A program made the translations under genes and the position numbers. DNA of 63,992 bases, the filler included, from Aduncisulcus paluster (Eukaryota), in assembly GCA_024181965.1 (NCBI GenBank). It is 7 parts of 7 records of this genome, joined end to end, with 100 filler letters (N's around TTAATTAATTAA, not from the genome) between each part and the next. Parts side by side here need not be neighbours in the genome. Positions count along the whole stretch, not along the records: positions 31,829 to 39,221 come from BQXS01009748.1; 6 more parts are not named here. The stretch is one strand, 5' to 3'. Positions within the stretch are counted from its first letter, which is position 1, and each line of letters begins with the position of its first letter. The notes beneath the pieces are model-generated. The model was not told where the DNA came from and did no database searches. It saw only the letters and a list, made by a program, of their open reading frames with translations. Below, in pieces: positions 1-63,992 of the stretch.

Positions 1-3000
1 CCTAAAAATACTATATTCCGGCATCCTATATTCCCGCATACTCCCCTATCGCTTGTTACAGAGGGTATCCTTCTAAATACCCTATGTTCATCCCCTCACC
101 TGATGTCATCATCTCTTGTCCTTCTCGATGAAGTGCACGAACGTTCTGTTAATATTGATCTCTGCGTTGGATGTATTGCTAATGCTGTGAAGGAAAGGAG
201 GAAATTGTTCAACCAAGGATTGGAAACAATGAGACGAGCAGAGATGAGGGTTATCGAAGCATGGATAGCTCGTGAAAAGGATATTTATGTAAAACATTGT
301 GAATTGCAATCTAAAAATAGACATTCTCACCTCGAACATCCCTATAAAGTATCCCTTCGCTCCAAGTTCTCCCTTTTCTTTTCTCTTTGTCGTGTTCGAT
401 CGACTCTTCTCCCCCATCCGCCTCTAAAAGCCATTCTTATGAGTGCTACAATCAACGTGCATGAATATCAGAACAATCCTCGACTGTATCCCAGAACTAT
501 TCCAGTCGTGAAGATTGATGGGAGATCATACCCTGTGAGGGTCTCCCATTCTCCAGAGACGCCTGCTTCTATTCCTGAAATTATCAGTCTATGTGTTCGA
601 AAGGTGATTGAAATTCATACTTCTGGAAAGCCTGGAAATGTTCTTGTATTTCTACAGGGAAAAAAAGAGTGTGAAAAGGCCAGAAAACTATGTGAACAAG
701 CGATAACCAAACTATCTCAAGCACAACACCGTAGATCAGAGATTCAAGAAATGGAAGAGGAAGAAATGCAGGAAAAGAAAAAAGAAGACTTTGAGCGTTT
801 GGTGGAAGAGTGGTTACCAGATGAGAAAGATGAGGAGAAAGAGGAGGAGAAAGAGGAGGAGACAGGGGATGAGAGTTCCAATGGAGATGAAGATGGTATT
901 AAAGAGAGAAATGAAACTGATCTTGGTTCATCCGATGTTTCTTTCTCATCTCTTCTATCTTCTCTCTCGATCCTCTCCCCACCCTCAATCTTGACCCTCT
1001 ATTCCACCCTTTCCCCATCCCAGACCCAGAATGTGTGGACTCAGGCATCTAATTCCGTGTATGAGAGAGACCAAGTCAGTTCTTTTATTCAAGATCAGAG
1101 GAAACTGAGACTCAGAGAAGGGAAAGCAAGGTCGATGCATCCTGACAATTTAGATAAGGCCTTGGAGATAGTATCAACGCTCACATACCACCGGACAATT
1201 ATATTTTGCACCAATATTGCCGAGACATCACTGACAATACCTGGAGTCGTGTTTGTGGTTGATTCTGGACTTGTTAAGCAGGTATCTTCATCGTCTGGAA
1301 CCGGGACTTCTCGTTTGTCGACAGTCAGAACATCGCAAGCCTCAGCTGCCCAACGATCTGGTCGAGCTGGTCGTGTGTGTAAAGGTGAGTGTTTTAGAGC
1401 ATTCAGCATGGCCCATATGATTAACACAATGCCTAAATTTGACATTCCAGAGATTAAGAGGGTTGATTTGACGAATGTAGTTCTAATATTAATTCGGATG
1501 GGAGTGAAAAATATTGTTTCTTTCCCATTTCCATCTCATCCCGGCCATTCACGACTTATGCATGCCATTCGAACACTATCTGTCTGTAAATGTATAACTG
1601 GAATTGGATATCCAATATCTCCAGAAGGTTCTATTTTTAGAAGTGAGAAAGAACGTGAAAACTCATCCCTATCTCTTACCCCTCTTGGCTTTTCATCTCT
1701 TTTTCTCCCTCTCTCCCCTCGATGGGCCTCTATCATTGTATCGACCCTTCGATATGCCAGTGTGACCAAACGTTGGCAGGATGTTGTGAGTATGATCCTC
1801 TGTATTGTAGGAATATCAGGAAATAAGTCGGTTCTTGATCCCATCGAGCTTTGTGATTTGGTGGATGATACTGGGGAGCGTGTTGATAGCTCAAAACTCT
1901 CAAAGGCAGATCAAGAGAAATATCACGATTTGTGTGTCCAAGCTAAAGAAAAGAAAGAAAAGAATAGGTTCAAAATACTCTTCTCCCGATCTTCCAGCGA
2001 TCTAATTTCTCATGCTCTCGCTCTGATTCTATATATATCTGCTCTTGAACAAGATATTTCCAAAGAAGTGAGTAGAATCCTTGAGAAACAAGGTAAATCA
2101 TCCCAACGTCGCCTTGAGGAAAGCAAGATGGCTTTCTTATGGCAACAATACAAAAAGAAAGAGGAGGAAGAAGAGGAGTCCCAAGATCCAGACCATGAGA
2201 AATATCATGAAAACTCTGAAGAATCTTCTTTCAAATGGGATCTTCTCCCACCTCACATAACCTCGTTTGTTTCCAAATGTCGCAAGGCTGGAAAACTTGT
2301 CTGTCATCCATTCACTGCTTCTCAAATTGGTAATGACGATTTGGCATCTGAGTCCCTGTCTAAAACTCTATATCTCTCATCTGCTGTTCCTTCCCTATGT
2401 GGTCTATTCTGGGAACTTGCAGAGAAGTCAGGAGTTGCAGTTTGTGCTGCCTTGAGTATGCATTTCCCTCAACTTTCATCAGACCTCTATGAAAAGCTTT
2501 GGGATCATCAAGACTTGCGAATGAAACGTCAAGAAGAGCAGCGAATTCTTGAAGAGGAGCGTAGAAGAACCCAGACTTTTAATAATGTAAATTCAATTGA
2601 GGATTCAGATTCAGATGATGAAAATGGACATTCTAAATATATCTATGACCTTGGGGAAGAAGAGGAAGAAGAGGAAGAAGAGGAAGAAGAGAGTAATGAT
2701 TCATTATGTCTTTCTGAAGAGGATGATATTAAAGATATTCCTTCCTCGAAATCAAAAATTGCTTCGAAGGCTTCAGACCCCGAAGAACATTCCCATCATT
2801 TCCTCTCTTTCCTTCATAAACCATATGCTCTCCATCATATCGTATCAATAACTCCCTTATCTTCTTCATCTATTCCATCTGACCTTTTGTCCTCTAGTTT
2901 TGCCACTTTACTTTCGTCCCTTCTTCTCCAGCACTCAGGCGATAAGCTGTCAAAGAGGGACCCAAAACGTCGTCGAGATGGATCATTTAAATATGCACTC

Positions 3001-4615
3001 CCACAGTGTCGATTGACTGATAAAGAGATGGTCCAGGCGAAATTGGATGCTTCCATTGATCATCCAGCCCATGGTCTTGTCGACAAGCTCTCTGTCGTAA
3101 GGAATACCTGGCCAGAGTGGGTTATCTATATGAATCTCCACGAATCTGTGTGGATAAAAGAGGTTGACGAGGATGGAAATGTCATCATCCCTGTTGATGC
3201 TGAGCTTGAAGACGCTGATGCCGATGATGATGTGGAATTCAAGAATATGCGTCGTGTGGATAATATTACAGATATAAACGGGACGGAACTATCGCCCTTT
3301 TCTCCAGAATCCCCTCACATTGTCTGCGTTCGTCGTGTTCTCAAGATATGCACGTGTATCCCTAATCCTGAAGCCATGGTTAGTGTGTGTTCCCCTCTGT
3401 TTATTCATCCATTCAAAGCTAGAGTGGGTTATCTATATGAATCTCCACGAATCTGTGTGGATAAAAGAGGTTGACGAGGATGGAAATGTCATCATCCCTG
3501 TTGATGCTGAGCTTGAAGACGCTGATGCCGATGATGATGTGGAATTCAAGAATATGCGTCGTGTGGATAATATTACAGATATAAACGGGACGGAACTATC
3601 GCCCTTTTCTCCAGAATCCCCTCACATTGTCTGCGTTCGTCGTGTTCTCAAGATATGCACGTGTATCCCTAATCCTGAAGCCATGGTTAGTGTGTGTTCC
3701 CCTCTGTTTATTCATCCATTCAAAGCTAGAGTGGGTATCCGTGATGATAGAAGTGTGTGGAATGTTGATCTTGGGCAAGTGTGTGTTCGGGAGACATTTG
3801 CTTACACATACACTCACTCCTCACATCTGTTCGCACTATCTCAGTTCGAAAAGGATGAACATACCATGAAAAAGCATCAAAAGAAGCATGCATCGAGAGA
3901 AGAAGAAGCAGACGATCCTTATCAAGCCGAAGATTCCCTGTCTGATATTGATGAGGAAGAAGATGATGGAAGAGGGCGACTATTGCTCTTGATGAAGGGC
4001 GCAATTAACACTCAGACCATGAAACACAGTGTTAACGAAACTCCATCTTCGGTGTCTCTTCCTGTTTGTTCTATTCTATCAACATATCCTGGTAAACTTT
4101 GGGAATCTGACCGTTTCTTGGCAACTATTCGCGATATTCAGCTTAATCCTGGATTATATCCATATGGAACGAGATTAAGACTCTCCGATGAAGACGTTTC
4201 TGACATCAAGACAAAGATATCTTCTGAAGCAAAGATGATGACAGCTCGTGCTTTCGCTGCATGTTTGTTGAAAGGAGAAGTGTTTCCACAGCTTAAAGAT
4301 GTTTATTTCATCGTTTCGTCCGCTGATATTCGTGAATCAGATCGTTGGGGACGGTTGAAAGCGAAAATACGTTCTTCATGTTCAAATTTCATATCTGAGC
4401 TTTGTCTTCTTGGAGACGAATCAACTGATGCGATCAGTCTTAGTCATCTCAAGACCAAATGGAAAGAAGAGGAAAGACTCGGTGGTCTTCCTATGTTCTT
4501 GAAGAAGCAATTGCTTTCCCTCGTTGAAGAAGGTGATCATGAGAGGTTTGAGGAAGCTTGGAGAAAAATAACATCCAGAAGAAGAGTTAAGAGGAAGAAA
4601 GTGCGAAAGGAATGA
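1..4615 (+). CDS. DHX37: DEAH-box RNA helicase, DHX37/Dhr1-like; 5'-partial and split into two ORFs by a 307-bp tandem duplication
   Basis: Frame 1 is open from base 1 (TEGILL, motif Ib), followed by DEVHER, MSAT, TNIAETSLTIPGVVFVVDSG and SQASAAQRSGRAGR. SFPFPSHP and the C-terminal FAACLLKGEVF resemble DHX37. ORFs 103-3474 and 3320-4615 fuse in frame if one duplicate copy is removed. The Walker A motif lies upstream of the window. Confidence 0.85.
3114..3736 (+). repeat. 307-bp tandem duplication bounded by AGAGTGGGT
   Basis: 3114-3420 matches 3421-3727. AGAGTGGGT starts at 3114, 3421 and 3728. Confidence 0.95.
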
Positions 4616-4891
4616 GTAGAATCAAGGAAGATGATAGTCATTAGTATTAAAGATTTTTATTCATTTATTTATTCGACTCAAAATCATTAAGCGGAGCGAT
4701 AACCTTGTTAATATCAAATTGATTGACTCAATCAACATTTTGAATATAAATTGTTAAATTTAATTTAAATTACAACATGAATGCGAAAACAATCTTTTTG
4801 TACAATACAAGAAAGAAAGGAAGTCCTATATTGAACTATCGAACGATGAACAGGTTAAAAACAAATAAATAATTTGTTTGTTTTGATCAAA

Positions 4892-5980
4892 TCAAATAGC
4901 ATAGATTCCACGTCCAGGAGGTATGTTGGGCACAGGCTGAGGGGTGATGAGAGGAGCGTATCCTTGTTCCTGCTTCTTCTTCTTAGCAGCACAACAGGAA
5001 ACAAGAGATAGCAAGAGAGCAAGGCCAGCAACTGAAACACACACCCAACCCCAAACAACCAAACCATCAGGATCAGCTCCAAATCCATTGGGATAATCCA
5101 ACATGTAGTTGAAGCAAGGATCATTTTCTTGGAAAACATAAAGATCAGTACTACAAGTTGGGAAAGCAGAGATAGATCCACATCCATAAGCAGCCATAAT
5201 CTCATTCTGCGTACCATCAGGATCATTAAAGACCATGTTCGACGTTAATACCCCATCATTTTCAGAATTTCCAGGGACACCATGATTATTATTCTCTAAA
5301 GAATCGTGTGAGTATGAAATCAAAACAGAAACAGGCCATTCAATAAAAACACAAGTATCGGCAGCCCAATAGTAATCATATCCTCCAAAACAATAAGCCC
5401 CATAATCATAACTACAATCCCCTGCAGAGTAGTAAGTATATGACTCATAACTATTGTTGTATTGGGGAATGGTCCTTGTCCATGTAGAATAATCGGCATT
5501 GGTCATACCACCACCATTGTCGTCGTGATACTCAATGTAAAGGAAAGTCTCAACATTAGGTTCAATTTGTTGTGTTAAATTATATGAATATGAACAAGCC
5601 TTTCCAGCAATTGTCTCATAATAACCAAATGTGTTTCCAACTCCACCATATTTGGAAGTATAGTTATCATAATCAAGTCTGCTCATCGTATACTTACATG
5701 AATTGCTATCAATTTCGGTGACATCATGTCCTCTGGTGTACCAATCATCGGAGACATAATCAGAAGAGTAATAATCTCCGAATGTGAATAACCACTGCAT
5801 TTTTGGAAGATCAGCAGTCACATCATTGGGTTGATCTTCAAAACCAAGCATAGATTCGTGAAAATCATCCATACGACTATAATAGACGCCATCATAGCCC
5901 TGCCACAAGAGTATACCTCCAGCTATTCCACAAACGATAGCAATAAGCAGCAATGCAAGTGAACACACTTTCCCGCTCAT
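4892..5980 (-). CDS. Hypothetical membrane protein with two hydrophobic helices flanking a Tyr/Cys/Asp-rich extracellular loop
   Basis: 362-aa ATG-initiated ORF with hydrophobic segments near the N-terminus and C-terminus, followed by a CC/KKKK stop-transfer motif and a Pro-rich tail. Confidence 0.8.
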   Translation of the reverse strand: MSGKVCSLALLLIAIVCGIAGGILLWQGYDGVYYSRMDDFHESMLGFEDQPNDVTADLPKMQWLFTFGDYYSSDYVSDDWYTRGHDVTEIDSNSCKYTMSRLDYDNYTSKYGGVGNTFGYYETIAGKACSYSYNLTQQIEPNVETFLYIEYHDDNGGGMTNADYSTWTRTIPQYNNSYESYTYYSAGDCSYDYGAYCFGGYDYYWAADTCVFIEWPVSVLISYSHDSLENNNHGVPGNSENDGVLTSNMVFNDPDGTQNEIMAAYGCGSISAFPTCSTDLYVFQENDPCFNYMLDYPNGFGADPDGLVVWGWVCVSVAGLALLLSLVSCCAAKKKKQEQGYAPLITPQPVPNIPPGRGIYAI

Positions 5981-6420
5981 GAATGTTTAATTTTATAATC
6001 AAACCCAAAAAAAAAATTTTTTTTTAAAAAAGAATTAATTCTGAATTAGCAGATAACATTTAACAATAAAAGAAGATAATTTACATTTATCCACAAAATT
6101 ATTAACATATGAATAATGAATTAATTTATTTTTTGAATGAATTCCACGAGAAAATGGCCCACTGGTAATATCCTTCGAATCTTCATGTGCTGTCACAAAA
6201 CTCAAAGATAATATTACTATTTCTGGGGATAGAGAAAGAATGAAATCCAAAACATCTTAAAGCTAATATGTTGCACAGAAAATGATGGCTTTGGCTATCT
6301 TCCATATTATCACTTATTTCACATAACGCAGGAAGAAATCCATAATTCCAAATCCAAGGTCAAAATCCTCAATTCCAACAATGCCAAATCAAACAACCAG
6401 TAAATTACTGGCAGTAATGA

Positions 6421-7194
6421 TTACTCTACAACGTCTTTTACAAAGGTAATAAATTCATCATCACTCATTATCGATAAGTCACCTTGACTTTCAGACAATT
6501 TCATAAGAAGAGAGGCCCTTTCAGCTGCAATCCCACATTTTTGGTGCATTTTAGAAAATAATTCTGGATATTGTTCAAGTGTCTTAGAAACTGTTATTTT
6601 TTGCAAATTAGAACCAATTGATTTGATCAATGGCCTAAATTTGTCCAATGAAGATTGAATATCCTGAATGGCAGAAACAACACGACAAGTGGGAGCAGGA
6701 AAAGTAGAAACATAATCAATAAGATGTTGTCTTGATTTAATACTCGTTTTTCGCCCCTTTAAATGTTCTTTAGTTTGAAATATTTGACCAGCTACTTGTG
6801 AGGGAGCTTTACCAACCACAGATTCGAAGGTGTCACTCATTTTCCCCAATATTTGTTGTGATTCAATAATTTCATCAATATCCAATTCTATTTCATGCGG
6901 ATCTAATGCCTCTTTTATCAAATAACATGAAGGAAGAGCAATATCTTTGATAAAATTTGAATATTCATTAAAATGTTCCTTTTTAACATCAAACCCTAAC
7001 ATTTTATATGTTGCAATAAGAGTTGAAATTCCTTTACCATCACTAGCTATCGTGAGTAAACCGCATTTATGAAATTGTTTGAAAAAAAATCTACATAACT
7101 GTTCTACATGAATCAAATCAAATTGATCCTTTGAAAATCCTTCTTTATATCCAATATCATTTAAAATAGAATTTAAAATATCAATACTCTTCAT
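6421..7194 (-). CDS. Hypothetical protein
   Basis: 257-aa ATG-initiated ORF in AT-rich DNA; no motif recognised. Confidence 0.7.
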   Translation of the reverse strand: MKSIDILNSILNDIGYKEGFSKDQFDLIHVEQLCRFFFKQFHKCGLLTIASDGKGISTLIATYKMLGFDVKKEHFNEYSNFIKDIALPSCYLIKEALDPHEIELDIDEIIESQQILGKMSDTFESVVGKAPSQVAGQIFQTKEHLKGRKTSIKSRQHLIDYVSTFPAPTCRVVSAIQDIQSSLDKFRPLIKSIGSNLQKITVSKTLEQYPELFSKMHQKCGIAAERASLLMKLSESQGDLSIMSDDEFITFVKDVVE

Positions 7195-7476
7195 ATATTG
7201 CCCAATAAGTATATTTGAAATTGTGAAAGGTTCAATTCAGACCAAAAATTTCAAAAAATAAAATATTGATGCCGAATAGAGAGCATAATCTTAAATTACA
7301 AATCAAATCAACGAATATCTAGGCAAACTAACGAATCAAGATAACTGTAGCTTTTTCTCGACGCAGTCTACTTTAAGGATTGTTCTACTGTTTAATTTCT
7401 TTTCATTTTCAAAAGTTACCTTTGTTTTATTGACTTTTATATATTTCTTTCTCATTAACACTGTATATTCCTGATT

Positions 7477-8400
7477 ATGGAGCTAATAGACAGTGTAATA
7501 AAGAAATTATCCGAAGTCAAATTCTCTCGGCCAAACAAAACCGTTGTTATTCCTGAGGATCATATCAAGATAATCCTCGATAAATCTATTGAGTCGTTTA
7601 GTTCCCAACCTGTCCTTCTTGACAAATTGTCGACCCCGTTGAGAATATTTGGTGATATCCATGGCCAATATGCGGATCTATTACGCTTATTTGAATTCAC
7701 TGGCACTCCGGGAACCATTCCCATGAATTTCCTCTTTCTAGGAGATTATGTTGATCGAGGATACGGACAATTTGAATGTATCTTGCTTTTACTATGCTAT
7801 AAAATTAAATATTCCGACTCAATTTTCCTCCTTCGTGGTAATCACGAAACGGCAAATGTAAACAAGCACTATGGATTTTACCAAGCTTGTATTGCCAAAT
7901 ATAATATTGCTATGTGGCGTAAATTCTGTGATTGTTTTGATTGGATGCCCCTTGCTGCTGTTATTGACGAAAAGATCTTCTGCACTCATGGTGGCCTTAG
8001 TCCCTCTCTTACAGAAGTATCTGAGATTGAACTTGCAATGAAAAGGCCACTAGATATAGGAGAAAGTGGAATGCTCTCTGACCTCTTGTGGGCAGATCCA
8101 TCCGCAATAACCGGATGGGCAGAGAACAATCGAGGTGTATCATATATTTTTGGAAATGATGTTGTTGATACCTTCCTCGAGAACAACAAATTCGAGTTAA
8201 TATGTCGTGCTCATCAAGTTGTTGAAGATGGGTACGAGTTTTTCGCTGACAGAAAACTTGTCACTATTTTCTCTGCACCTAATTATATGAATTCATATAA
8301 CAATGGGGCTGCTGTGATGACAATAGAAAAAGATCTCAAATGCTCGTTCCAAGTTTTGAAGCCTGTTCATCGTTCTTTTGATATCGACGTCAGTTGGTAA
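7477..8400 (+). CDS. PP1: Serine/threonine protein phosphatase PP1 catalytic subunit (PPP family)
   Basis: Motifs GDIHGQY, GDYVDRG, LRGNHE, HGG, DLLWADP, RGVS, RAHQVVEDGYEFF and FSAPNY. Confidence 0.95.
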   Translation: MELIDSVIKKLSEVKFSRPNKTVVIPEDHIKIILDKSIESFSSQPVLLDKLSTPLRIFGDIHGQYADLLRLFEFTGTPGTIPMNFLFLGDYVDRGYGQFECILLLLCYKIKYSDSIFLLRGNHETANVNKHYGFYQACIAKYNIAMWRKFCDCFDWMPLAAVIDEKIFCTHGGLSPSLTEVSEIELAMKRPLDIGESGMLSDLLWADPSAITGWAENNRGVSYIFGNDVVDTFLENNKFELICRAHQVVEDGYEFFADRKLVTIFSAPNYMNSYNNGAAVMTIEKDLKCSFQVLKPVHRSFDIDVSW

Positions 8401-8678
8401 AGTTGCCTTTTTTTTGGTTGTTCTGAAGTTCTTTTGCTTTCCTCAAGTTACAATTAAACTCATTCCCACGATAAACTGACACAACTTCCGATAATGGGTT
8501 ATTCTATGTGTTTTAGTAGACTACTCCGATCCTATACTTTATAACACGAAATAAAAAAAGTTATCATGTTATTGGTTTTTATTTGCATTTAATCTTTGTT
8601 CAGATATCAATGAAAACATCGAATTCTGGTGATAGAAAGAAACCGAAGGGGTTTTGCCATATTAAAGGATTATTTCAT

Positions 8679-11600
8679 ATGAAATACCGATTATTTGTTA
8701 TTATTTTAATAATTTTACAATTATTTACCTTCATTTATTCCCTTACAATCTCAGGAGATTCTCCTACTGGAATCCTTTCAGGTTCTTCCAAATGTTTACA
8801 GCATTATCTATTTGAAATAGAATCGTCAAGTGATTATACCAATGGAATTGTTGTATCACCAACTAATGCTGGTTGCTATTATATTCAAACTTCACTAGCC
8901 AATATTCCCGGTATTTCGATTGATGTCGGTTCTAATTCAATTTTAATTGTTGAGAAAGCATTATCCTCCACCGAGGGCATTTCTCTCATCGCTGAAGAGA
9001 TTGTTATTGTTGATGATGATCCAGATAATTTTGTCAGTGGGAATTCTGTGTCTATATCTGCCTCTGGTTCAATATCCATTCAAACTGACTCATTTTACCC
9101 AAATACTTCCATGTCAGCAATTGATAACCTTGATATTGTTGCTAATACAACGCTAGACCTCTCGGCTAACCCTACATTCTCGGCCAGTGATATTTCTGTT
9201 GATATGAGCTCCGTTGATTGTATCTTTGACAATGGAATGTTTATTGGAGACGTTTCTGTTTCATGCGATAAGATAGAAGTTTCAGAAAGTGTTTTTGATG
9301 GGGGAATTCTTCAATTTGTTGCTACCGATGAGCTTCTTCTTTCTAGTAATCTTACAGTTCCTTCACCGACAATTTCTAATACCTACAACTCATTTGAATG
9401 TAATTCATTATCTGTGACCCATCTCCAACAGCTTACAGGAAGTGTTGTTATTACAGCCACCACTTCGGCGGCCTTCAATGATGATTTTATCTCATCAAAT
9501 GGTTCTATAACAATGGATGTTGATTCTCTGGGGACTCCCACCTCANNNNNNNNNNNNNNNNNNNNCCTTGATATTGTTGCTAATACAACGCTAGACCTCT
9601 CGGCTAACCCTACATTCTCGGCCAGTGATATTTCTGTTGATATGAGCTCCGTTGATTGTATCTTTGACAATGGAATGTTTATTGGAGACGTTTCTGTTTC
9701 ATGCGATAAGATAGAAGTTTCAGAAAGTGTTTTTGATGGGGGAATTCTTCAATTTGTTGCTACCGATGAGCTTCTTCTTTCTAGTAATCTTACAGTTCCT
9801 TCACCGACAATTTCTAATACCTACAACTCATTTGAATGTAATTCATTATCTGTGACCCATCTCCAACAGCTTACAGGAAGTGTTGTTATTACAGCCACCA
9901 CTTCGGCGGCCTTCAATGATGATTTTATCTCATCAAATGGTTCTATAACAATGGATGTTGATTCTCTGGGGACTCCCACCTCAAGTTTAACCTTGTCTGG
10001 TAAGAAAGGACTCTACATTACCTCCAGCAATGGTCTGTCAAATTCCACATACCTTTNNNNNNNNNNNNNNNNNNNNTTCAGAAAGTGTTTTTGATGGGGG
10101 AATTCTTCAATTTGTTGCTACCGATGAGCTTCTTCTTTCTAGTAATCTTACAGTTCCTTCACCGACAATTTCTAATACCTACAACTCATTTGAATGTAAT
10201 TCATTATCTGTGACCCATCTCCAACAGCTTACAGGAAGTGTTGTTATTACAGCCACCACTTCGGCGGCCTTCAATGATGATTTTATCTCATCAAATGGTT
10301 CTATAACAATGGATGTTGATTCTCTGGGGACTCCCACCTCAAGTTTAACCTTGTCTGGTAAGAAAGGACTCTACATTACCTCCAGCAATGGTCTGTCAAA
10401 TTCCACATACCTTTACTCATTCGTCTCGCCCTCTGGGCAAGTTCGAGTGAATATGTCAGGTTCAATGGAAGGAGTTGACTCTATTTCGGGTACTTTTGTC
10501 TACGTTAACACCACCTCTACCGAATCTATGTCCTTTGGTAATGTTACTTCCTCATCAGGATCCATCATTCTCATTGGATATGACATTGCTTCTTCTAGCC
10601 CCACTTCTAATGAAATATCTTGTGCCACAACTTGCTCTATCCAGGCGACAAATTCCATTAATGTCGGAGATATTATTAGCGGAGAAAACGTCACCATCCG
10701 AGCCACAGACAGTAATATCACCCTCAAAGATATAACCATTGAGGATGGGTCTGCAACAATTACAAGCGATTCAGGTTATATTACCTTAGATGAGCTCAAT
10801 TTGTCTGATACTCAACTCTTGGAAAAATCCATCACTATTTCCTCATCGGGTGCTCTAAATGTGGGCACCAAGTTAATGACCAACGGTGGAAAAGTTCAAT
10901 TATCATTTTCGAACTATTTATCTGAGATTTCATCTGTCCAGACGAAAGGAGGAGATGTAGAGATTACTTACTCTGGTTCCAATTCAACGGCCCCCATTTT
11001 TTCCTCAATAGTCACTAACGGTGGAAATATCAAGGTAGATACCGATAGTGCTGCTGTTCAACTCAACTCCATATCAACAAACGGAGGAAGTCTCTCTGTG
11101 ACTGGTCTTGTGGCCATGGGAGATGATTGGGATATGGTTAATGGTGATATTACAATCAATAATGATATTAGCGGATCTTTAACCTTTAATCAGAATATTA
11201 ACTATCCAAATGCAATCAAAATTACCGTTAGCGATAATACAACAATCTCTTTCTCAGCTGCTCTGTACGCAACATCCCTTAGTATTACATCATCCAACTC
11301 AGTGTCTTCAGTTACTTTCTCTGCTTCTGCTACTCTCACTGGAAGTGCCTCATTCATCGACTGTGATGTTTCTGTGACATCTGGAACATTTTCTGCTGAT
11401 TCTATTTCCTTCGATGGATCCACGAAACAATTATCTCTCTCCAGCTCAGCAAAATTTCTTTCAGCAAATGCTTTTTCCATTTCTGCAAATATTATCGACT
11501 TTGATAGTTCTGGAACATCGAAAGTCGCATCCGCTTCGATCAGTGTGAATAGTGCATCAACCATAAAGGAACTTGAAATCTTATATGGTTCATTCATCGT

Positions 11601-14600
11601 TGTTTGTGATAACCCCAGTGGTGCAACGGTTAATCTAGTATCCGTATCTACAGATCTAACCTCTCAGCTCGTTAGCATTACATCCCCTTATTCTTCTGAT
11701 TTCTATCTCTCTGATGTTAGTTTTTACTCTCCCACCACTATTTCTTCCAGTGCTAGTGTTACTCTGAACGATAGTTCCTTTTATTCTTTGACTATTGACG
11801 CTACCTCTGTGAATGTGAGTACATCTTCCATTTCTGTAACCAATGATACCGTTGTTACATGTGATAATTTCACCTCTTTGTCTGGTATTACAAGTGATTC
11901 CTTGTCTATTGTTGGTTCTGACATCAAAATTGGTGGGATACTAAATGTTATTGTTGTCTATGTTGAAGGAAGTTCCCTTGGTCCCGTTAATGGAGTAAGT
12001 TCTGTTAATTTTGGAAACTCCAACACGACATCTATTGATATCATTGTTGATGATATTCTTGATACCAGCGATGGAGTGTTCATTTTCAGAACAACCGATT
12101 ATATTTACTTTTCTATCTCTAATGGATGGTCGTATCAATATTCTTCAATCACAGCATCTTCTTCCGTGGAGTTTGATTGTCAGGGAGCTCTCTCCATTGA
12201 AAAATCCTTGAGTATACTTACAGCCGACCTCATTATGGCTTCATCCACTTCTATTTCCTCTTCTCAATCCATCAGTGCCTACAATATTAGCATAACTACC
12301 GACACACTTACCGTTAATGAGGCGTTGAAAGCTACTGACACCTTGACCATAGTTGCTTCCTCTGCCTCGTTTGCCCCTGCCTATAAACTAACTGCTCCCA
12401 CGGCTTCCATCACTGCTCCTTCCTACATTTCCTATGGTTCTATTGCTGTCGGAGATTTGACAAGTACAAGTTCTACCAACAATTTCCTGGGAACATCATC
12501 AGGGTCTATTTCAAGCCTCACTGTGACTGGTGATGTCACATTTGCTAATGCTCCCTATTTAGAGATAGATTCCCTCAATATTTCTTCATGTTCAGACTTT
12601 GTTGTGAATAATCCAATCAAGCTTGCCTCTGCCACAATCTCAGCCACTGATATCACCATATCTTCGAATATATCTGTTAGTGATATTTACACTGGTTTGC
12701 TTTCCTTTACTTCTGTGAATTCTTTTCTACTCGATACAAGTGGGTCAATTTCTGGATCTTACAAAAACGTTACAATAACATCAGCCAGTGATATTGAGCT
12801 TCGTGGTGACATTTCAACAAATAATACACTATCGATATCCACAGATACAGCATTGGAACTTACCGGTTCTGAACTTAGTGGTGGGACAACTTCCCTTGTA
12901 TGTGGTGGTAATTATACAATGGATTCGAGTTCTTCTGTGTCTCAAACAAGCTCATCAGGAACTCTCTCTTTCACTGCCGTATCAGGTGAGTTTAATGGAA
13001 CTGTTACAGCCTCTGGAACCACATCGATTACTTTGTCAGATGCCATGACTGGAACCAATGGAAAAATCACAAGTAATAATTCCCTCACTATCAATGCCAC
13101 TATAATTAATACCTCAAATGACTTTTCTGGAAATTCACAACTCCAACTGACATCCTCATCTGGAGGTATTCGCGGAAATTCTTTTAACTCAGGAGCAGGA
13201 AATGTTATTATCAACTCAAAAGGTACCTTTATCACCGATGATGCTACAACCCCTCTCATCTCTTCGGCTGGTGGAGATTTTCGTGTGACAGCTCCTTGCG
13301 TTCAATTGAGTAGTTCAAAGAACTTAACTGCTGATGCGGAGGTTAATTTCACCCTTAATTCTTCGACTCAAGGTTCAAATATTTCACAAAATATTGTTTC
13401 CTCAACCATTTCCATCAAGCAATTAAAGAACACTTTAGATATTAATTCCAAGATAGGTGATACACTTGCGACATCCATTGCCATATCAGCCCTTGAACTT
13501 AATATTGGTGAATCTTCTCCACAATCTAATACCATGAAGGTCTTTGGAAGCACTTCTCTTGGTGTCATCACTTTGATAGGAATAGATTCCCTCAATATCT
13601 ACAAAGATTTGGACTCTTCTGCTGAAGTTTCTGCTGCAACTATTACCCTTCAATCAGATGATGAAGTTAATATTTATACATCATCCATTTCTGGAAAATC
13701 TTGTATCATAAACGCCGATAGTTTCTCGTCAGAATCTAGTTCTTCCTTATCCTGTAGTACTTCGCTCACAATGAGTATTGGAACTGAAGCTGATATCGCC
13801 TTTGATATTGATGAATCATCAAGTGATTTCTCTTTCATTAATCCACTTGCATCCTTGACAATTTCTGGTGATCTTGACTTCTACTCAACGACTATTAGTG
13901 CCGATTCCATCTCAATTGACGATGGTCAAATCGATAGTTCATCCATATCACTGACTTCGAATGGTGGGGGTATCTCAATCAACAATGCATCAGAAATTAC
14001 TGGTGGTAGTCTCTCTTTGTTTACAACCAGTGGTTCGGGAGATTCTGTTAGTATCCAAAATTCTTCTATTGTTGATATTACCTCCTCTCTCCTCATTAAT
14101 TCAGTTGGCGATGTGACCATTGGTTCCAACGTTTCGATTGAGGCCGACGGAAATGTAACAATATATAGTGAAGCTCTTCAAGTTGCTTCCTATGTTGCTA
14201 GTGGTGCTACCCAAAAAATAACTCTCGATGTTACATCACTCACGCTAACAGGACAATTATTAGCTAAAACAATCGTTGGTAATGCTTCTAGTACTATTGA
14301 CATAAGTGGAGGAACTCTTACCTCAACAACTCTGAGTCTACCTTCTTGTTCTTCCTTTTCTTCATCTTCCTCATCCTCTTCACTCACTGCTACGAGTAAT
14401 ATTACGATTGAATGCACTGGAGCAATCACGTTTTCTTACTTAAACTCTGGAATTACCTTGGGTTCTCTTTCCCTCACAAGTCTTAATAGCTATATTTATC
14501 TGGGAAATTCAGTGAATTCATCGGAAATTCTCCTTTCTGCTGGTGGAAATGTTACTGTTAATGACTCATTAGACAGTAGTGGAAATGTAAATATAAGTGG

Positions 14601-16613
14601 GGCAATTATTTCTGTTGCTGATATTGAATGTTCTAAACTTACTATTGAGGGTGATGACAATGTGTCGTTGGCCAATGTTGATGCATCTGGCAATATCATT
14701 GTTGAAAGTGGGAATGATCTAAGTTTAGGATCCGGAACTTCTATTTCTGGTGGTAGTATGACCTTGTATTCAGATACCTCAATAATTTCTCAGGGTAATG
14801 TTACTTTTGAATATTCTGGTGTGTTCTCTGCCACATCTCCAAGTGTTCAGTGTTCTGGTTGTACACTCTCAACCTCATCATCTGTTGAGGCAAATGTCAA
14901 GTCAACATCTTCTGATCTGGAGTTCGGTACCATCTCGGTGACCAGTGGAACAACTTCATTTACTTCGGCTTCAAACATTAGTATAGGAAATGGAACAGAT
15001 CATTCATGGGATGGATTGTGCCGTTTTATAACTCCAAATAACAAAACCCTCACATTTTCTAATAATTTTGTTGGATCTCAGTTAGAAATTGTTGGATCTA
15101 GTTCCTTCTCTGCCACTGGCTCTACTTTCGACCTGTCCACATTTAGTGGGACTCTCGATTCCATTGAAGTCCTTTCTCTTGTTATATCTTCATCCATCAC
15201 CGTATCGACTTCAAATGATATCACAATATCGCAATTAACAGTGACAAATTCTTCATCCTCTGCCGTCGCTAGTTTAACTTCAGGAGGTGATGTCGAAATT
15301 GCTAATCTTTATGAAGCTGACGATTTGACTATTTCTGGAGGTACCTGCTCAATTGGAACTGCCAATAGCTCCGGCTCAACCTTTCTCACTTGTGCATCAC
15401 TTGAAGTCACATCCCCTTCCACCTTTGGCGATATATCCGGTGTTATTACCGGCGATTCAACAATAGATGGTTCTTTGACATGTTCTGGAGATGCTACCTT
15501 TACTTTGGGTTCCAACACCTCATTTGCAGGGATTGAAGCAAATGATATTGATATTACTTCATCATCAGGAACCTTTGATTCAACTTATCTTACTGCATTA
15601 AATGCTCTGTCAATTACTTCAACAAGTGCATCTGCTATGGGATCATCAACATCTTCATGGTCTGGTGCTACATCCGTAGATATCAGTGTTACACTTGCAA
15701 ACATTGAATTGCTTGATTTGTCTTCCCAAAATGGAAGTGTTTCAGTTCAACAAACCTCGGGTACGGTTAACATCACTTCTATAACTTCTGGTTCATCGTT
15801 ATCCATTTCTTCCACCAGTGGCTCATTATCATCAAGTACTAGCGGTAGTTGGTATGCTGATGGTGACATTACTATTTCTGCTACTGGATCTGGTGGAACT
15901 GTTGACCTGAAAACGGTTGAATCCGCGCTCGGCTCTGTGACGATTAATGGGAAATCTGTTACTGTGGCCGGTTACCTCTCTGCCACTACCTCTGGTAAAG
16001 CTGTTTCCGTTACCTCCACCACAAGTTTTACTGGAACCAATGTTGTTCTTAACTCTCCATCTGTGAGCATCACGGCTCCAACTGGGATTTCCCTCGGAAC
16101 TATTACTACAATAGTCACATCTCTAAGTCTCAATACTAATGATTCACTTACTTTCAACAATGAACTAATTAATTCTGGTTGTGCCTTGACCCAGCTTGCC
16201 TTAGTGGGAGCTTCTGTTGAAATTAATAGTGGCATAATATGTACAGCAGCTGCCGTAACTGTTACATCTGGATCTTTTACAAAGTCTTCTACCAGTAATC
16301 TTTCTGTTTCAAGTCTTGATGTCGTTTCCTCTGGTGTCATTACCGTCGGGGGGCCTATTATTACCGCAACCACACTTAGTTTGAAGAGTACAAGTACCGA
16401 CAATACTTCCGCTCGATGTGCTATCCAGTCAGATGGTTCCCTTTCCAGTGCATCTGGTCCCATCACTGTTGATAGTTATTACACGTCTATTGCAGCTTCT
16501 GTCAGTGCATGTTCTAGTACCGCTCCTGTTGATTCCGATGGAGACATTAGCATTATACATCGTGGCTCGGCAACATTTGTCATCAACAGTGGCATTTGTG
16601 GTGATACTGTCAC
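8679..16613 (+). CDS. Giant Ser/Thr/Ile-rich secreted or surface protein, predicted beta-helix/adhesin-like; 3'-truncated
   Basis: ATG at 8679 starts a signal peptide (MKYRLFVIILIILQLFTFIYS). The ORF becomes continuous once the gap-flanking duplicates are collapsed (~2,380 aa) and runs into the contig end. It has a repetitive I-T/S-I-x-S strand pattern. Confidence 0.8.
9128..9983. repeat. Duplicated sequence flanking 20-N gap (unmerged overlap)
   Basis: 9128-9545 matches 9566-9983 across N 9546-9565. Confidence 0.9.
9719..10414. repeat. Duplicated sequence flanking 20-N gap (unmerged overlap)
   Basis: 9719-10056 matches 10077-10414 across N 10057-10076. Confidence 0.9.
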
Positions 16614-16713
16614 NNNNNNNNNNNNNNNNNNNNNNNNNNNNNNNNNNNNNNNNNNNNTTAATTAATTAANNNNNNNNNNNNNNNNNNNNNNNNNNNNNNN
16701 NNNNNNNNNNNNN
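16614..16713. other. Artificial contig linker
   Basis: N44-TTAATTAATTAA-N44, giving stops in all six frames. Confidence 0.98.
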
Positions 16714-16970
16714 TCTCTCAGATGTCGTCTCTGATGGATTCCTTGTTCTCCGGTGCTGGCATGTTTCCTTTCGCCCACTCCATGCGGTCTCGTCCCTCAG
16801 CCCCCAAGAATGGTGAGCCTGCATCCACCACCCCCGCTGCTGAGAATGTCTCCTCCGAAACACCATCTTGCATTCACACGGCATCTGCTGAAGAGCAAGG
16901 TCCATCCGAGTCTCAGAGCTCTGACGACGACAAAGAAGTGACCGTAGGAGAGGAGGAAGAGGACGAGTGA
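16714..16970 (+). CDS. 3' end of a gene truncated by the contig start (acidic, low-complexity tail)
   Basis: GC-rich open frame from the contig edge ending ...VGEEEEDE*, followed by AT-rich DNA. Confidence 0.5.
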
Positions 16971-17219
16971 AATCGAATGAGAAATGAACCGTTTACAGCT
17001 GTAAACCGTTTACTACATTTTGAATACTAATAAATTTCAGATCTTTTGAAGTTCACACATGAGTTACCAGAAACTTGGCACAATATATCCCAAATAGTGG
17101 CACATTCGAAACAGCCTGTTCATAACAAACAGTGCGATCACTGACAGCCGAAATATAAACAGAATGGCTCATGAGATGAGAATATATAACGAAAAAGTTG
17201 AAAAATCACCAAATGGGCT

Positions 17220-18077
17220 TCACTTTTCATCATTAACTTTACACAGGTTCTTAAACACATCACTAACATCACGAAGCATCTTATCAACATCGATATCAAG
17301 CTTTGATAATTTAAGCTCTGATTTAACCTTTTCAACCTCTTCCACAGCTTTAGGCAGAACACCATCAGATAGTTTGGCTGCTTTTGTTAATTTGGAAACA
17401 ACTTTCTCTAATTCTTTTTGTTTGGCCTTTTTTTCATCCAATTCGGCTTTCATTTGAGAGTATCTTTGGTGTGTGGCTGCAATCCCGGCCCTCCAAGTCA
17501 TCTCCACGTGTTTTGAAGCAACGATAAGTTCTGTAGGAGGTTCCTTCTTCTTTCCATAAAGTTCGTCAGAAGTATCAGAAGATATTTTCCCAAACAATTC
17601 GGTGGACTCTGCGATCATTCGTTCAACAAATGAAGAATAAAATGTTAAGTTCAATTCAATATCACGCATAACAGCCGCATCATGTTCTATTGCGCTTGTA
17701 AGATGCTTAAGTTCTGTGGAACGATCAGAAAGATTTTTTTTCAATATATCTTCTTGTTTATGGGCACGAGCTAATTTTCTCGAAATAGCATTGATTGAAG
17801 CAATGATGGCTGAAATTTCCTTCCCGGCAACTTGATCACCAGAAACAGCATTCTCTTCCTCCACCTCACTAAGGAAATGTTTCAATAGAAAACTAGATGG
17901 TTTTATCTGAGCTTCCGTAAACTCTCTTATACATAATGGACACACACTTCTAAACTTTGCAGCTTCTTTAATACATTGATGACAAAAAGTATGTCCACAA
18001 GGAAGATCAACTGGATGAGAAAGCATGGAGCAACAAATGGGGCACTCAAGAATTTCACTGATTTCAATAATATCCAT
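17220..18077 (-). CDS. RING-finger (C3HC4) protein with coiled-coil, putative E3 ligase
   Basis: CPICCSMLSHPVDLPCGHTFCHQCI...CPLC, followed by a heptad-rich C-terminus. Confidence 0.9.
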   Translation of the reverse strand: MDIIEISEILECPICCSMLSHPVDLPCGHTFCHQCIKEAAKFRSVCPLCIREFTEAQIKPSSFLLKHFLSEVEEENAVSGDQVAGKEISAIIASINAISRKLARAHKQEDILKKNLSDRSTELKHLTSAIEHDAAVMRDIELNLTFYSSFVERMIAESTELFGKISSDTSDELYGKKKEPPTELIVASKHVEMTWRAGIAATHQRYSQMKAELDEKKAKQKELEKVVSKLTKAAKLSDGVLPKAVEEVEKVKSELKLSKLDIDVDKMLRDVSDVFKNLCKVNDEK

Positions 18078-18384
18078 TTGTTAATTTTTTTATGATTATG
18101 AGATTGTAAATGTATCAAAACGATGGCTTCAAACGTTTTGGGAATAAGTTGCGAAAATGGAAACTAATTATAAACTAAAAGCCCATCGATAAATCTAAAA
18201 CTCATTGTTTAGATTTTTATATTACCATTTCACGTCAAACATAAAAGGCAAACTCACCCTAATCCCATTTTTTTGTTTTGGCAGTCCACCAAAACGAAAG
18301 TCGATTTTTTTAATTTATTAGTTTATTTTTTTCATCTTTATAGTTAATATCACAGAATCTAAGCTGAAATTTTGTAGAAGAACG

Positions 18385-19254
18385 ATGGGTATCATTTTGA
18401 ATATTCTATTCGTTGTGATGATCATAGTTCTTGGACTTGTAGGTGTTGTTGGTGTAAAATTATTTGGAATCTTGAAGGAAAATAGAGAAAATTTTAGAGT
18501 TGTGCTTGATAATGAAAGACTCCATGTTGTGACCGTCCCTGCTGGTGTTCTTCAGGCAAATTGTATATTAGTTGCCGATAAACTAAGTAAGAATGCTGTA
18601 ATTGTTGATGCTGGTGGAGATCCAGGGAAAGAATTTCTTTCTGTCATTTCAGACAATGGTTATTTTATTAAATACATTTTGGCGACTCATGCTCATTTTG
18701 ATCATGTTGCCGGGTTTTCAAAAATGAAGAAACGTTTCCCAGAAGCTAAGGTTGGAGTTCATATCAGTGATAAGGAGTTATATGTCGATGTTCCAAAACA
18801 ACCTGCCCTTTTCAATCTCCCTAAGATGGGATCCGTTCCCGACTGTGACATTCTTCTCAAGGACAAACAAATCCTTCATCTCGGTGCCATTGGCATTAAA
18901 GTTATTCATACTCCTGGCCATTCCCCAGGAGGAGTTCTTTTTGACATTGGTCCTGGTGACGTTTTGCTTACCGGAGACACCCTCATGATGGGAGGATTCG
19001 GACGAACTGACCTATGGGGAGGGAGTTCCAAGGCATTAGAGAAAAGTTTTTCAAAATTTTCAACATTTCCGGATGATATGATTATCGTGAGTGGACACGG
19101 ACCTGAAACAACAATTGGTTATGAAAGAAAATGGAATTTTTACAGCCATTTCATGAAATTTAAACAAAGATCTATTCCATCTGATACCACAAGGACTATA
19201 GATAGAGAGAAGAAAGAAGACAGTTTTGTTTCTAGTTCAAGGGAGTATTTATGA
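18385..19254 (+). CDS. Metallo-beta-lactamase-fold hydrolase (glyoxalase II / YcbL-like) with N-terminal membrane anchor
   Basis: THAHFDH (HxHxDH), HTPGHSPG, TGDTL, GRTDL and GHGPETTIG; the first ~28 aa are hydrophobic. Confidence 0.9.
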   Translation: MGIILNILFVVMIIVLGLVGVVGVKLFGILKENRENFRVVLDNERLHVVTVPAGVLQANCILVADKLSKNAVIVDAGGDPGKEFLSVISDNGYFIKYILATHAHFDHVAGFSKMKKRFPEAKVGVHISDKELYVDVPKQPALFNLPKMGSVPDCDILLKDKQILHLGAIGIKVIHTPGHSPGGVLFDIGPGDVLLTGDTLMMGGFGRTDLWGGSSKALEKSFSKFSTFPDDMIIVSGHGPETTIGYERKWNFYSHFMKFKQRSIPSDTTRTIDREKKEDSFVSSSREYL

Positions 19255-19507
19255 TTTTTTTGACAATCCAATTAATATTTTTTTAACTCTATCGGTTTAT
19301 TTAATAAATTGGATCTATTATTTCGAATTATTTGTTTTCTTTATATGTGAATTTCACATTGTGAAAGAAATTCAACATTTTTTACTCCCACTGGGATATC
19401 TATTGCATTAGATACATTTATTTCGGTGGTTTAGATACCTCAACGGATATAAATTATGGTATGTTATATTTTACTATCTAATCCAACGATATCTATCAAA
19501 GATAGAC

Positions 19508-20158
19508 CTATCTAGATTCGGATATAAATGCTTTCTTCGATTTTCCAAGGACTATTGGTCTAAGGAAATCAAACGGAACATAATTGTATTCAACCCACTT
19601 TTTATATTCGCTTGAGAATGTCGAAACTACAACTACGACCAAATAAATAATGAGAATTGGCCAATAGACTGGAATGTCTAATATGGGGAAGAAAGTACAG
19701 ATAAAAGCAATGGTATGTGCCTTTACAAGGAGCCACCAGAACTTAAATTCAGGCAACTTCGGAATAAAAGGTTTATACTCGTCATCATCTCTCTCGTCAT
19801 CCCTAGTTGGGAGACGTAACATATCTACGGACAATCCCTCCTCATCTTTATCCTGAAGCATATCCACAGGCATTTTGTTTGGCGTTAGAACCAGTAAAAG
19901 ATGAACTATTGTATAAACATAGAGACAATACATGACAAGGACATAGTGGAAGGGAGCCGAGGATAATATACAACGGAGAATAAAAAGAAAAGCATAAATT
20001 CCAAGAACAATCCACCTTTGTTGTTTGTAGGGGATAGAAATATTCAAATATTTATCCAAGATCCTGTCAGTCCGAGCTTTGTATGTCTTCACTAACCTAG
20101 GTAAAGTAGTATCTTCTGGAAAGAATTTATGTTCTCTTCCTGAATCAGCAACATCCAT
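19508..20158 (-). CDS. RER1: Rer1, ER retrieval receptor
   Basis: EYKPFIPKLPEFKFW, DIPVYWPIL and YVPFD are Rer1 signature segments. First ATG is at 20158 (MDVADSG). Confidence 0.92.
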   Translation of the reverse strand: MDVADSGREHKFFPEDTTLPRLVKTYKARTDRILDKYLNISIPYKQQRWIVLGIYAFLFILRCILSSAPFHYVLVMYCLYVYTIVHLLLVLTPNKMPVDMLQDKDEEGLSVDMLRLPTRDDERDDDEYKPFIPKLPEFKFWWLLVKAHTIAFICTFFPILDIPVYWPILIIYLVVVVVSTFSSEYKKWVEYNYVPFDFLRPIVLGKSKKAFISESR

Positions 20159-20534
20159 TTGTGTATATTGATAAATGTGGGTATTGCCTAAAGGGTAGCA
20201 AGAAACTGACACATCAGAGAAAACGACCGATTGTGATAATGATGATATTACAAAGGGATCAATCTAATAATATTTTAAATTTTTATGAGAATTGCAATTA
20301 TTTTTTGAATTATTTCGATGATCTGACGAGCAAGTCATAAATACAGTGTTCTGGACAAGAGAGTGAGAATCGAAATCCCATTTCATTAAAATAAACAAAA
20401 AATTGTTTAATGCCAACGTCATTTTACTGATATTACAAATTGAACTCGAATCCACATCCCAAAATCAGCCTTTGGCGGACTTCTTCAAATATATAACCTT
20501 CTAAAGTGATCTTTTTTCTCAAAAAGACTCCAAA

Positions 20535-21662
20535 ATGACTGGTTTTGTCCTCCCGATTATCAATATTTGTGTTCCTGTTCTCCTTTTATTTTTTCTAGGC
20601 GTTTTCAGTGGATCTTTTGGACTTTTTGATAAATCGGCCCTAAATATTCTGAATAGATTCATCTTTTATATTGGTTTTCCTGCTTTAGTTTTTAATGCCT
20701 TAGGATCTAGTAATTTCGATGTCGAATACTTTTCCTACGCTGGAGTCTATCTCTCCGTAACTTTTTTTTCTTTGCTCCTTGGTATTGTGATATCGTTGTT
20801 TTCGAAAGCTCATCTTGAACAATTTGTAACAGTTTTCATGAGTGTATCTTGGGCCAATTATATTCTTATCGGACAGCCAATTATCATATCTATTTATGGA
20901 GAAGCCTATGAACTTATACCTGTTTACCAATCAGTTATTGCTTTGCTCATTCAACTTCCCATCTATGTCACCTTCTTTGAATTAATTAAAACACGCCGAG
21001 AACGGACTCAAATTTCCATTGAGATTACTGGGGAATCCCCAGTTGGGGATAATGAAATAATTCCTTCAAATAACCCGAAGACAATTGAAATGAAAATAAC
21101 TCCGGAACCACATAATAGCCAATCTCTCGATTTAGATGAGCGTTCCCAAACCCGTCCCGTTTCTTTGACTGTTTGTCAAGGTATTATAAAGAATCCCATG
21201 TTATTTGCTATGATTTTTGGAATTATTTGGGCTTTTCTTCCGTGGGATTTCCCCGAAATGGTGAGTAACTTCCTTGATTTCCTCTCAGGAGTTGTTACTC
21301 CCATTGGTCTTTTTTCCTTTGGTCTCTTTGTCGGTTGCCTCAAAGATATATTCGATATGAATGATTCAGCCGTGCACAAAGGACAGATATGGGCGTGGAG
21401 TATTCTGTTCGCCTTCCTTCGATCCCTTGTATGTCCATTTATCATTCTGTTTGTGATGAGAGTCCTTGGATTTGGGAAGATTGAGACCCACTGTGCCATG
21501 ATATCAGCAGGAAGTCCAGTTGCTGTCCAAGCCTTCAATTATGCCAGCGAATATAATGTATTCCCGGAGAGATATCCTTACTCATTATTGATAGAAGTTA
21601 TCATTCTTACACCTTGCCAATTCATATTCACAGCATGTGTCAATTCAATATGGGGGGAGTAG
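20535..21662 (+). CDS. Auxin efflux carrier (AEC/PIN-like) family membrane transporter
   Basis: 5+5 TM layout with a central loop; LNRFIFYIGFPALVF, KNPMLFA..G and GLFSFGLF. Confidence 0.85.
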   Translation: MTGFVLPIINICVPVLLLFFLGVFSGSFGLFDKSALNILNRFIFYIGFPALVFNALGSSNFDVEYFSYAGVYLSVTFFSLLLGIVISLFSKAHLEQFVTVFMSVSWANYILIGQPIIISIYGEAYELIPVYQSVIALLIQLPIYVTFFELIKTRRERTQISIEITGESPVGDNEIIPSNNPKTIEMKITPEPHNSQSLDLDERSQTRPVSLTVCQGIIKNPMLFAMIFGIIWAFLPWDFPEMVSNFLDFLSGVVTPIGLFSFGLFVGCLKDIFDMNDSAVHKGQIWAWSILFAFLRSLVCPFIILFVMRVLGFGKIETHCAMISAGSPVAVQAFNYASEYNVFPERYPYSLLIEVIILTPCQFIFTACVNSIWGE

Positions 21663-21681
21663 ATCAAAGAACAGTAGAGAA

Positions 21682-21725
21682 TAGTATAGTAGAGTAGAGT
21701 AGAGTATAGTAGAGTAGAGTATAGT
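21682..21725. repeat. Pentanucleotide microsatellite (AGAGT/ATAGT)n
   Basis: About nine tandem pentamers just after the AEC stop codon. Confidence 0.8.
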
Positions 21726-21806
21726 TTATACTAGATCTATATATAATTTATTATTGAACTTCGATAGAACAAGAAATGTCCATATTGATAGAAAAAATTA
21801 TCCAAT

Positions 21807-22585
21807 TCACCTCGGGTTAGAAAAGGCTTTTCTCAAAGAATAGAATTTTTTCTCAAAAGCTTTCTTAACAGATCTATCGAAACACACAAATACGACACAT
21901 TTTAATGTTTTATCACTTGTCTTCTTAATCCAATCGATTGTAGCAGTAACAGCAACTTCACAGGCACGTTTTACATCCTCCGAATAAGCATATGCACCAC
22001 ACGAGATTGCTGGAAAAGCAATAGATCTCATCTTAAGTCCGTGGAGTTCATCGAGACAAGATGTATAGCATGAAGCGAGTAAAGGATCATTCATTTTTGA
22101 CATTGGGCCAACCGTGTGGAATATAGAGGCACAAGGGAGTTTAAATGATTCAGACATACAACATTCTCCATATGAACATCCCCTTGGGTACTGCTCGACC
22201 ATTTGTCCAACCAATTCTTTTGCACCAGCACCACGATGGATGAATCCATCTACTCCACCACCTCCCCTCAATCTAATGTTGGCTGCGTTAACAATGGCAT
22301 CAACACCAAGGGTACAAATGTTCCCGGGGAATATGACCAATTGTACTCCCTCAACAATAATGGAATTACAACTTTCCAACTGAGCAAGAGTCTCCTTTGA
22401 GTGGGAATGCTTCATTTTTTCCTTAATTCTTTTAATCATAGAAACTCTGTCAAAGGTCTTGGCAGGTAGGGTATCTCTCCTTTCCTCCCCAAACCTGAAA
22501 ACATTTACATGAATCATTCATGGTGGTAAAATCACATAAAGATACGTTTTAGTGCTCAATTATCCCAAAAAAAAGTAACATACAT
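21807..22585 (-). CDS. MacroD-type macrodomain protein (ADP-ribose / O-acetyl-ADP-ribose hydrolase)
   Basis: DAIVNAAN..L.GGGGVDGFIH, HTVGP and SIAFPAISCGAY. The start is probably AT|G split by intron 22495-22583; an unspliced ATG exists at 22517. Confidence 0.88.
22495..22583 (-). other. Putative spliceosomal intron (89 nt)
   Basis: GTATGT...TTTTCAG on the minus strand. Splicing yields ATG TTT GGG GAG in the macrodomain frame. Confidence 0.6.
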
Positions 22586-23137
22586 CTTCACTATCGCCAA
22601 GAAAACGATTCAGCGGATGCATTTATTAGGGATAAAGCTTCATTAGGGAAGGGGAGATACTAAAAAGACAGAAATAAAAAGAGAAAAGAAAGGCATTGAA
22701 GGATATTAAAGGGTATATTAGGTGGTAACAGACTGACTGCAGTACGATAAAGTTTCAGACAAGAAGGATACTGATTGTAGTGTATTCAGCATAGAGACGA
22801 AGACACCGAAAGGCAAACTCTACCAAGTAAACAATGTAGTGAAAAAACTAGTGAACAAAAGTTGCACATAGTGTGTAACTAAAGAACCGAGGAGTAGGGA
22901 GGAATAGGTGTACGGTAACTTACCGATGATTGAATCAAACGATTCGGAATATATTATGGGATCCATCGGAGGAAAACATAAAATATGATGATTATTTTGC
23001 AATAAATATCATATTAATTTCAATAATATTTGATTTATTTTTGGAAATGATCCTTATCGCATTTTATTTTGTTTTTTACGCTTTGCATCAGTTAGAAACT
23101 TCAATCGATATTTTGATATAAGCATTTCATTAAAATC

Positions 23138-26100
23138 ATGTTTAAGAGCAAATTCGGTATGTTAAATTACTCAGAAATCATATTTTCATCGAACTTTCCA
23201 ACAAATTGGAAAATGTCTCGACTCTTTGACTTTCACAATCATATTACTTACTTTTTCTTTTATACTTTGCTATTTAATTTCATTATTAACATTAGATATT
23301 GAAATTGACTCTTTAAAAGGGATTAACCTTCCTGAAAGTATTGGTTCAGCTGCCAATATTCGAGTTACTGCAAATTTTCTCGATTTATCCCTGACTAAAG
23401 AATTAGAAAAACCTTACCATTGGAATGTTTCCTCCAAAGATGGGGATGAAGAGACAATACCAACAGATCAGGATATTAATACAATCTCTAGTTTTTTCCT
23501 CTCTTTTCCGAGTGAAATTTCATTTTTAGAAACATGTAGAAGGTCTCATCTTCGTTTTCATGTTGAATATAAGCCATATTCGGATCCTGATGCTGAGGAC
23601 GTAGTTGATACTGTTCAAAGTAAGAAAGGACAAAAGAAAGGTAAAGATAAGAAGAAAAAGGGCCAGGAACAAGATGTTGATTTCTCTACTTTGTGCGTGG
23701 GAGAAGTTTTGATTGGGGATTCAATTGTTACCTACGATCACTCTAAAAGTGGAATTGAAATGTGTGTTCCTTTATTTTCTCTTGCTGAAGTTGCACAACA
23801 GTCAACAAAAAAGGGTAAAAAGCCAGGTAAGGAACCCTCTATTGAGGCATCATCTGTTGACTTATTCTCCAATTCGTCCATGTTCACTCCTCTTCCAGAA
23901 ACCTCCTATATTAAAATATTTATTCATGTATTCTCTCCAACTAAACAAAAGAAGCGCATTAATCCGGCCATATCCCATTCAGATCCTTCTGTAATTCCTC
24001 CCCCCATTTCTGCCCCTTCTAAGTTGAGTTGGTCTCCCTACTATCCTAAAAAGCTTGAAAATGTAGCATTAACACTCTCCTTGACCAATATTCGTGAAAC
24101 TATCCCTGATGCTTGTGAAAATGGTATCGGATTATCTCTAGAGTTTTGTGAAGATTCCAAATTTATATTATACAATGGTTCAAAACATATAGACCCTGAA
24201 AAGGACACTGTAGCTTCGGATTCCACTTCAAAGCAAACTAAAGCACCCAAGAAACCATCTGGATCCCACGGAAAAGGACCTTCCTCTCATTCCTCAGATG
24301 AATCCCCATCAATTCCTCTATGTTCCATTGATTTCCCTCGTCTCATTGATGAAAGATTCATTACATCACAATATAATGTGTCCTGTGTATCTACAGATAT
24401 GTGCTGTGGCTCTGATGATCCCTCAATGTCCTCGATGCTGCAAACAAGCCCTTCTCTGTCAAAGTTCTCAAGCTCAGCTCTTTCAAAGCCTGTTCCATCT
24501 CGTTCCACCGATGCTTTCCCCGAAGGAACACCCCTTCCCATGGTTCTCCAAGCCAATTCCTTCTTGTTACTCTCCACTTCCTCAATGCCCTCTGACATCC
24601 TCTGCCACTCCCTTGTTGACAATGGGCACACGCCAGAGGAACCCATTGCTCTCCCTAGGGCACCAACATTGGCCGAGTTTAGACACCGGTGTGCTGGTGA
24701 GATTGCCGGAGTAGTATTTCATCAACGCCTTCCCAAATCAATGCAAGTTGAGGAAGAGGAGTCAAAACATCCAAAGAAACAGCAAGGGAAATCAACAGGA
24801 AGCTCTAAAGGTGGCAAAAAGGGTGCCGGAAAGCCAACTTCTGATAGTTCTTCTCAAGATCATACACAAGCCCCTCAGGATATTATGTTGGATCCATTAA
24901 GCGCTTCCTTCTCATTGTATCTTGCCCCACTATTGTTCCCTGGAAAGCACTCAATAGGCACTGAGGAATCCTCTGACAAGCATTCGGAATGGTGGAGTCA
25001 ATTGGAACTCTCATGTGTCCAACGCAAATTCACTCGAACTCCCAAGCAATTTGAGGCCTGGCATCAACGAGTTGTTAAGAGAAGGGAATATGAGGCCGAA
25101 CAGAAGAAGAAACTCGAAGCTGGGGAAGCCACAGATGCTTCTGAAACGTCTTCAAAGGCCAGTGCTAAGAAAGATAAAGGTTCCAAGGGTTCTAAAGGAG
25201 GCTCTAAAGGTGGAAAATCCGCAGTTACCGATTCTACCAATGAGTCTTGTCACACTTTGTGCTTACCCCCCAGTAGATTAGCTGAGGACTGTATCTCCGG
25301 AGACTGTCTATGGATGGGAATGTGCGAGTGTGGCTGTGGTCTTGAAGCTACTTGTGGAGCTACCACTCGCGAGCGTAGGATTTCCTCTGAAGAATTGGAA
25401 GCCATCCAGCAGGAAAAAGTATGGAATGAAAGAAGAGAGAAAGAACGTAGGGATAAACGCCAAGCTGATGGGATTTCTATGTCAGACGAAGAGAAAGATT
25501 ATTTTGATGACTTGGAAGAAAAGAAGAGAGATGAGGCAGAGGTATCCAAGGCGAAAGAAGAGGCCATGAAAAGTGAGGAAGAACAGATCAAACGTGCAGA
25601 AATTGAAAACGAACGGAAAGGAGGATGCATATCAGTCTCTATTTCTCTTGAGCACTGTTTTGTTGGTAATGATCTCATACAACGTCCTGGGAAACAAGAC
25701 GAGTCCCCTTCCGTCTCAACTGCAAGTATGAGTGGTGTTTCGGGAGCTGAAGGTGGGTCATCGGCTCTGAAACTGAGTGCATTGGTTGAAGGAGAGGATA
25801 GTGACAGTGCCACTGTTGAGGATGACGAGAATCTCGAGGCAAGAACCTCTGGTGAAGATGTGTTCAGTGATCTTCAAGGTACTCATGGTGAAAGGGGAAC
25901 CCCTGAAGACGATGCTTCATGGGAAATGGAAANNNNNNNNNNNNNNNNNNNNAAGGTGGGTCATCGGCTCTGAAACTGAGTGCATTGGTTGAAGGAGAGG
26001 ATAGTGACAGTGCCACTGTTGAGGATGACGAGAATCTCGAGGCAAGAACCTCTGGTGAAGATGTGTTCAGTGATCTTCAAGGTACTCATGGTGAAAGGGG

Positions 26101-27938
26101 AACCCCTGAAGACGATGCTTCATGGGAAATGGAAAAGAAGAGGGAAGAACAAGAATATCTTGAACATACGTTACCTCGCCAACTTCGTGATGTACACTTC
26201 AAAATCATTGAAGCTCTCAAGAAAGAATCTTCTCAATCGGAAGAACAAGGTAACATCTCTGAACGCTATAACTCATCGCTAACTCGTGCTTCCTCGCTAT
26301 TGAAGCGTCTTGAGGAAAGAATTGGATCTGACGAAGCTGACCCAGAGCTCCAAACCTCAATCAAGCAGTGTATATCCACCATCCTTGGTAATGTTGACAT
26401 TATCCTCCATAATCAGAGAAGCACGGACACTGAATCCACTATAGCTTCCAAGAAACTAGTGCAGGATGCTGTGTCTTCCAGGAGTTCAATGCCTGCTCTC
26501 GATGAAGTAGATGAGCTCAGTGCTCTTGCTGATGTATCCCTTGTGTTCCATATCTTGTTGAAAGAAATGAAGAAATGGACGACGTATCGTGACGATTCCT
26601 CCGAGAAGAAAGTCAATCGTTCATCAAAAGTTACTTCTTCCGAGTGTAGAGTTCCTTCAAGTGTTGCTAGTAATGGAGAAGAAACTACAAAGAAAGGTGG
26701 AGATGACACTTGCTCTTCCTCAAAGGTTTGTTCTATTTATAGGCATCACACCGATGATCTATATATAGAGGGATTGTGGAATTGTGTCATTGATTGCCAG
26801 TGTGTGAAGAAGGAGAGTGAGCGTGGTGAAGAGCGTAGTCGTCGTGGCCTGCCCTCCTCATTGACTCCCACAGATCTGTCCCTTCCGTGCACCAATAGGA
26901 ACATAGAGGGAGTCACAGAGAGGATTAGCGATGAAGTGACCTACCTTGATGAGCTTGTCAAATGTGGAGGTTCTCACGAGAAGAAAGCAAGGAGACGATT
27001 AGTCTATCTTCTCTCGCTTCCTATTTGGAAAGACAGTCCTCTTTCACTCTCTGGTAAGTTTCAACTGAAAAGCAAGGACATTTCTCCAAGATCCTCATTT
27101 GCCAAAGCCTTTCAGCATTCATATACCCTCTGCTCCCAAGCTCTCTCTCTTCTCGGCGAAGTTTTCTCTGAAATTAATCTTGTGGATGAGCATATGGAGG
27201 ATATTTTGGAGAGCATTGAGGATATCCTGTCACACTGCCTTCTTTCTCTGCATCTGAGAGTTGATTCCGATAAACTCTCTGGTGTTATTCACATTCTTGA
27301 GATGATGATTCAATGCAAAACTGATAAAATTCTACCAAAAGTCAGAATTAGAGCGGATTCTTTCAAACCTTTCAGAATATTCCCTTCTATTCCCGCTTGT
27401 TTCAAATCAATTGTATCACATCCAATGGTTAAACAACCTCCAATCCTTCTGGGATTCTCAGATGGAAAGCGTCTCTCTGGCTCAAGTACTGGGATGTCTG
27501 AATCAGAAGATGATGGAAATGCCCTGACCATGACAAGAACCGTCGTTTCATTCATTGCTCGTGTGCTGAGACAGAGCCATGTCCAGATTCCTGCTTCTCT
27601 TCCCTTTTCTCACTCTCCTTATTCTGACACTCCGACTGTCATTGATGGGTCAGTATTCATTGAGAAATTGTCTGGATATTTATACACATTTGGACTATTC
27701 ATACGCCTTGAAACGACAATCTGTGAAGACATACAACTATCCTCAAACGAATTAGACTTCTTCTTATGTTCTATTTTTAGTCTTTCTCAAGATTGGATGA
27801 TGAAAATTGAAGAATCAAAGAGACAATCCTTTGATAAGATGGCAGAGGAAGTCCAGCGTGCAGAATCTGAAAGGGCTCTACAAATTGAACTCGAGCGTCG
27901 TAAACATGAAGACGAAGCCGAATTAGCTGAATTAAAAC
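23138..27938 (+). CDS. Large Lys/Ser-rich protein, possibly CFAP70-like flagellar protein; 3'-truncated
   Basis: Exon 1 (23138-23156, MFKSKF) splices to DIEIDSLKG. The ORF is continuous after collapsing the gap overlap at 25750-26135. LAPLLFPG and ISVSISLEHCFV recall CFAP70 segments (recall only, weak). Confidence 0.7.
23157..23295 (+). other. Spliceosomal intron (139 nt)
   Basis: GTATGT...TATTAACATTAG. It joins ATG 23138 in frame to a long ORF that lacks an early ATG. Confidence 0.8.
25750..26135. repeat. Duplicated sequence flanking 20-N gap
   Basis: 25750-25932 matches 25953-26135. Confidence 0.9.
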
Positions 27939-28038
27939 NNNNNNNNNNNNNNNNNNNNNNNNNNNNNNNNNNNNNNNNNNNNTTAATTAATTAANNNNNN
28001 NNNNNNNNNNNNNNNNNNNNNNNNNNNNNNNNNNNNNN
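27939..28038. other. Artificial contig linker
   Basis: N44-TTAATTAATTAA-N44. Confidence 0.98.
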
Positions 28039-30457
28039 GACAGGGTCAGAGACAGTGGCAGTGACAGATACAGTGATAGAGGTACAGTGACAGGTATAAG
28101 ACCGGTAGACACCGTGCAACCGAGAACAACAGTGCCAGAAAGGGACGCAGAGCCCCTCAGAGAGAACGACAGGACAGAGATACGTGCTATACACACCACA
28201 AACGCAGTGTTATACGCTACGCTTGTAACCCTTTTGATCAAGATACCCTTGTAGAACCGTGAGATATCGAAGATACTCCCGTAAAGTAAGAGGAGGATGT
28301 GGTAATGTCTCAGGATCTATAAATAGACACGTTCGGTGAACTGTCATATCAATAAATTGTAAATCGTTTATTATACGTACTACCACAGTGTTCAGGGGCT
28401 CCTTTTCACGAGTCAAGAGGTATCCAAGGAAGTAGAGAGAATCTACTCGGGTAATCGGAGTGTCATCAATCATAGTGGAATCGTCTTCACGATTCGAGAA
28501 GAAGAGGCACTTGGAGGGTTTGACGTCGAGGAGGCGAGCACGCAGACGAGAACGAACGAAGTCGAAGATTTCAGTATTGTTATCAGATTGAGTCATGAGT
28601 GTCATGTCATCAGCGTAGAAGACTACAGGAGGGAAAGTGAGAGAGTGACCATCGATTTCAACAGATATGGAGTCGAAGTGACGACAGACTTCCTGAATAA
28701 TATCGTCCACAGACACGTTATATAGTTTCATAGAGAGATAGTCTCCTTGCGGTGCACCACGAGGGGATACATGTGAGTGAGAGAGCCGTCCTTATTAACC
28801 ACGAAACGAGGCTGATTGGAGAGAAAGAAGGAGATATAGTTCTGGAGAGTCGAGTTGACATTTTTACGACGGAAGGCTCTCCATAATAGAGTCTTTTGAG
28901 AGAGTGTTGAAGGCATTAGATGAGTCAATTTGTAGAATTCGAATTGGTTTTTGTGTTTGATCACATAGAGCGATACATAATAAAACATGATAGGCAGCTT
29001 TGAGGGCGCCATCTGGAACACCATCACCATATTGACAGGGGTGGCAAAGTGCACCAATTTTGGCTAGGATGGCACGATGGAGAATCCTGAGAGGAATTTC
29101 AGCCATAGCAATTGTCCTGTAACTTTGCGTCGAAAACATGTTCGTTGAGCGAGGTTTGCGCAAGGCAAAGACCTTGCTCGAGAGGAAGTTGGGGAGGACA
29201 GAGGGATTTGATACAAAGTACGAAGACATAAAGGCAAAAGTCTCTGCAGAAGCTTTATCCATAAGGACAGAGCGCCAGACATCGGAAGGGATGCCCGACA
29301 GACCACCATGCGATAAAGAGGCTTGCTTTTTTGCTGATTCGATGATGTCAGAGGCAGTAATAATGATGGGGGGAGTATCACTTGGGATGTGTTCAAAGGG
29401 AGCAACTCCAGAAGGAAGATCTGGATGTTGTACACCAATGGCTGCCGAGGCAGTGTTTGCATCCACAGGAAGGGATTTCTGTAGAGCAATTTGGACACCC
29501 TTTGCAATACGCCCATGTTCAATAAACTTTTCACTCTTACGATATTTACCATTTCCTTTTCCTTTCCTGCCACGCTTCCTTTTACGTCCTACTAAGTAGC
29601 ACTGAGTACACGTTAGAAGGCGTTCAAGACCCTTGTTGATTTCACTATGACCATGAGTACGAATCCTACGATCAATGTCAGCAAAAGTGGAGATAAGGGT
29701 TGAGATGGCTCCAGAGCGATTGTGATCAGGAAGGTACATACAATGACGATGTGAGGTTGGTTGAGGGACTGAGGGAGGCGGAACAGTAGAAGAGGAAGGA
29801 GGTTCTTGTTGTGTGGTAGTAGTTGATGCCTGAGGGACATCGACTGGTGTAGTTGGAGGATCACCAGACTGAACATCAGGGGGGGGATCGATGGGTATGT
29901 CACCGGAAAAAAGAACATCTTGAACCACAGTCATCCGAGCTGACACGCATTTAAGAGCACGAGACTTAGCACGTACTGAGGATGTAGTCACTGCGCAGTC
30001 AAATAGAGGATTCAGCGCTGCAGCAACATGGGTTGCAATTGTAGCAGTCGCAGATTGCAAAACGCCATCTATTCGTCTTGCAGTGCCTGAATCAAGTGAC
30101 CAGAACAGGGAATACGAAAGAAATTCGCGAGCAGTCGAGAATTGAGGTGGTTTCAACGAGTTCAATTCAGATATGACTTGAGCCACGATCTGAGATGATA
30201 TATGTTTTCGTAACAGTATGCATCGAGTGTCCAAGAAGGTGGGTGGCAAGTTATAGTTCCACCGGACAAATTTTGTCCGACAAAAGATCAACTCATGTAA
30301 ATGTTGTAATACCACAGAAAGAATGGAAAATAAGATAATTAGAGATCCTTTTTGAGCAGAATTAACAGGAAAAACTTAGGTTTTAGGGCGATTCTACATG
30401 GAGTCACGGCGGTCAGGGTGCCGACTCGGAGCGGCTACTAGCCATTAGTAATGCCCT
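28039..30457 (-). mobile_element. Non-LTR retrotransposon (CRE/R2-like reverse transcriptase), frameshifted, truncated at contig end
   Basis: RT motifs in order: GGLSGI, ALRK, YRTIAMAE..LR, QYG, IDSSNAFN, RGAPQGD, FYADD, VKPSKC, YFLG. They are spread over ORFs 28864-30315, 28728-29057 and 28210-28731. GC is higher than in flanking genes. Confidence 0.88.
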
Positions 30458-30499
30458 TTTCTGCACGAATTGATTTATTTTCACAAACATAATTCTTTC

Positions 30500-31726
30500 A
30501 TGGAAGATTGTATTTCTAATATATGCATTACATCGATTATTATTGGTTTTTTTTTCCTGTTAGCTGGCACCATTGTACTGATAATCGGAAAAGTAGTTAC
30601 GAACAATTTTTTTGATAACGTAGATTCTTTTATGGCCTCAATTGAGGATGTTTCATCATCCTCTTCCTACTCTAGGTTCAAAAATTCTCTTGCTACAATG
30701 AGCATGACTCTTGAAATCGATGGCACAACATTCTCTCTTGATATCAATGATTTTACTGCTTATAGCGATGAACCATGTGGTGTTGATGATGATGATATGG
30801 CAGCCCTTGAAGAAAGAGGTATTTCTAGCTCTGATATGGATTCATTTTTTTACAGATATTCTCCTTTAACAAGCTCTGATATTTCAGGTGTTTCTGGACT
30901 CGACTTTTACGCCAATATTGAGTTATTTGAAGATAGTACGTCCAATTTATCAACCTCAAAGGAGTTTGTGTATAGTGACATAACATCTACCGATTCTGAA
31001 GGAGATTGCAACTCCTATGAACGTAAGTGTTCATATAAATGTCTCTCTGTATCATATGCAAAAGCTCTTAATATTGGAATCACTCCCAAGCATACCTCCA
31101 CGTATCCGAATACTTATGATGTCAGTGGCGATGATGTTAACTTTGCCAACTGGAACAACTATTCGTACAGTTCATATAGTTGCTCTTCGGTTGATTATAT
31201 TCCAGTAAGTTCCCTTTCTTTAAATATTTATGATATTACTACCTATTGTGGGATTTATCAGACCCATTACGGTGGAGATCTCGGATCTGATTTGTCTAAT
31301 CTTATTAAGATTGGCACTATCTTGTTGATTATTGGGGGATGCTGTGGTGCTATCGTTATTATTTTATTCCTAATTAGTATTTGTGATGTTGAAAGCTGCT
31401 TCAGTTCGTGTTCAAGTCTCTTCTATTCTTGCAAAACTAGTCATGAGAGGAAAAAAACTCAACGTGAGGAAGAAAGGAAAAAAAGGGCTGAGCAGAGACA
31501 GAGACAGCGTGCAATGCGTTCATCCACATACCAACCAGAATCAGAGTTGGGAGATCAAAGAATTGATCTTGAAGATAGGTCCCACTCTCCTCTTTATCAA
31601 CCTTCCTCACAACCCATACAGCCTCTCCCTGATGAAGTTGTTGCCCAGGGTGAACAGGATGAAAGTGGACAAACATTCATTCCTGTGAGTGTCATTCTTG
31701 CCAGAATGCAGGCTGGGGAAATGTAA
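30500..31726 (+). CDS. Hypothetical two-TM membrane protein with Ser/Asp/Cys-rich extracellular loop
   Basis: ATG at 30500; two hydrophobic segments flank a ~240-aa loop, followed by a charged cytoplasmic tail. Confidence 0.8.
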   Translation: MEDCISNICITSIIIGFFFLLAGTIVLIIGKVVTNNFFDNVDSFMASIEDVSSSSSYSRFKNSLATMSMTLEIDGTTFSLDINDFTAYSDEPCGVDDDDMAALEERGISSSDMDSFFYRYSPLTSSDISGVSGLDFYANIELFEDSTSNLSTSKEFVYSDITSTDSEGDCNSYERKCSYKCLSVSYAKALNIGITPKHTSTYPNTYDVSGDDVNFANWNNYSYSSYSCSSVDYIPVSSLSLNIYDITTYCGIYQTHYGGDLGSDLSNLIKIGTILLIIGGCCGAIVIILFLISICDVESCFSSCSSLFYSCKTSHERKKTQREEERKKRAEQRQRQRAMRSSTYQPESELGDQRIDLEDRSHSPLYQPSSQPIQPLPDEVVAQGEQDESGQTFIPVSVILARMQAGEM

Positions 31727-31728
31727 TG

Positions 31729-31828
31729 NNNNNNNNNNNNNNNNNNNNNNNNNNNNNNNNNNNNNNNNNNNNTTAATTAATTAANNNNNNNNNNNNNNNN
31801 NNNNNNNNNNNNNNNNNNNNNNNNNNNN
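31729..31828. other. Artificial contig linker
   Basis: N44-TTAATTAATTAA-N44. Confidence 0.98.
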
Positions 31829-32654
31829 CACAAGAGTTGTACACAATCGTGCCACATATGGAGCGTTTGGGTTTGTGTTTGGCTTCAGTATCATCTTGAG
31901 ACTTAGAGTAGAAATCAACAAAGCTCTTGGAAGTCGTGGAAGAGGAGATGTAGTCTTGGATCTGAGCAAGACCGAGATCAGAGAGAACAATGGCGCAATC
32001 GATTGTCTTGGGTTCAACACGAACAAGGAAATTGCCAGGCTTAATGTCTCGGTGAATAAGGTCGGGCTTGGCTTTGAACACTTCGGAAAGACACTCGATC
32101 ATTCCAACACACAATGCACTCACTCTCAGAGGATCAAGAGTCATGGGGTCAATGCGAGTGGAGCTTGAGTCAGAGTCAGAGTCAGAGTCAGAGTCAGAGC
32201 TTGAGTCTTCAGATTCAACTGAGGAGCTTGAACAGCCACGTCCATACTTGTCTCCAACACACCAACTCCTGGAAAAGTCTTTCACACTGCCTCCAATACA
32301 AAACTCCATGCAAAACCCGTACACGCCTCTATAGTCCTCGTCAAGAAGGTCAAGAATGTAGATGGGGCGAGGGATACGGTTGAAACATTCGATGAACAGC
32401 TTCATTTGGATCTTGAACTCCTTGCGACACTCTTTGATAACGGCCTTGTCACCGACTTTAAGAAGTTTCTTCAGAACACATGGATGAGAAACGCCGTCAA
32501 TACTCACAATGTAAACGGCTCCGAACCCACCTTTGCCACAGAAACACCTGCACCTTAGAGCTGATGCAGAGGTGAGAGTCTTGTCGTCTTGTTTACGTTT
32601 GTGCCCAGATTTCGTGGTTTTTGATACTTTTGATGTAGATTTGTCTTTGCCCAT
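31829..32654 (-). CDS. Lineage-specific Ser/Thr protein kinase, 3'-truncated
   Basis: GKGGFG, VLKK, alphaC Glu (KEF), HRDIKPGN, DLG and CGT; a (GAGTCA)n run encodes an SD repeat. Confidence 0.92.
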
Positions 32655-33794
32655 TGTAGAAAACGGAAGAAACAACCAACCAACCAATGGAAGATAGAAA
32701 TAGTCTTAGAGTGTACAAATTACGAACGAATGAATGATGAAGATGCGATTGACCAGCAGACTAGGAATGCAAATAGAAGGATGGTGAGGAATAACAAAGA
32801 GAATAATAAATGAAAAAGAACGAAAGGAAAAGCAACAGAAATATTTTCATGAATCGGGGAAACATACTGAAATAGCGGGCCGAACACAAAAGATTCTCTC
32901 GTAGTTGTAACGAAAAGGGCTGTTCTTTCAGCTTCAGTGTGAGTGTGGACAGAAGTAAGGATATTTCATGCTTAAATTATTTTTGCACAGCATTTTATTC
33001 ATTTTATTTATTTTTGATATTTTTATTATATTATATATTGGACACTTCCAGTTTCTAGTTTGAAATTTATGAAATTCTGTCGCACACGAGCTTTGCGAGG
33101 TTCATGCGTTCATCGTTTGAAAGCACAATATTTGGAATAGTGTGATATAAAATTTTGGATAGTCTTGCAATTGTCCGTTGTTGACATCAAAGGATCGAAA
33201 AGTCGCCATTTGGATGNNNNNNNNNNNNNNNNNNNNCAGAGGTGAGAGTCTTGTCGTCTTGTTTACGTTTGTGCCCAGATTTCGTGGTTTTTGATACTTT
33301 TGATGTAGATTTGTCTTTGCCCATTGTAGAAAACGGAAGAAACAACCAACCAACCAATGGAAGATAGAAATAGTCTTAGAGTGTACAAATTACGAACGAA
33401 TGAATGATGAAGATGCGATTGACCAGCAGACTAGGAATGCAAATAGAAGGATGGTGAGGAATAACAAAGAGAATAATAAATGAAAAAGAACGAAAGGAAA
33501 AGCAACAGAAATATTTTCATGAATCGGGGAAACATACTGAAATAGCGGGCCGAACACAAAAGATTCTCTCGTAGTTGTAACGAAAAGGGCTGTTCTTTCA
33601 GCTTCAGTGTGAAGTGTGGACACTTCCAGTTTCTAGTTTGAAATTTATGAAATTCTGTCGCACACGAGCTTTGCGAGGTTCATGCGTTCATCGTTTGAAA
33701 GCACAATATTTGGAATAGTGTGATATAAAATTTTGGATAGTCTTGCAATTGTCCGTTGTTGACATCAAAGGATCGAAAAGTCGCCATTTGGATG
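32567..33794. repeat. Gap-flanking duplicate with differences between copies
   Basis: 32567-33216 vs 33237-33794 differ by a 93-nt insertion and a 1-nt indel. Confidence 0.9.
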
Positions 33795-34167
33795 GCATCA
33801 CGACATATCCTTGGAGATACAATGGGATAAAATAATACTTTTTTTCGGAGATATTGCCAACATGGCTTTCTTTTTGAGAGCTTTCGATTTTCTTTCCATT
33901 TTCTTTCGATTTACATTCGATAGCTAAGTTAGCTAAGATCTGAAATAATATCATCTTTCACAAGCTTGTATGAGCTTTGAGAGTTCTGTTTAAGATTTTT
34001 CAAATGTGTTCAAAGATCGACACAGATTCTGCTTTTATCGAATACTATCCAACAATGATCGTTCCATTATGTCTTTCACACAGTTATTCTCACTCAACTC
34101 TCCTATTTTATTCAGTATTCTTCTATTCCTGATGATATTTTTAGCATCTCTGGATAAGAAGATGATT

Positions 34168-34356
34168 GATCTGTGGACGTATAAAATGCAGATTGACCAA
34201 CCTGCTGCCATACTCGCTCTTCCCTTGAGAAAGTGATAGACGATGTGTTCGCTATGGTATTTCATGAAGTGATTGACGTAGATCCTCCGATCAACTTGGA
34301 TACGATGCGGCAGTCGACTCGATCGGATCGCTGTAAATTATATACGTCCACAGATC
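34168..34356. repeat. 20-bp inverted repeat pair (19/20 match) spanning 189 bp
   Basis: GATCTGTGGACGTATAAAAT at 34168-34187 and ATTATATACGTCCACAGATC at 34337-34356. Confidence 0.75.
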
Positions 34357-34681
34357 CACTCAGTGACTGAATCTGGTCTGATTCTGGATGATACTCCATT
34401 ATTGTTAAATTTGTTTGAAAGATTATTGTATAATATTGTATAATATTTCTTCTGTGCCTTCCTTAACAAATCCCCAGATCATCCATTTCGTGTAAAAGGC
34501 CATAATCATATATTATTGGATTTGAATTTGAATAAAATTATTTCAAAGGCATGGAACGAACATAATTGGCCCCGTGGAACGTGCAATCACGGGTCGGAAT
34601 AACAAAGGAAGAGCGATTTGAGGGTGGTACTCAGTTTTGAAGACCATATCATGATTTCCATCAATTCGTTTTGAACAACCG

Positions 34682-36799
34682 ATGAGCAAGAAATATATTT
34701 TAACATTACGAAATAAGGAAGAGATGGACGATTTCCTTATGATGGCCTTCTTATATGGGAAAAGTAAGTTCCTTCGAAAACATGGCAGCTTTGATGATTA
34801 TCACATCTGTGCCCTGGATTTCGAAGCATTTCTATCTGGGACGAAATATCCCGATAAAAGAATAACGAAATATGGTTACTATCTCTGTGAATTATCGAAA
34901 ACCCAAAAGAGAAAGGGAATTGTGAAGCCTCAATCACCTAACCATAAATTCTGTGAGATCGGGTTTGCATTTTCTTCTGTTCGGGATGTTTGCACGCAAT
35001 CTTTGATGTCTGATGTGGATTCCTTTGTGTATGCTCCCATTGCTCCTCTCTCTCATTCGTGTGATCATTCAGATATTTCCAGCCCCGAGCATTCTTCACT
35101 AGAGCTGAAACCTATCCCAAACTTTGCCACCCTTCGAGATGACTTTGAACTTGTTCATTCGCAAGGAATCTCTATATCCTGCTCTATATTATCGTCTGAC
35201 ATCACAATGAAGAATCTTAAAAAGTCCTATTTCAAACGAATGATTGATCGTACAACGAAAATCCATGGAATCCCATTCGACTGTGCCCAAGAAGCTCCCA
35301 TCTCTGTCGAGGGGACTCCCGAGCTGTTCTTCTACAGCTGTGTGATCTATGCAGGATATAGCATTCTTGTGCGATGTGATCGAAACTTCCGCTATGAGGA
35401 ATCGTTAGATGTTCCATCGAGCATTCATCATTTTGTCCGACCATCGATGACATGTCTCTCCAAGATTCCCATCAAATACCTTAAAGCCGATGCATTCGTC
35501 ATCCTCACACAAATGTTTGGATCTCCAACGGGCGATCCTGATCCATTGAGCATCTTCGAGTGTTGCATGTGGGCGAAAGGTCCTTCCATGGAGAAAAATG
35601 GTCTCATGGCCGCCCTTTCCAAAATCATTGGTCTGATCCAATCCTCCTCTGTGAAGTCTCCTGGAGGACCGTATGAGTTCGAGTATCTCTCCTTCCTGCG
35701 CGATGAAGGAATAATCGGTTCGTCTGTGCAGTATTTGGGCACTCGTATCCGTGAATGGTGTATTCGTTGCATGCTTTTGTTTTGCAACAATATCCACGAT
35801 CCACTCGATGCAATTGCAATGGACCTTGGCTTTGTTGGGAAGAAATGTCAACGTGCAAGAATATATAGCATGTTTGAGACAGCCATCGATGGTCTTCATA
35901 AATGTCGCCATCATGACATATTCATGCACAACGGGTCTGTATTGAAGGAACGTGAGAAGAGGGAAAAGATGGAACTGAAAGCTCAGCGTGAGATGGAAGA
36001 AGCTGCTCAAGCAATCCAAGAGATGGAGATCTCAGACGGTGTGAATGAAGCAGAGATCATTGGACAAGACATTGGACAAGACATTGGACAAGACATTGGA
36101 GGAAAGAAAAGAAAGGAAGGAAAGGAAGGAAAGGAAGGATATGGATTATTATGTGTTGATGGCTGCCTTCCTTCCCATGAGAGTCTTGGAAGTGTTGTTC
36201 TCGATAGCAGTTATGATGATAGTGTGGATACCCACAGTGGAGATGACATTGGACATTCGTCCAGGGATAACGATGAGTCTTCTTTCAGCATTGATGATTC
36301 TGATGTCATGTGTTCATCGTCTTCTGATGGTTGTATTTCTGATGACGAGCTAATCAAACGACGTGAAGAAGAGCGAAAGAAGGAAGAAGAGGAAAAGTTG
36401 GAAAAGGAACGGAAGAGGAGAGAGGAAGAGGAGAGGAAAGCCAAGATCATACAATCGTGGAAACCTCTGCACGAACAGAATGGATACAAGCGATCCTCGT
36501 CGAATTGTCCATACAAAAGCAAGCACAGACACATGCATTGTGGAGGACAGGATGCAGCTGCGACAGTTGTGTCCGTTGTGTATGCTTTGAAATATGCGAC
36601 TGAGTTGTTGGAACTCGAAGACGCTGAAGATGTCACCATATTAAAACAATGGGGAGAGGAGAAAAGAGAGAAGAGACGTGAAACGAAACGAGCAGAAAAG
36701 GCAAAACACAAGAAACGTTCACGATCCAAGAAAGGAAAACAGCAAGATAAAAATGATACAGAGGGGGGGTTGTCTAAAAAGGATAAAGAAATTAAATAA
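34682..36799 (+). CDS. DEDDh (DnaQ-like) nuclease, Maelstrom-like
   Basis: 705-aa ORF with ordered motifs ALDFEA, CEIG, KIHGIP, an Asp-containing GDPDP segment and C...H..HCGGQD. Confidence 0.6.
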   Translation: MSKKYILTLRNKEEMDDFLMMAFLYGKSKFLRKHGSFDDYHICALDFEAFLSGTKYPDKRITKYGYYLCELSKTQKRKGIVKPQSPNHKFCEIGFAFSSVRDVCTQSLMSDVDSFVYAPIAPLSHSCDHSDISSPEHSSLELKPIPNFATLRDDFELVHSQGISISCSILSSDITMKNLKKSYFKRMIDRTTKIHGIPFDCAQEAPISVEGTPELFFYSCVIYAGYSILVRCDRNFRYEESLDVPSSIHHFVRPSMTCLSKIPIKYLKADAFVILTQMFGSPTGDPDPLSIFECCMWAKGPSMEKNGLMAALSKIIGLIQSSSVKSPGGPYEFEYLSFLRDEGIIGSSVQYLGTRIREWCIRCMLLFCNNIHDPLDAIAMDLGFVGKKCQRARIYSMFETAIDGLHKCRHHDIFMHNGSVLKEREKREKMELKAQREMEEAAQAIQEMEISDGVNEAEIIGQDIGQDIGQDIGGKKRKEGKEGKEGYGLLCVDGCLPSHESLGSVVLDSSYDDSVDTHSGDDIGHSSRDNDESSFSIDDSDVMCSSSSDGCISDDELIKRREEERKKEEEEKLEKERKRREEEERKAKIIQSWKPLHEQNGYKRSSSNCPYKSKHRHMHCGGQDAAATVVSVVYALKYATELLELEDAEDVTILKQWGEEKREKRRETKRAEKAKHKKRSRSKKGKQQDKNDTEGGLSKKDKEIK

Positions 36800-37338
36800 A
36801 ACATATTTATTGATATTCTAAGTAAAGATAAAAACGACGACGTCGACGAGTCTATACTAATAGCTTCTGAAGAGAAAATAGAAAATCCCCGATTTCTCGC
36901 GATATCAGATAGGATTTGACAATATGATTCGATAAAGTGAATAATATATTGGTTATTTATATTTAGAACTTGTCAGATTGTTCATTTATTCCTTATTTTT
37001 AATGGAACCTTAAAAATCGTAAATGTTACTTAATATGATAGATTTACGATCTTAATGATATTAAAATATTGCATATATCATAAATTTTAAATTTATGTGC
37101 TCGATTATGCCTCCCTATATTTGAATTCCCCCAATATAAATCTACAGTTTTCAAAGACAGATTGAAATGACGTGTCAAATATAATCCTGGATTTTCAGGC
37201 TCTGTGCAAAAGGATTTCTATATCTAAACAAATTTACCTTTCATATTTCGATATTTTGAAAGGTTTCTGTTTCATTTCAATTCAATTTTTATTAATCATC
37301 TTAGAGTTTCTCCAAAGAAATTTTTAGAAATTTCAAAA

Positions 37339-39221
37339 ATGTTAGAATATCCGGATTCAATTGAAATTGCAAAGAAAGTCCTTCTCAAACTTAATTTATT
37401 GACAACTAAGATCGATGATCCAGAAAATTTGTGCAAACATGATTTAATAACAATTTTGATTTTACTACGTGATCTACGAGATACAATTATTGGATATTTT
37501 GAGTCTAAAGTGTTATTTACTACTTGCGGGATATGCTATGTTTTGGTATCACTGTTGAAAACTGTGTTTCGCATGAAATCTCAATTATTTCAATATATTC
37601 AAGAGATTCATAATGCATGTCAAGATCAACATTTAGATTATGTTGTCATTGCCGATGGTTTGTTGAAAGTTTACCAAGGTGGCGGGGCCAGTTTATACCA
37701 CTTTGATGAAGAACAGAAACTCCATTCAACTCCGATTCCAGACTCAATTATAGAAAATATCTCAGCTCCGCCAGCAATATTGGTATCAATTTGTAATTCA
37801 TCCTCATACAAAGAACAAGATTCGTTTGATTCAGAAAATGAAATGCTCCATGAAAAACCTGGTCCAACTATTCCCCGAAATAACCTTTTATCACTATCTT
37901 TATATACAATATTTCTACTGTCAATAATTGAGATTTATGCTATAACAATATGTAACAGCATCGCCTCCTCTAACGATCTATTTCCAGCAATTGTCCAAGC
38001 CGGTGTGATAAATGTTGTTTTTGAGTATGTGTCGAAGAAAATGATGAGTCCCAAGGAAAATACATATAGAAAAATGGATATCCCTGAAGAATATCTATTT
38101 TTAGATTCATTTCCACCTCAAACTGCTCTTTTCTTCCTCACGATTGCTTCTATGCTCCCTGATTCATCTGTAGCCATTGAGGATCTTTTATCATCATCAC
38201 CCAAGAATTTTGACGATTTCATTATCAATATAGCCCTATCGTGCTCACGTGATATCGTTCATTATTGCGAAGGTGAATCATACAAATCCTGTTTGTTCGA
38301 TAATGTCGGCCTTTCCCTAATTCAACGAGGGCAATTCCATCTCTCCAAGTCCACTGCAGGAAAAGCTGGGAACAAATCTTCAACCGGTCATCCAAACTTT
38401 CCCATCACTGACGATATTATTACCTCGGCTGACCCATTTGCTTCCTCATTCAGATCAATGAAATATCAGTATGATTCCACACTGATTCAAACGGTATTCG
38501 AGGCAATGACATACAATGATAGTGCAACAGAATTGGATATTTTGAGAGTCGGAGGACCATCTCGATGTGAGGATTTTACCTCAAGTTGTGAATCTCCAAT
38601 CTCCTCGTTATTCTCGCCCTATGTCACTTCTTCCAAGGATTCTGGATCACATTTATTTCATATTATTATCCATGCTGCTTGTACATTGCAAGATCACATT
38701 GATTCCTATCTTCCTTCGCCTTGTCTTGATATTTCCCCTCTTCTCTTCTCTTTGACTCCCCATTTGAACAATTCTCTGTCAATGCTGGTGTTTATGGCCT
38801 CAAGCTTACCATTTACTAAATCTTCGACCCAAATGTATCTTTCGCATTGTGTTATCTTGCCTTTACTGCATTTCTTGTTTGGACATCCCTCAAGTCAAAT
38901 CGAAAGATCAAGACATTCCTTGCAAAGAAATGTATCTCCTTCCTCACAAACAACAACAATATCAGGACATCAGGAGGAACAAGAAAGAAGGACAAAAACA
39001 AAAACAAAATCAAGAACAAAATCAAGAACAAAAAGAGGAAGGGGAGATGGAGGAAGAGGAGGAGGAGAAGGAGGAAGAGGAGGAGGAAGAGGGAGAGGGA
39101 GAGAAGAGAAGCTTGGAATATCTTCAATTCCTCATGTTCTTCAATCCAAAGCCTATTTATTGAAACATCATTATCCTGGATTTTTCCATTCTCTCTCACA
39201 CTCCCAAACAAATTCTATCCT
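37339..39221 (+). CDS. Hypothetical helical protein with RGG-rich segment, 3'-truncated
   Basis: ATG-initiated ORF of >620 aa running into the contig end; low-complexity GRGGG stretch near the end. Confidence 0.75.
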
Positions 39222-39321
39222 NNNNNNNNNNNNNNNNNNNNNNNNNNNNNNNNNNNNNNNNNNNNTTAATTAATTAANNNNNNNNNNNNNNNNNNNNNNN
39301 NNNNNNNNNNNNNNNNNNNNN
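39222..39321. other. Artificial contig linker
   Basis: N44-TTAATTAATTAA-N44. Confidence 0.98.
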
Positions 39322-39667
39322 GTTCGAAGAGATCTTCATTGCCGGCAGTAATCTTGAAGAACCACACAATTTGGAGAATATAAAGGACAAGAATGAGGAT
39401 AGAAGCGGGGATAGAGACAAGAACAAATAATCCGGCGCAACAACAGGATTCAGAGCATAAGACAACCATCTTGAAGAAACCGAAAAAGAAACCGATAGAT
39501 TGAGCCACAATGGACCAAACAAGAATCTTTTTAAGATTCTCAAGATCGTCTGTCATCGTCTCATCACCGAGCTTATTAAGATAGATAATACTCATGATAA
39601 ATAATGTGACATTAATAGCAAATTGAAGAAATTCGAAGATAGCATTTTTTTTCTTTTGTTCAGACAT
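39322..39667 (-). CDS. Small multi-pass membrane protein, copy 1 (3'-truncated)
   Basis: MSEQKKKNAIFEF..., three hydrophobic helices and a CCC motif; runs into the contig end. Confidence 0.75.
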
Positions 39668-40002
39668 TGTTTTTGTCGGCAAATTTCAAACTTCTCAGTT
39701 CAGCTCAAGGAAATGAGGGAGAAATGCTTTTTCTCAGAAAAATCTAAAAATAGTCAAGACATAATACATACATTTATCGTTCCTTTGATAGGAATAAAAA
39801 GGGGGAATAAATAAATGTTCTTACTTTTCGGTTTCAAAATGTGAAAATTTCCATGATTTTCCTAAGATATGAAGAAGTATTGAAATGTGTTCTCCACGCT
39901 ACTGTCGTTCTTGCATGAGCGTGGTATTGTCCACTGTGACCTGAAGCCTCAGAATGTGACTGATCGATGCTGTTGGCAACGGTCTTCTGTGCGACTTTGA
40001 GG
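39359..40002. repeat. 644-bp inverted repeat, left copy
   Basis: Reverse complement of 51017-51660; the ORF translations in both copies are identical. Confidence 0.93.
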
Positions 40003-40487
40003 GCGCCGTCGATTGTGGTGACCGTACTGACATCAATAGGAATTTTTCCTTGTGTAGAAAGAATATGCAAATTCTTTACGAATGCCTTCATTGTCAAGCA
40101 CAAAATGCCGGTAAATTGATCTTCATTATTTGAGAATGAAAAAGAGATGAAATCAATTCAATTTAAAATAAATTACCATTTAAAACCTATAATTATTTTT
40201 TTATTGTTCTTTTAATTCCTTAATAAGGGATGAATACGGCAACGAAATCATCAACTTGAAAGTTGAACTTTCAAAAAGTCATCAAATCGAGATAATCACA
40301 TTTATTTAACAGACCAAAAATAGAATATAATTAAACAAATTGATTGACAAGAAGCAGAAATTAACCTTGATACGAATCCATCATATATTAAAAATCAAAC
40401 AATACCTATGTGACATAAACAGAAATATTGACACATTAAAACAAGTGTAATAAGTAAACAAGAGAGACAAAGTTGAATCTTCTTGGA

Positions 40488-41798
40488 TTAGAATCCGCCC
40501 ATAATTCCTTGGGCCATTCCACCCATGGCAGCACCCTGGGCACTCATGTCCTGGACCTTGTCCTTGTTCACAGTGAGTCCAGCATTGGCGTACTCTTCTT
40601 CCATGGCTTTCTTGGCCATTTCCATCATTTCTCCGTCCATACCCATGGCTCCCATGAATCCAGCTCCAGCGGAGGCACCAGATTCATACACCGCACGTCT
40701 GTCAGGACCAGGCATCTGGGCAGCAATACGCTCAGCAACCAGTTCAGGGTTGAAGACGTTAACCTTCAACTCCTCAATGCTCTGAGGAGTAATGTTCTTG
40801 TGAGTACCACGAGAAGCCTTGGCAATGGCAGAGAGGTAAGCGTTGGCAGTAGCACCTCCAAGGAAGTTGGTAGTGTGGATGACAGTGTTGGGGAGATTAG
40901 TCTTGACCCAGCTAGCGATGGCAGAAGGACTGGTGATTCCAGAGGTAGGCTCACCATCAGAGAGCAAGTACACAGTATCAACAGTGCCATAGGCAGGAAC
41001 AGAGGCAAGACCCATGGAGATGTTGGTACCATTACGAGGAGCAACATGGGGACCAGTGGAGAAGGCCATACCAGCATCAATAGAGTCGGAACCAGTGACA
41101 AGGGTGGATGACATGTGCTCGAGAGCAGTGTCGAAAGTAACAATGCCAAAGTTAGCACCTTCCTTGAGTCTTGGGAGCATTTGGCACATGGAATCGGACA
41201 CCCATCCAGCTCTAGTCTTGGTAGTGCCATCTAAAGTGACTTTTTCTCCCATACTTCCACTTCTGTCAAGAATGAAGACAATGTTGTCTCCTTCAACAGT
41301 GGGACCAAAGATGTTAACACCTACTTGACGGACACAGAGGGGAAGATCGAGGGTACGTTTGATGGATATGTATTCGCGGCTTTCTGTGTCAATGGAGCCA
41401 TCGTCTTCGGAACAACAGAGCTTAATGAGTTCCTCATCAAAGGCCTTTGAAGAACGGGCCCACTCAATCAACTTCAGAGCATCAACAGCAAACCGAGGAT
41501 TACCAAGAGCTTCTTTCAAGAACTTGACAAGAACAACGATATCATTTCCGGAGGAGGGAAGGAAAGCGGGTTGGAGAAGCTCGAGGGCATCAATGAGCAT
41601 GTTGTTCATCTCCTTAAGAGGCTCGAGAACAACGATTAATTGAGCAAGGGTAACACCAATGGAGCTATCAGCTTGGAGGAACTCACAAAACTCCTTGATA
41701 GTGGCAAGAGCACGGAAAGAGGGCATCGCAGCAGCAATCTTATCGGCCCAAGAAAGGAGGACAACAGAGCTAACAGGGGTTGGGTAATCTTCAGCCAT
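40488..41798 (-). CDS. von Willebrand factor A (vWA) domain protein
   Basis: MIDAS motifs FILDRSGSM, GTNI..GL and LLSDGEP; Met/Gly/Ala-rich C-terminus. Confidence 0.88.
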   Translation of the reverse strand: MAEDYPTPVSSVVLLSWADKIAAAMPSFRALATIKEFCEFLQADSSIGVTLAQLIVVLEPLKEMNNMLIDALELLQPAFLPSSGNDIVVLVKFLKEALGNPRFAVDALKLIEWARSSKAFDEELIKLCCSEDDGSIDTESREYISIKRTLDLPLCVRQVGVNIFGPTVEGDNIVFILDRSGSMGEKVTLDGTTKTRAGWVSDSMCQMLPRLKEGANFGIVTFDTALEHMSSTLVTGSDSIDAGMAFSTGPHVAPRNGTNISMGLASVPAYGTVDTVYLLSDGEPTSGITSPSAIASWVKTNLPNTVIHTTNFLGGATANAYLSAIAKASRGTHKNITPQSIEELKVNVFNPELVAERIAAQMPGPDRRAVYESGASAGAGFMGAMGMDGEMMEMAKKAMEEEYANAGLTVNKDKVQDMSAQGAAMGGMAQGIMGGF

Positions 41799-41808
41799 TT
41801 AATAATTT

Positions 41809-41901
41809 CTGAATGTTTAGAGAGAGAGAGACAGTTAAAACACCATAATAAAAATCATGAAAAGTAAAGATGTGTTGTGCAAGAGGATTAGGAAAACATA
41901 C
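41809..41901 (-). other. Putative 5'-UTR intron of the vWA gene (93 nt)
   Basis: GTATGT...(CT)n CTAAACATTCAG ending 10 nt before the ATG. Confidence 0.5.
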
Positions 41902-42519
41902 GTTCTTAACAACTAGGTAAGCAAAAGTGAAAGTTTTTTTTTACCACTTTGAAATGTTCGAAGATATTCCGGATTCTATCATAATTGTTCACAATTCAAA
42001 AGAATTATAGCGTTTTATATTTTCTTATTGGCTATTTTACATGGCAGATTTCTACCTTCAAAGCAGAATGTTGATGATCATCTTTCTGTTTAGTATTCTG
42101 AAATTTTTATGCGAAAAAATTAGTTTAAAATAGTAATTATATCCAATATAAAGAGGAATGATTTTTCAAAATTTGCCAGAATCATTGAGAAAAACTTGAT
42201 AAAAAAATTCCAAGCAATAACTTCCAAGGAATATTGTCTTCATTATAGCAATTAGAATAAGTATCATAATTGAATCCGGCAATAATTATTAATATTGTGA
42301 AATAATCTTCCTATGAAAAGTCATTATTATTGACATATGAAGGGAGATCTAGGAATTTCGCTATTGTTTTTTCTTGCTCTACATTGATACAAATATGTCT
42401 TAATCGGAGTCTCTTGTCAAAAAATTGGCCATTAAACTCGAAAAATGTGGCACAAAACAAAATATTAGTTTCAGCTTGCCCAACAACTTCAACAAGCGCA
42501 AAAAGAGGCTTCCGAGACT

Positions 42520-43321
42520 GATTAGGATAGGGTTAAACTACTTGAAATCGACATTCAAAAATATAAAAATGAACTTTTAGAACCCAAGAGCTTTGCTCAA
42601 GCAGACGGAAAAGGCTGATTATATAAATAGAAAAATAACTTCCGACAATTTAGAATTAAGAGAGCGAACAGCTGAATTAGAAAAAACAAAAAACAAAATG
42701 ATACTTTTAATGAAACATCTTGATTCTTATGGAAAAGAAAAAGATAAACAACACTGTTGTTATTGAAAGATTTATGTATGACAATTGATAAAGCTGAAGA
42801 AAGAGCTTCATCGGATATTATTTCAGCTTCTGAGTCGAATAGAAAATGCTCTATTCTTGAAACGACAGATGTTCAGGACTTGAAATAGTTGCTCTTAAAG
42901 ATGGACACGTATTAATATTAAAGCTGATCGTCGTAGAATAGCTGGTCAAGCAATCGCTAATGTCGCTTCAGTTGAAGAAATGCAGACTTGGCGAACTGCC
43001 TCATTTTTATCCTCATTCCAAGCCAAAATGAGACACCAAATTGCATACATAACTCCTCTAATTACCTCAATATTCAAGGATAAACCATCTTCTGAGAACT
43101 TGTTCATTCAAATGTTGTCAGGGATTTGTCGATCTTTGCATGAATGTCGGTCATTGGCTTGGTCTTCTCTGTCTTCAGTTTGTGATGTTTGTGCTGATAT
43201 TATTAAAGCTTCGTCTCAAACTCTTGTTAACCTCTCCTCCCTTAAATCTTTCGACATGTTCTCGTTCAATCCCAACGAATTCAACTCATGTTTTGTGTGG
43301 ATATGTGCTAAAAACAACTAA
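42520..43321 (+). pseudogene. Decayed coiled-coil protein gene
   Basis: Protein-like runs in shifting frames (VKLLEIDIQKYKNELLE; LELRERTAELEKTKNKM; TIDKAEERASSDII) lead into ORF 42980-43321. Confidence 0.4.
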
Positions 43322-44117
43322 ACTTGATTTTCATATATTCTAACAAAAACAATCATGAATGTGAAAACAAGGAATATCTCTTGCATTAATGCATTGTATT
43401 ATACTCCCAGAAAGACAGGACACTGAATTATTCGAAAATTCTGGTTGTTTATCGCGAGTAATGGCTTGATCTATGATATTGTGATTATATAAGGCTTCGA
43501 CTGAATTGAAACTTTGCATGCCATGAAAATAGGCTCAAATCACAAAACTATCGCACCAAGTCTGAAAATGAGCATCATTGAGGATATATTCCACTCGTTT
43601 TAATGATATGTATGTAATTTAAGTTCATTTTTTAGATCAATAAAAGAATTCATTTCCCATTTCCTTGGGCAAAACAAGACTTAAAATGCCAACTCTTGCA
43701 TTACAATTATCTTCCTTGACATGTAGCAATAAATATATTTATAAAGCAGAATGTAATCTGTTCCCATTTATATTTCACCAGTTTGTTGGTGACAATAACG
43801 AATTACAGCGATTTTTTGATATCACTCATCTAGTTACTATCTGAATCCAATTTTATAGCATTATCATGACATTATTTGGATATTGTATTTCATAAATATT
43901 ATCAATAATACATTTAAAACTTCTGTGAGGAGTAAGGTTTGTTGAACCCTCAACTGACGCCATTTGGACAACACTCTGAAATTTTATATCTCCAAAATCT
44001 CCATATTGTACGTTATTAATACCCATTATCCCGGGATCTATTTTCTATTTAAATTAGTTCGTCCAAATGACTAAATTTCATCACTGTCTCGTTAAAATAT
44101 ACCATTTCCGATAATAC

Positions 44118-44684
44118 ATGCCAAGTTCTGAACCTCTTCATAATTCTTCCTCTTCTAAACAACCACGATCAGGCAAATCCGAGCATGTATCCAAATCTGA
44201 TGGTATAACATTGACATCTGCCAAATCTATCACTCCATTGTGCATCATTGGTCATGGTGGATTCGGAGAGGTTCTTCTTGTCAAAGTTGAAGGTCTTCCT
44301 TTCCCGTGTATTTTGAAGAAAATGCTTCGAGTTGCCGATAAAAAGGTTGTCAAGAGCTGTCGGAAGGAGTTTAAAGTACAACTCAAATTGTTTAACAACC
44401 CCAAATGTTTCAATCGTATTCCACGTCCTCTGTATATTCTTGATCTCCTTGACTCCAATATGAAAGGTGTGTATGGCTTTTTGATGGAGTTTTGTATTGG
44501 ATGCAGTGTAAGTTCATTTGCCAAGAGATGGTGTGTCGTTGAGAAGTCTGATACTGAAAGTCAAGGAGATGGAGAAGAGAAGGAAGAGAAGGAAGAGTCC
44601 TTTTCGTCTTCAGAAGAAGATAGTGATGATCACAAATATTTTGATCCCACGATATTAAATCCTCTGAGAGTGAGTGCCTTATGA
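44118..44684 (+). pseudogene. Truncated kinase (N-lobe only)
   Basis: GHGGFGEV, ILKK and RIPRPLYILDLLD; stops at NPLRVSAL* before the HRD loop. Confidence 0.8.
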
Positions 44685-45106
44685 TACAAAACCCATAATC
44701 TCCTTTGTGGTGTTATCAAGATAGTCCTCAGCAAGAAGGTCAAGAATGTACAAAGGACGAGGGATGCGATTGAAACATTTGGGATTCATGAACAGCTTCT
44801 TTTGGATCTTGAACTCCTCACGACACGCTATAATGACCGTCTCATCTCCGACTTTGAGGACTTTCTTCAGAACACAGGGAAATTCTTTATCAATCCTGAT
44901 AAGTAGCACTTGTCCAAATCCACTTACGCACTTCCTGGATCCCTATCTTGAAACGAATCGCCTTCCTTTTCAGCCTCATCCGATTGAATCATCTGAGTTG
45001 ATGCACTTGATGATACGTAATCTAGCTTTTCCAAATGAGGTTCGTCATGAAGGCTTTGAGATGACAACTCTGAAGAATCACTCTTTTCCTCTTTAGCGGG
45101 CTCCAT
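44679..45106 (-). pseudogene. Truncated, frameshifted kinase fragment
   Basis: SGFGQVLLI..FPCVLKK..RIPRPLYILDLL is out of frame with ATG 45106 and ends before the catalytic loop. Confidence 0.75.
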
Positions 45107-45648
45107 ATATAAAAATTGCTATTTTTAAATGTATTTAAAACGTATTATATTAGAAAATTAATGGATACTAACGTGTAAAAAGAAGGAAATAAGATTAAGT
45201 TAAGAACAAAAGAAAAAATGATAAAATTCTGACATAATTAGAATTAATAACATACAATAAATGAATTATTAACGGATTATGTTCGTGATAGTCGGCAAAT
45301 ACACAACTTACTGAGGGTTTAAAATAGCTAGTCTCCTCAAAAAAAGAAACGGATTATTTCCTTGAATTTAAAATTAAATTTTCACATGATATTAATATCT
45401 TTTCATTAAATTGCATAAAGACTCTATAATAACGAGTTTACAAAAACATCTGTTTGGCAAACTATGGAAGTCATCTCATGAGTATATTCGCCCAAGAAAA
45501 TCGTTTGTTAATATAAATATTTTATTAATAAATCGATATTTTGTCTGGATCATATTTAATTGTCAACAACAGTGATAAAGTATATTTTAAACGCTATAAT
45601 TACATATATATTAATTTACCACTTCGTTCTTCTTTTGATGCCAACCGT

Positions 45649-46053
45649 CTACTCTTCTTCTTCGTCTTCAATATCAAGCCCGAATATATCATCAAGTTCT
45701 TTAATAGGTTTATGTGTGCATACTACAATATTATCAAAATTACTTTGGGCAAGAAAACCATCTACCTTTCTTATATCTTCTTTAAATTTTCTTTCTTTTT
45801 TTCTTTGCAAACCACGCTTCTCTCTTATTTTTTTCTTGTTATATGCTTCCACCATTTCTGGAATTAATTTTTTGGCATAAGCAAAAAAATTAGCAATTTT
45901 TTCATCAACCTTAGCCGCTGACATTAAACTCGCTTCTTTATCATATATAGGTTGTAATTTAGCCATTGTTTTCATTTCAGCATCTTGGATGATATCTGCT
46001 CTTGCTTCAATAAGTAATTTCTGTTTTTCCGCCGCTTTTTCTCGTTTTTTCAT
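45649..46053 (-). CDS. Hypothetical Lys/Glu-rich protein; true start probably upstream
   Basis: 134-aa ORF whose frame stays open upstream to ~46140. Confidence 0.5.
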   Translation of the reverse strand: MKKREKAAEKQKLLIEARADIIQDAEMKTMAKLQPIYDKEASLMSAAKVDEKIANFFAYAKKLIPEMVEAYNKKKIREKRGLQRKKERKFKEDIRKVDGFLAQSNFDNIVVCTHKPIKELDDIFGLDIEDEEEE

Positions 46054-46526
46054 TGCCTTATATTCGAGCTTTGCTGCCTTTTTCTTTTTTTTTCTCGGTC
46101 CTCTGCGGCCTTTCGTTTTACAATTATTGCCAGGAATTTCTTATTATCTTTGTCAGTTATCATTGATTAATCCTAATTCACGCAATTAAAATTCACTTAG
46201 CATTCAAAAGGAAGGGAAAGAACGACTTTTTAATCTTTCTCATGTAGTAACCCATATTTGCCGTTTAAAGCTTTGATATAATGTTAAATTACCTCCTTTT
46301 AACTTAGAGACAATAAAATAATATTATGAAATGGATAAATAAACGAGATACAAGGAGAAGTAAATTAGAGCATTAATTGCATTGAATCATTTTACTTATC
46401 TTTAATTATACTTCTTTTTGATCATGGAAAAATCTCCTAACTTCTTTCTTTGTCCTGTCAATGGAAGAGGGAAGACGAATTGTTGTTTTGCACGTAGTTT
46501 GAAATTATTATATTATTTGTATCACA

Positions 46527-49500
46527 ATGATTGGCGCAATAATTAATTTGTTTGTTGTTTTCGGATGTTATACTTTAATATCAATTCCAACAAAGCTGAT
46601 AATGTGGTCTGATACCTTTTCCGATATGTTTTTATCAATTACATGTTTATCATGTGTAATTGGAACAATATGTTTACGTATTTATTCAATTATTGAATAT
46701 TTATTTATTCATACATTCATTGCCAGATTTTCTCCTCCAAAGCCAATTCCCAAGTATCCCATGTTATTTGGATGCTTGTACATAGCTTTTTTAGTACCAA
46801 TTATATACATATGCGCTATTTCAAAAGCACCTAAACTAAGTCTGTTCACAATCTTTTTGCTTATTGTATTTTCTGTTCAAATCCCCTTTTCTATTCAAAG
46901 ACACGAAAAATTAGGTGTAGCCACGTCCAAAAAAGTGATATTTTTAATTGGTCTTGCACGTATATCTATATTTTTTACGATGTTTCTCTTTCTATTCTAC
47001 AAAATTGCCCATCACCCTTCTCTCCTTCCTCTTCCTTCCTTTTCACTCCATTCCTTCACAAAATCCACTTTTACTGGTCTTTTAGGGTCTTCTATCATGG
47101 CTCTTCTCTGCTCTTCGCCGCTATTCTTTGTTTGGTGGGTTATACAAGCAATTAGTATTTCCTCAATTGAAACTGAGATTTTTACCACGAAAGCCGATAA
47201 TTCAGCCATTGATTCCGATAAAACAAGCAATTTTATGGGGTCATCCAAGGTGATTTCTTCGAAAGCACCCTTTGTATCTCCCCCCAATACTGTTCTGTAC
47301 CATAATCATCAAAATATGTCCTTATCTTCGACAAAAACTCCCCAATCAATGCAAGATATTGATAAAACCCGGAGTTCTATGCCGTTTAAGATATCTCTTT
47401 CTCCCTCTTTCAATGCCTCTTCCCCAGATGTTATTCCTTCCTCCTCTTCCTCTTCCTCTTCCACTTCCTCTTCCTCTTCCTCTTCCACTCAGTTGGAACA
47501 ATGTGATCAAGGGTCTAAAGTAATTAAGCAACAGGCATCTAATGAAGAACAAGCCATCCTTTCTGCATCTCTTTCTCCATGTAAATTTCAAGTTTCTTCT
47601 CAATCTTCTCAAAAATCTATAAATATACCCGATATAACTGCTCATCAACATGACCAATCGATGTCTCAGCTATCTGCTACAGCTGGCGTGGAACAGGAGG
47701 ATGTGACCGGTATCTGTGAAGTGTCTTCGAGTGTTGATCTTGATCAAGAAGAATCTGATGAACACTCTTCCTCTCCCTCTTCCTCTTCCTCTTCTTCAAT
47801 ATTTGAACAAATAGATATCTCCACTCCAATTCAAGCTAAAGTTACTGATGATGTACAGTATATGGAAAGCAGAGAACGCACAGAAGGAAGAGAAGAGAGA
47901 GAAGAGAGAGAAGAGAGCCTTCAAAGAACTATGGATGTTCTTGACGGAGTGACAGAGTCCATTCATGACCTCTCTGTCCATGGTGATGGTGCAACCAAGC
48001 TTCATGATACTTTAACAACCAACCTCTCTTTGATGCGAGAAGGAAGAAGAATGGTTGCTACAGTCGGTGAACTAGAAGATGATCTAAAGCGTAAATTACT
48101 ATATAAAAGTCAAACAGAATCACAAGCTTTGGATAAGAAACACGATAAACAGGATGGTATGATGCTTGGGTTGGAATCTTCTGTTTCTCAAGATGTAGAT
48201 ATAAATAGAACATCTGGGTTATCAGAAGAAAAAGAAGGATCTCGTCAAGCACAATCCAAAGAAGAAGATAAAGATTCTAAATCTAAACCTTCCAAGCCCG
48301 TACATCCACATCCGAGATGTTTATACCTCAAATCTACTCCCTCTTCTCTCCAAAATTCCATATCGTCCACTCTTTGTGTCCTAATGCTTAGAGATAGGAC
48401 AAACTCAGACACTGCCTCCATTTGTCTATGGCCTGAGCCTCATTCTTCTTCTTCTTCTTCTTCTTCTTCTCAAGGATCTATAAATAGCACAAAAGAAATA
48501 CCCCCACAATCTGTGAGTCCCAACACTATCTCTGAGCTTTCAGTGCGTAGGTTAGTTGGAGAATGGGTATGTGAGCAATGTATGGGTACTTACGGTTATC
48601 TTATCGGCAACAAACTTTCTCAAAACACCCAGAAAGTAACATTATCTTCAACCGAAAGTAAGGGAATTATGAATCCAAGTCTGTCTGGTTCCAAAAGCGG
48701 ATCAACGATTTCATATTCACACGAACTACAAAAGAAAAAACGAACAACAAATCCTTGGCTTCCATCTCCTTTAAAAGAAAAGAAAAAACGAATTAATCCT
48801 CATGACATTCAACTATTCACTCCCTCATCTTCCTTCCATTACAGGAAAATGAACAGACAACTCAGTACTGGCAGTGTTATTTCAGACGGATACAATCGCT
48901 CAAATCCACGTTCTTCTTCTTCTTCTTCTTCTTCACTTAAAATTCCTACTTCTCCAGGAATGTCTCCAGCACTGACGTTATCCCATTTATCAACGAAAGC
49001 TGATAAAGATAAATCTTTGAAAACAACAGATTCTCATGGATCTCCATCACATGAATCTCCATCAACATCTGTGGCAGCATCATCACAACCTCAACTATCT
49101 CCGATTTCAAGACCATTTCATCACACTTTGGAAGAGGAAGAAGATTTAATAATGGGTACTAGTCTTTCTCACTCTAATCTAAAAATAGATAGACTTTCTC
49201 ACTCGAGGACACAGCCAAAATTGGACAAAGGCCGTGCTATGCATGGTGAAGGTGCTGAATCGTATCGTGGATCTCTGAGTGCACATTCTTCTCACTCTAA
49301 TCTAAAAATAGATAGAGACATTGAGAGAGAGAGAAGAATCTTATCACCAACACGACCAACACCTACAATATCACGATAGCTCTGAGTCATTTGTGTTGCC
49401 CGTATCTCCTTCGATGCCTTCGATTATGAGATCAGGCTCTACCTCAAGACGAGCACCTGTTCAAGGTCGGAGTACAATGAAAAGAAGCCAGACAAGCACT

Positions 49501-50751
49501 GCACTGGGATTTATTGGTAGAGACTTTAGAACCCCCAAGGTACACTCCACGCTCGTTCCAACCTCTTCTCTGCTTAATTCTATTCCTATTGTTTCCTCCT
49601 CTTCCTCCTCCTCTTCCTCCTCTCTCTCTTCTTCTTCTTCTTCTTCATCATCTTCCTCTCTCTCAACTGCTATCAAGAGTTCTTCATATGCGACTTCACA
49701 TTCTCTTCAAGTCCCTCCAATCTTGAGATCAATTGAAGCCTCAATCACAGATAAAAAAGCTTTCTCAACCATATCAAGGCTATTAACTTCTCTGACATCT
49801 TCCCTTACATCTCATTTACAATTATTCCTCGCTCATTCACCATCACACTCCTTCTGTGTATGTATGTGGACAAAACGAGGTCTAAAATTAGATGGGGAGG
49901 CACTGATGAGTTTTCTTAGAGAAGGAATAGTCTGCGGTGAGAAAGTCTATAAAAAGCAACGGTCTTCAATCACGAAAGGAATTCATGAAAAACAAATCCT
50001 CCAGCAATCGACATTGACCTCTTCATATTCAACCCCCCAATTGTTAAGGAAACAGCCTTCACATAAGAATCCCTTGGCTATGTCAAGACATGATGTATAT
50101 GCGTCGGCCGTGGGGTTGAACCCAAGTCCTTCTCTTTCTGTGGGCGATTCACACATCTCTTCTTCTCCACTTGTTGTTCACAACTCTATCGTATATCCTC
50201 CTCTTGCTCTTCTTCAGAGACAATTAGAGTTGATTGGAAAACGATGGGTGTGTCTGCAGCGCGGCATTGATGCTATTAAGTCAGAATTATGGCTCAAGAC
50301 TGCTTCAGGAATATGTATTTGGAGAGATGCTATTGCTTTCCAATTCCATCAGAAATCTCATCAAAAGGTGAACAAAGGTCAAGAACCAAGACAGAAATAT
50401 ACAAGACAGACCGATATAAAACGATCTTTGAGTAGTACTTCGTCAGTTGTAACTCAACACAAATCGTCGAGACCTCCCCGTGAAACCCACCATTCGATGC
50501 CAAGACCTCTGGATAGTGGTGTTCAACAAGGACCAGGGGATGGAACAAGTTCAATAGGAACACCGAGAAATGTAAGTGGAAGAGTCATACTTGCCTCTGA
50601 CCTATTCAATGCTTCAACTGTGTCAAGAAAAGCTGAGAAGAAAGCAAGAGAAGATGAGATGAGACGAAGAGCAATCGGCAACAAAAGAATTCGTGATAGT
50701 GTTCTCTCAATGCATGAATTGACTGTCAAAGCTCTTGGAAAAGATAAATAA
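46527..50751 (+). CDS. Hypothetical multi-TM protein with long Ser-rich cytoplasmic tail; frameshift near 49320-49380
   Basis: ORFs of 950 aa and 476 aa overlap with a +1 offset and have the same poly-Ser composition; ~6 TM segments at the N-terminus. Confidence 0.7.
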
Positions 50752-51016
50752 ATATATTAAATTTTAATCTGTTCTATACATATCAGCTGATATCATATAC
50801 GATAATATCGGGGCTGAAAAATCCCTCTTCCAAACCTCATTCTGGAGACTTGCTCGCCTTGGCGCAGCATTGGCGAAAGGATATGGTTACTGTTTCTCCA
50901 AGTATTTGGCGAAGCTGGATCTAATGAGGAATCCCAGATGTGAAATATAATATAAAATATAAATAATTAAATAAGTGTAAAAATTTATTTGAACAACATT
51001 AAATAAAGACACACCA

Positions 51017-51660
51017 CCTCAAAGTCGCACAGAAGACCGTTGCCAACAGCATCGATCAGTCACATTCTGAGGCTTCAGGTCACAGTGGACAATACCACGC
51101 TCATGCAAGAACGACAGTAGCGTGGAGAACACATTTCAATACTTCTTCATATCTTAGGAAAATCATGGAAATTTTCACATTTTGAAACCGAAAAGTAAGA
51201 ACATTTATTTATTCCCCCTTTTTATTCCTATCAAAGGAACGATAAATGTATGTATTATGTCTTGACTATTTTTAGATTTTTCTGAGAAAAAGCATTTCTC
51301 CCTCATTTCCTTGAGCTGAACTGAGAAGTTTGAAATTTGCCGACAAAAACAATGTCTGAACAAAAGAAAAAAAATGCTATCTTCGAATTTCTTCAATTTG
51401 CTATTAATGTCACATTATTTATCATGAGTATTATCTATCTTAATAAGCTCGGTGATGAGACGATGACAGACGATCTTGAGAATCTTAAAAAGATTCTTGT
51501 TTGGTCCATTGTGGCTCAATCTATCGGTTTCTTTTTCGGTTTCTTCAAGATGGTTGTCTTATGCTCTGAATCCTGTTGTTGCGCCGGATTATTTGTTCTT
51601 GTCTCTATCCCCGCTTCTATCCTCATTCTTGTCCTTTATATTCTCCAAATTGTGTGGTTC
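51017..51660. repeat. 644-bp inverted repeat, right copy
   Basis: Reverse complement of 39359-40002. Confidence 0.93.
51352..51660 (+). CDS. Small multi-pass membrane protein, copy 2 (3'-truncated)
   Basis: Translation identical to copy 1 over the shared length. Confidence 0.75.
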
Positions 51661-51760
51661 NNNNNNNNNNNNNNNNNNNNNNNNNNNNNNNNNNNNNNNN
51701 NNNNTTAATTAATTAANNNNNNNNNNNNNNNNNNNNNNNNNNNNNNNNNNNNNNNNNNNN
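51661..51760. other. Artificial contig linker
   Basis: N44-TTAATTAATTAA-N44. Confidence 0.98.
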
Positions 51761-52736
51761 AGATGAAAGAGATGTTTTTTCGAATTTGGCTGTGACATTG
51801 AAGTTTGTAAACTTCCAAAATAAAGCATTTAATGAGTTTCTACAAGAGTTTAGAACATACTTTTACAGCGGATCTGAGGGATTTATTGATTGTTCGTTGG
51901 CAAGGGTGATTAGAGTTTGGAGAACCACGAATACAGGATTGTAATCATTTTTCAACATATTTCTTGAATATTCCACAATACTTTGGAGTATAGTGGTTAA
52001 TTATGACTTGAAAGAGCAGGAAACAAGGTCACCAAAACGATATGGGAAGTGACACTAAAAAAAAAACGAAAAGATGATCAAGATGTATCGTCTCAAAATT
52101 ACAAAATTACACCATTTCAATTGTCAAAGCAGAGTAGAATGTGTTGATTGTGAATATATTTCGACAATTACTTTGAAGAGGTGGGAGATACTCAGGGATT
52201 GAAACAACAATCAAAACAACCAGTCAAGATCAACTCTATGGATGGAATATGAAGAGAATGCCGGGACATATTATTAGTGAAAATAAGACATCTTTAGCAT
52301 TTCTTGGGATTATAGATCCGAAAGGAAGTCATATGTTGACAAACTTGAGAGTTTTTGAATTGGAGTGTGAAACAACCATGTTGATTCCATTCTCATTTAT
52401 AATATATATGTCCATAAAACAATGAGCAACGATTCATATTTTTTTACCAACTGATTGATATTATTGAACGAGAACGAAAATTTTGGTCATTGAATGTTAT
52501 TCTTTGCTACATTGGAAAACAATATTACCTTGTATGTCGCTTTAATTTCAATATCTTTCATTTTATGTGGGGTTTAAATGCATTTTCTAATCTTTGTCTC
52601 TCTTTACCAAACTGTCATCTCGTTTTTTGCTTTAAACAAAAAAAATTTCATTATACTCGTCGTCATTCTTCATATTATAATATTATTTTCATTTTTTAAT
52701 ACTTTAGAGAATTTTTTATTGAAAGGCTCACATAAC

Positions 52737-55700
52737 ATGGCTTGGTGTGGGAAAAAAGTTGAAGTATGGTTTCCATCATTATAATTTTCAGTTTTATTTT
52801 TGACATTAATTGCATGTCCAATATTAATAGATATTTTATTTTCATAAATTTTCTGATTATTCAGATTATTGTTAAACCAGATATGGTCCGAGCAGGAAAT
52901 GAAGATTGCGTCCCAATTCCAAGAATTGACCCAACTATTCACAGTCCAGATTTTCCATGTATCATGGCAAAGGATGAAACGAAGAAATTTTGCAGTTTTG
53001 GATTCGATCAAAGTTCTGATGCTCGAAAAATGATGAAAGGTGAATCTATAAGTGGAAAATTTACCAATATATCCATTCCTTTTACTTCACCAGTTCCTAT
53101 AAAAGGGGCTTATATCTGTATTGATAACTATATGTCGCCAATTACACGTATTGTCCTCACCTTTACATCTTCCAAGAAGAAAAAGAAATCATTAACTTGT
53201 GAATTCCATGGAAAAAATTGGTATTTACTACCTATTGATCTTTATAATGTTGTACTTTGTGAAATTTCAAGGAGAAAAGGTGAGGATAGGGCTTTCCGAA
53301 TCATCTCCCTCGTTTTTTTCCGAGAAGAAACCCCTGATGAATCCTTCGAACGTGAGTTCAAGAAACAAGAATGTGATGATCGCTGGGATACAGCCCCAAT
53401 AGTCACGGCGAAGTTCATAACATCTGGTGGAAGATACTCTGTTCCTTTTCCCCGTGATGATCCTGGAATCTTACCCCCATCAATGTCGTTAATAGAGGCG
53501 AGAGATTATTCGAAAAGTCGAGAATCCAAATGGTTTGATCAGAGTTTTGAAAGCCAGAATATGCTTAAAGGAGATGCTATTGTTTCTTTGTCCTATCTTT
53601 CCATTCCTTTCGAATCGGCAAACCCCGTTAAAGGTGCTTACATCTGTGTGGACGAAAGTTATAGTTCTCCTTCTCTTCTCTTCACTTTCACTCATGCTGA
53701 TGGTTCAAAAACATCCAGAAAGTATGTATTTCTCAGGCCTGCCCATAAAAATGAATGGTATTTCCTTCCTATTGATTCTTATGACATTACTTCTTGCGAG
53801 ATTGAAGGAAAAGGAATATTTAAAGAGAAAAATAGTCGGTGTTTCTGGATATATTCCCTTGTTTTCATCCGTGGGGAAGATATTCCTTTCACAAAACCTG
53901 AGTTTATCTGCGACGGTGATCATTCTTGCATTCCGATCCCTCGAGATGCACCGATCATGATCCGTCCTGCATTTCCAGTTCTTAAAGCAAGAAATGAAAC
54001 TTTCTCAAGAAGTCTCAAAGAATACGACAGGAGAAATGAGGCTATTCAAATGTTGAAAGGAGGATGGAATCGAGGTTTGTTCACCCACATTTCACTCTCT
54101 TTCTCTTCATGTACACCCATGAAAGGTGCTTATATCTGCATATCTCATGTTTCATCTCCTTCTTATCTGTTATTCACATTTTTTTCTTCAAAGAGAGAAC
54201 GGAGCATCAAGAAATATATATTCCCTCGTTTGGATAAATTCACATGGTTTTTGTTGCCTATTGATTTGCCTGATGTGCTTTCTTGTGAGATTATGGGGAA
54301 AGGAGAAAAGGATCCCGATTTTAATATTGTTTCTCTTGCTTTTGTCAGAGAAGAAACACCCGAAGAAACCTTGGCTCGTAAAAGAAAAGAGAAAATTTGG
54401 ACTCAAGCTGTATGTTAACACTATATATATATATTTTTTTTTTGTATATCAAATTTCACTTATATCTATTTTTAGCCAATCATGAAGAGGAAACGTAAAA
54501 GTTCTGGAGAAAGAAGTATTTTGCCTATTGAAGATGAGCCTATGATTTTCACAAGTCTACTATTTTCAATGGTTGAGGCAAAAAATGATTCTTTTTGCAA
54601 AGATCACCGAGGCTTTTGTCAGAGCATTCCTGCAAGAAAAATGTTAAAAAGGGAGTGTTCTTTGTCCATTTCACATCTTTATGTGCCGTTTACAACTCTT
54701 TGCCCGCTTAAATGTGCTTATATCTGTCTGAATAAGCATTATAGTTCTCCCTCTCTTCTCTTCACTTTCACTCATTCTGATGAAACGAAGACATTCATGA
54801 AATGTGAATTTCCTGTTCTTGAATTTGATCATGAATGGCATTTTTTGCTTATTGATTTGGATAACGTTGTATCATGTGAGATTGAAGGAAAAGGGAGATG
54901 GGATCAGAAGAATAGTCGATGGTTTGATATCGAGTCAATTTTGTTCGTTAGAGGCTATGATATCTCACATGTTCTCCCTGAATATGTTTTCAAGGGTGAC
55001 TATTCGTGCGTTCCAATTCCCAGAGATGATCCAACAATGCTCAATCCTCTGTATTCACATATCACAGCTATCAATGACACCTTGAAAAACGTTGATACTA
55101 AGAGTATCCCAACCATACAGGCTCAAAAGATGATGAAAGGAGAGTATAATATTGGAACTTTTACTCCAAATATCCATACCATTTGCTTCTCCCTCGAATA
55201 TAAGAGGAGCATTTATTTGTTTAGGAAATGCTCAATGTTTAGAACCACTTTCTCTGTATCTTATCTTCACTTTTTTGTCTAATAATGGCAAGACGATAAC
55301 CAAGAAATACGAATTTTTAGATTTGGAAACTTCAACTTGGTTTTTACTCCCTATTGATCTCTCCAATATTGAAATTTGTCAGATTGAAGGCAGAATGATA
55401 ATAGATATATCGGATTCACCGTATAAATATAGCCATGTTTATGAAGAAATCGATTATCAACGTTTTTCTATCCAACATCTTGCATTTGTCCGCACAGAAA
55501 CTCCGCATGAATCTCGAATCCATCGACAAAAAGAATTGTCTTGGGTTCAAGCAGAGAGAATTGATGCAGAATTTAAAAAGGTTGGGTATCTTGATTCAAT
55601 TCCCATTTCTCGAGATTCTCCATCATGTGTCAATCCAAAATTTTCTTCCGTGAAAGCGAGGACCGATTCATGTTGTCGGGAAGCTTCCAGGTATGATAAG

Positions 55701-57566
55701 AGTTTTGATGCTCAGCAAATGCTCAAGGGTAAAGGTGTTGCAATTCTATCGCATCTCTCTATTCCATTCCCAGCACATGATTTCATAATTGGTGCTTATA
55801 TCTGCATTGATAAGAATTACAGTTCTCCATCCCTTCTCTTTACTTTTACCCATGCTGATGGTAAGAAGACCGCCAAAAAGTATGATTTTGTTCGCCCAGA
55901 GCATCCAGGATCTTGGAATGAATGGTATTTCCTTCCTGTCAAACTGTATAGTGTTATTTTATGTGAGATTGAAGGAAATGGAAGATGGGAAGAAGAGAAT
56001 AGTCGATGGTTCAAAATAGATTCTCTTATGTTTATTCGAGATGAAGATATTCCTATTCTTGAGGTTCAAGAAATTCCTCCACAGCTTGTTCCTTCCTCTC
56101 TCCCAACAGCAATTCAAAAGGAAGAAGAAGAAGCAATAGTTGGAATTCCCATAACTCATGATGAACAAGTGGAATCTAAGTTTGAAGGTCATCCAAAAGA
56201 ATCCGATGAAGTGACCATAATGGATATTATCAAACCTAAACTAAATCCTCAGCAAGGCCTTGAGACACTGACCTCTGCTTCCATAATTACACCTCTTTGC
56301 ATCCTTGGTCATGGTGAATTTGGAGAGGTTCTTCTTGTTTCCGTTGCTGGATATTCTTACCCATGTGTTTTAAAGAAGATTCTTAAGAAAGCCGATAAAA
56401 AGCTTGTGAAAGAATGCTGTGATGAGTTTACTTCCCATCTTAGATGGATTCATCGTCTTCCCCGTCCTCTGTATATCCTTAATCTTCTCGATGAATCGAT
56501 GAAAGGAATGTTCGGAGTTTTGACGGAATATTGTATTGGAGGGAGTGTTATGGACTTTGCAAGGAGTTGGTGTGCAGATGGAGACTTTGTGATTGTCAAA
56601 GATAATGTGCCGAAGAAAAACGAAGCAAGCGGGGGTGATTCAAGCCGCGCCTGTGGGGAATCCTCTATTATCCATGATGAGGCTCTACCTTTGGATCCTG
56701 AAACACTAAACCCTATGAAAGTATGCGCTTTATGTGTTGGAATGATTGAATGTCTTGATGACATTTTCAAGGCAAGACCTGGTCTCGTTCATCGAAATAT
56801 CAAACCTGATAACTTTCTAGTGCGTTTTGATTCCATAAGCAAAAAATGTAAAATCGTACTTTCTGATCTCGGATTGGTCCAGATCCGGGATTATGTATCC
56901 GCTGCTCCAACTTCCAAGAAATTTGGTGGCTCTTCGTGTTCCTCTGATGAGAAACCTCCTGAGCCACAATTTGAAGATTTCGTGTACAACTCTTACGAGG
57001 CTCTTCGAGGTTTCTATAGTCAAAAGGGTGATGCTTATTCTCTTGGAATATCGATCCTTGCTCTTTTCTTGTGTTGTGATCCTTTCCTTCAGATGCCAAT
57101 GCTGAAAGGAATAGAAAATTCGAAAGAGTTCATCCGAGAGCTTATTTTGATTATCAAGGAGAATATGGGTCCAAAACTCACCGAAACCGATCTATTTAAG
57201 TCTTTGATTCCTCCTCGAAGGAAAATCAAATTTAAATCTTTGATATCTCTTCGGCGAAAGGAGGAGTTTCAAGCTTTCTTACCTCTTCGTCGTAAAAACA
57301 AACGAATTTATAAATGTCTTAATGAAGTATTCACTGGTCTCACTGAGCTTGATGTTGAGAAACGAATGACTGTTCACCAAGCCTGTGTGAAAGTGCAGTC
57401 AATCAAACGTTTCCTTCCAAAGATTGGAGAAGGGTGGTATTGTCCAAGGGTTGAAGATACTATATATGAACAATGTAAGAAATATGGAGGATACACAGGT
57501 ACAATTGAGGATAATGTCACCTCCGAAGAAGAAAAGAAGGAAGAAAAAGCTGATCAGAAAGAGTAA
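52737..57566 (+). CDS. Protein with six tandem ~160-190-aa beta-rich repeats and a C-terminal kinase-like domain; two introns, one frameshift
   Basis: Exons 52737-52763, 52865-54409 and 54476-57566, with an extra base at ~55166. Repeat consensus PIPRD.P...QML.G...SIPF...KGAYIC...LLFTF...W.LLPIDL..CEIEG. Kinase motifs GHGEFG, VLKK, HRNIKPDN, DLG and DAYSLG. Confidence 0.85.
52764..52864 (+). other. Spliceosomal intron (101 nt)
   Basis: GTATGG...TTCTGATTATTCAG; AT-rich; joins MAWCGKKVE to IIVKPD in frame. Confidence 0.75.
54410..54475 (+). other. Spliceosomal intron (66 nt)
   Basis: GTATGT...TTTTTAG. Removal deletes an in-frame TAA and gives WTQA|PIM, matching WDTAPIV in the sister repeat. 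Confidence 0.9.
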
Positions 57567-58209
57567 GTTTGCATTACTATTATCATGGAAATCTTTGTTT
57601 TATCTTTGTTTTATTTGGCTTTTTATTTGCTTTTCCTGAATAGCAAATATTATTGCTATTTTCTTTTTGTTTATAATTACCCCTTTTAATTTATATTTAT
57701 ATTTAAATAATAGGTTTTCAAGACTATTTTGTCTTTTTTTTCTGTTCTTCGCTGTTTTTACAATTAAAACACATCCAAAATAGCGTTTTGAACATTATTA
57801 TGTTTTATTTTTGTTTATTATGTAACTAATATCCAAATTTGGAATGAAATTAGTTTGTGAATTCTAAAAATAGAAACTCTATAAATAGAAAATGTTTTTT
57901 CAAAAATGGATAACGAGGTCTGTACATCTTAAGTGCATCATTGTGGTATATTGTTAACTAGTTGGTTCGATTCCTAGAAGTCTTCCTGAATGGATAAACT
58001 CGGAATAAACTTTGTGATGAGAATCATCACTTTATACGTTTTCATGACATAATTAAATTGCCATATCACCTAAAATAATTTTTTTATTTCTTAACTTATG
58101 AGATATATGCCTCTAAAGTTGATCCAACTGAATTCCTTTTCTGATTCCTCAGGAGAAATCATTCTACAAAGGGATTTGTTAACATTATCGTTCATAAAGT
58201 TTTATAATA

Positions 58210-61164
58210 ATGCCAACTAGATATAATTGTGGCACAAAATCTCGAACTCAGACATCTATGGTTCTCAATTTATCTGATATAGAACATCAGTCAGAAAAGT
58301 CACCTGTGGAGCCATATGCCAAAAAAGAAGATGAATTATACTCTAAATGTGATCTTTTTGAACAATTATTGATGGAAAGACCAAGAAATTTTACAGACTC
58401 TTCGGTTGAACTTAAAAAATTTGTCTCTTCTCTCCCCAAACTCGATTGGGTTTTTTATCAACATGTTACAGATCTTCTAATTGGAATACCCCCAACTAAA
58501 GGACGTTTTCAATATCATTCTGCCTATTCTTATGCCAGTTGTATATTTTTGAATGGATACGAATTTCTCACTAATTATCAGGGATTTGACGAATGTTACA
58601 CCTCTTTATACAAGTCTATGAAAGCATTAGAAATTTCAAAAGTCTCGATGGATGACTTTCAGAAACATTGGTCCGTCATTTGTAGCAATTTACATTTTAT
58701 CCATAGAATACCTCTATTTTACAGGTATAAACTTCACAAAGATTCTTTAGTCGAAGGAATTTGCAAATTAAAATCACTTTTGAAGATTCCCGAGTCATCT
58801 GGTTACATTCACAGGATTTTACAAATGGAGCGCAAAGGTCAGGTCTACATCAGTCGTTCCAACGATTTATGCGGTATTTATTATGAATCATCTGATTATA
58901 TCCCCACTGACGAGTCAGATTGGTGCGACGAAGACTTTCCTTTCGGCCATCTCGTCTTGCATCCCCTGTTCGCCTTTTCTGACGGCTCTCGAGTTTTCGT
59001 TGTCTACCCAAATTGGTCTGTGGATAGAAAAGACTTCAATCCTCACATAAAGTTTCCTGATCTGCGGCCTTCTTACATCCACTCTTGCTTTGACAATCCC
59101 GACAAAGCTCCCAGCAGCGGGTCCACACGTACAACGATGTGTGTATTGTTCAGTAAGATTGAAGCTGCTAGTTCGTTATGTTATGTTCCACCCGAGTTAT
59201 GTGAAAAATTCGAGATATCTCCCGTTCCTGTTGACATTTCTATTGACTCCCTGAAAGATTCCTCAAAGAGCAAGCGTATTGATTATTCAGGCTATTTAGC
59301 AATTGAAACAAGTATTGCGAATCTGTATGAGACAGATCCATCCTCATCTATGGGAAAATCCATTGAAATTGAACTCCCCAAGTCTGTCAAAAGGGTGATT
59401 CGAAAGAAGCCAGTCAAGCCAACCACCCCTTCCAAGCTGAATTCCTCTTCCTCCTCCAGCTCTGAAGATGAAGAGGAATATAGTTCTTCCTATTCTTATT
59501 CCTCTTCTTACTCTTATGAAAGGGAAAGAAAAGAAAGTGAGGAGGAGAAAGAGAAGCCTCGTAAACTTACAGAGGAGGATGAAGATGCAAGTATGGGTGG
59601 ACCTGAATCCTCTTGTATGAAGGAAATGACGACACAGATGAAAACTTTGAAATCCGTTTTCGAAGAGCTTCAACCAATGCTCCCCCCTGAAGATGCTCGT
59701 ATTCTTTTTAAGTTAGAGATGGATCTTCAATCTGAGATGCATAGTCTTGAACGATACACCGATGATCTTCAGGAAAAGAATAGAAAATACAAAGGGACAA
59801 AATCTCAATTGAAAAAAGAAAAATCAAAACTCCAGAAGAAAGAAGAAGAATTTGTCGAAAAAAAGGGAAGAATTGAATCAATCAAAACAGAAGAACATGA
59901 TGTGCAATCAAAGGTTAAAAAAGCACATGTAATCCGTGACAAACTTATGAAAGAAGCTTATTCTATCTCCGAGATCAATAGAGACATTGAAGAGAATGAT
60001 AGCATGACGCAATCCACGGCACAGTCTGTTAGAACTGTTGTTAGAAAGACTCAAGAGAAAAAAAAGAATGTGGCTCTGGCAGCGGGAAGTTTGGAGATGC
60101 ATATTGGTGATATTTACAATGCCAGACAGAAGGTAGATGCCATGAAAGCAAAGGACTTAAGGGTTGCCAAAGAGAAAAAGAGATTGCAACAACGCCATCA
60201 ACAGCAAAATGCGATGTCTATGGAGTTCCATATGGACGCTACCAAGGTTCAGTGTGACATCAAGCAAAAACAGGAACAAATGGAGAAGGATATATCAAGC
60301 TTTGAGGCGACAAAGGCCAAAGAGGAAATTGAACTCAAAAAAAGGATGCGTGATTTCTCTAATGTCGTTGTTCCATCATTTTTTACCATGTTCAAACAAG
60401 ATCAATTTGCCATGGAAGGGTATGATTCTTTTAAAAAGGTAACAAGTTTTGCAGATTGCTCAACAAAGTTAACTGCAACCGAAGTCGATTCTTTCATTAA
60501 ACCTTTATTTGCTCGTTCAGATACTCTTATTCTCGGACATGCTCGTGATCAGAGGGTTTACAAAGGTCCTTATACAAAATTCGAGGTTACAGGTGCAATC
60601 AGAATTGAGAATCCTTTCCTTTTCAAGCAATATTGTGATGCTCGTGCAGATATTCGCCGTAAATATGGAGATTGTCTCATCAAAGATGCCAATAGGAATC
60701 CAAACAAGGTAAAATCATTTGGGAAATCCAAAGTACGCCTCTGCACTGATGTTGATGAGCAACTGTTATTCCATGGTTCTTCCTTCGATATTATGAAGAA
60801 AATTGCAATCAGTGGATTCGATTATAGAGAAAGCCCAACTGATACCAAAACTGCTTTTGGCCGAGCCAATTATTTTGCAGAAGTTATTGAGAAAGCTGAT
60901 CAATATTCGAGGCCAAAGAGTGACACCGATGAGACGTACACTGTGATGCTGGCCCTAAATATCATTGGTCCTAAGCCCAAGGTTTTAGCTCCAAAAGAAA
61001 CCACTTCAACAGCTCTACGGCCTGAAAAACTCCCCGACGCAGAGGATGGAAAAGATCGATTGTACACCAGTGTTATTGGTCAATTTACATACCGTGAATT
61101 TATTCAATTTGAATTGAATTCATGTTATCCATTATTCATTGTGTTTTACAAGAGATTGCCATAA
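58210..61164 (+). CDS. PARP catalytic domain protein with central coiled-coil
   Basis: RIENPFLF..Y, LLFHGS, FGRANYFAE..KADQY and YREF give the H-Y-E triad; long heptad region upstream. Confidence 0.9.
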   Translation: MPTRYNCGTKSRTQTSMVLNLSDIEHQSEKSPVEPYAKKEDELYSKCDLFEQLLMERPRNFTDSSVELKKFVSSLPKLDWVFYQHVTDLLIGIPPTKGRFQYHSAYSYASCIFLNGYEFLTNYQGFDECYTSLYKSMKALEISKVSMDDFQKHWSVICSNLHFIHRIPLFYRYKLHKDSLVEGICKLKSLLKIPESSGYIHRILQMERKGQVYISRSNDLCGIYYESSDYIPTDESDWCDEDFPFGHLVLHPLFAFSDGSRVFVVYPNWSVDRKDFNPHIKFPDLRPSYIHSCFDNPDKAPSSGSTRTTMCVLFSKIEAASSLCYVPPELCEKFEISPVPVDISIDSLKDSSKSKRIDYSGYLAIETSIANLYETDPSSSMGKSIEIELPKSVKRVIRKKPVKPTTPSKLNSSSSSSSEDEEEYSSSYSYSSSYSYERERKESEEEKEKPRKLTEEDEDASMGGPESSCMKEMTTQMKTLKSVFEELQPMLPPEDARILFKLEMDLQSEMHSLERYTDDLQEKNRKYKGTKSQLKKEKSKLQKKEEEFVEKKGRIESIKTEEHDVQSKVKKAHVIRDKLMKEAYSISEINRDIEENDSMTQSTAQSVRTVVRKTQEKKKNVALAAGSLEMHIGDIYNARQKVDAMKAKDLRVAKEKKRLQQRHQQQNAMSMEFHMDATKVQCDIKQKQEQMEKDISSFEATKAKEEIELKKRMRDFSNVVVPSFFTMFKQDQFAMEGYDSFKKVTSFADCSTKLTATEVDSFIKPLFARSDTLILGHARDQRVYKGPYTKFEVTGAIRIENPFLFKQYCDARADIRRKYGDCLIKDANRNPNKVKSFGKSKVRLCTDVDEQLLFHGSSFDIMKKIAISGFDYRESPTDTKTAFGRANYFAEVIEKADQYSRPKSDTDETYTVMLALNIIGPKPKVLAPKETTSTALRPEKLPDAEDGKDRLYTSVIGQFTYREFIQFELNSCYPLFIVFYKRLP

Positions 61165-61656
61165 AATGATGACAAGAATATCAAAAATTTCAGTATCTCT
61201 CTCTCTCTCTTTTTCAGACCTTTTTTACTTGAATCAACTTCAACATCTATGTCTTTGGTGATCTAAAAATAGATTTAGATGAGAGATAAAACATCCAACA
61301 CCAATCTCTGATAAACGTATACGAATTTTTTGTACATTTTTATTATTTANNNNNNNNNNNNNNNNNNNNTACACCAGTGTTATTGGTCAATTTACATACC
61401 GTGAATTTATTCAATTTGAATTGAATTCATGTTATCCATTATTCATTGTGTTTTACAAGAGATTGCCATAAAATGATGACAAGAATATCAAAAATTTCAG
61501 TATCTCTCTCTCTCTCTTTTTCAGACCTTTTTTACTTGAATCAACTTCAACATCTATGTCTTTGGTGATCTAAAAATAGATTTAGATGAGAGATAAAACA
61601 TCCAACACCAATCTCTGATAAACGTATACGAATTTTTTGTACATTTTTATTATTTA
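61063..61656. repeat. Duplicated sequence flanking 20-N gap
   Basis: 61063-61349 matches 61370-61656. Confidence 0.9.
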
Positions 61657-62761
61657 TAAAATTTTTTGGAATCACATTACATTTGAAATCAATGAGATCG
61701 AGTATCAAACGATTGAATCGTCGATTCAGAATAAAGGTGATAATTACAACTACAAATAGATTAAAAACTTGAAATTGAAGTTTATCATTCAGATATGAGT
61801 TCAACGTCAAGCGATAATTGCAAAAAAAAAAGCTCAATCAATTTGAAAACTATAAAAATCGCTCAAGAAAAAACTTCTAATTTCTATTATTAGATCTAAC
61901 CACTATTGTGATTGTGGTTAATAGAAATTAAGTGTTTCCTACTTTCAAAAAAGCGATTATGTTTTTTTAAAGTTATAGAATATTGTATATAACCATACCA
62001 AGCACAAAATAAGTCATATGTATCCTAAAAATTATTATGTAGAGAACCAACAAAATACAGAAGTCAACAAATGAAATAACAGAATACAAATGAAATTATT
62101 GTCTAAAAATTAATATTTTAATTAAAAAAGAACAGATCTAAAAGAGAAATTTCTCCAAAAGGATCGAAGCCAACCATATCAAAACGCACTAGAATCCATC
62201 AATGTTTGCAGGCCAGGATAAATCAGAACAAAAACAATACAGGCTTTATGGGGCCAACAACAGAAAGAGTAAATATTCAATAGGAATCAAGCTTTGGGCT
62301 ATAAAAATATCATAATGGGGATATAACAAGTGTAAACCAAACAGCAATAAATCAGAACATTAGCAAACCCAAAGGAAATATTATCAAACAACCAATATAG
62401 AAAAAAATAAAAATAAAAATATGCAGACCCATACTAAATATATGGTAAAATTATGTGTGGAAAATAAGCCAATTGATACGTCCAAGAAGGGACGAAATAG
62501 AGAGAGAAAAGGAGAACGCACAATGATCTTGAAATGTTTCAAGAGAAAGCCAAGAATAGACTATTATTAGTCACGATATAAATATTGGAAAGAAAGAGAG
62601 CCATTAACAAAATGGAAAATATATAAATCATAAAAGCAACAAAAAAAAAGACCACGGAGACATTTTAAAATACTAAATATAAAAATAAAATATTAAAAAC
62701 AAATTCATTCATTTCTGAAGCTATTCTTTTCACTTTCAATGACATCATCAGAAATGATATC

Positions 62762-62861
62762 NNNNNNNNNNNNNNNNNNNNNNNNNNNNNNNNNNNNNNN
62801 NNNNNTTAATTAATTAANNNNNNNNNNNNNNNNNNNNNNNNNNNNNNNNNNNNNNNNNNNN
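62762..62861. other. Artificial contig linker
   Basis: N44-TTAATTAATTAA-N44. Confidence 0.98.
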
Positions 62862-63992
62862 CTTACATTTCATTTAAAGTGTTCTGTATGCGCCAAATGA
62901 ATTGGCACCCATACTAACATAGTTTTCTAGCCGGGATGATTTAATAAAAAAATCTCTACTCCATATGTAGTGATTGCCCTGTCGCTATTTAGCGCAGAGT
63001 TGAAACGAAACTTAACTTGGCGGAGGCGGTTGCCTTTAAAAAAGTATGGCGCAGATTATGTTTCAATTTATTTCAATATTTAATTCGCTTTCTAAACTCT
63101 AATCACACCTCCAGCAAGCCTGCGCCTTCTCCTACTCACCAACAAACCATTTCATAGTTACCAATTTCTAAAAACATGCAACCGCTGTCTATTCCAAGTA
63201 GAATGGTCGGCCAACCATTGGCCTCGACTAGCATTTAATGCGCTAAATGCCGAACTGGAAAGGGCAAGCACGCCGGATTATACATAATATGCTTTTTTTA
63301 CCTCATTAGGCGTACCATTAAACTTGGGGAACGGGTTAACAAAATAAACCCATTCTAGCCGGATGAGATATGTAAATAAATTCAGTTGCCAATAGAGGTC
63401 TTGTTCCAAAGTCATTTAGAACAACTTTAAGGACAGAAATTCATTGTCAGCATGGCGCTTGCTTCTTTTTTAGCATAAGTCGCAGTCTGCTTTCAACTGG
63501 ACGACAGAGTCACTAGTAATTTAGAGTATTCATGTAGAGGCCGTTCTACTAGGCAATACTGATGCCTACTCAAAGCGCTATGCTATTATTTTCAATAAAC
63601 TTCTACAACTAAGGCCGACTATACAAGACACATGCATATGAAGGCGTGTTACCTTTCGGCGCAAGTTGAATGAGACGTTTGTTAGCGACAACTCTTCTGG
63701 AATTAATATTGTTGTATGAGTTCCAAACTTCTACCTTCCACGGCAAGCGACAATGTATTCAACGAATTTCCGTCATAAAACCACTGCCGTTCGCTATTCG
63801 ATGCGATAAATGACAGATTCAATGGAACAAGACCTTCTGCTAAGACATACATACAGTTGGTTAACCCCGTTGAGGCGTACTACAATGCCAAGATTAACAG
63901 ATAGCCCCCGTGCCAATTTCCCTTAAAAAATCGTCTGAAAGCCAAGTGCCACCTAACGTTCCCACGGTTCCCTGACGTGCGCCATTTCTCAG

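Follow-up and report, generated by a model that had tools for sequence, protein, structure and literature searches.

Maelstrom-type (MAEL) domains that retain the DEDDh residues come only from Entamoeba and trypanosomatids in the alignment of Zhang et al. (2008), and these protist domains are an argument for the descent of animal Maelstrom from an active nuclease. In supplementary file 1 of that study, their rows read hhDhE, P.E(I/L)G, hHGI, C..H and HC(A/G)..DA. The Entamoeba protein EhMael (EHI_192630) is, according to PMC4408791, an Mg/Mn-dependent exoribonuclease. Trypanosoma brucei RIF4 (TbRIF4; Tb927.10.8880), listed among the MAEL homologues by Zhang et al. (2008), is described in PMC3359990 as a DEDDh RNAi factor with catalytic residues D294, E296, D392, H472 and D477, which converts duplex siRNA to single strands, a role shown both genetically and biochemically. 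Animal Maelstrom, for which Bombyx and Drosophila structures exist, has lost the DEDD acids, does not act as an exonuclease and carries an HMG box; the Bombyx protein has D122/N124 on beta1, together with E137, C290, H293, C302 and R306 (PMC4408791). Both residue sets also occur in a virus, since the C-terminal exonuclease of arenavirus NP (for example Lassa NP), which is fused to an RNA-binding N domain, is an active DEDDh exoribonuclease with an ECHC zinc site (PMC4408791; PMC7968707).

Here we describe a gene of Aduncisulcus paluster whose predicted product carries candidates for both sets of residues. This organism is a free-living flagellate and a relative of Giardia (a fornicate; Metamonada).

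Results

Gene and relatives

Translation of the window (the whole stretch of DNA analysed, 63,992 nucleotides) gave a single open frame at 34682..36799 on the plus strand, with 705 codons and a stop. The predicted protein is 99% identical to a partial GenBank 'hypothetical protein' of A. paluster, annotated as hypothetical only; the GenBank version has 626 aa and stops at ...GGQDAA, and the final 79 residues are supplied by the window. A full HMMER search with residues 1-421 against 1.84 billion representatives identified a sole relative, a 488-aa paralog from the same species with 33% identity (157 of 481 aligned positions); apart from the protein itself and this paralog, the search matched one spurious repeat protein. 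No further relative emerged from word-indexed searches with the protein, the two-sequence profile or the paralog, and neither metagenome nor viral contigs, when scanned, yielded a relative that could be confirmed. The protein is lineage-restricted, its two known members both being from A. paluster. One sequencing run, of uncertain kind, contains the gene, and no RNA run is listed with it. An origin from a transposable element is unsupported, since no terminal repeats flank the gene; large repeats in its vicinity are limited to 100% duplicates that adjoin an assembly gap. The initial annotation had hinted at an RNA-based defence against retroelements; no reverse transcriptase was found in the 25 window ORFs of at least 200 aa that were scanned.

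Motifs and their conservation

The features discussed below are as follows.

34682..36799, + strand: whole ORF, 705 aa and stop; open frame encoding the lineage-restricted protein
34811..34828, + strand: ALDFEA, candidate Exo I (D46, E48); D46, F47, E48 and A49 invariant in the paralog
34949..34969, + strand: FCEIGFA, putative beta2 strand in which E92 would be the Glu of ECHC; comparable to the P.E(I/L)G rows printed for MAEL domains
35252..35275, + strand: TTKIHGIP, candidate 'hHGI' motif that would open helix alphaA; H195, G196 and I197 invariant; profile slice 180-232 aligns here
35531..35545, + strand: GDPDP, Exo II candidate of the initial annotation, role uncertain; D287-P288 invariant; Exo II column on P288 in one hhalign run
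35570..35596, + strand: WAKGPSMEK, most conserved block, containing E304, another candidate for the Exo II acid; in the a3m run, the profile's Exo II block fell on this segment
35786..35809, + strand: NNIHDPLD, possible Exo II or conserved 'DT' turn after beta5; N370-I-H-D373-P-x-D376 invariant
35900..35917, + strand: KCRHHD, C408-x2-H411, proposed zinc Cys and His; C408, H411 and D412 invariant; spacing matches the C.aH consensus printed for MAEL domains
35939..36451, + strand: low-complexity acidic, basic and Ser-rich insert (residues ~420-590), which the paralog does not conserve
36506..36535, + strand: CPYKSKHRHM, Cys/His cluster of the initial annotation; C609 and H615/H617 not conserved in the paralog
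36536..36565, + strand: HCGGQDAAAT, candidate Exo III (H619, D624), with C620 as the putative last zinc Cys; H619, C620 and G622-Q-D-A-A-A-T628 invariant
36632..36796, + strand: Lys/Arg-rich C-terminal tail, residues 651-705; K 29%, R 11%

The motifs quoted in the initial annotation are all present in the open frame, namely ALDFEA (residues 44-49), FCEIGFA (90-96), TTKIHGIP (191-198), GDPDP (284-288) and CPYKSKHRHMHCGGQDAA (609-626). The paralog keeps D46/E48, E92, H195-G-I, C408-x2-H411 and H619-C620-x3-D624 without change. At motif level, the Exo I (D-x-E) and Exo III (H-x4-D) signatures of a DEDDh nuclease are thus both found, and the invariant ECHC candidates E92, C408-x2-H411 and C620 stand in MAEL order. 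Two points of the initial annotation fared less well. C609 and the His residues within CPYKSKHRHMHC, which belong to the Cys/His cluster that it quoted, are not kept in the paralog, where C609 is Lys; because C609 is not conserved, C408 and H411, upstream of the insert, are the likelier zinc ligands. GDPDP, its Exo II candidate, does contain the invariant D287, but E304, E358 and D373 are equally invariant acidic candidates, and two hhalign runs disagreed on the Exo II column, one giving E304 and the other P288, which adjoins D287.

In order and in local wording, the motifs match the Entamoeba and trypanosomatid MAEL rows of Zhang et al. (2008). Like EhMael and its paralogs, the Aduncisulcus protein is a protist protein with both DEDD(h) acids and ECHC residues, present here as candidates, and the wording in common with the Entamoeba rows comprises hhDFE,.EIG, hHGI, C..H and HCGLQDA or HCALSDA. 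However, no sequence similarity between EhMael and the 705-aa protein is detectable by HMMER or Pfam, and the Entamoeba domain is compact (~215 residues, with ~10 between C..H and HC), whereas the landmarks here span 580 residues with a gap of ~200. TbRIF4 is likewise a protist DEDDh nuclease of similar size (490 aa) with the wording HCAL.DA; RIF4 differs in being tied to RNAi and in having a C-terminal nuclease domain, whereas the Aduncisulcus protein is without significant similarity to RIF4 and would have its nuclease domain at the N-terminus. With animal Maelstrom the protein shares a candidate ECHC tetrad in the order of Bombyx E137, C290, H293 and C302, and Bombyx C302-x3-R306, in which R306 occupies the position of the Exo III acid, is in the same register as C620-x3-D624 (PMC4408791); unlike animal Maelstrom, it keeps candidate DEDD acids, and it contains neither an HMG box nor any other Pfam domain.

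The 'long acidic/charged insert' of the initial annotation corresponds to residues ~420-590, of which 18% are E, 11% D, 10% K and 11% S. Short tandem DNA repeats lie within it at 36058-36139, and AlphaFold gave only isolated long helices or coil over this region. At the same place, the paralog carries a shorter segment that is rich in Ser. An intron as the source of the insert was ruled out, because 170 codons are open in frame and the paralog codes for its own, unrelated insert at the equivalent place. The C-terminus of the paralog is, like that of the 705-aa protein, basic.

Significance of the motif pattern

We tested the ordered pattern D.E .. E[ILV][GAC] .. HG[ILV] .. C..H .. HC...DA. It was found in the 705-aa protein and its paralog, it never arose when each was shuffled 200,000 times with its composition preserved, and among the 29 window ORFs of at least 200 aa only the gene itself contained it, figures that overstate the significance because the pattern was composed with the sequences already seen. 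The nine proposed catalytic and zinc residues, together with HGI, are all invariant between the paralogs, for which the chance is ~1.5e-4 (the product of the per-residue invariance rates: Asp 15/36, Glu 13/32, His 6/19, Cys 6/17), the choice of residues being partly post hoc. In 19 generic prokaryotic DEDDh domains, a Cys after the Exo III His did not occur (0/19), and C..H was likewise missing from the 40 residues that precede this His (0/19).

Profile searches and structure prediction

The initial annotation had proposed comparison with the Maelstrom profile, and by hmmscan (E<=10) there was no match to PF13017. Neither this family nor PF00929 or PF21762 was matched at that threshold by the whole protein, the paralog or eight fragments; a ninth fragment, of 46 aa, gave a single chance match to a toxin family (E 0.27). 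A very weak Pfam match is still possible, because the HMMER filters discard most matches above E ~0.1. NCBIfam and PHROGs gave no matches, and phmmer and hmmsearch against PDB with the protein and two profiles gave chance or low-complexity matches or none.

We also compared the protein by hhalign with a DEDDh profile of 19 sequences built in this analysis. Over the whole length, the comparison was not significant (probability ~1%, E 0.045 to 0.21). Slice 180-232 scored 21.9, a value equalled by none of 100 shuffles, and slice 36-105, in which D46 and E48 fall on the D and E of Exo I, was equalled by 2 of 100. HCGGQDAAAT was placed on Exo III of the profile, with a slice score no better than chance (equalled by 26 of 100 shuffles), and slice 350-415 aligned to the wrong portion of the profile. 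When objectively selected conserved columns were aligned colinearly, four of the five catalytic columns fell on the invariant D46, E48, H619 and D624; at least four were so placed in 3 of 200 shuffles, and the score itself was equalled by 16 of 200.

AlphaFold2 models of the two paralogs were unusable (pLDDT 35.4 and 38.8), consisting mostly of helices of low confidence and almost devoid of beta sheet, and Foldseek with these models (pLDDT 35-39) found no match in PDB at E<=0.001. Such low pLDDT says little on the fold, because it is expected from a two-sequence alignment.

Discussion

We tentatively propose, with a probability of about 0.45, that the gene product is a very divergent MAEL-type DEDDh (DnaQ-H) 3'-5' exoribonuclease with large inserts. 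In such an enzyme, D46 and E48 (Exo I), one invariant acid (E304, D373, E358 or D287; Exo II), and H619 and D624 (Exo III) would bind two Mg or Mn ions, and this two-metal site would strip nucleotides off the 3' end of RNA. E92 on beta2, C408, H411 and C620, the last adjoining the catalytic His, would hold a structural zinc, as in Bombyx Maelstrom. Several lineage-specific inserts would break the domain, the largest being a predicted disordered and charged segment of ~170 residues between C-x2-H and the H-C-x3-D helix, so that the zinc site, if present, would be split by the insert and would staple both halves. The nuclease domain would be followed by the basic tail, which possibly serves in nuclear targeting or RNA binding. 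Against this proposal stand the 208 residues that separate C408-H411 from C620, compared with ~10 in known MAEL domains, the ambiguity of the Exo II acid among four invariant candidates, and the feature clusters nearest to the paralog, which are Gfd2/YDR514C-like and not Maelstrom.

A somewhat unlikely alternative is that the protein belongs to a different lineage of DEDDh 3'-5' exonucleases (such as one that is Gfd2/YDR514C/QIP-like), lacks the MAEL zinc site and has Cys and His residues of purely lineage-specific use. In language-model features (Atlas), the best three matches of the paralog are clusters of Gfd2/YDR514C-like DEDDh_C (PF21762), also of the DEDDh superfamily (score 0.89), above arenavirus NP (rank 18, 0.85); an RNase_T cluster is also among the neighbours, and no Maelstrom cluster is among the matches listed. 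The ten best family-bearing matches of the paralog all share a family or clan, although the scores lie under the 0.9 bar, on 148 shared features, and one third of shuffled proteins also reach ten concordant matches. Among the structure rows for the Atlas model of the paralog, 2 of 10 are of DEDDh type (TM 0.28-0.39), and a search with residues 1-440 of the 705-aa protein gave no usable feature match. The motifs themselves partly favour the same reading. Generic DEDDh domains often have a Glu on beta2 as well, so E92 does not discriminate and only three of the four ECHC residues do; the invariance of Cys and His between the paralogs is ~1/3 overall, so that conserved C408, H411 and C620 are by themselves weak evidence; and C408-H411 is distant from C620 in the sequence. 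However, PF21762 and PF00929 are as unmatched in Pfam as PF13017, and so is PF17290 of arenavirus NP. Moreover, the printed MAEL rows have as their signature H-C-x3-D-A preceded by C-x2-H, a combination absent from all 19 generic DEDDh domains, and PMC7968707 describes this zinc finger as common to Maelstrom and arenaviral ExoN, with no counterpart found in the further cellular ExoNs that were aligned there.

It is unlikely that the protein is not a nuclease at all, but a rapidly evolving protein restricted to its lineage, with another fold or largely disordered, in which the motifs arose by chance or serve another use, or else a non-catalytic scaffold derived from a nuclease. The blank library searches, the near absence of beta sheet from both low-confidence models, the non-significant whole-length comparison with the DEDDh profile and the post hoc definition of the motif pattern are all in keeping with such a protein, as is the distance of ~330 residues from Exo I to the furthest Exo II candidate, compared with ~100 in TbRIF4 (D294 to D392; PMC3359990). 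Yet five separate short motifs stand in canonical order and are all invariant in a paralog of 33% identity, two slices exceed 98-100% of shuffles at colinear places of the DEDDh profile, independent language-model features indicate the same clan, and the low pLDDT has the explanation given above.

The proposal of a MAEL-type nuclease with both DEDDh and ECHC residues, made in the initial annotation, has therefore gained from the order and invariance of the motifs and has found no confirmation by Pfam, profile or fold. Comparison with the DEDDh profile and the language-model neighbours lend it weak support. Because neither searches nor fold prediction confirmed the family, the case for a Maelstrom-like exonuclease is built on short conserved motifs alone, and it illustrates a limit of these methods, to which a two-member family is invisible, whether in Pfam, in HMMER with 1.84 billion representatives or in AlphaFold.

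By analogy with TbRIF4, it is possible to speculate that the protein acts in a small-RNA pathway. The full scenario, in which fornicates keep an ancient, catalytically complete MAEL exonuclease, its knuckle split by an insert of ~200 residues, that matures small RNAs for Argonaute as RIF4 does, strikes us as improbable when taken as a whole. Among the results listed by literature searches, no paper linked Maelstrom with Aduncisulcus or other metamonads, which is no proof of absence. Should the motifs mislead, the gene would encode one more lineage-specific protein with no function assigned. If the proposed exoribonuclease is real, a free-living relative of Giardia would have a candidate RNA-silencing nuclease, and both sets of residues would be present in one more protist lineage, the third and deeply separate from the others, which would strengthen the case that animal Maelstrom descends from an active nuclease. 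Under the full scenario, the active ancestral form of Maelstrom would extend to Metamonada, supporting its presence in early eukaryotic RNA silencing.

Results

The window is nuclear DNA of Aduncisulcus paluster, a free-living fornicate flagellate, and the ORFs neighbouring the gene encode ordinary eukaryotic proteins (PP1-type phosphatase, RING finger, Rer1, macro domain, PARP and kinases). The features referred to here are as follows.

10030-16665 (+): very long ORF of 2211 aa, broken by assembly gaps and without a Pfam domain
21807-22517 (-): macro-domain protein
32700-32942 and 33370-33612: direct repeats, 100% identical
33039-33216 and 33617-33794: direct repeats, 100% identical
33217-33236: gap of 20 N
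34168-34187 and 34337-34356: 20-nt inverted repeat, 95% complementary, with a 149-nt spacer, approximately 330 nt upstream of the start codon
34682-36799 (+): the gene, a single uninterrupted frame of 705 codons
36058-36139: in-frame microsatellite-like tandem repeats, 12 nt x 3.6 (encoding GQDI) and 9 nt x 4.4 (KEG)
58210-61164 (+): 984-aa protein with a PARP catalytic domain

Both pairs of direct repeats (32700-33794) flank the 20-N gap and look like a scaffolding duplication, not biology. The macro-domain and PARP proteins are possibly two halves of one ADP-ribosylation system. Among the 25 scanned ORFs of 200 aa or more, 14 had no Pfam family and none showed a reverse transcriptase; the window holds no second copy of the gene.

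The gene product is 99% identical to the GenBank entry 'hypothetical protein ADUPG1_006189, partial', which stops at residue 626 (...GGQDAA) because its contig ended there. Window positions 36560-36799 add the missing C-terminal 79 residues, among them the helix that follows Exo III and a tail rich in Lys and Arg. Residues ~420-590 form a charged insert (E 18%, D 11%, K 10%, S 11%) containing the tandem repeats; a one-residue difference from the GenBank copy in the first, GQDI-encoding repeat suggests allelic or assembly variation.

Pfam searches at E<=10 returned no family for the protein, its paralog or eight fragments, and a toxin-family match to one further fragment of 46 aa (E 0.27) was judged to be chance. 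NCBIfam and PHROGs profile searches gave no matches, and PDB sequence searches gave none, or low-complexity or chance matches only. A full HMMER pass with residues 1-421 against 1.84 billion representative proteins yielded three matches: the protein itself, a spurious repeat protein and a second A. paluster hypothetical protein of 488 aa (E 1.9e-33), here termed the paralog. No further relatives came from searching with a two-sequence profile or with the paralog as query, or from scanning metagenome and viral contigs.

The initial annotation had proposed a catalytically complete Maelstrom-like (MAEL) nuclease with DEDDh and ECHC zinc motifs, and all motifs that it quoted were found where it placed them. 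The protein and its paralog are identical at 157 of 481 aligned positions. Invariant residues include D46-F-E48-A, C91-E92-I-G, H195-G-I and D287-P in the N-terminal part; W297-A-K-G-P-x-M-E304-K, E358-W, N370-I-H-D373-P-x-D376 and E399-T-A-I-D in the middle; and C408-x2-H411-D and H619-C620-x-G-Q-D624-A-A-A-T flanking the insert, which is itself unconserved and corresponds to a shorter Ser-rich stretch in the paralog. C609, previously named as a zinc ligand, is Lys in the paralog, which makes it a less likely ligand; H615 and H617 are likewise unconserved. An ordered pattern written post hoc, D.E .. E(I/L/V)(G/A/C) .. HG(I/L/V) .. C..H .. HC...DA, matches both paralogs, no shuffle of either one (200,000 per protein) and, among the 29 long ORFs of the window, only the gene itself.

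Whole-length hhalign comparison with a DEDDh profile, made from 19 RNase_T-family loci in four bacterial genomes, gave no significance (E 0.045 and 0.12). The slice of residues 36-105 aligned D46/E48 with Exo I, a score equalled by 2 of 100 shuffles, and in slice 180-232 HGI matched the hGI of the profile (0 of 100); slice 590-645 landed on Exo III without significance (26 of 100), and slice 350-415 aligned with the wrong region. When 206 columns were picked by paralog conservation alone, a single colinear match covered residues 34 to 645 (E 0.21). A core-only version put D46, E48, H619 and D624, all invariant, under four of the five catalytic columns. Of 200 shuffles, 3 did as well on this count and 16 attained the alignment score. 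Of the two runs, one set the Exo II column on E304 and the second set it next to D287, and therefore no single Exo II acid is assigned. Exo II is given as D/E in the excerpted text of PMC7968707, hence a Glu there has precedent.

AlphaFold2 models from two-sequence alignments had mean pLDDT of 35.4 and 38.8, and Foldseek with the better of these low-pLDDT models found nothing in the PDB at E<=0.001.

Discussion

The best three protein-language-model neighbours of the paralog are DEDDh_C (Gfd2/YDR514C-like) clusters at 0.89, scores that the tool grades as no more than leads, and its ten best family-bearing matches all lie within one family or clan. Further rows include an arenavirus nucleoprotein (rank 18, 0.85) and an RNase_T cluster; 2 of 10 structure rows are DEDDh-type, and the query's N-terminal part gave no usable feature match. 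Such neighbours might also be those of a DEDDh nuclease that belongs to a different lineage and lacks the zinc site, which we consider rather unlikely in view of the following comparison.

The MAEL domain was defined by Zhang et al. (2008), whose text describes DEDHD-retaining versions in Entamoeba and trypanosomatids. The DEDDh-retaining protist rows of the supplementary alignment read in order hhDhE, P.E(I/L)G, hHGI, C..H and HC(A/G)..DA, with HCGLQDA in one Entamoeba row; the Aduncisulcus protein, compared with them by eye only, has ALDFEA, FCEIGFA, KIHGIP, KCRHHD and HCGGQDAA in matching order. According to extracts of PMC4408791, Bombyx Maelstrom binds zinc through E137, C290, H293 and C302, and its Exo III acid position is R306, three residues past the last zinc Cys, the same register as C620-x3-D624. 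According to PMC7968707, this zinc finger is common to Maelstrom and the arenaviral exonuclease and was absent from the other cellular DnaQ-like exonucleases aligned there. Among 19 generic prokaryotic DEDDh domains, the Exo III His is in no case followed by a Cys, and the 40 residues upstream of it never contain C..H; E92, C408, H411 and C620 therefore read as the candidate zinc ligands. The large insert would consequently fall inside the zinc knuckle, spanning 208 residues in this protein and 77 in its paralog, compared with about 10 in published MAEL rows.

That the gene encodes a lineage-specific non-nuclease protein, or a dead scaffold, is rather unlikely: set beside the lack of any Pfam family is the invariance of the putative catalytic residues. 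Motif order, register and conservation are specific enough that a MAEL-type DEDDh 3'-5' exoribonuclease is the leading reading, to which we give a probability of roughly 0.45. This does not establish the protein as a MAEL family member, since the profile test produced no match and the AlphaFold models could not serve as a test of the fold. The earlier MAEL-type assignment is partly supported, by motif order, register and paralog conservation, and corrected in its zinc ligands and Exo II.

Our working hypothesis, drawn from the motifs, is that D46, E48, one further acid and D624 would bind two metal ions, with H619 as the probable general base. A structural zinc would join beta2, the C-x2-H loop and the last helix across the disordered insert, and the basic tail may aid RNA binding or nuclear targeting. 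Dicer and Argonaute are present in Giardia, a relative of Aduncisulcus. If the MAEL-type reading is false, this is an ordinary orphan gene; if it is true, a very divergent metamonad member joins a known family.
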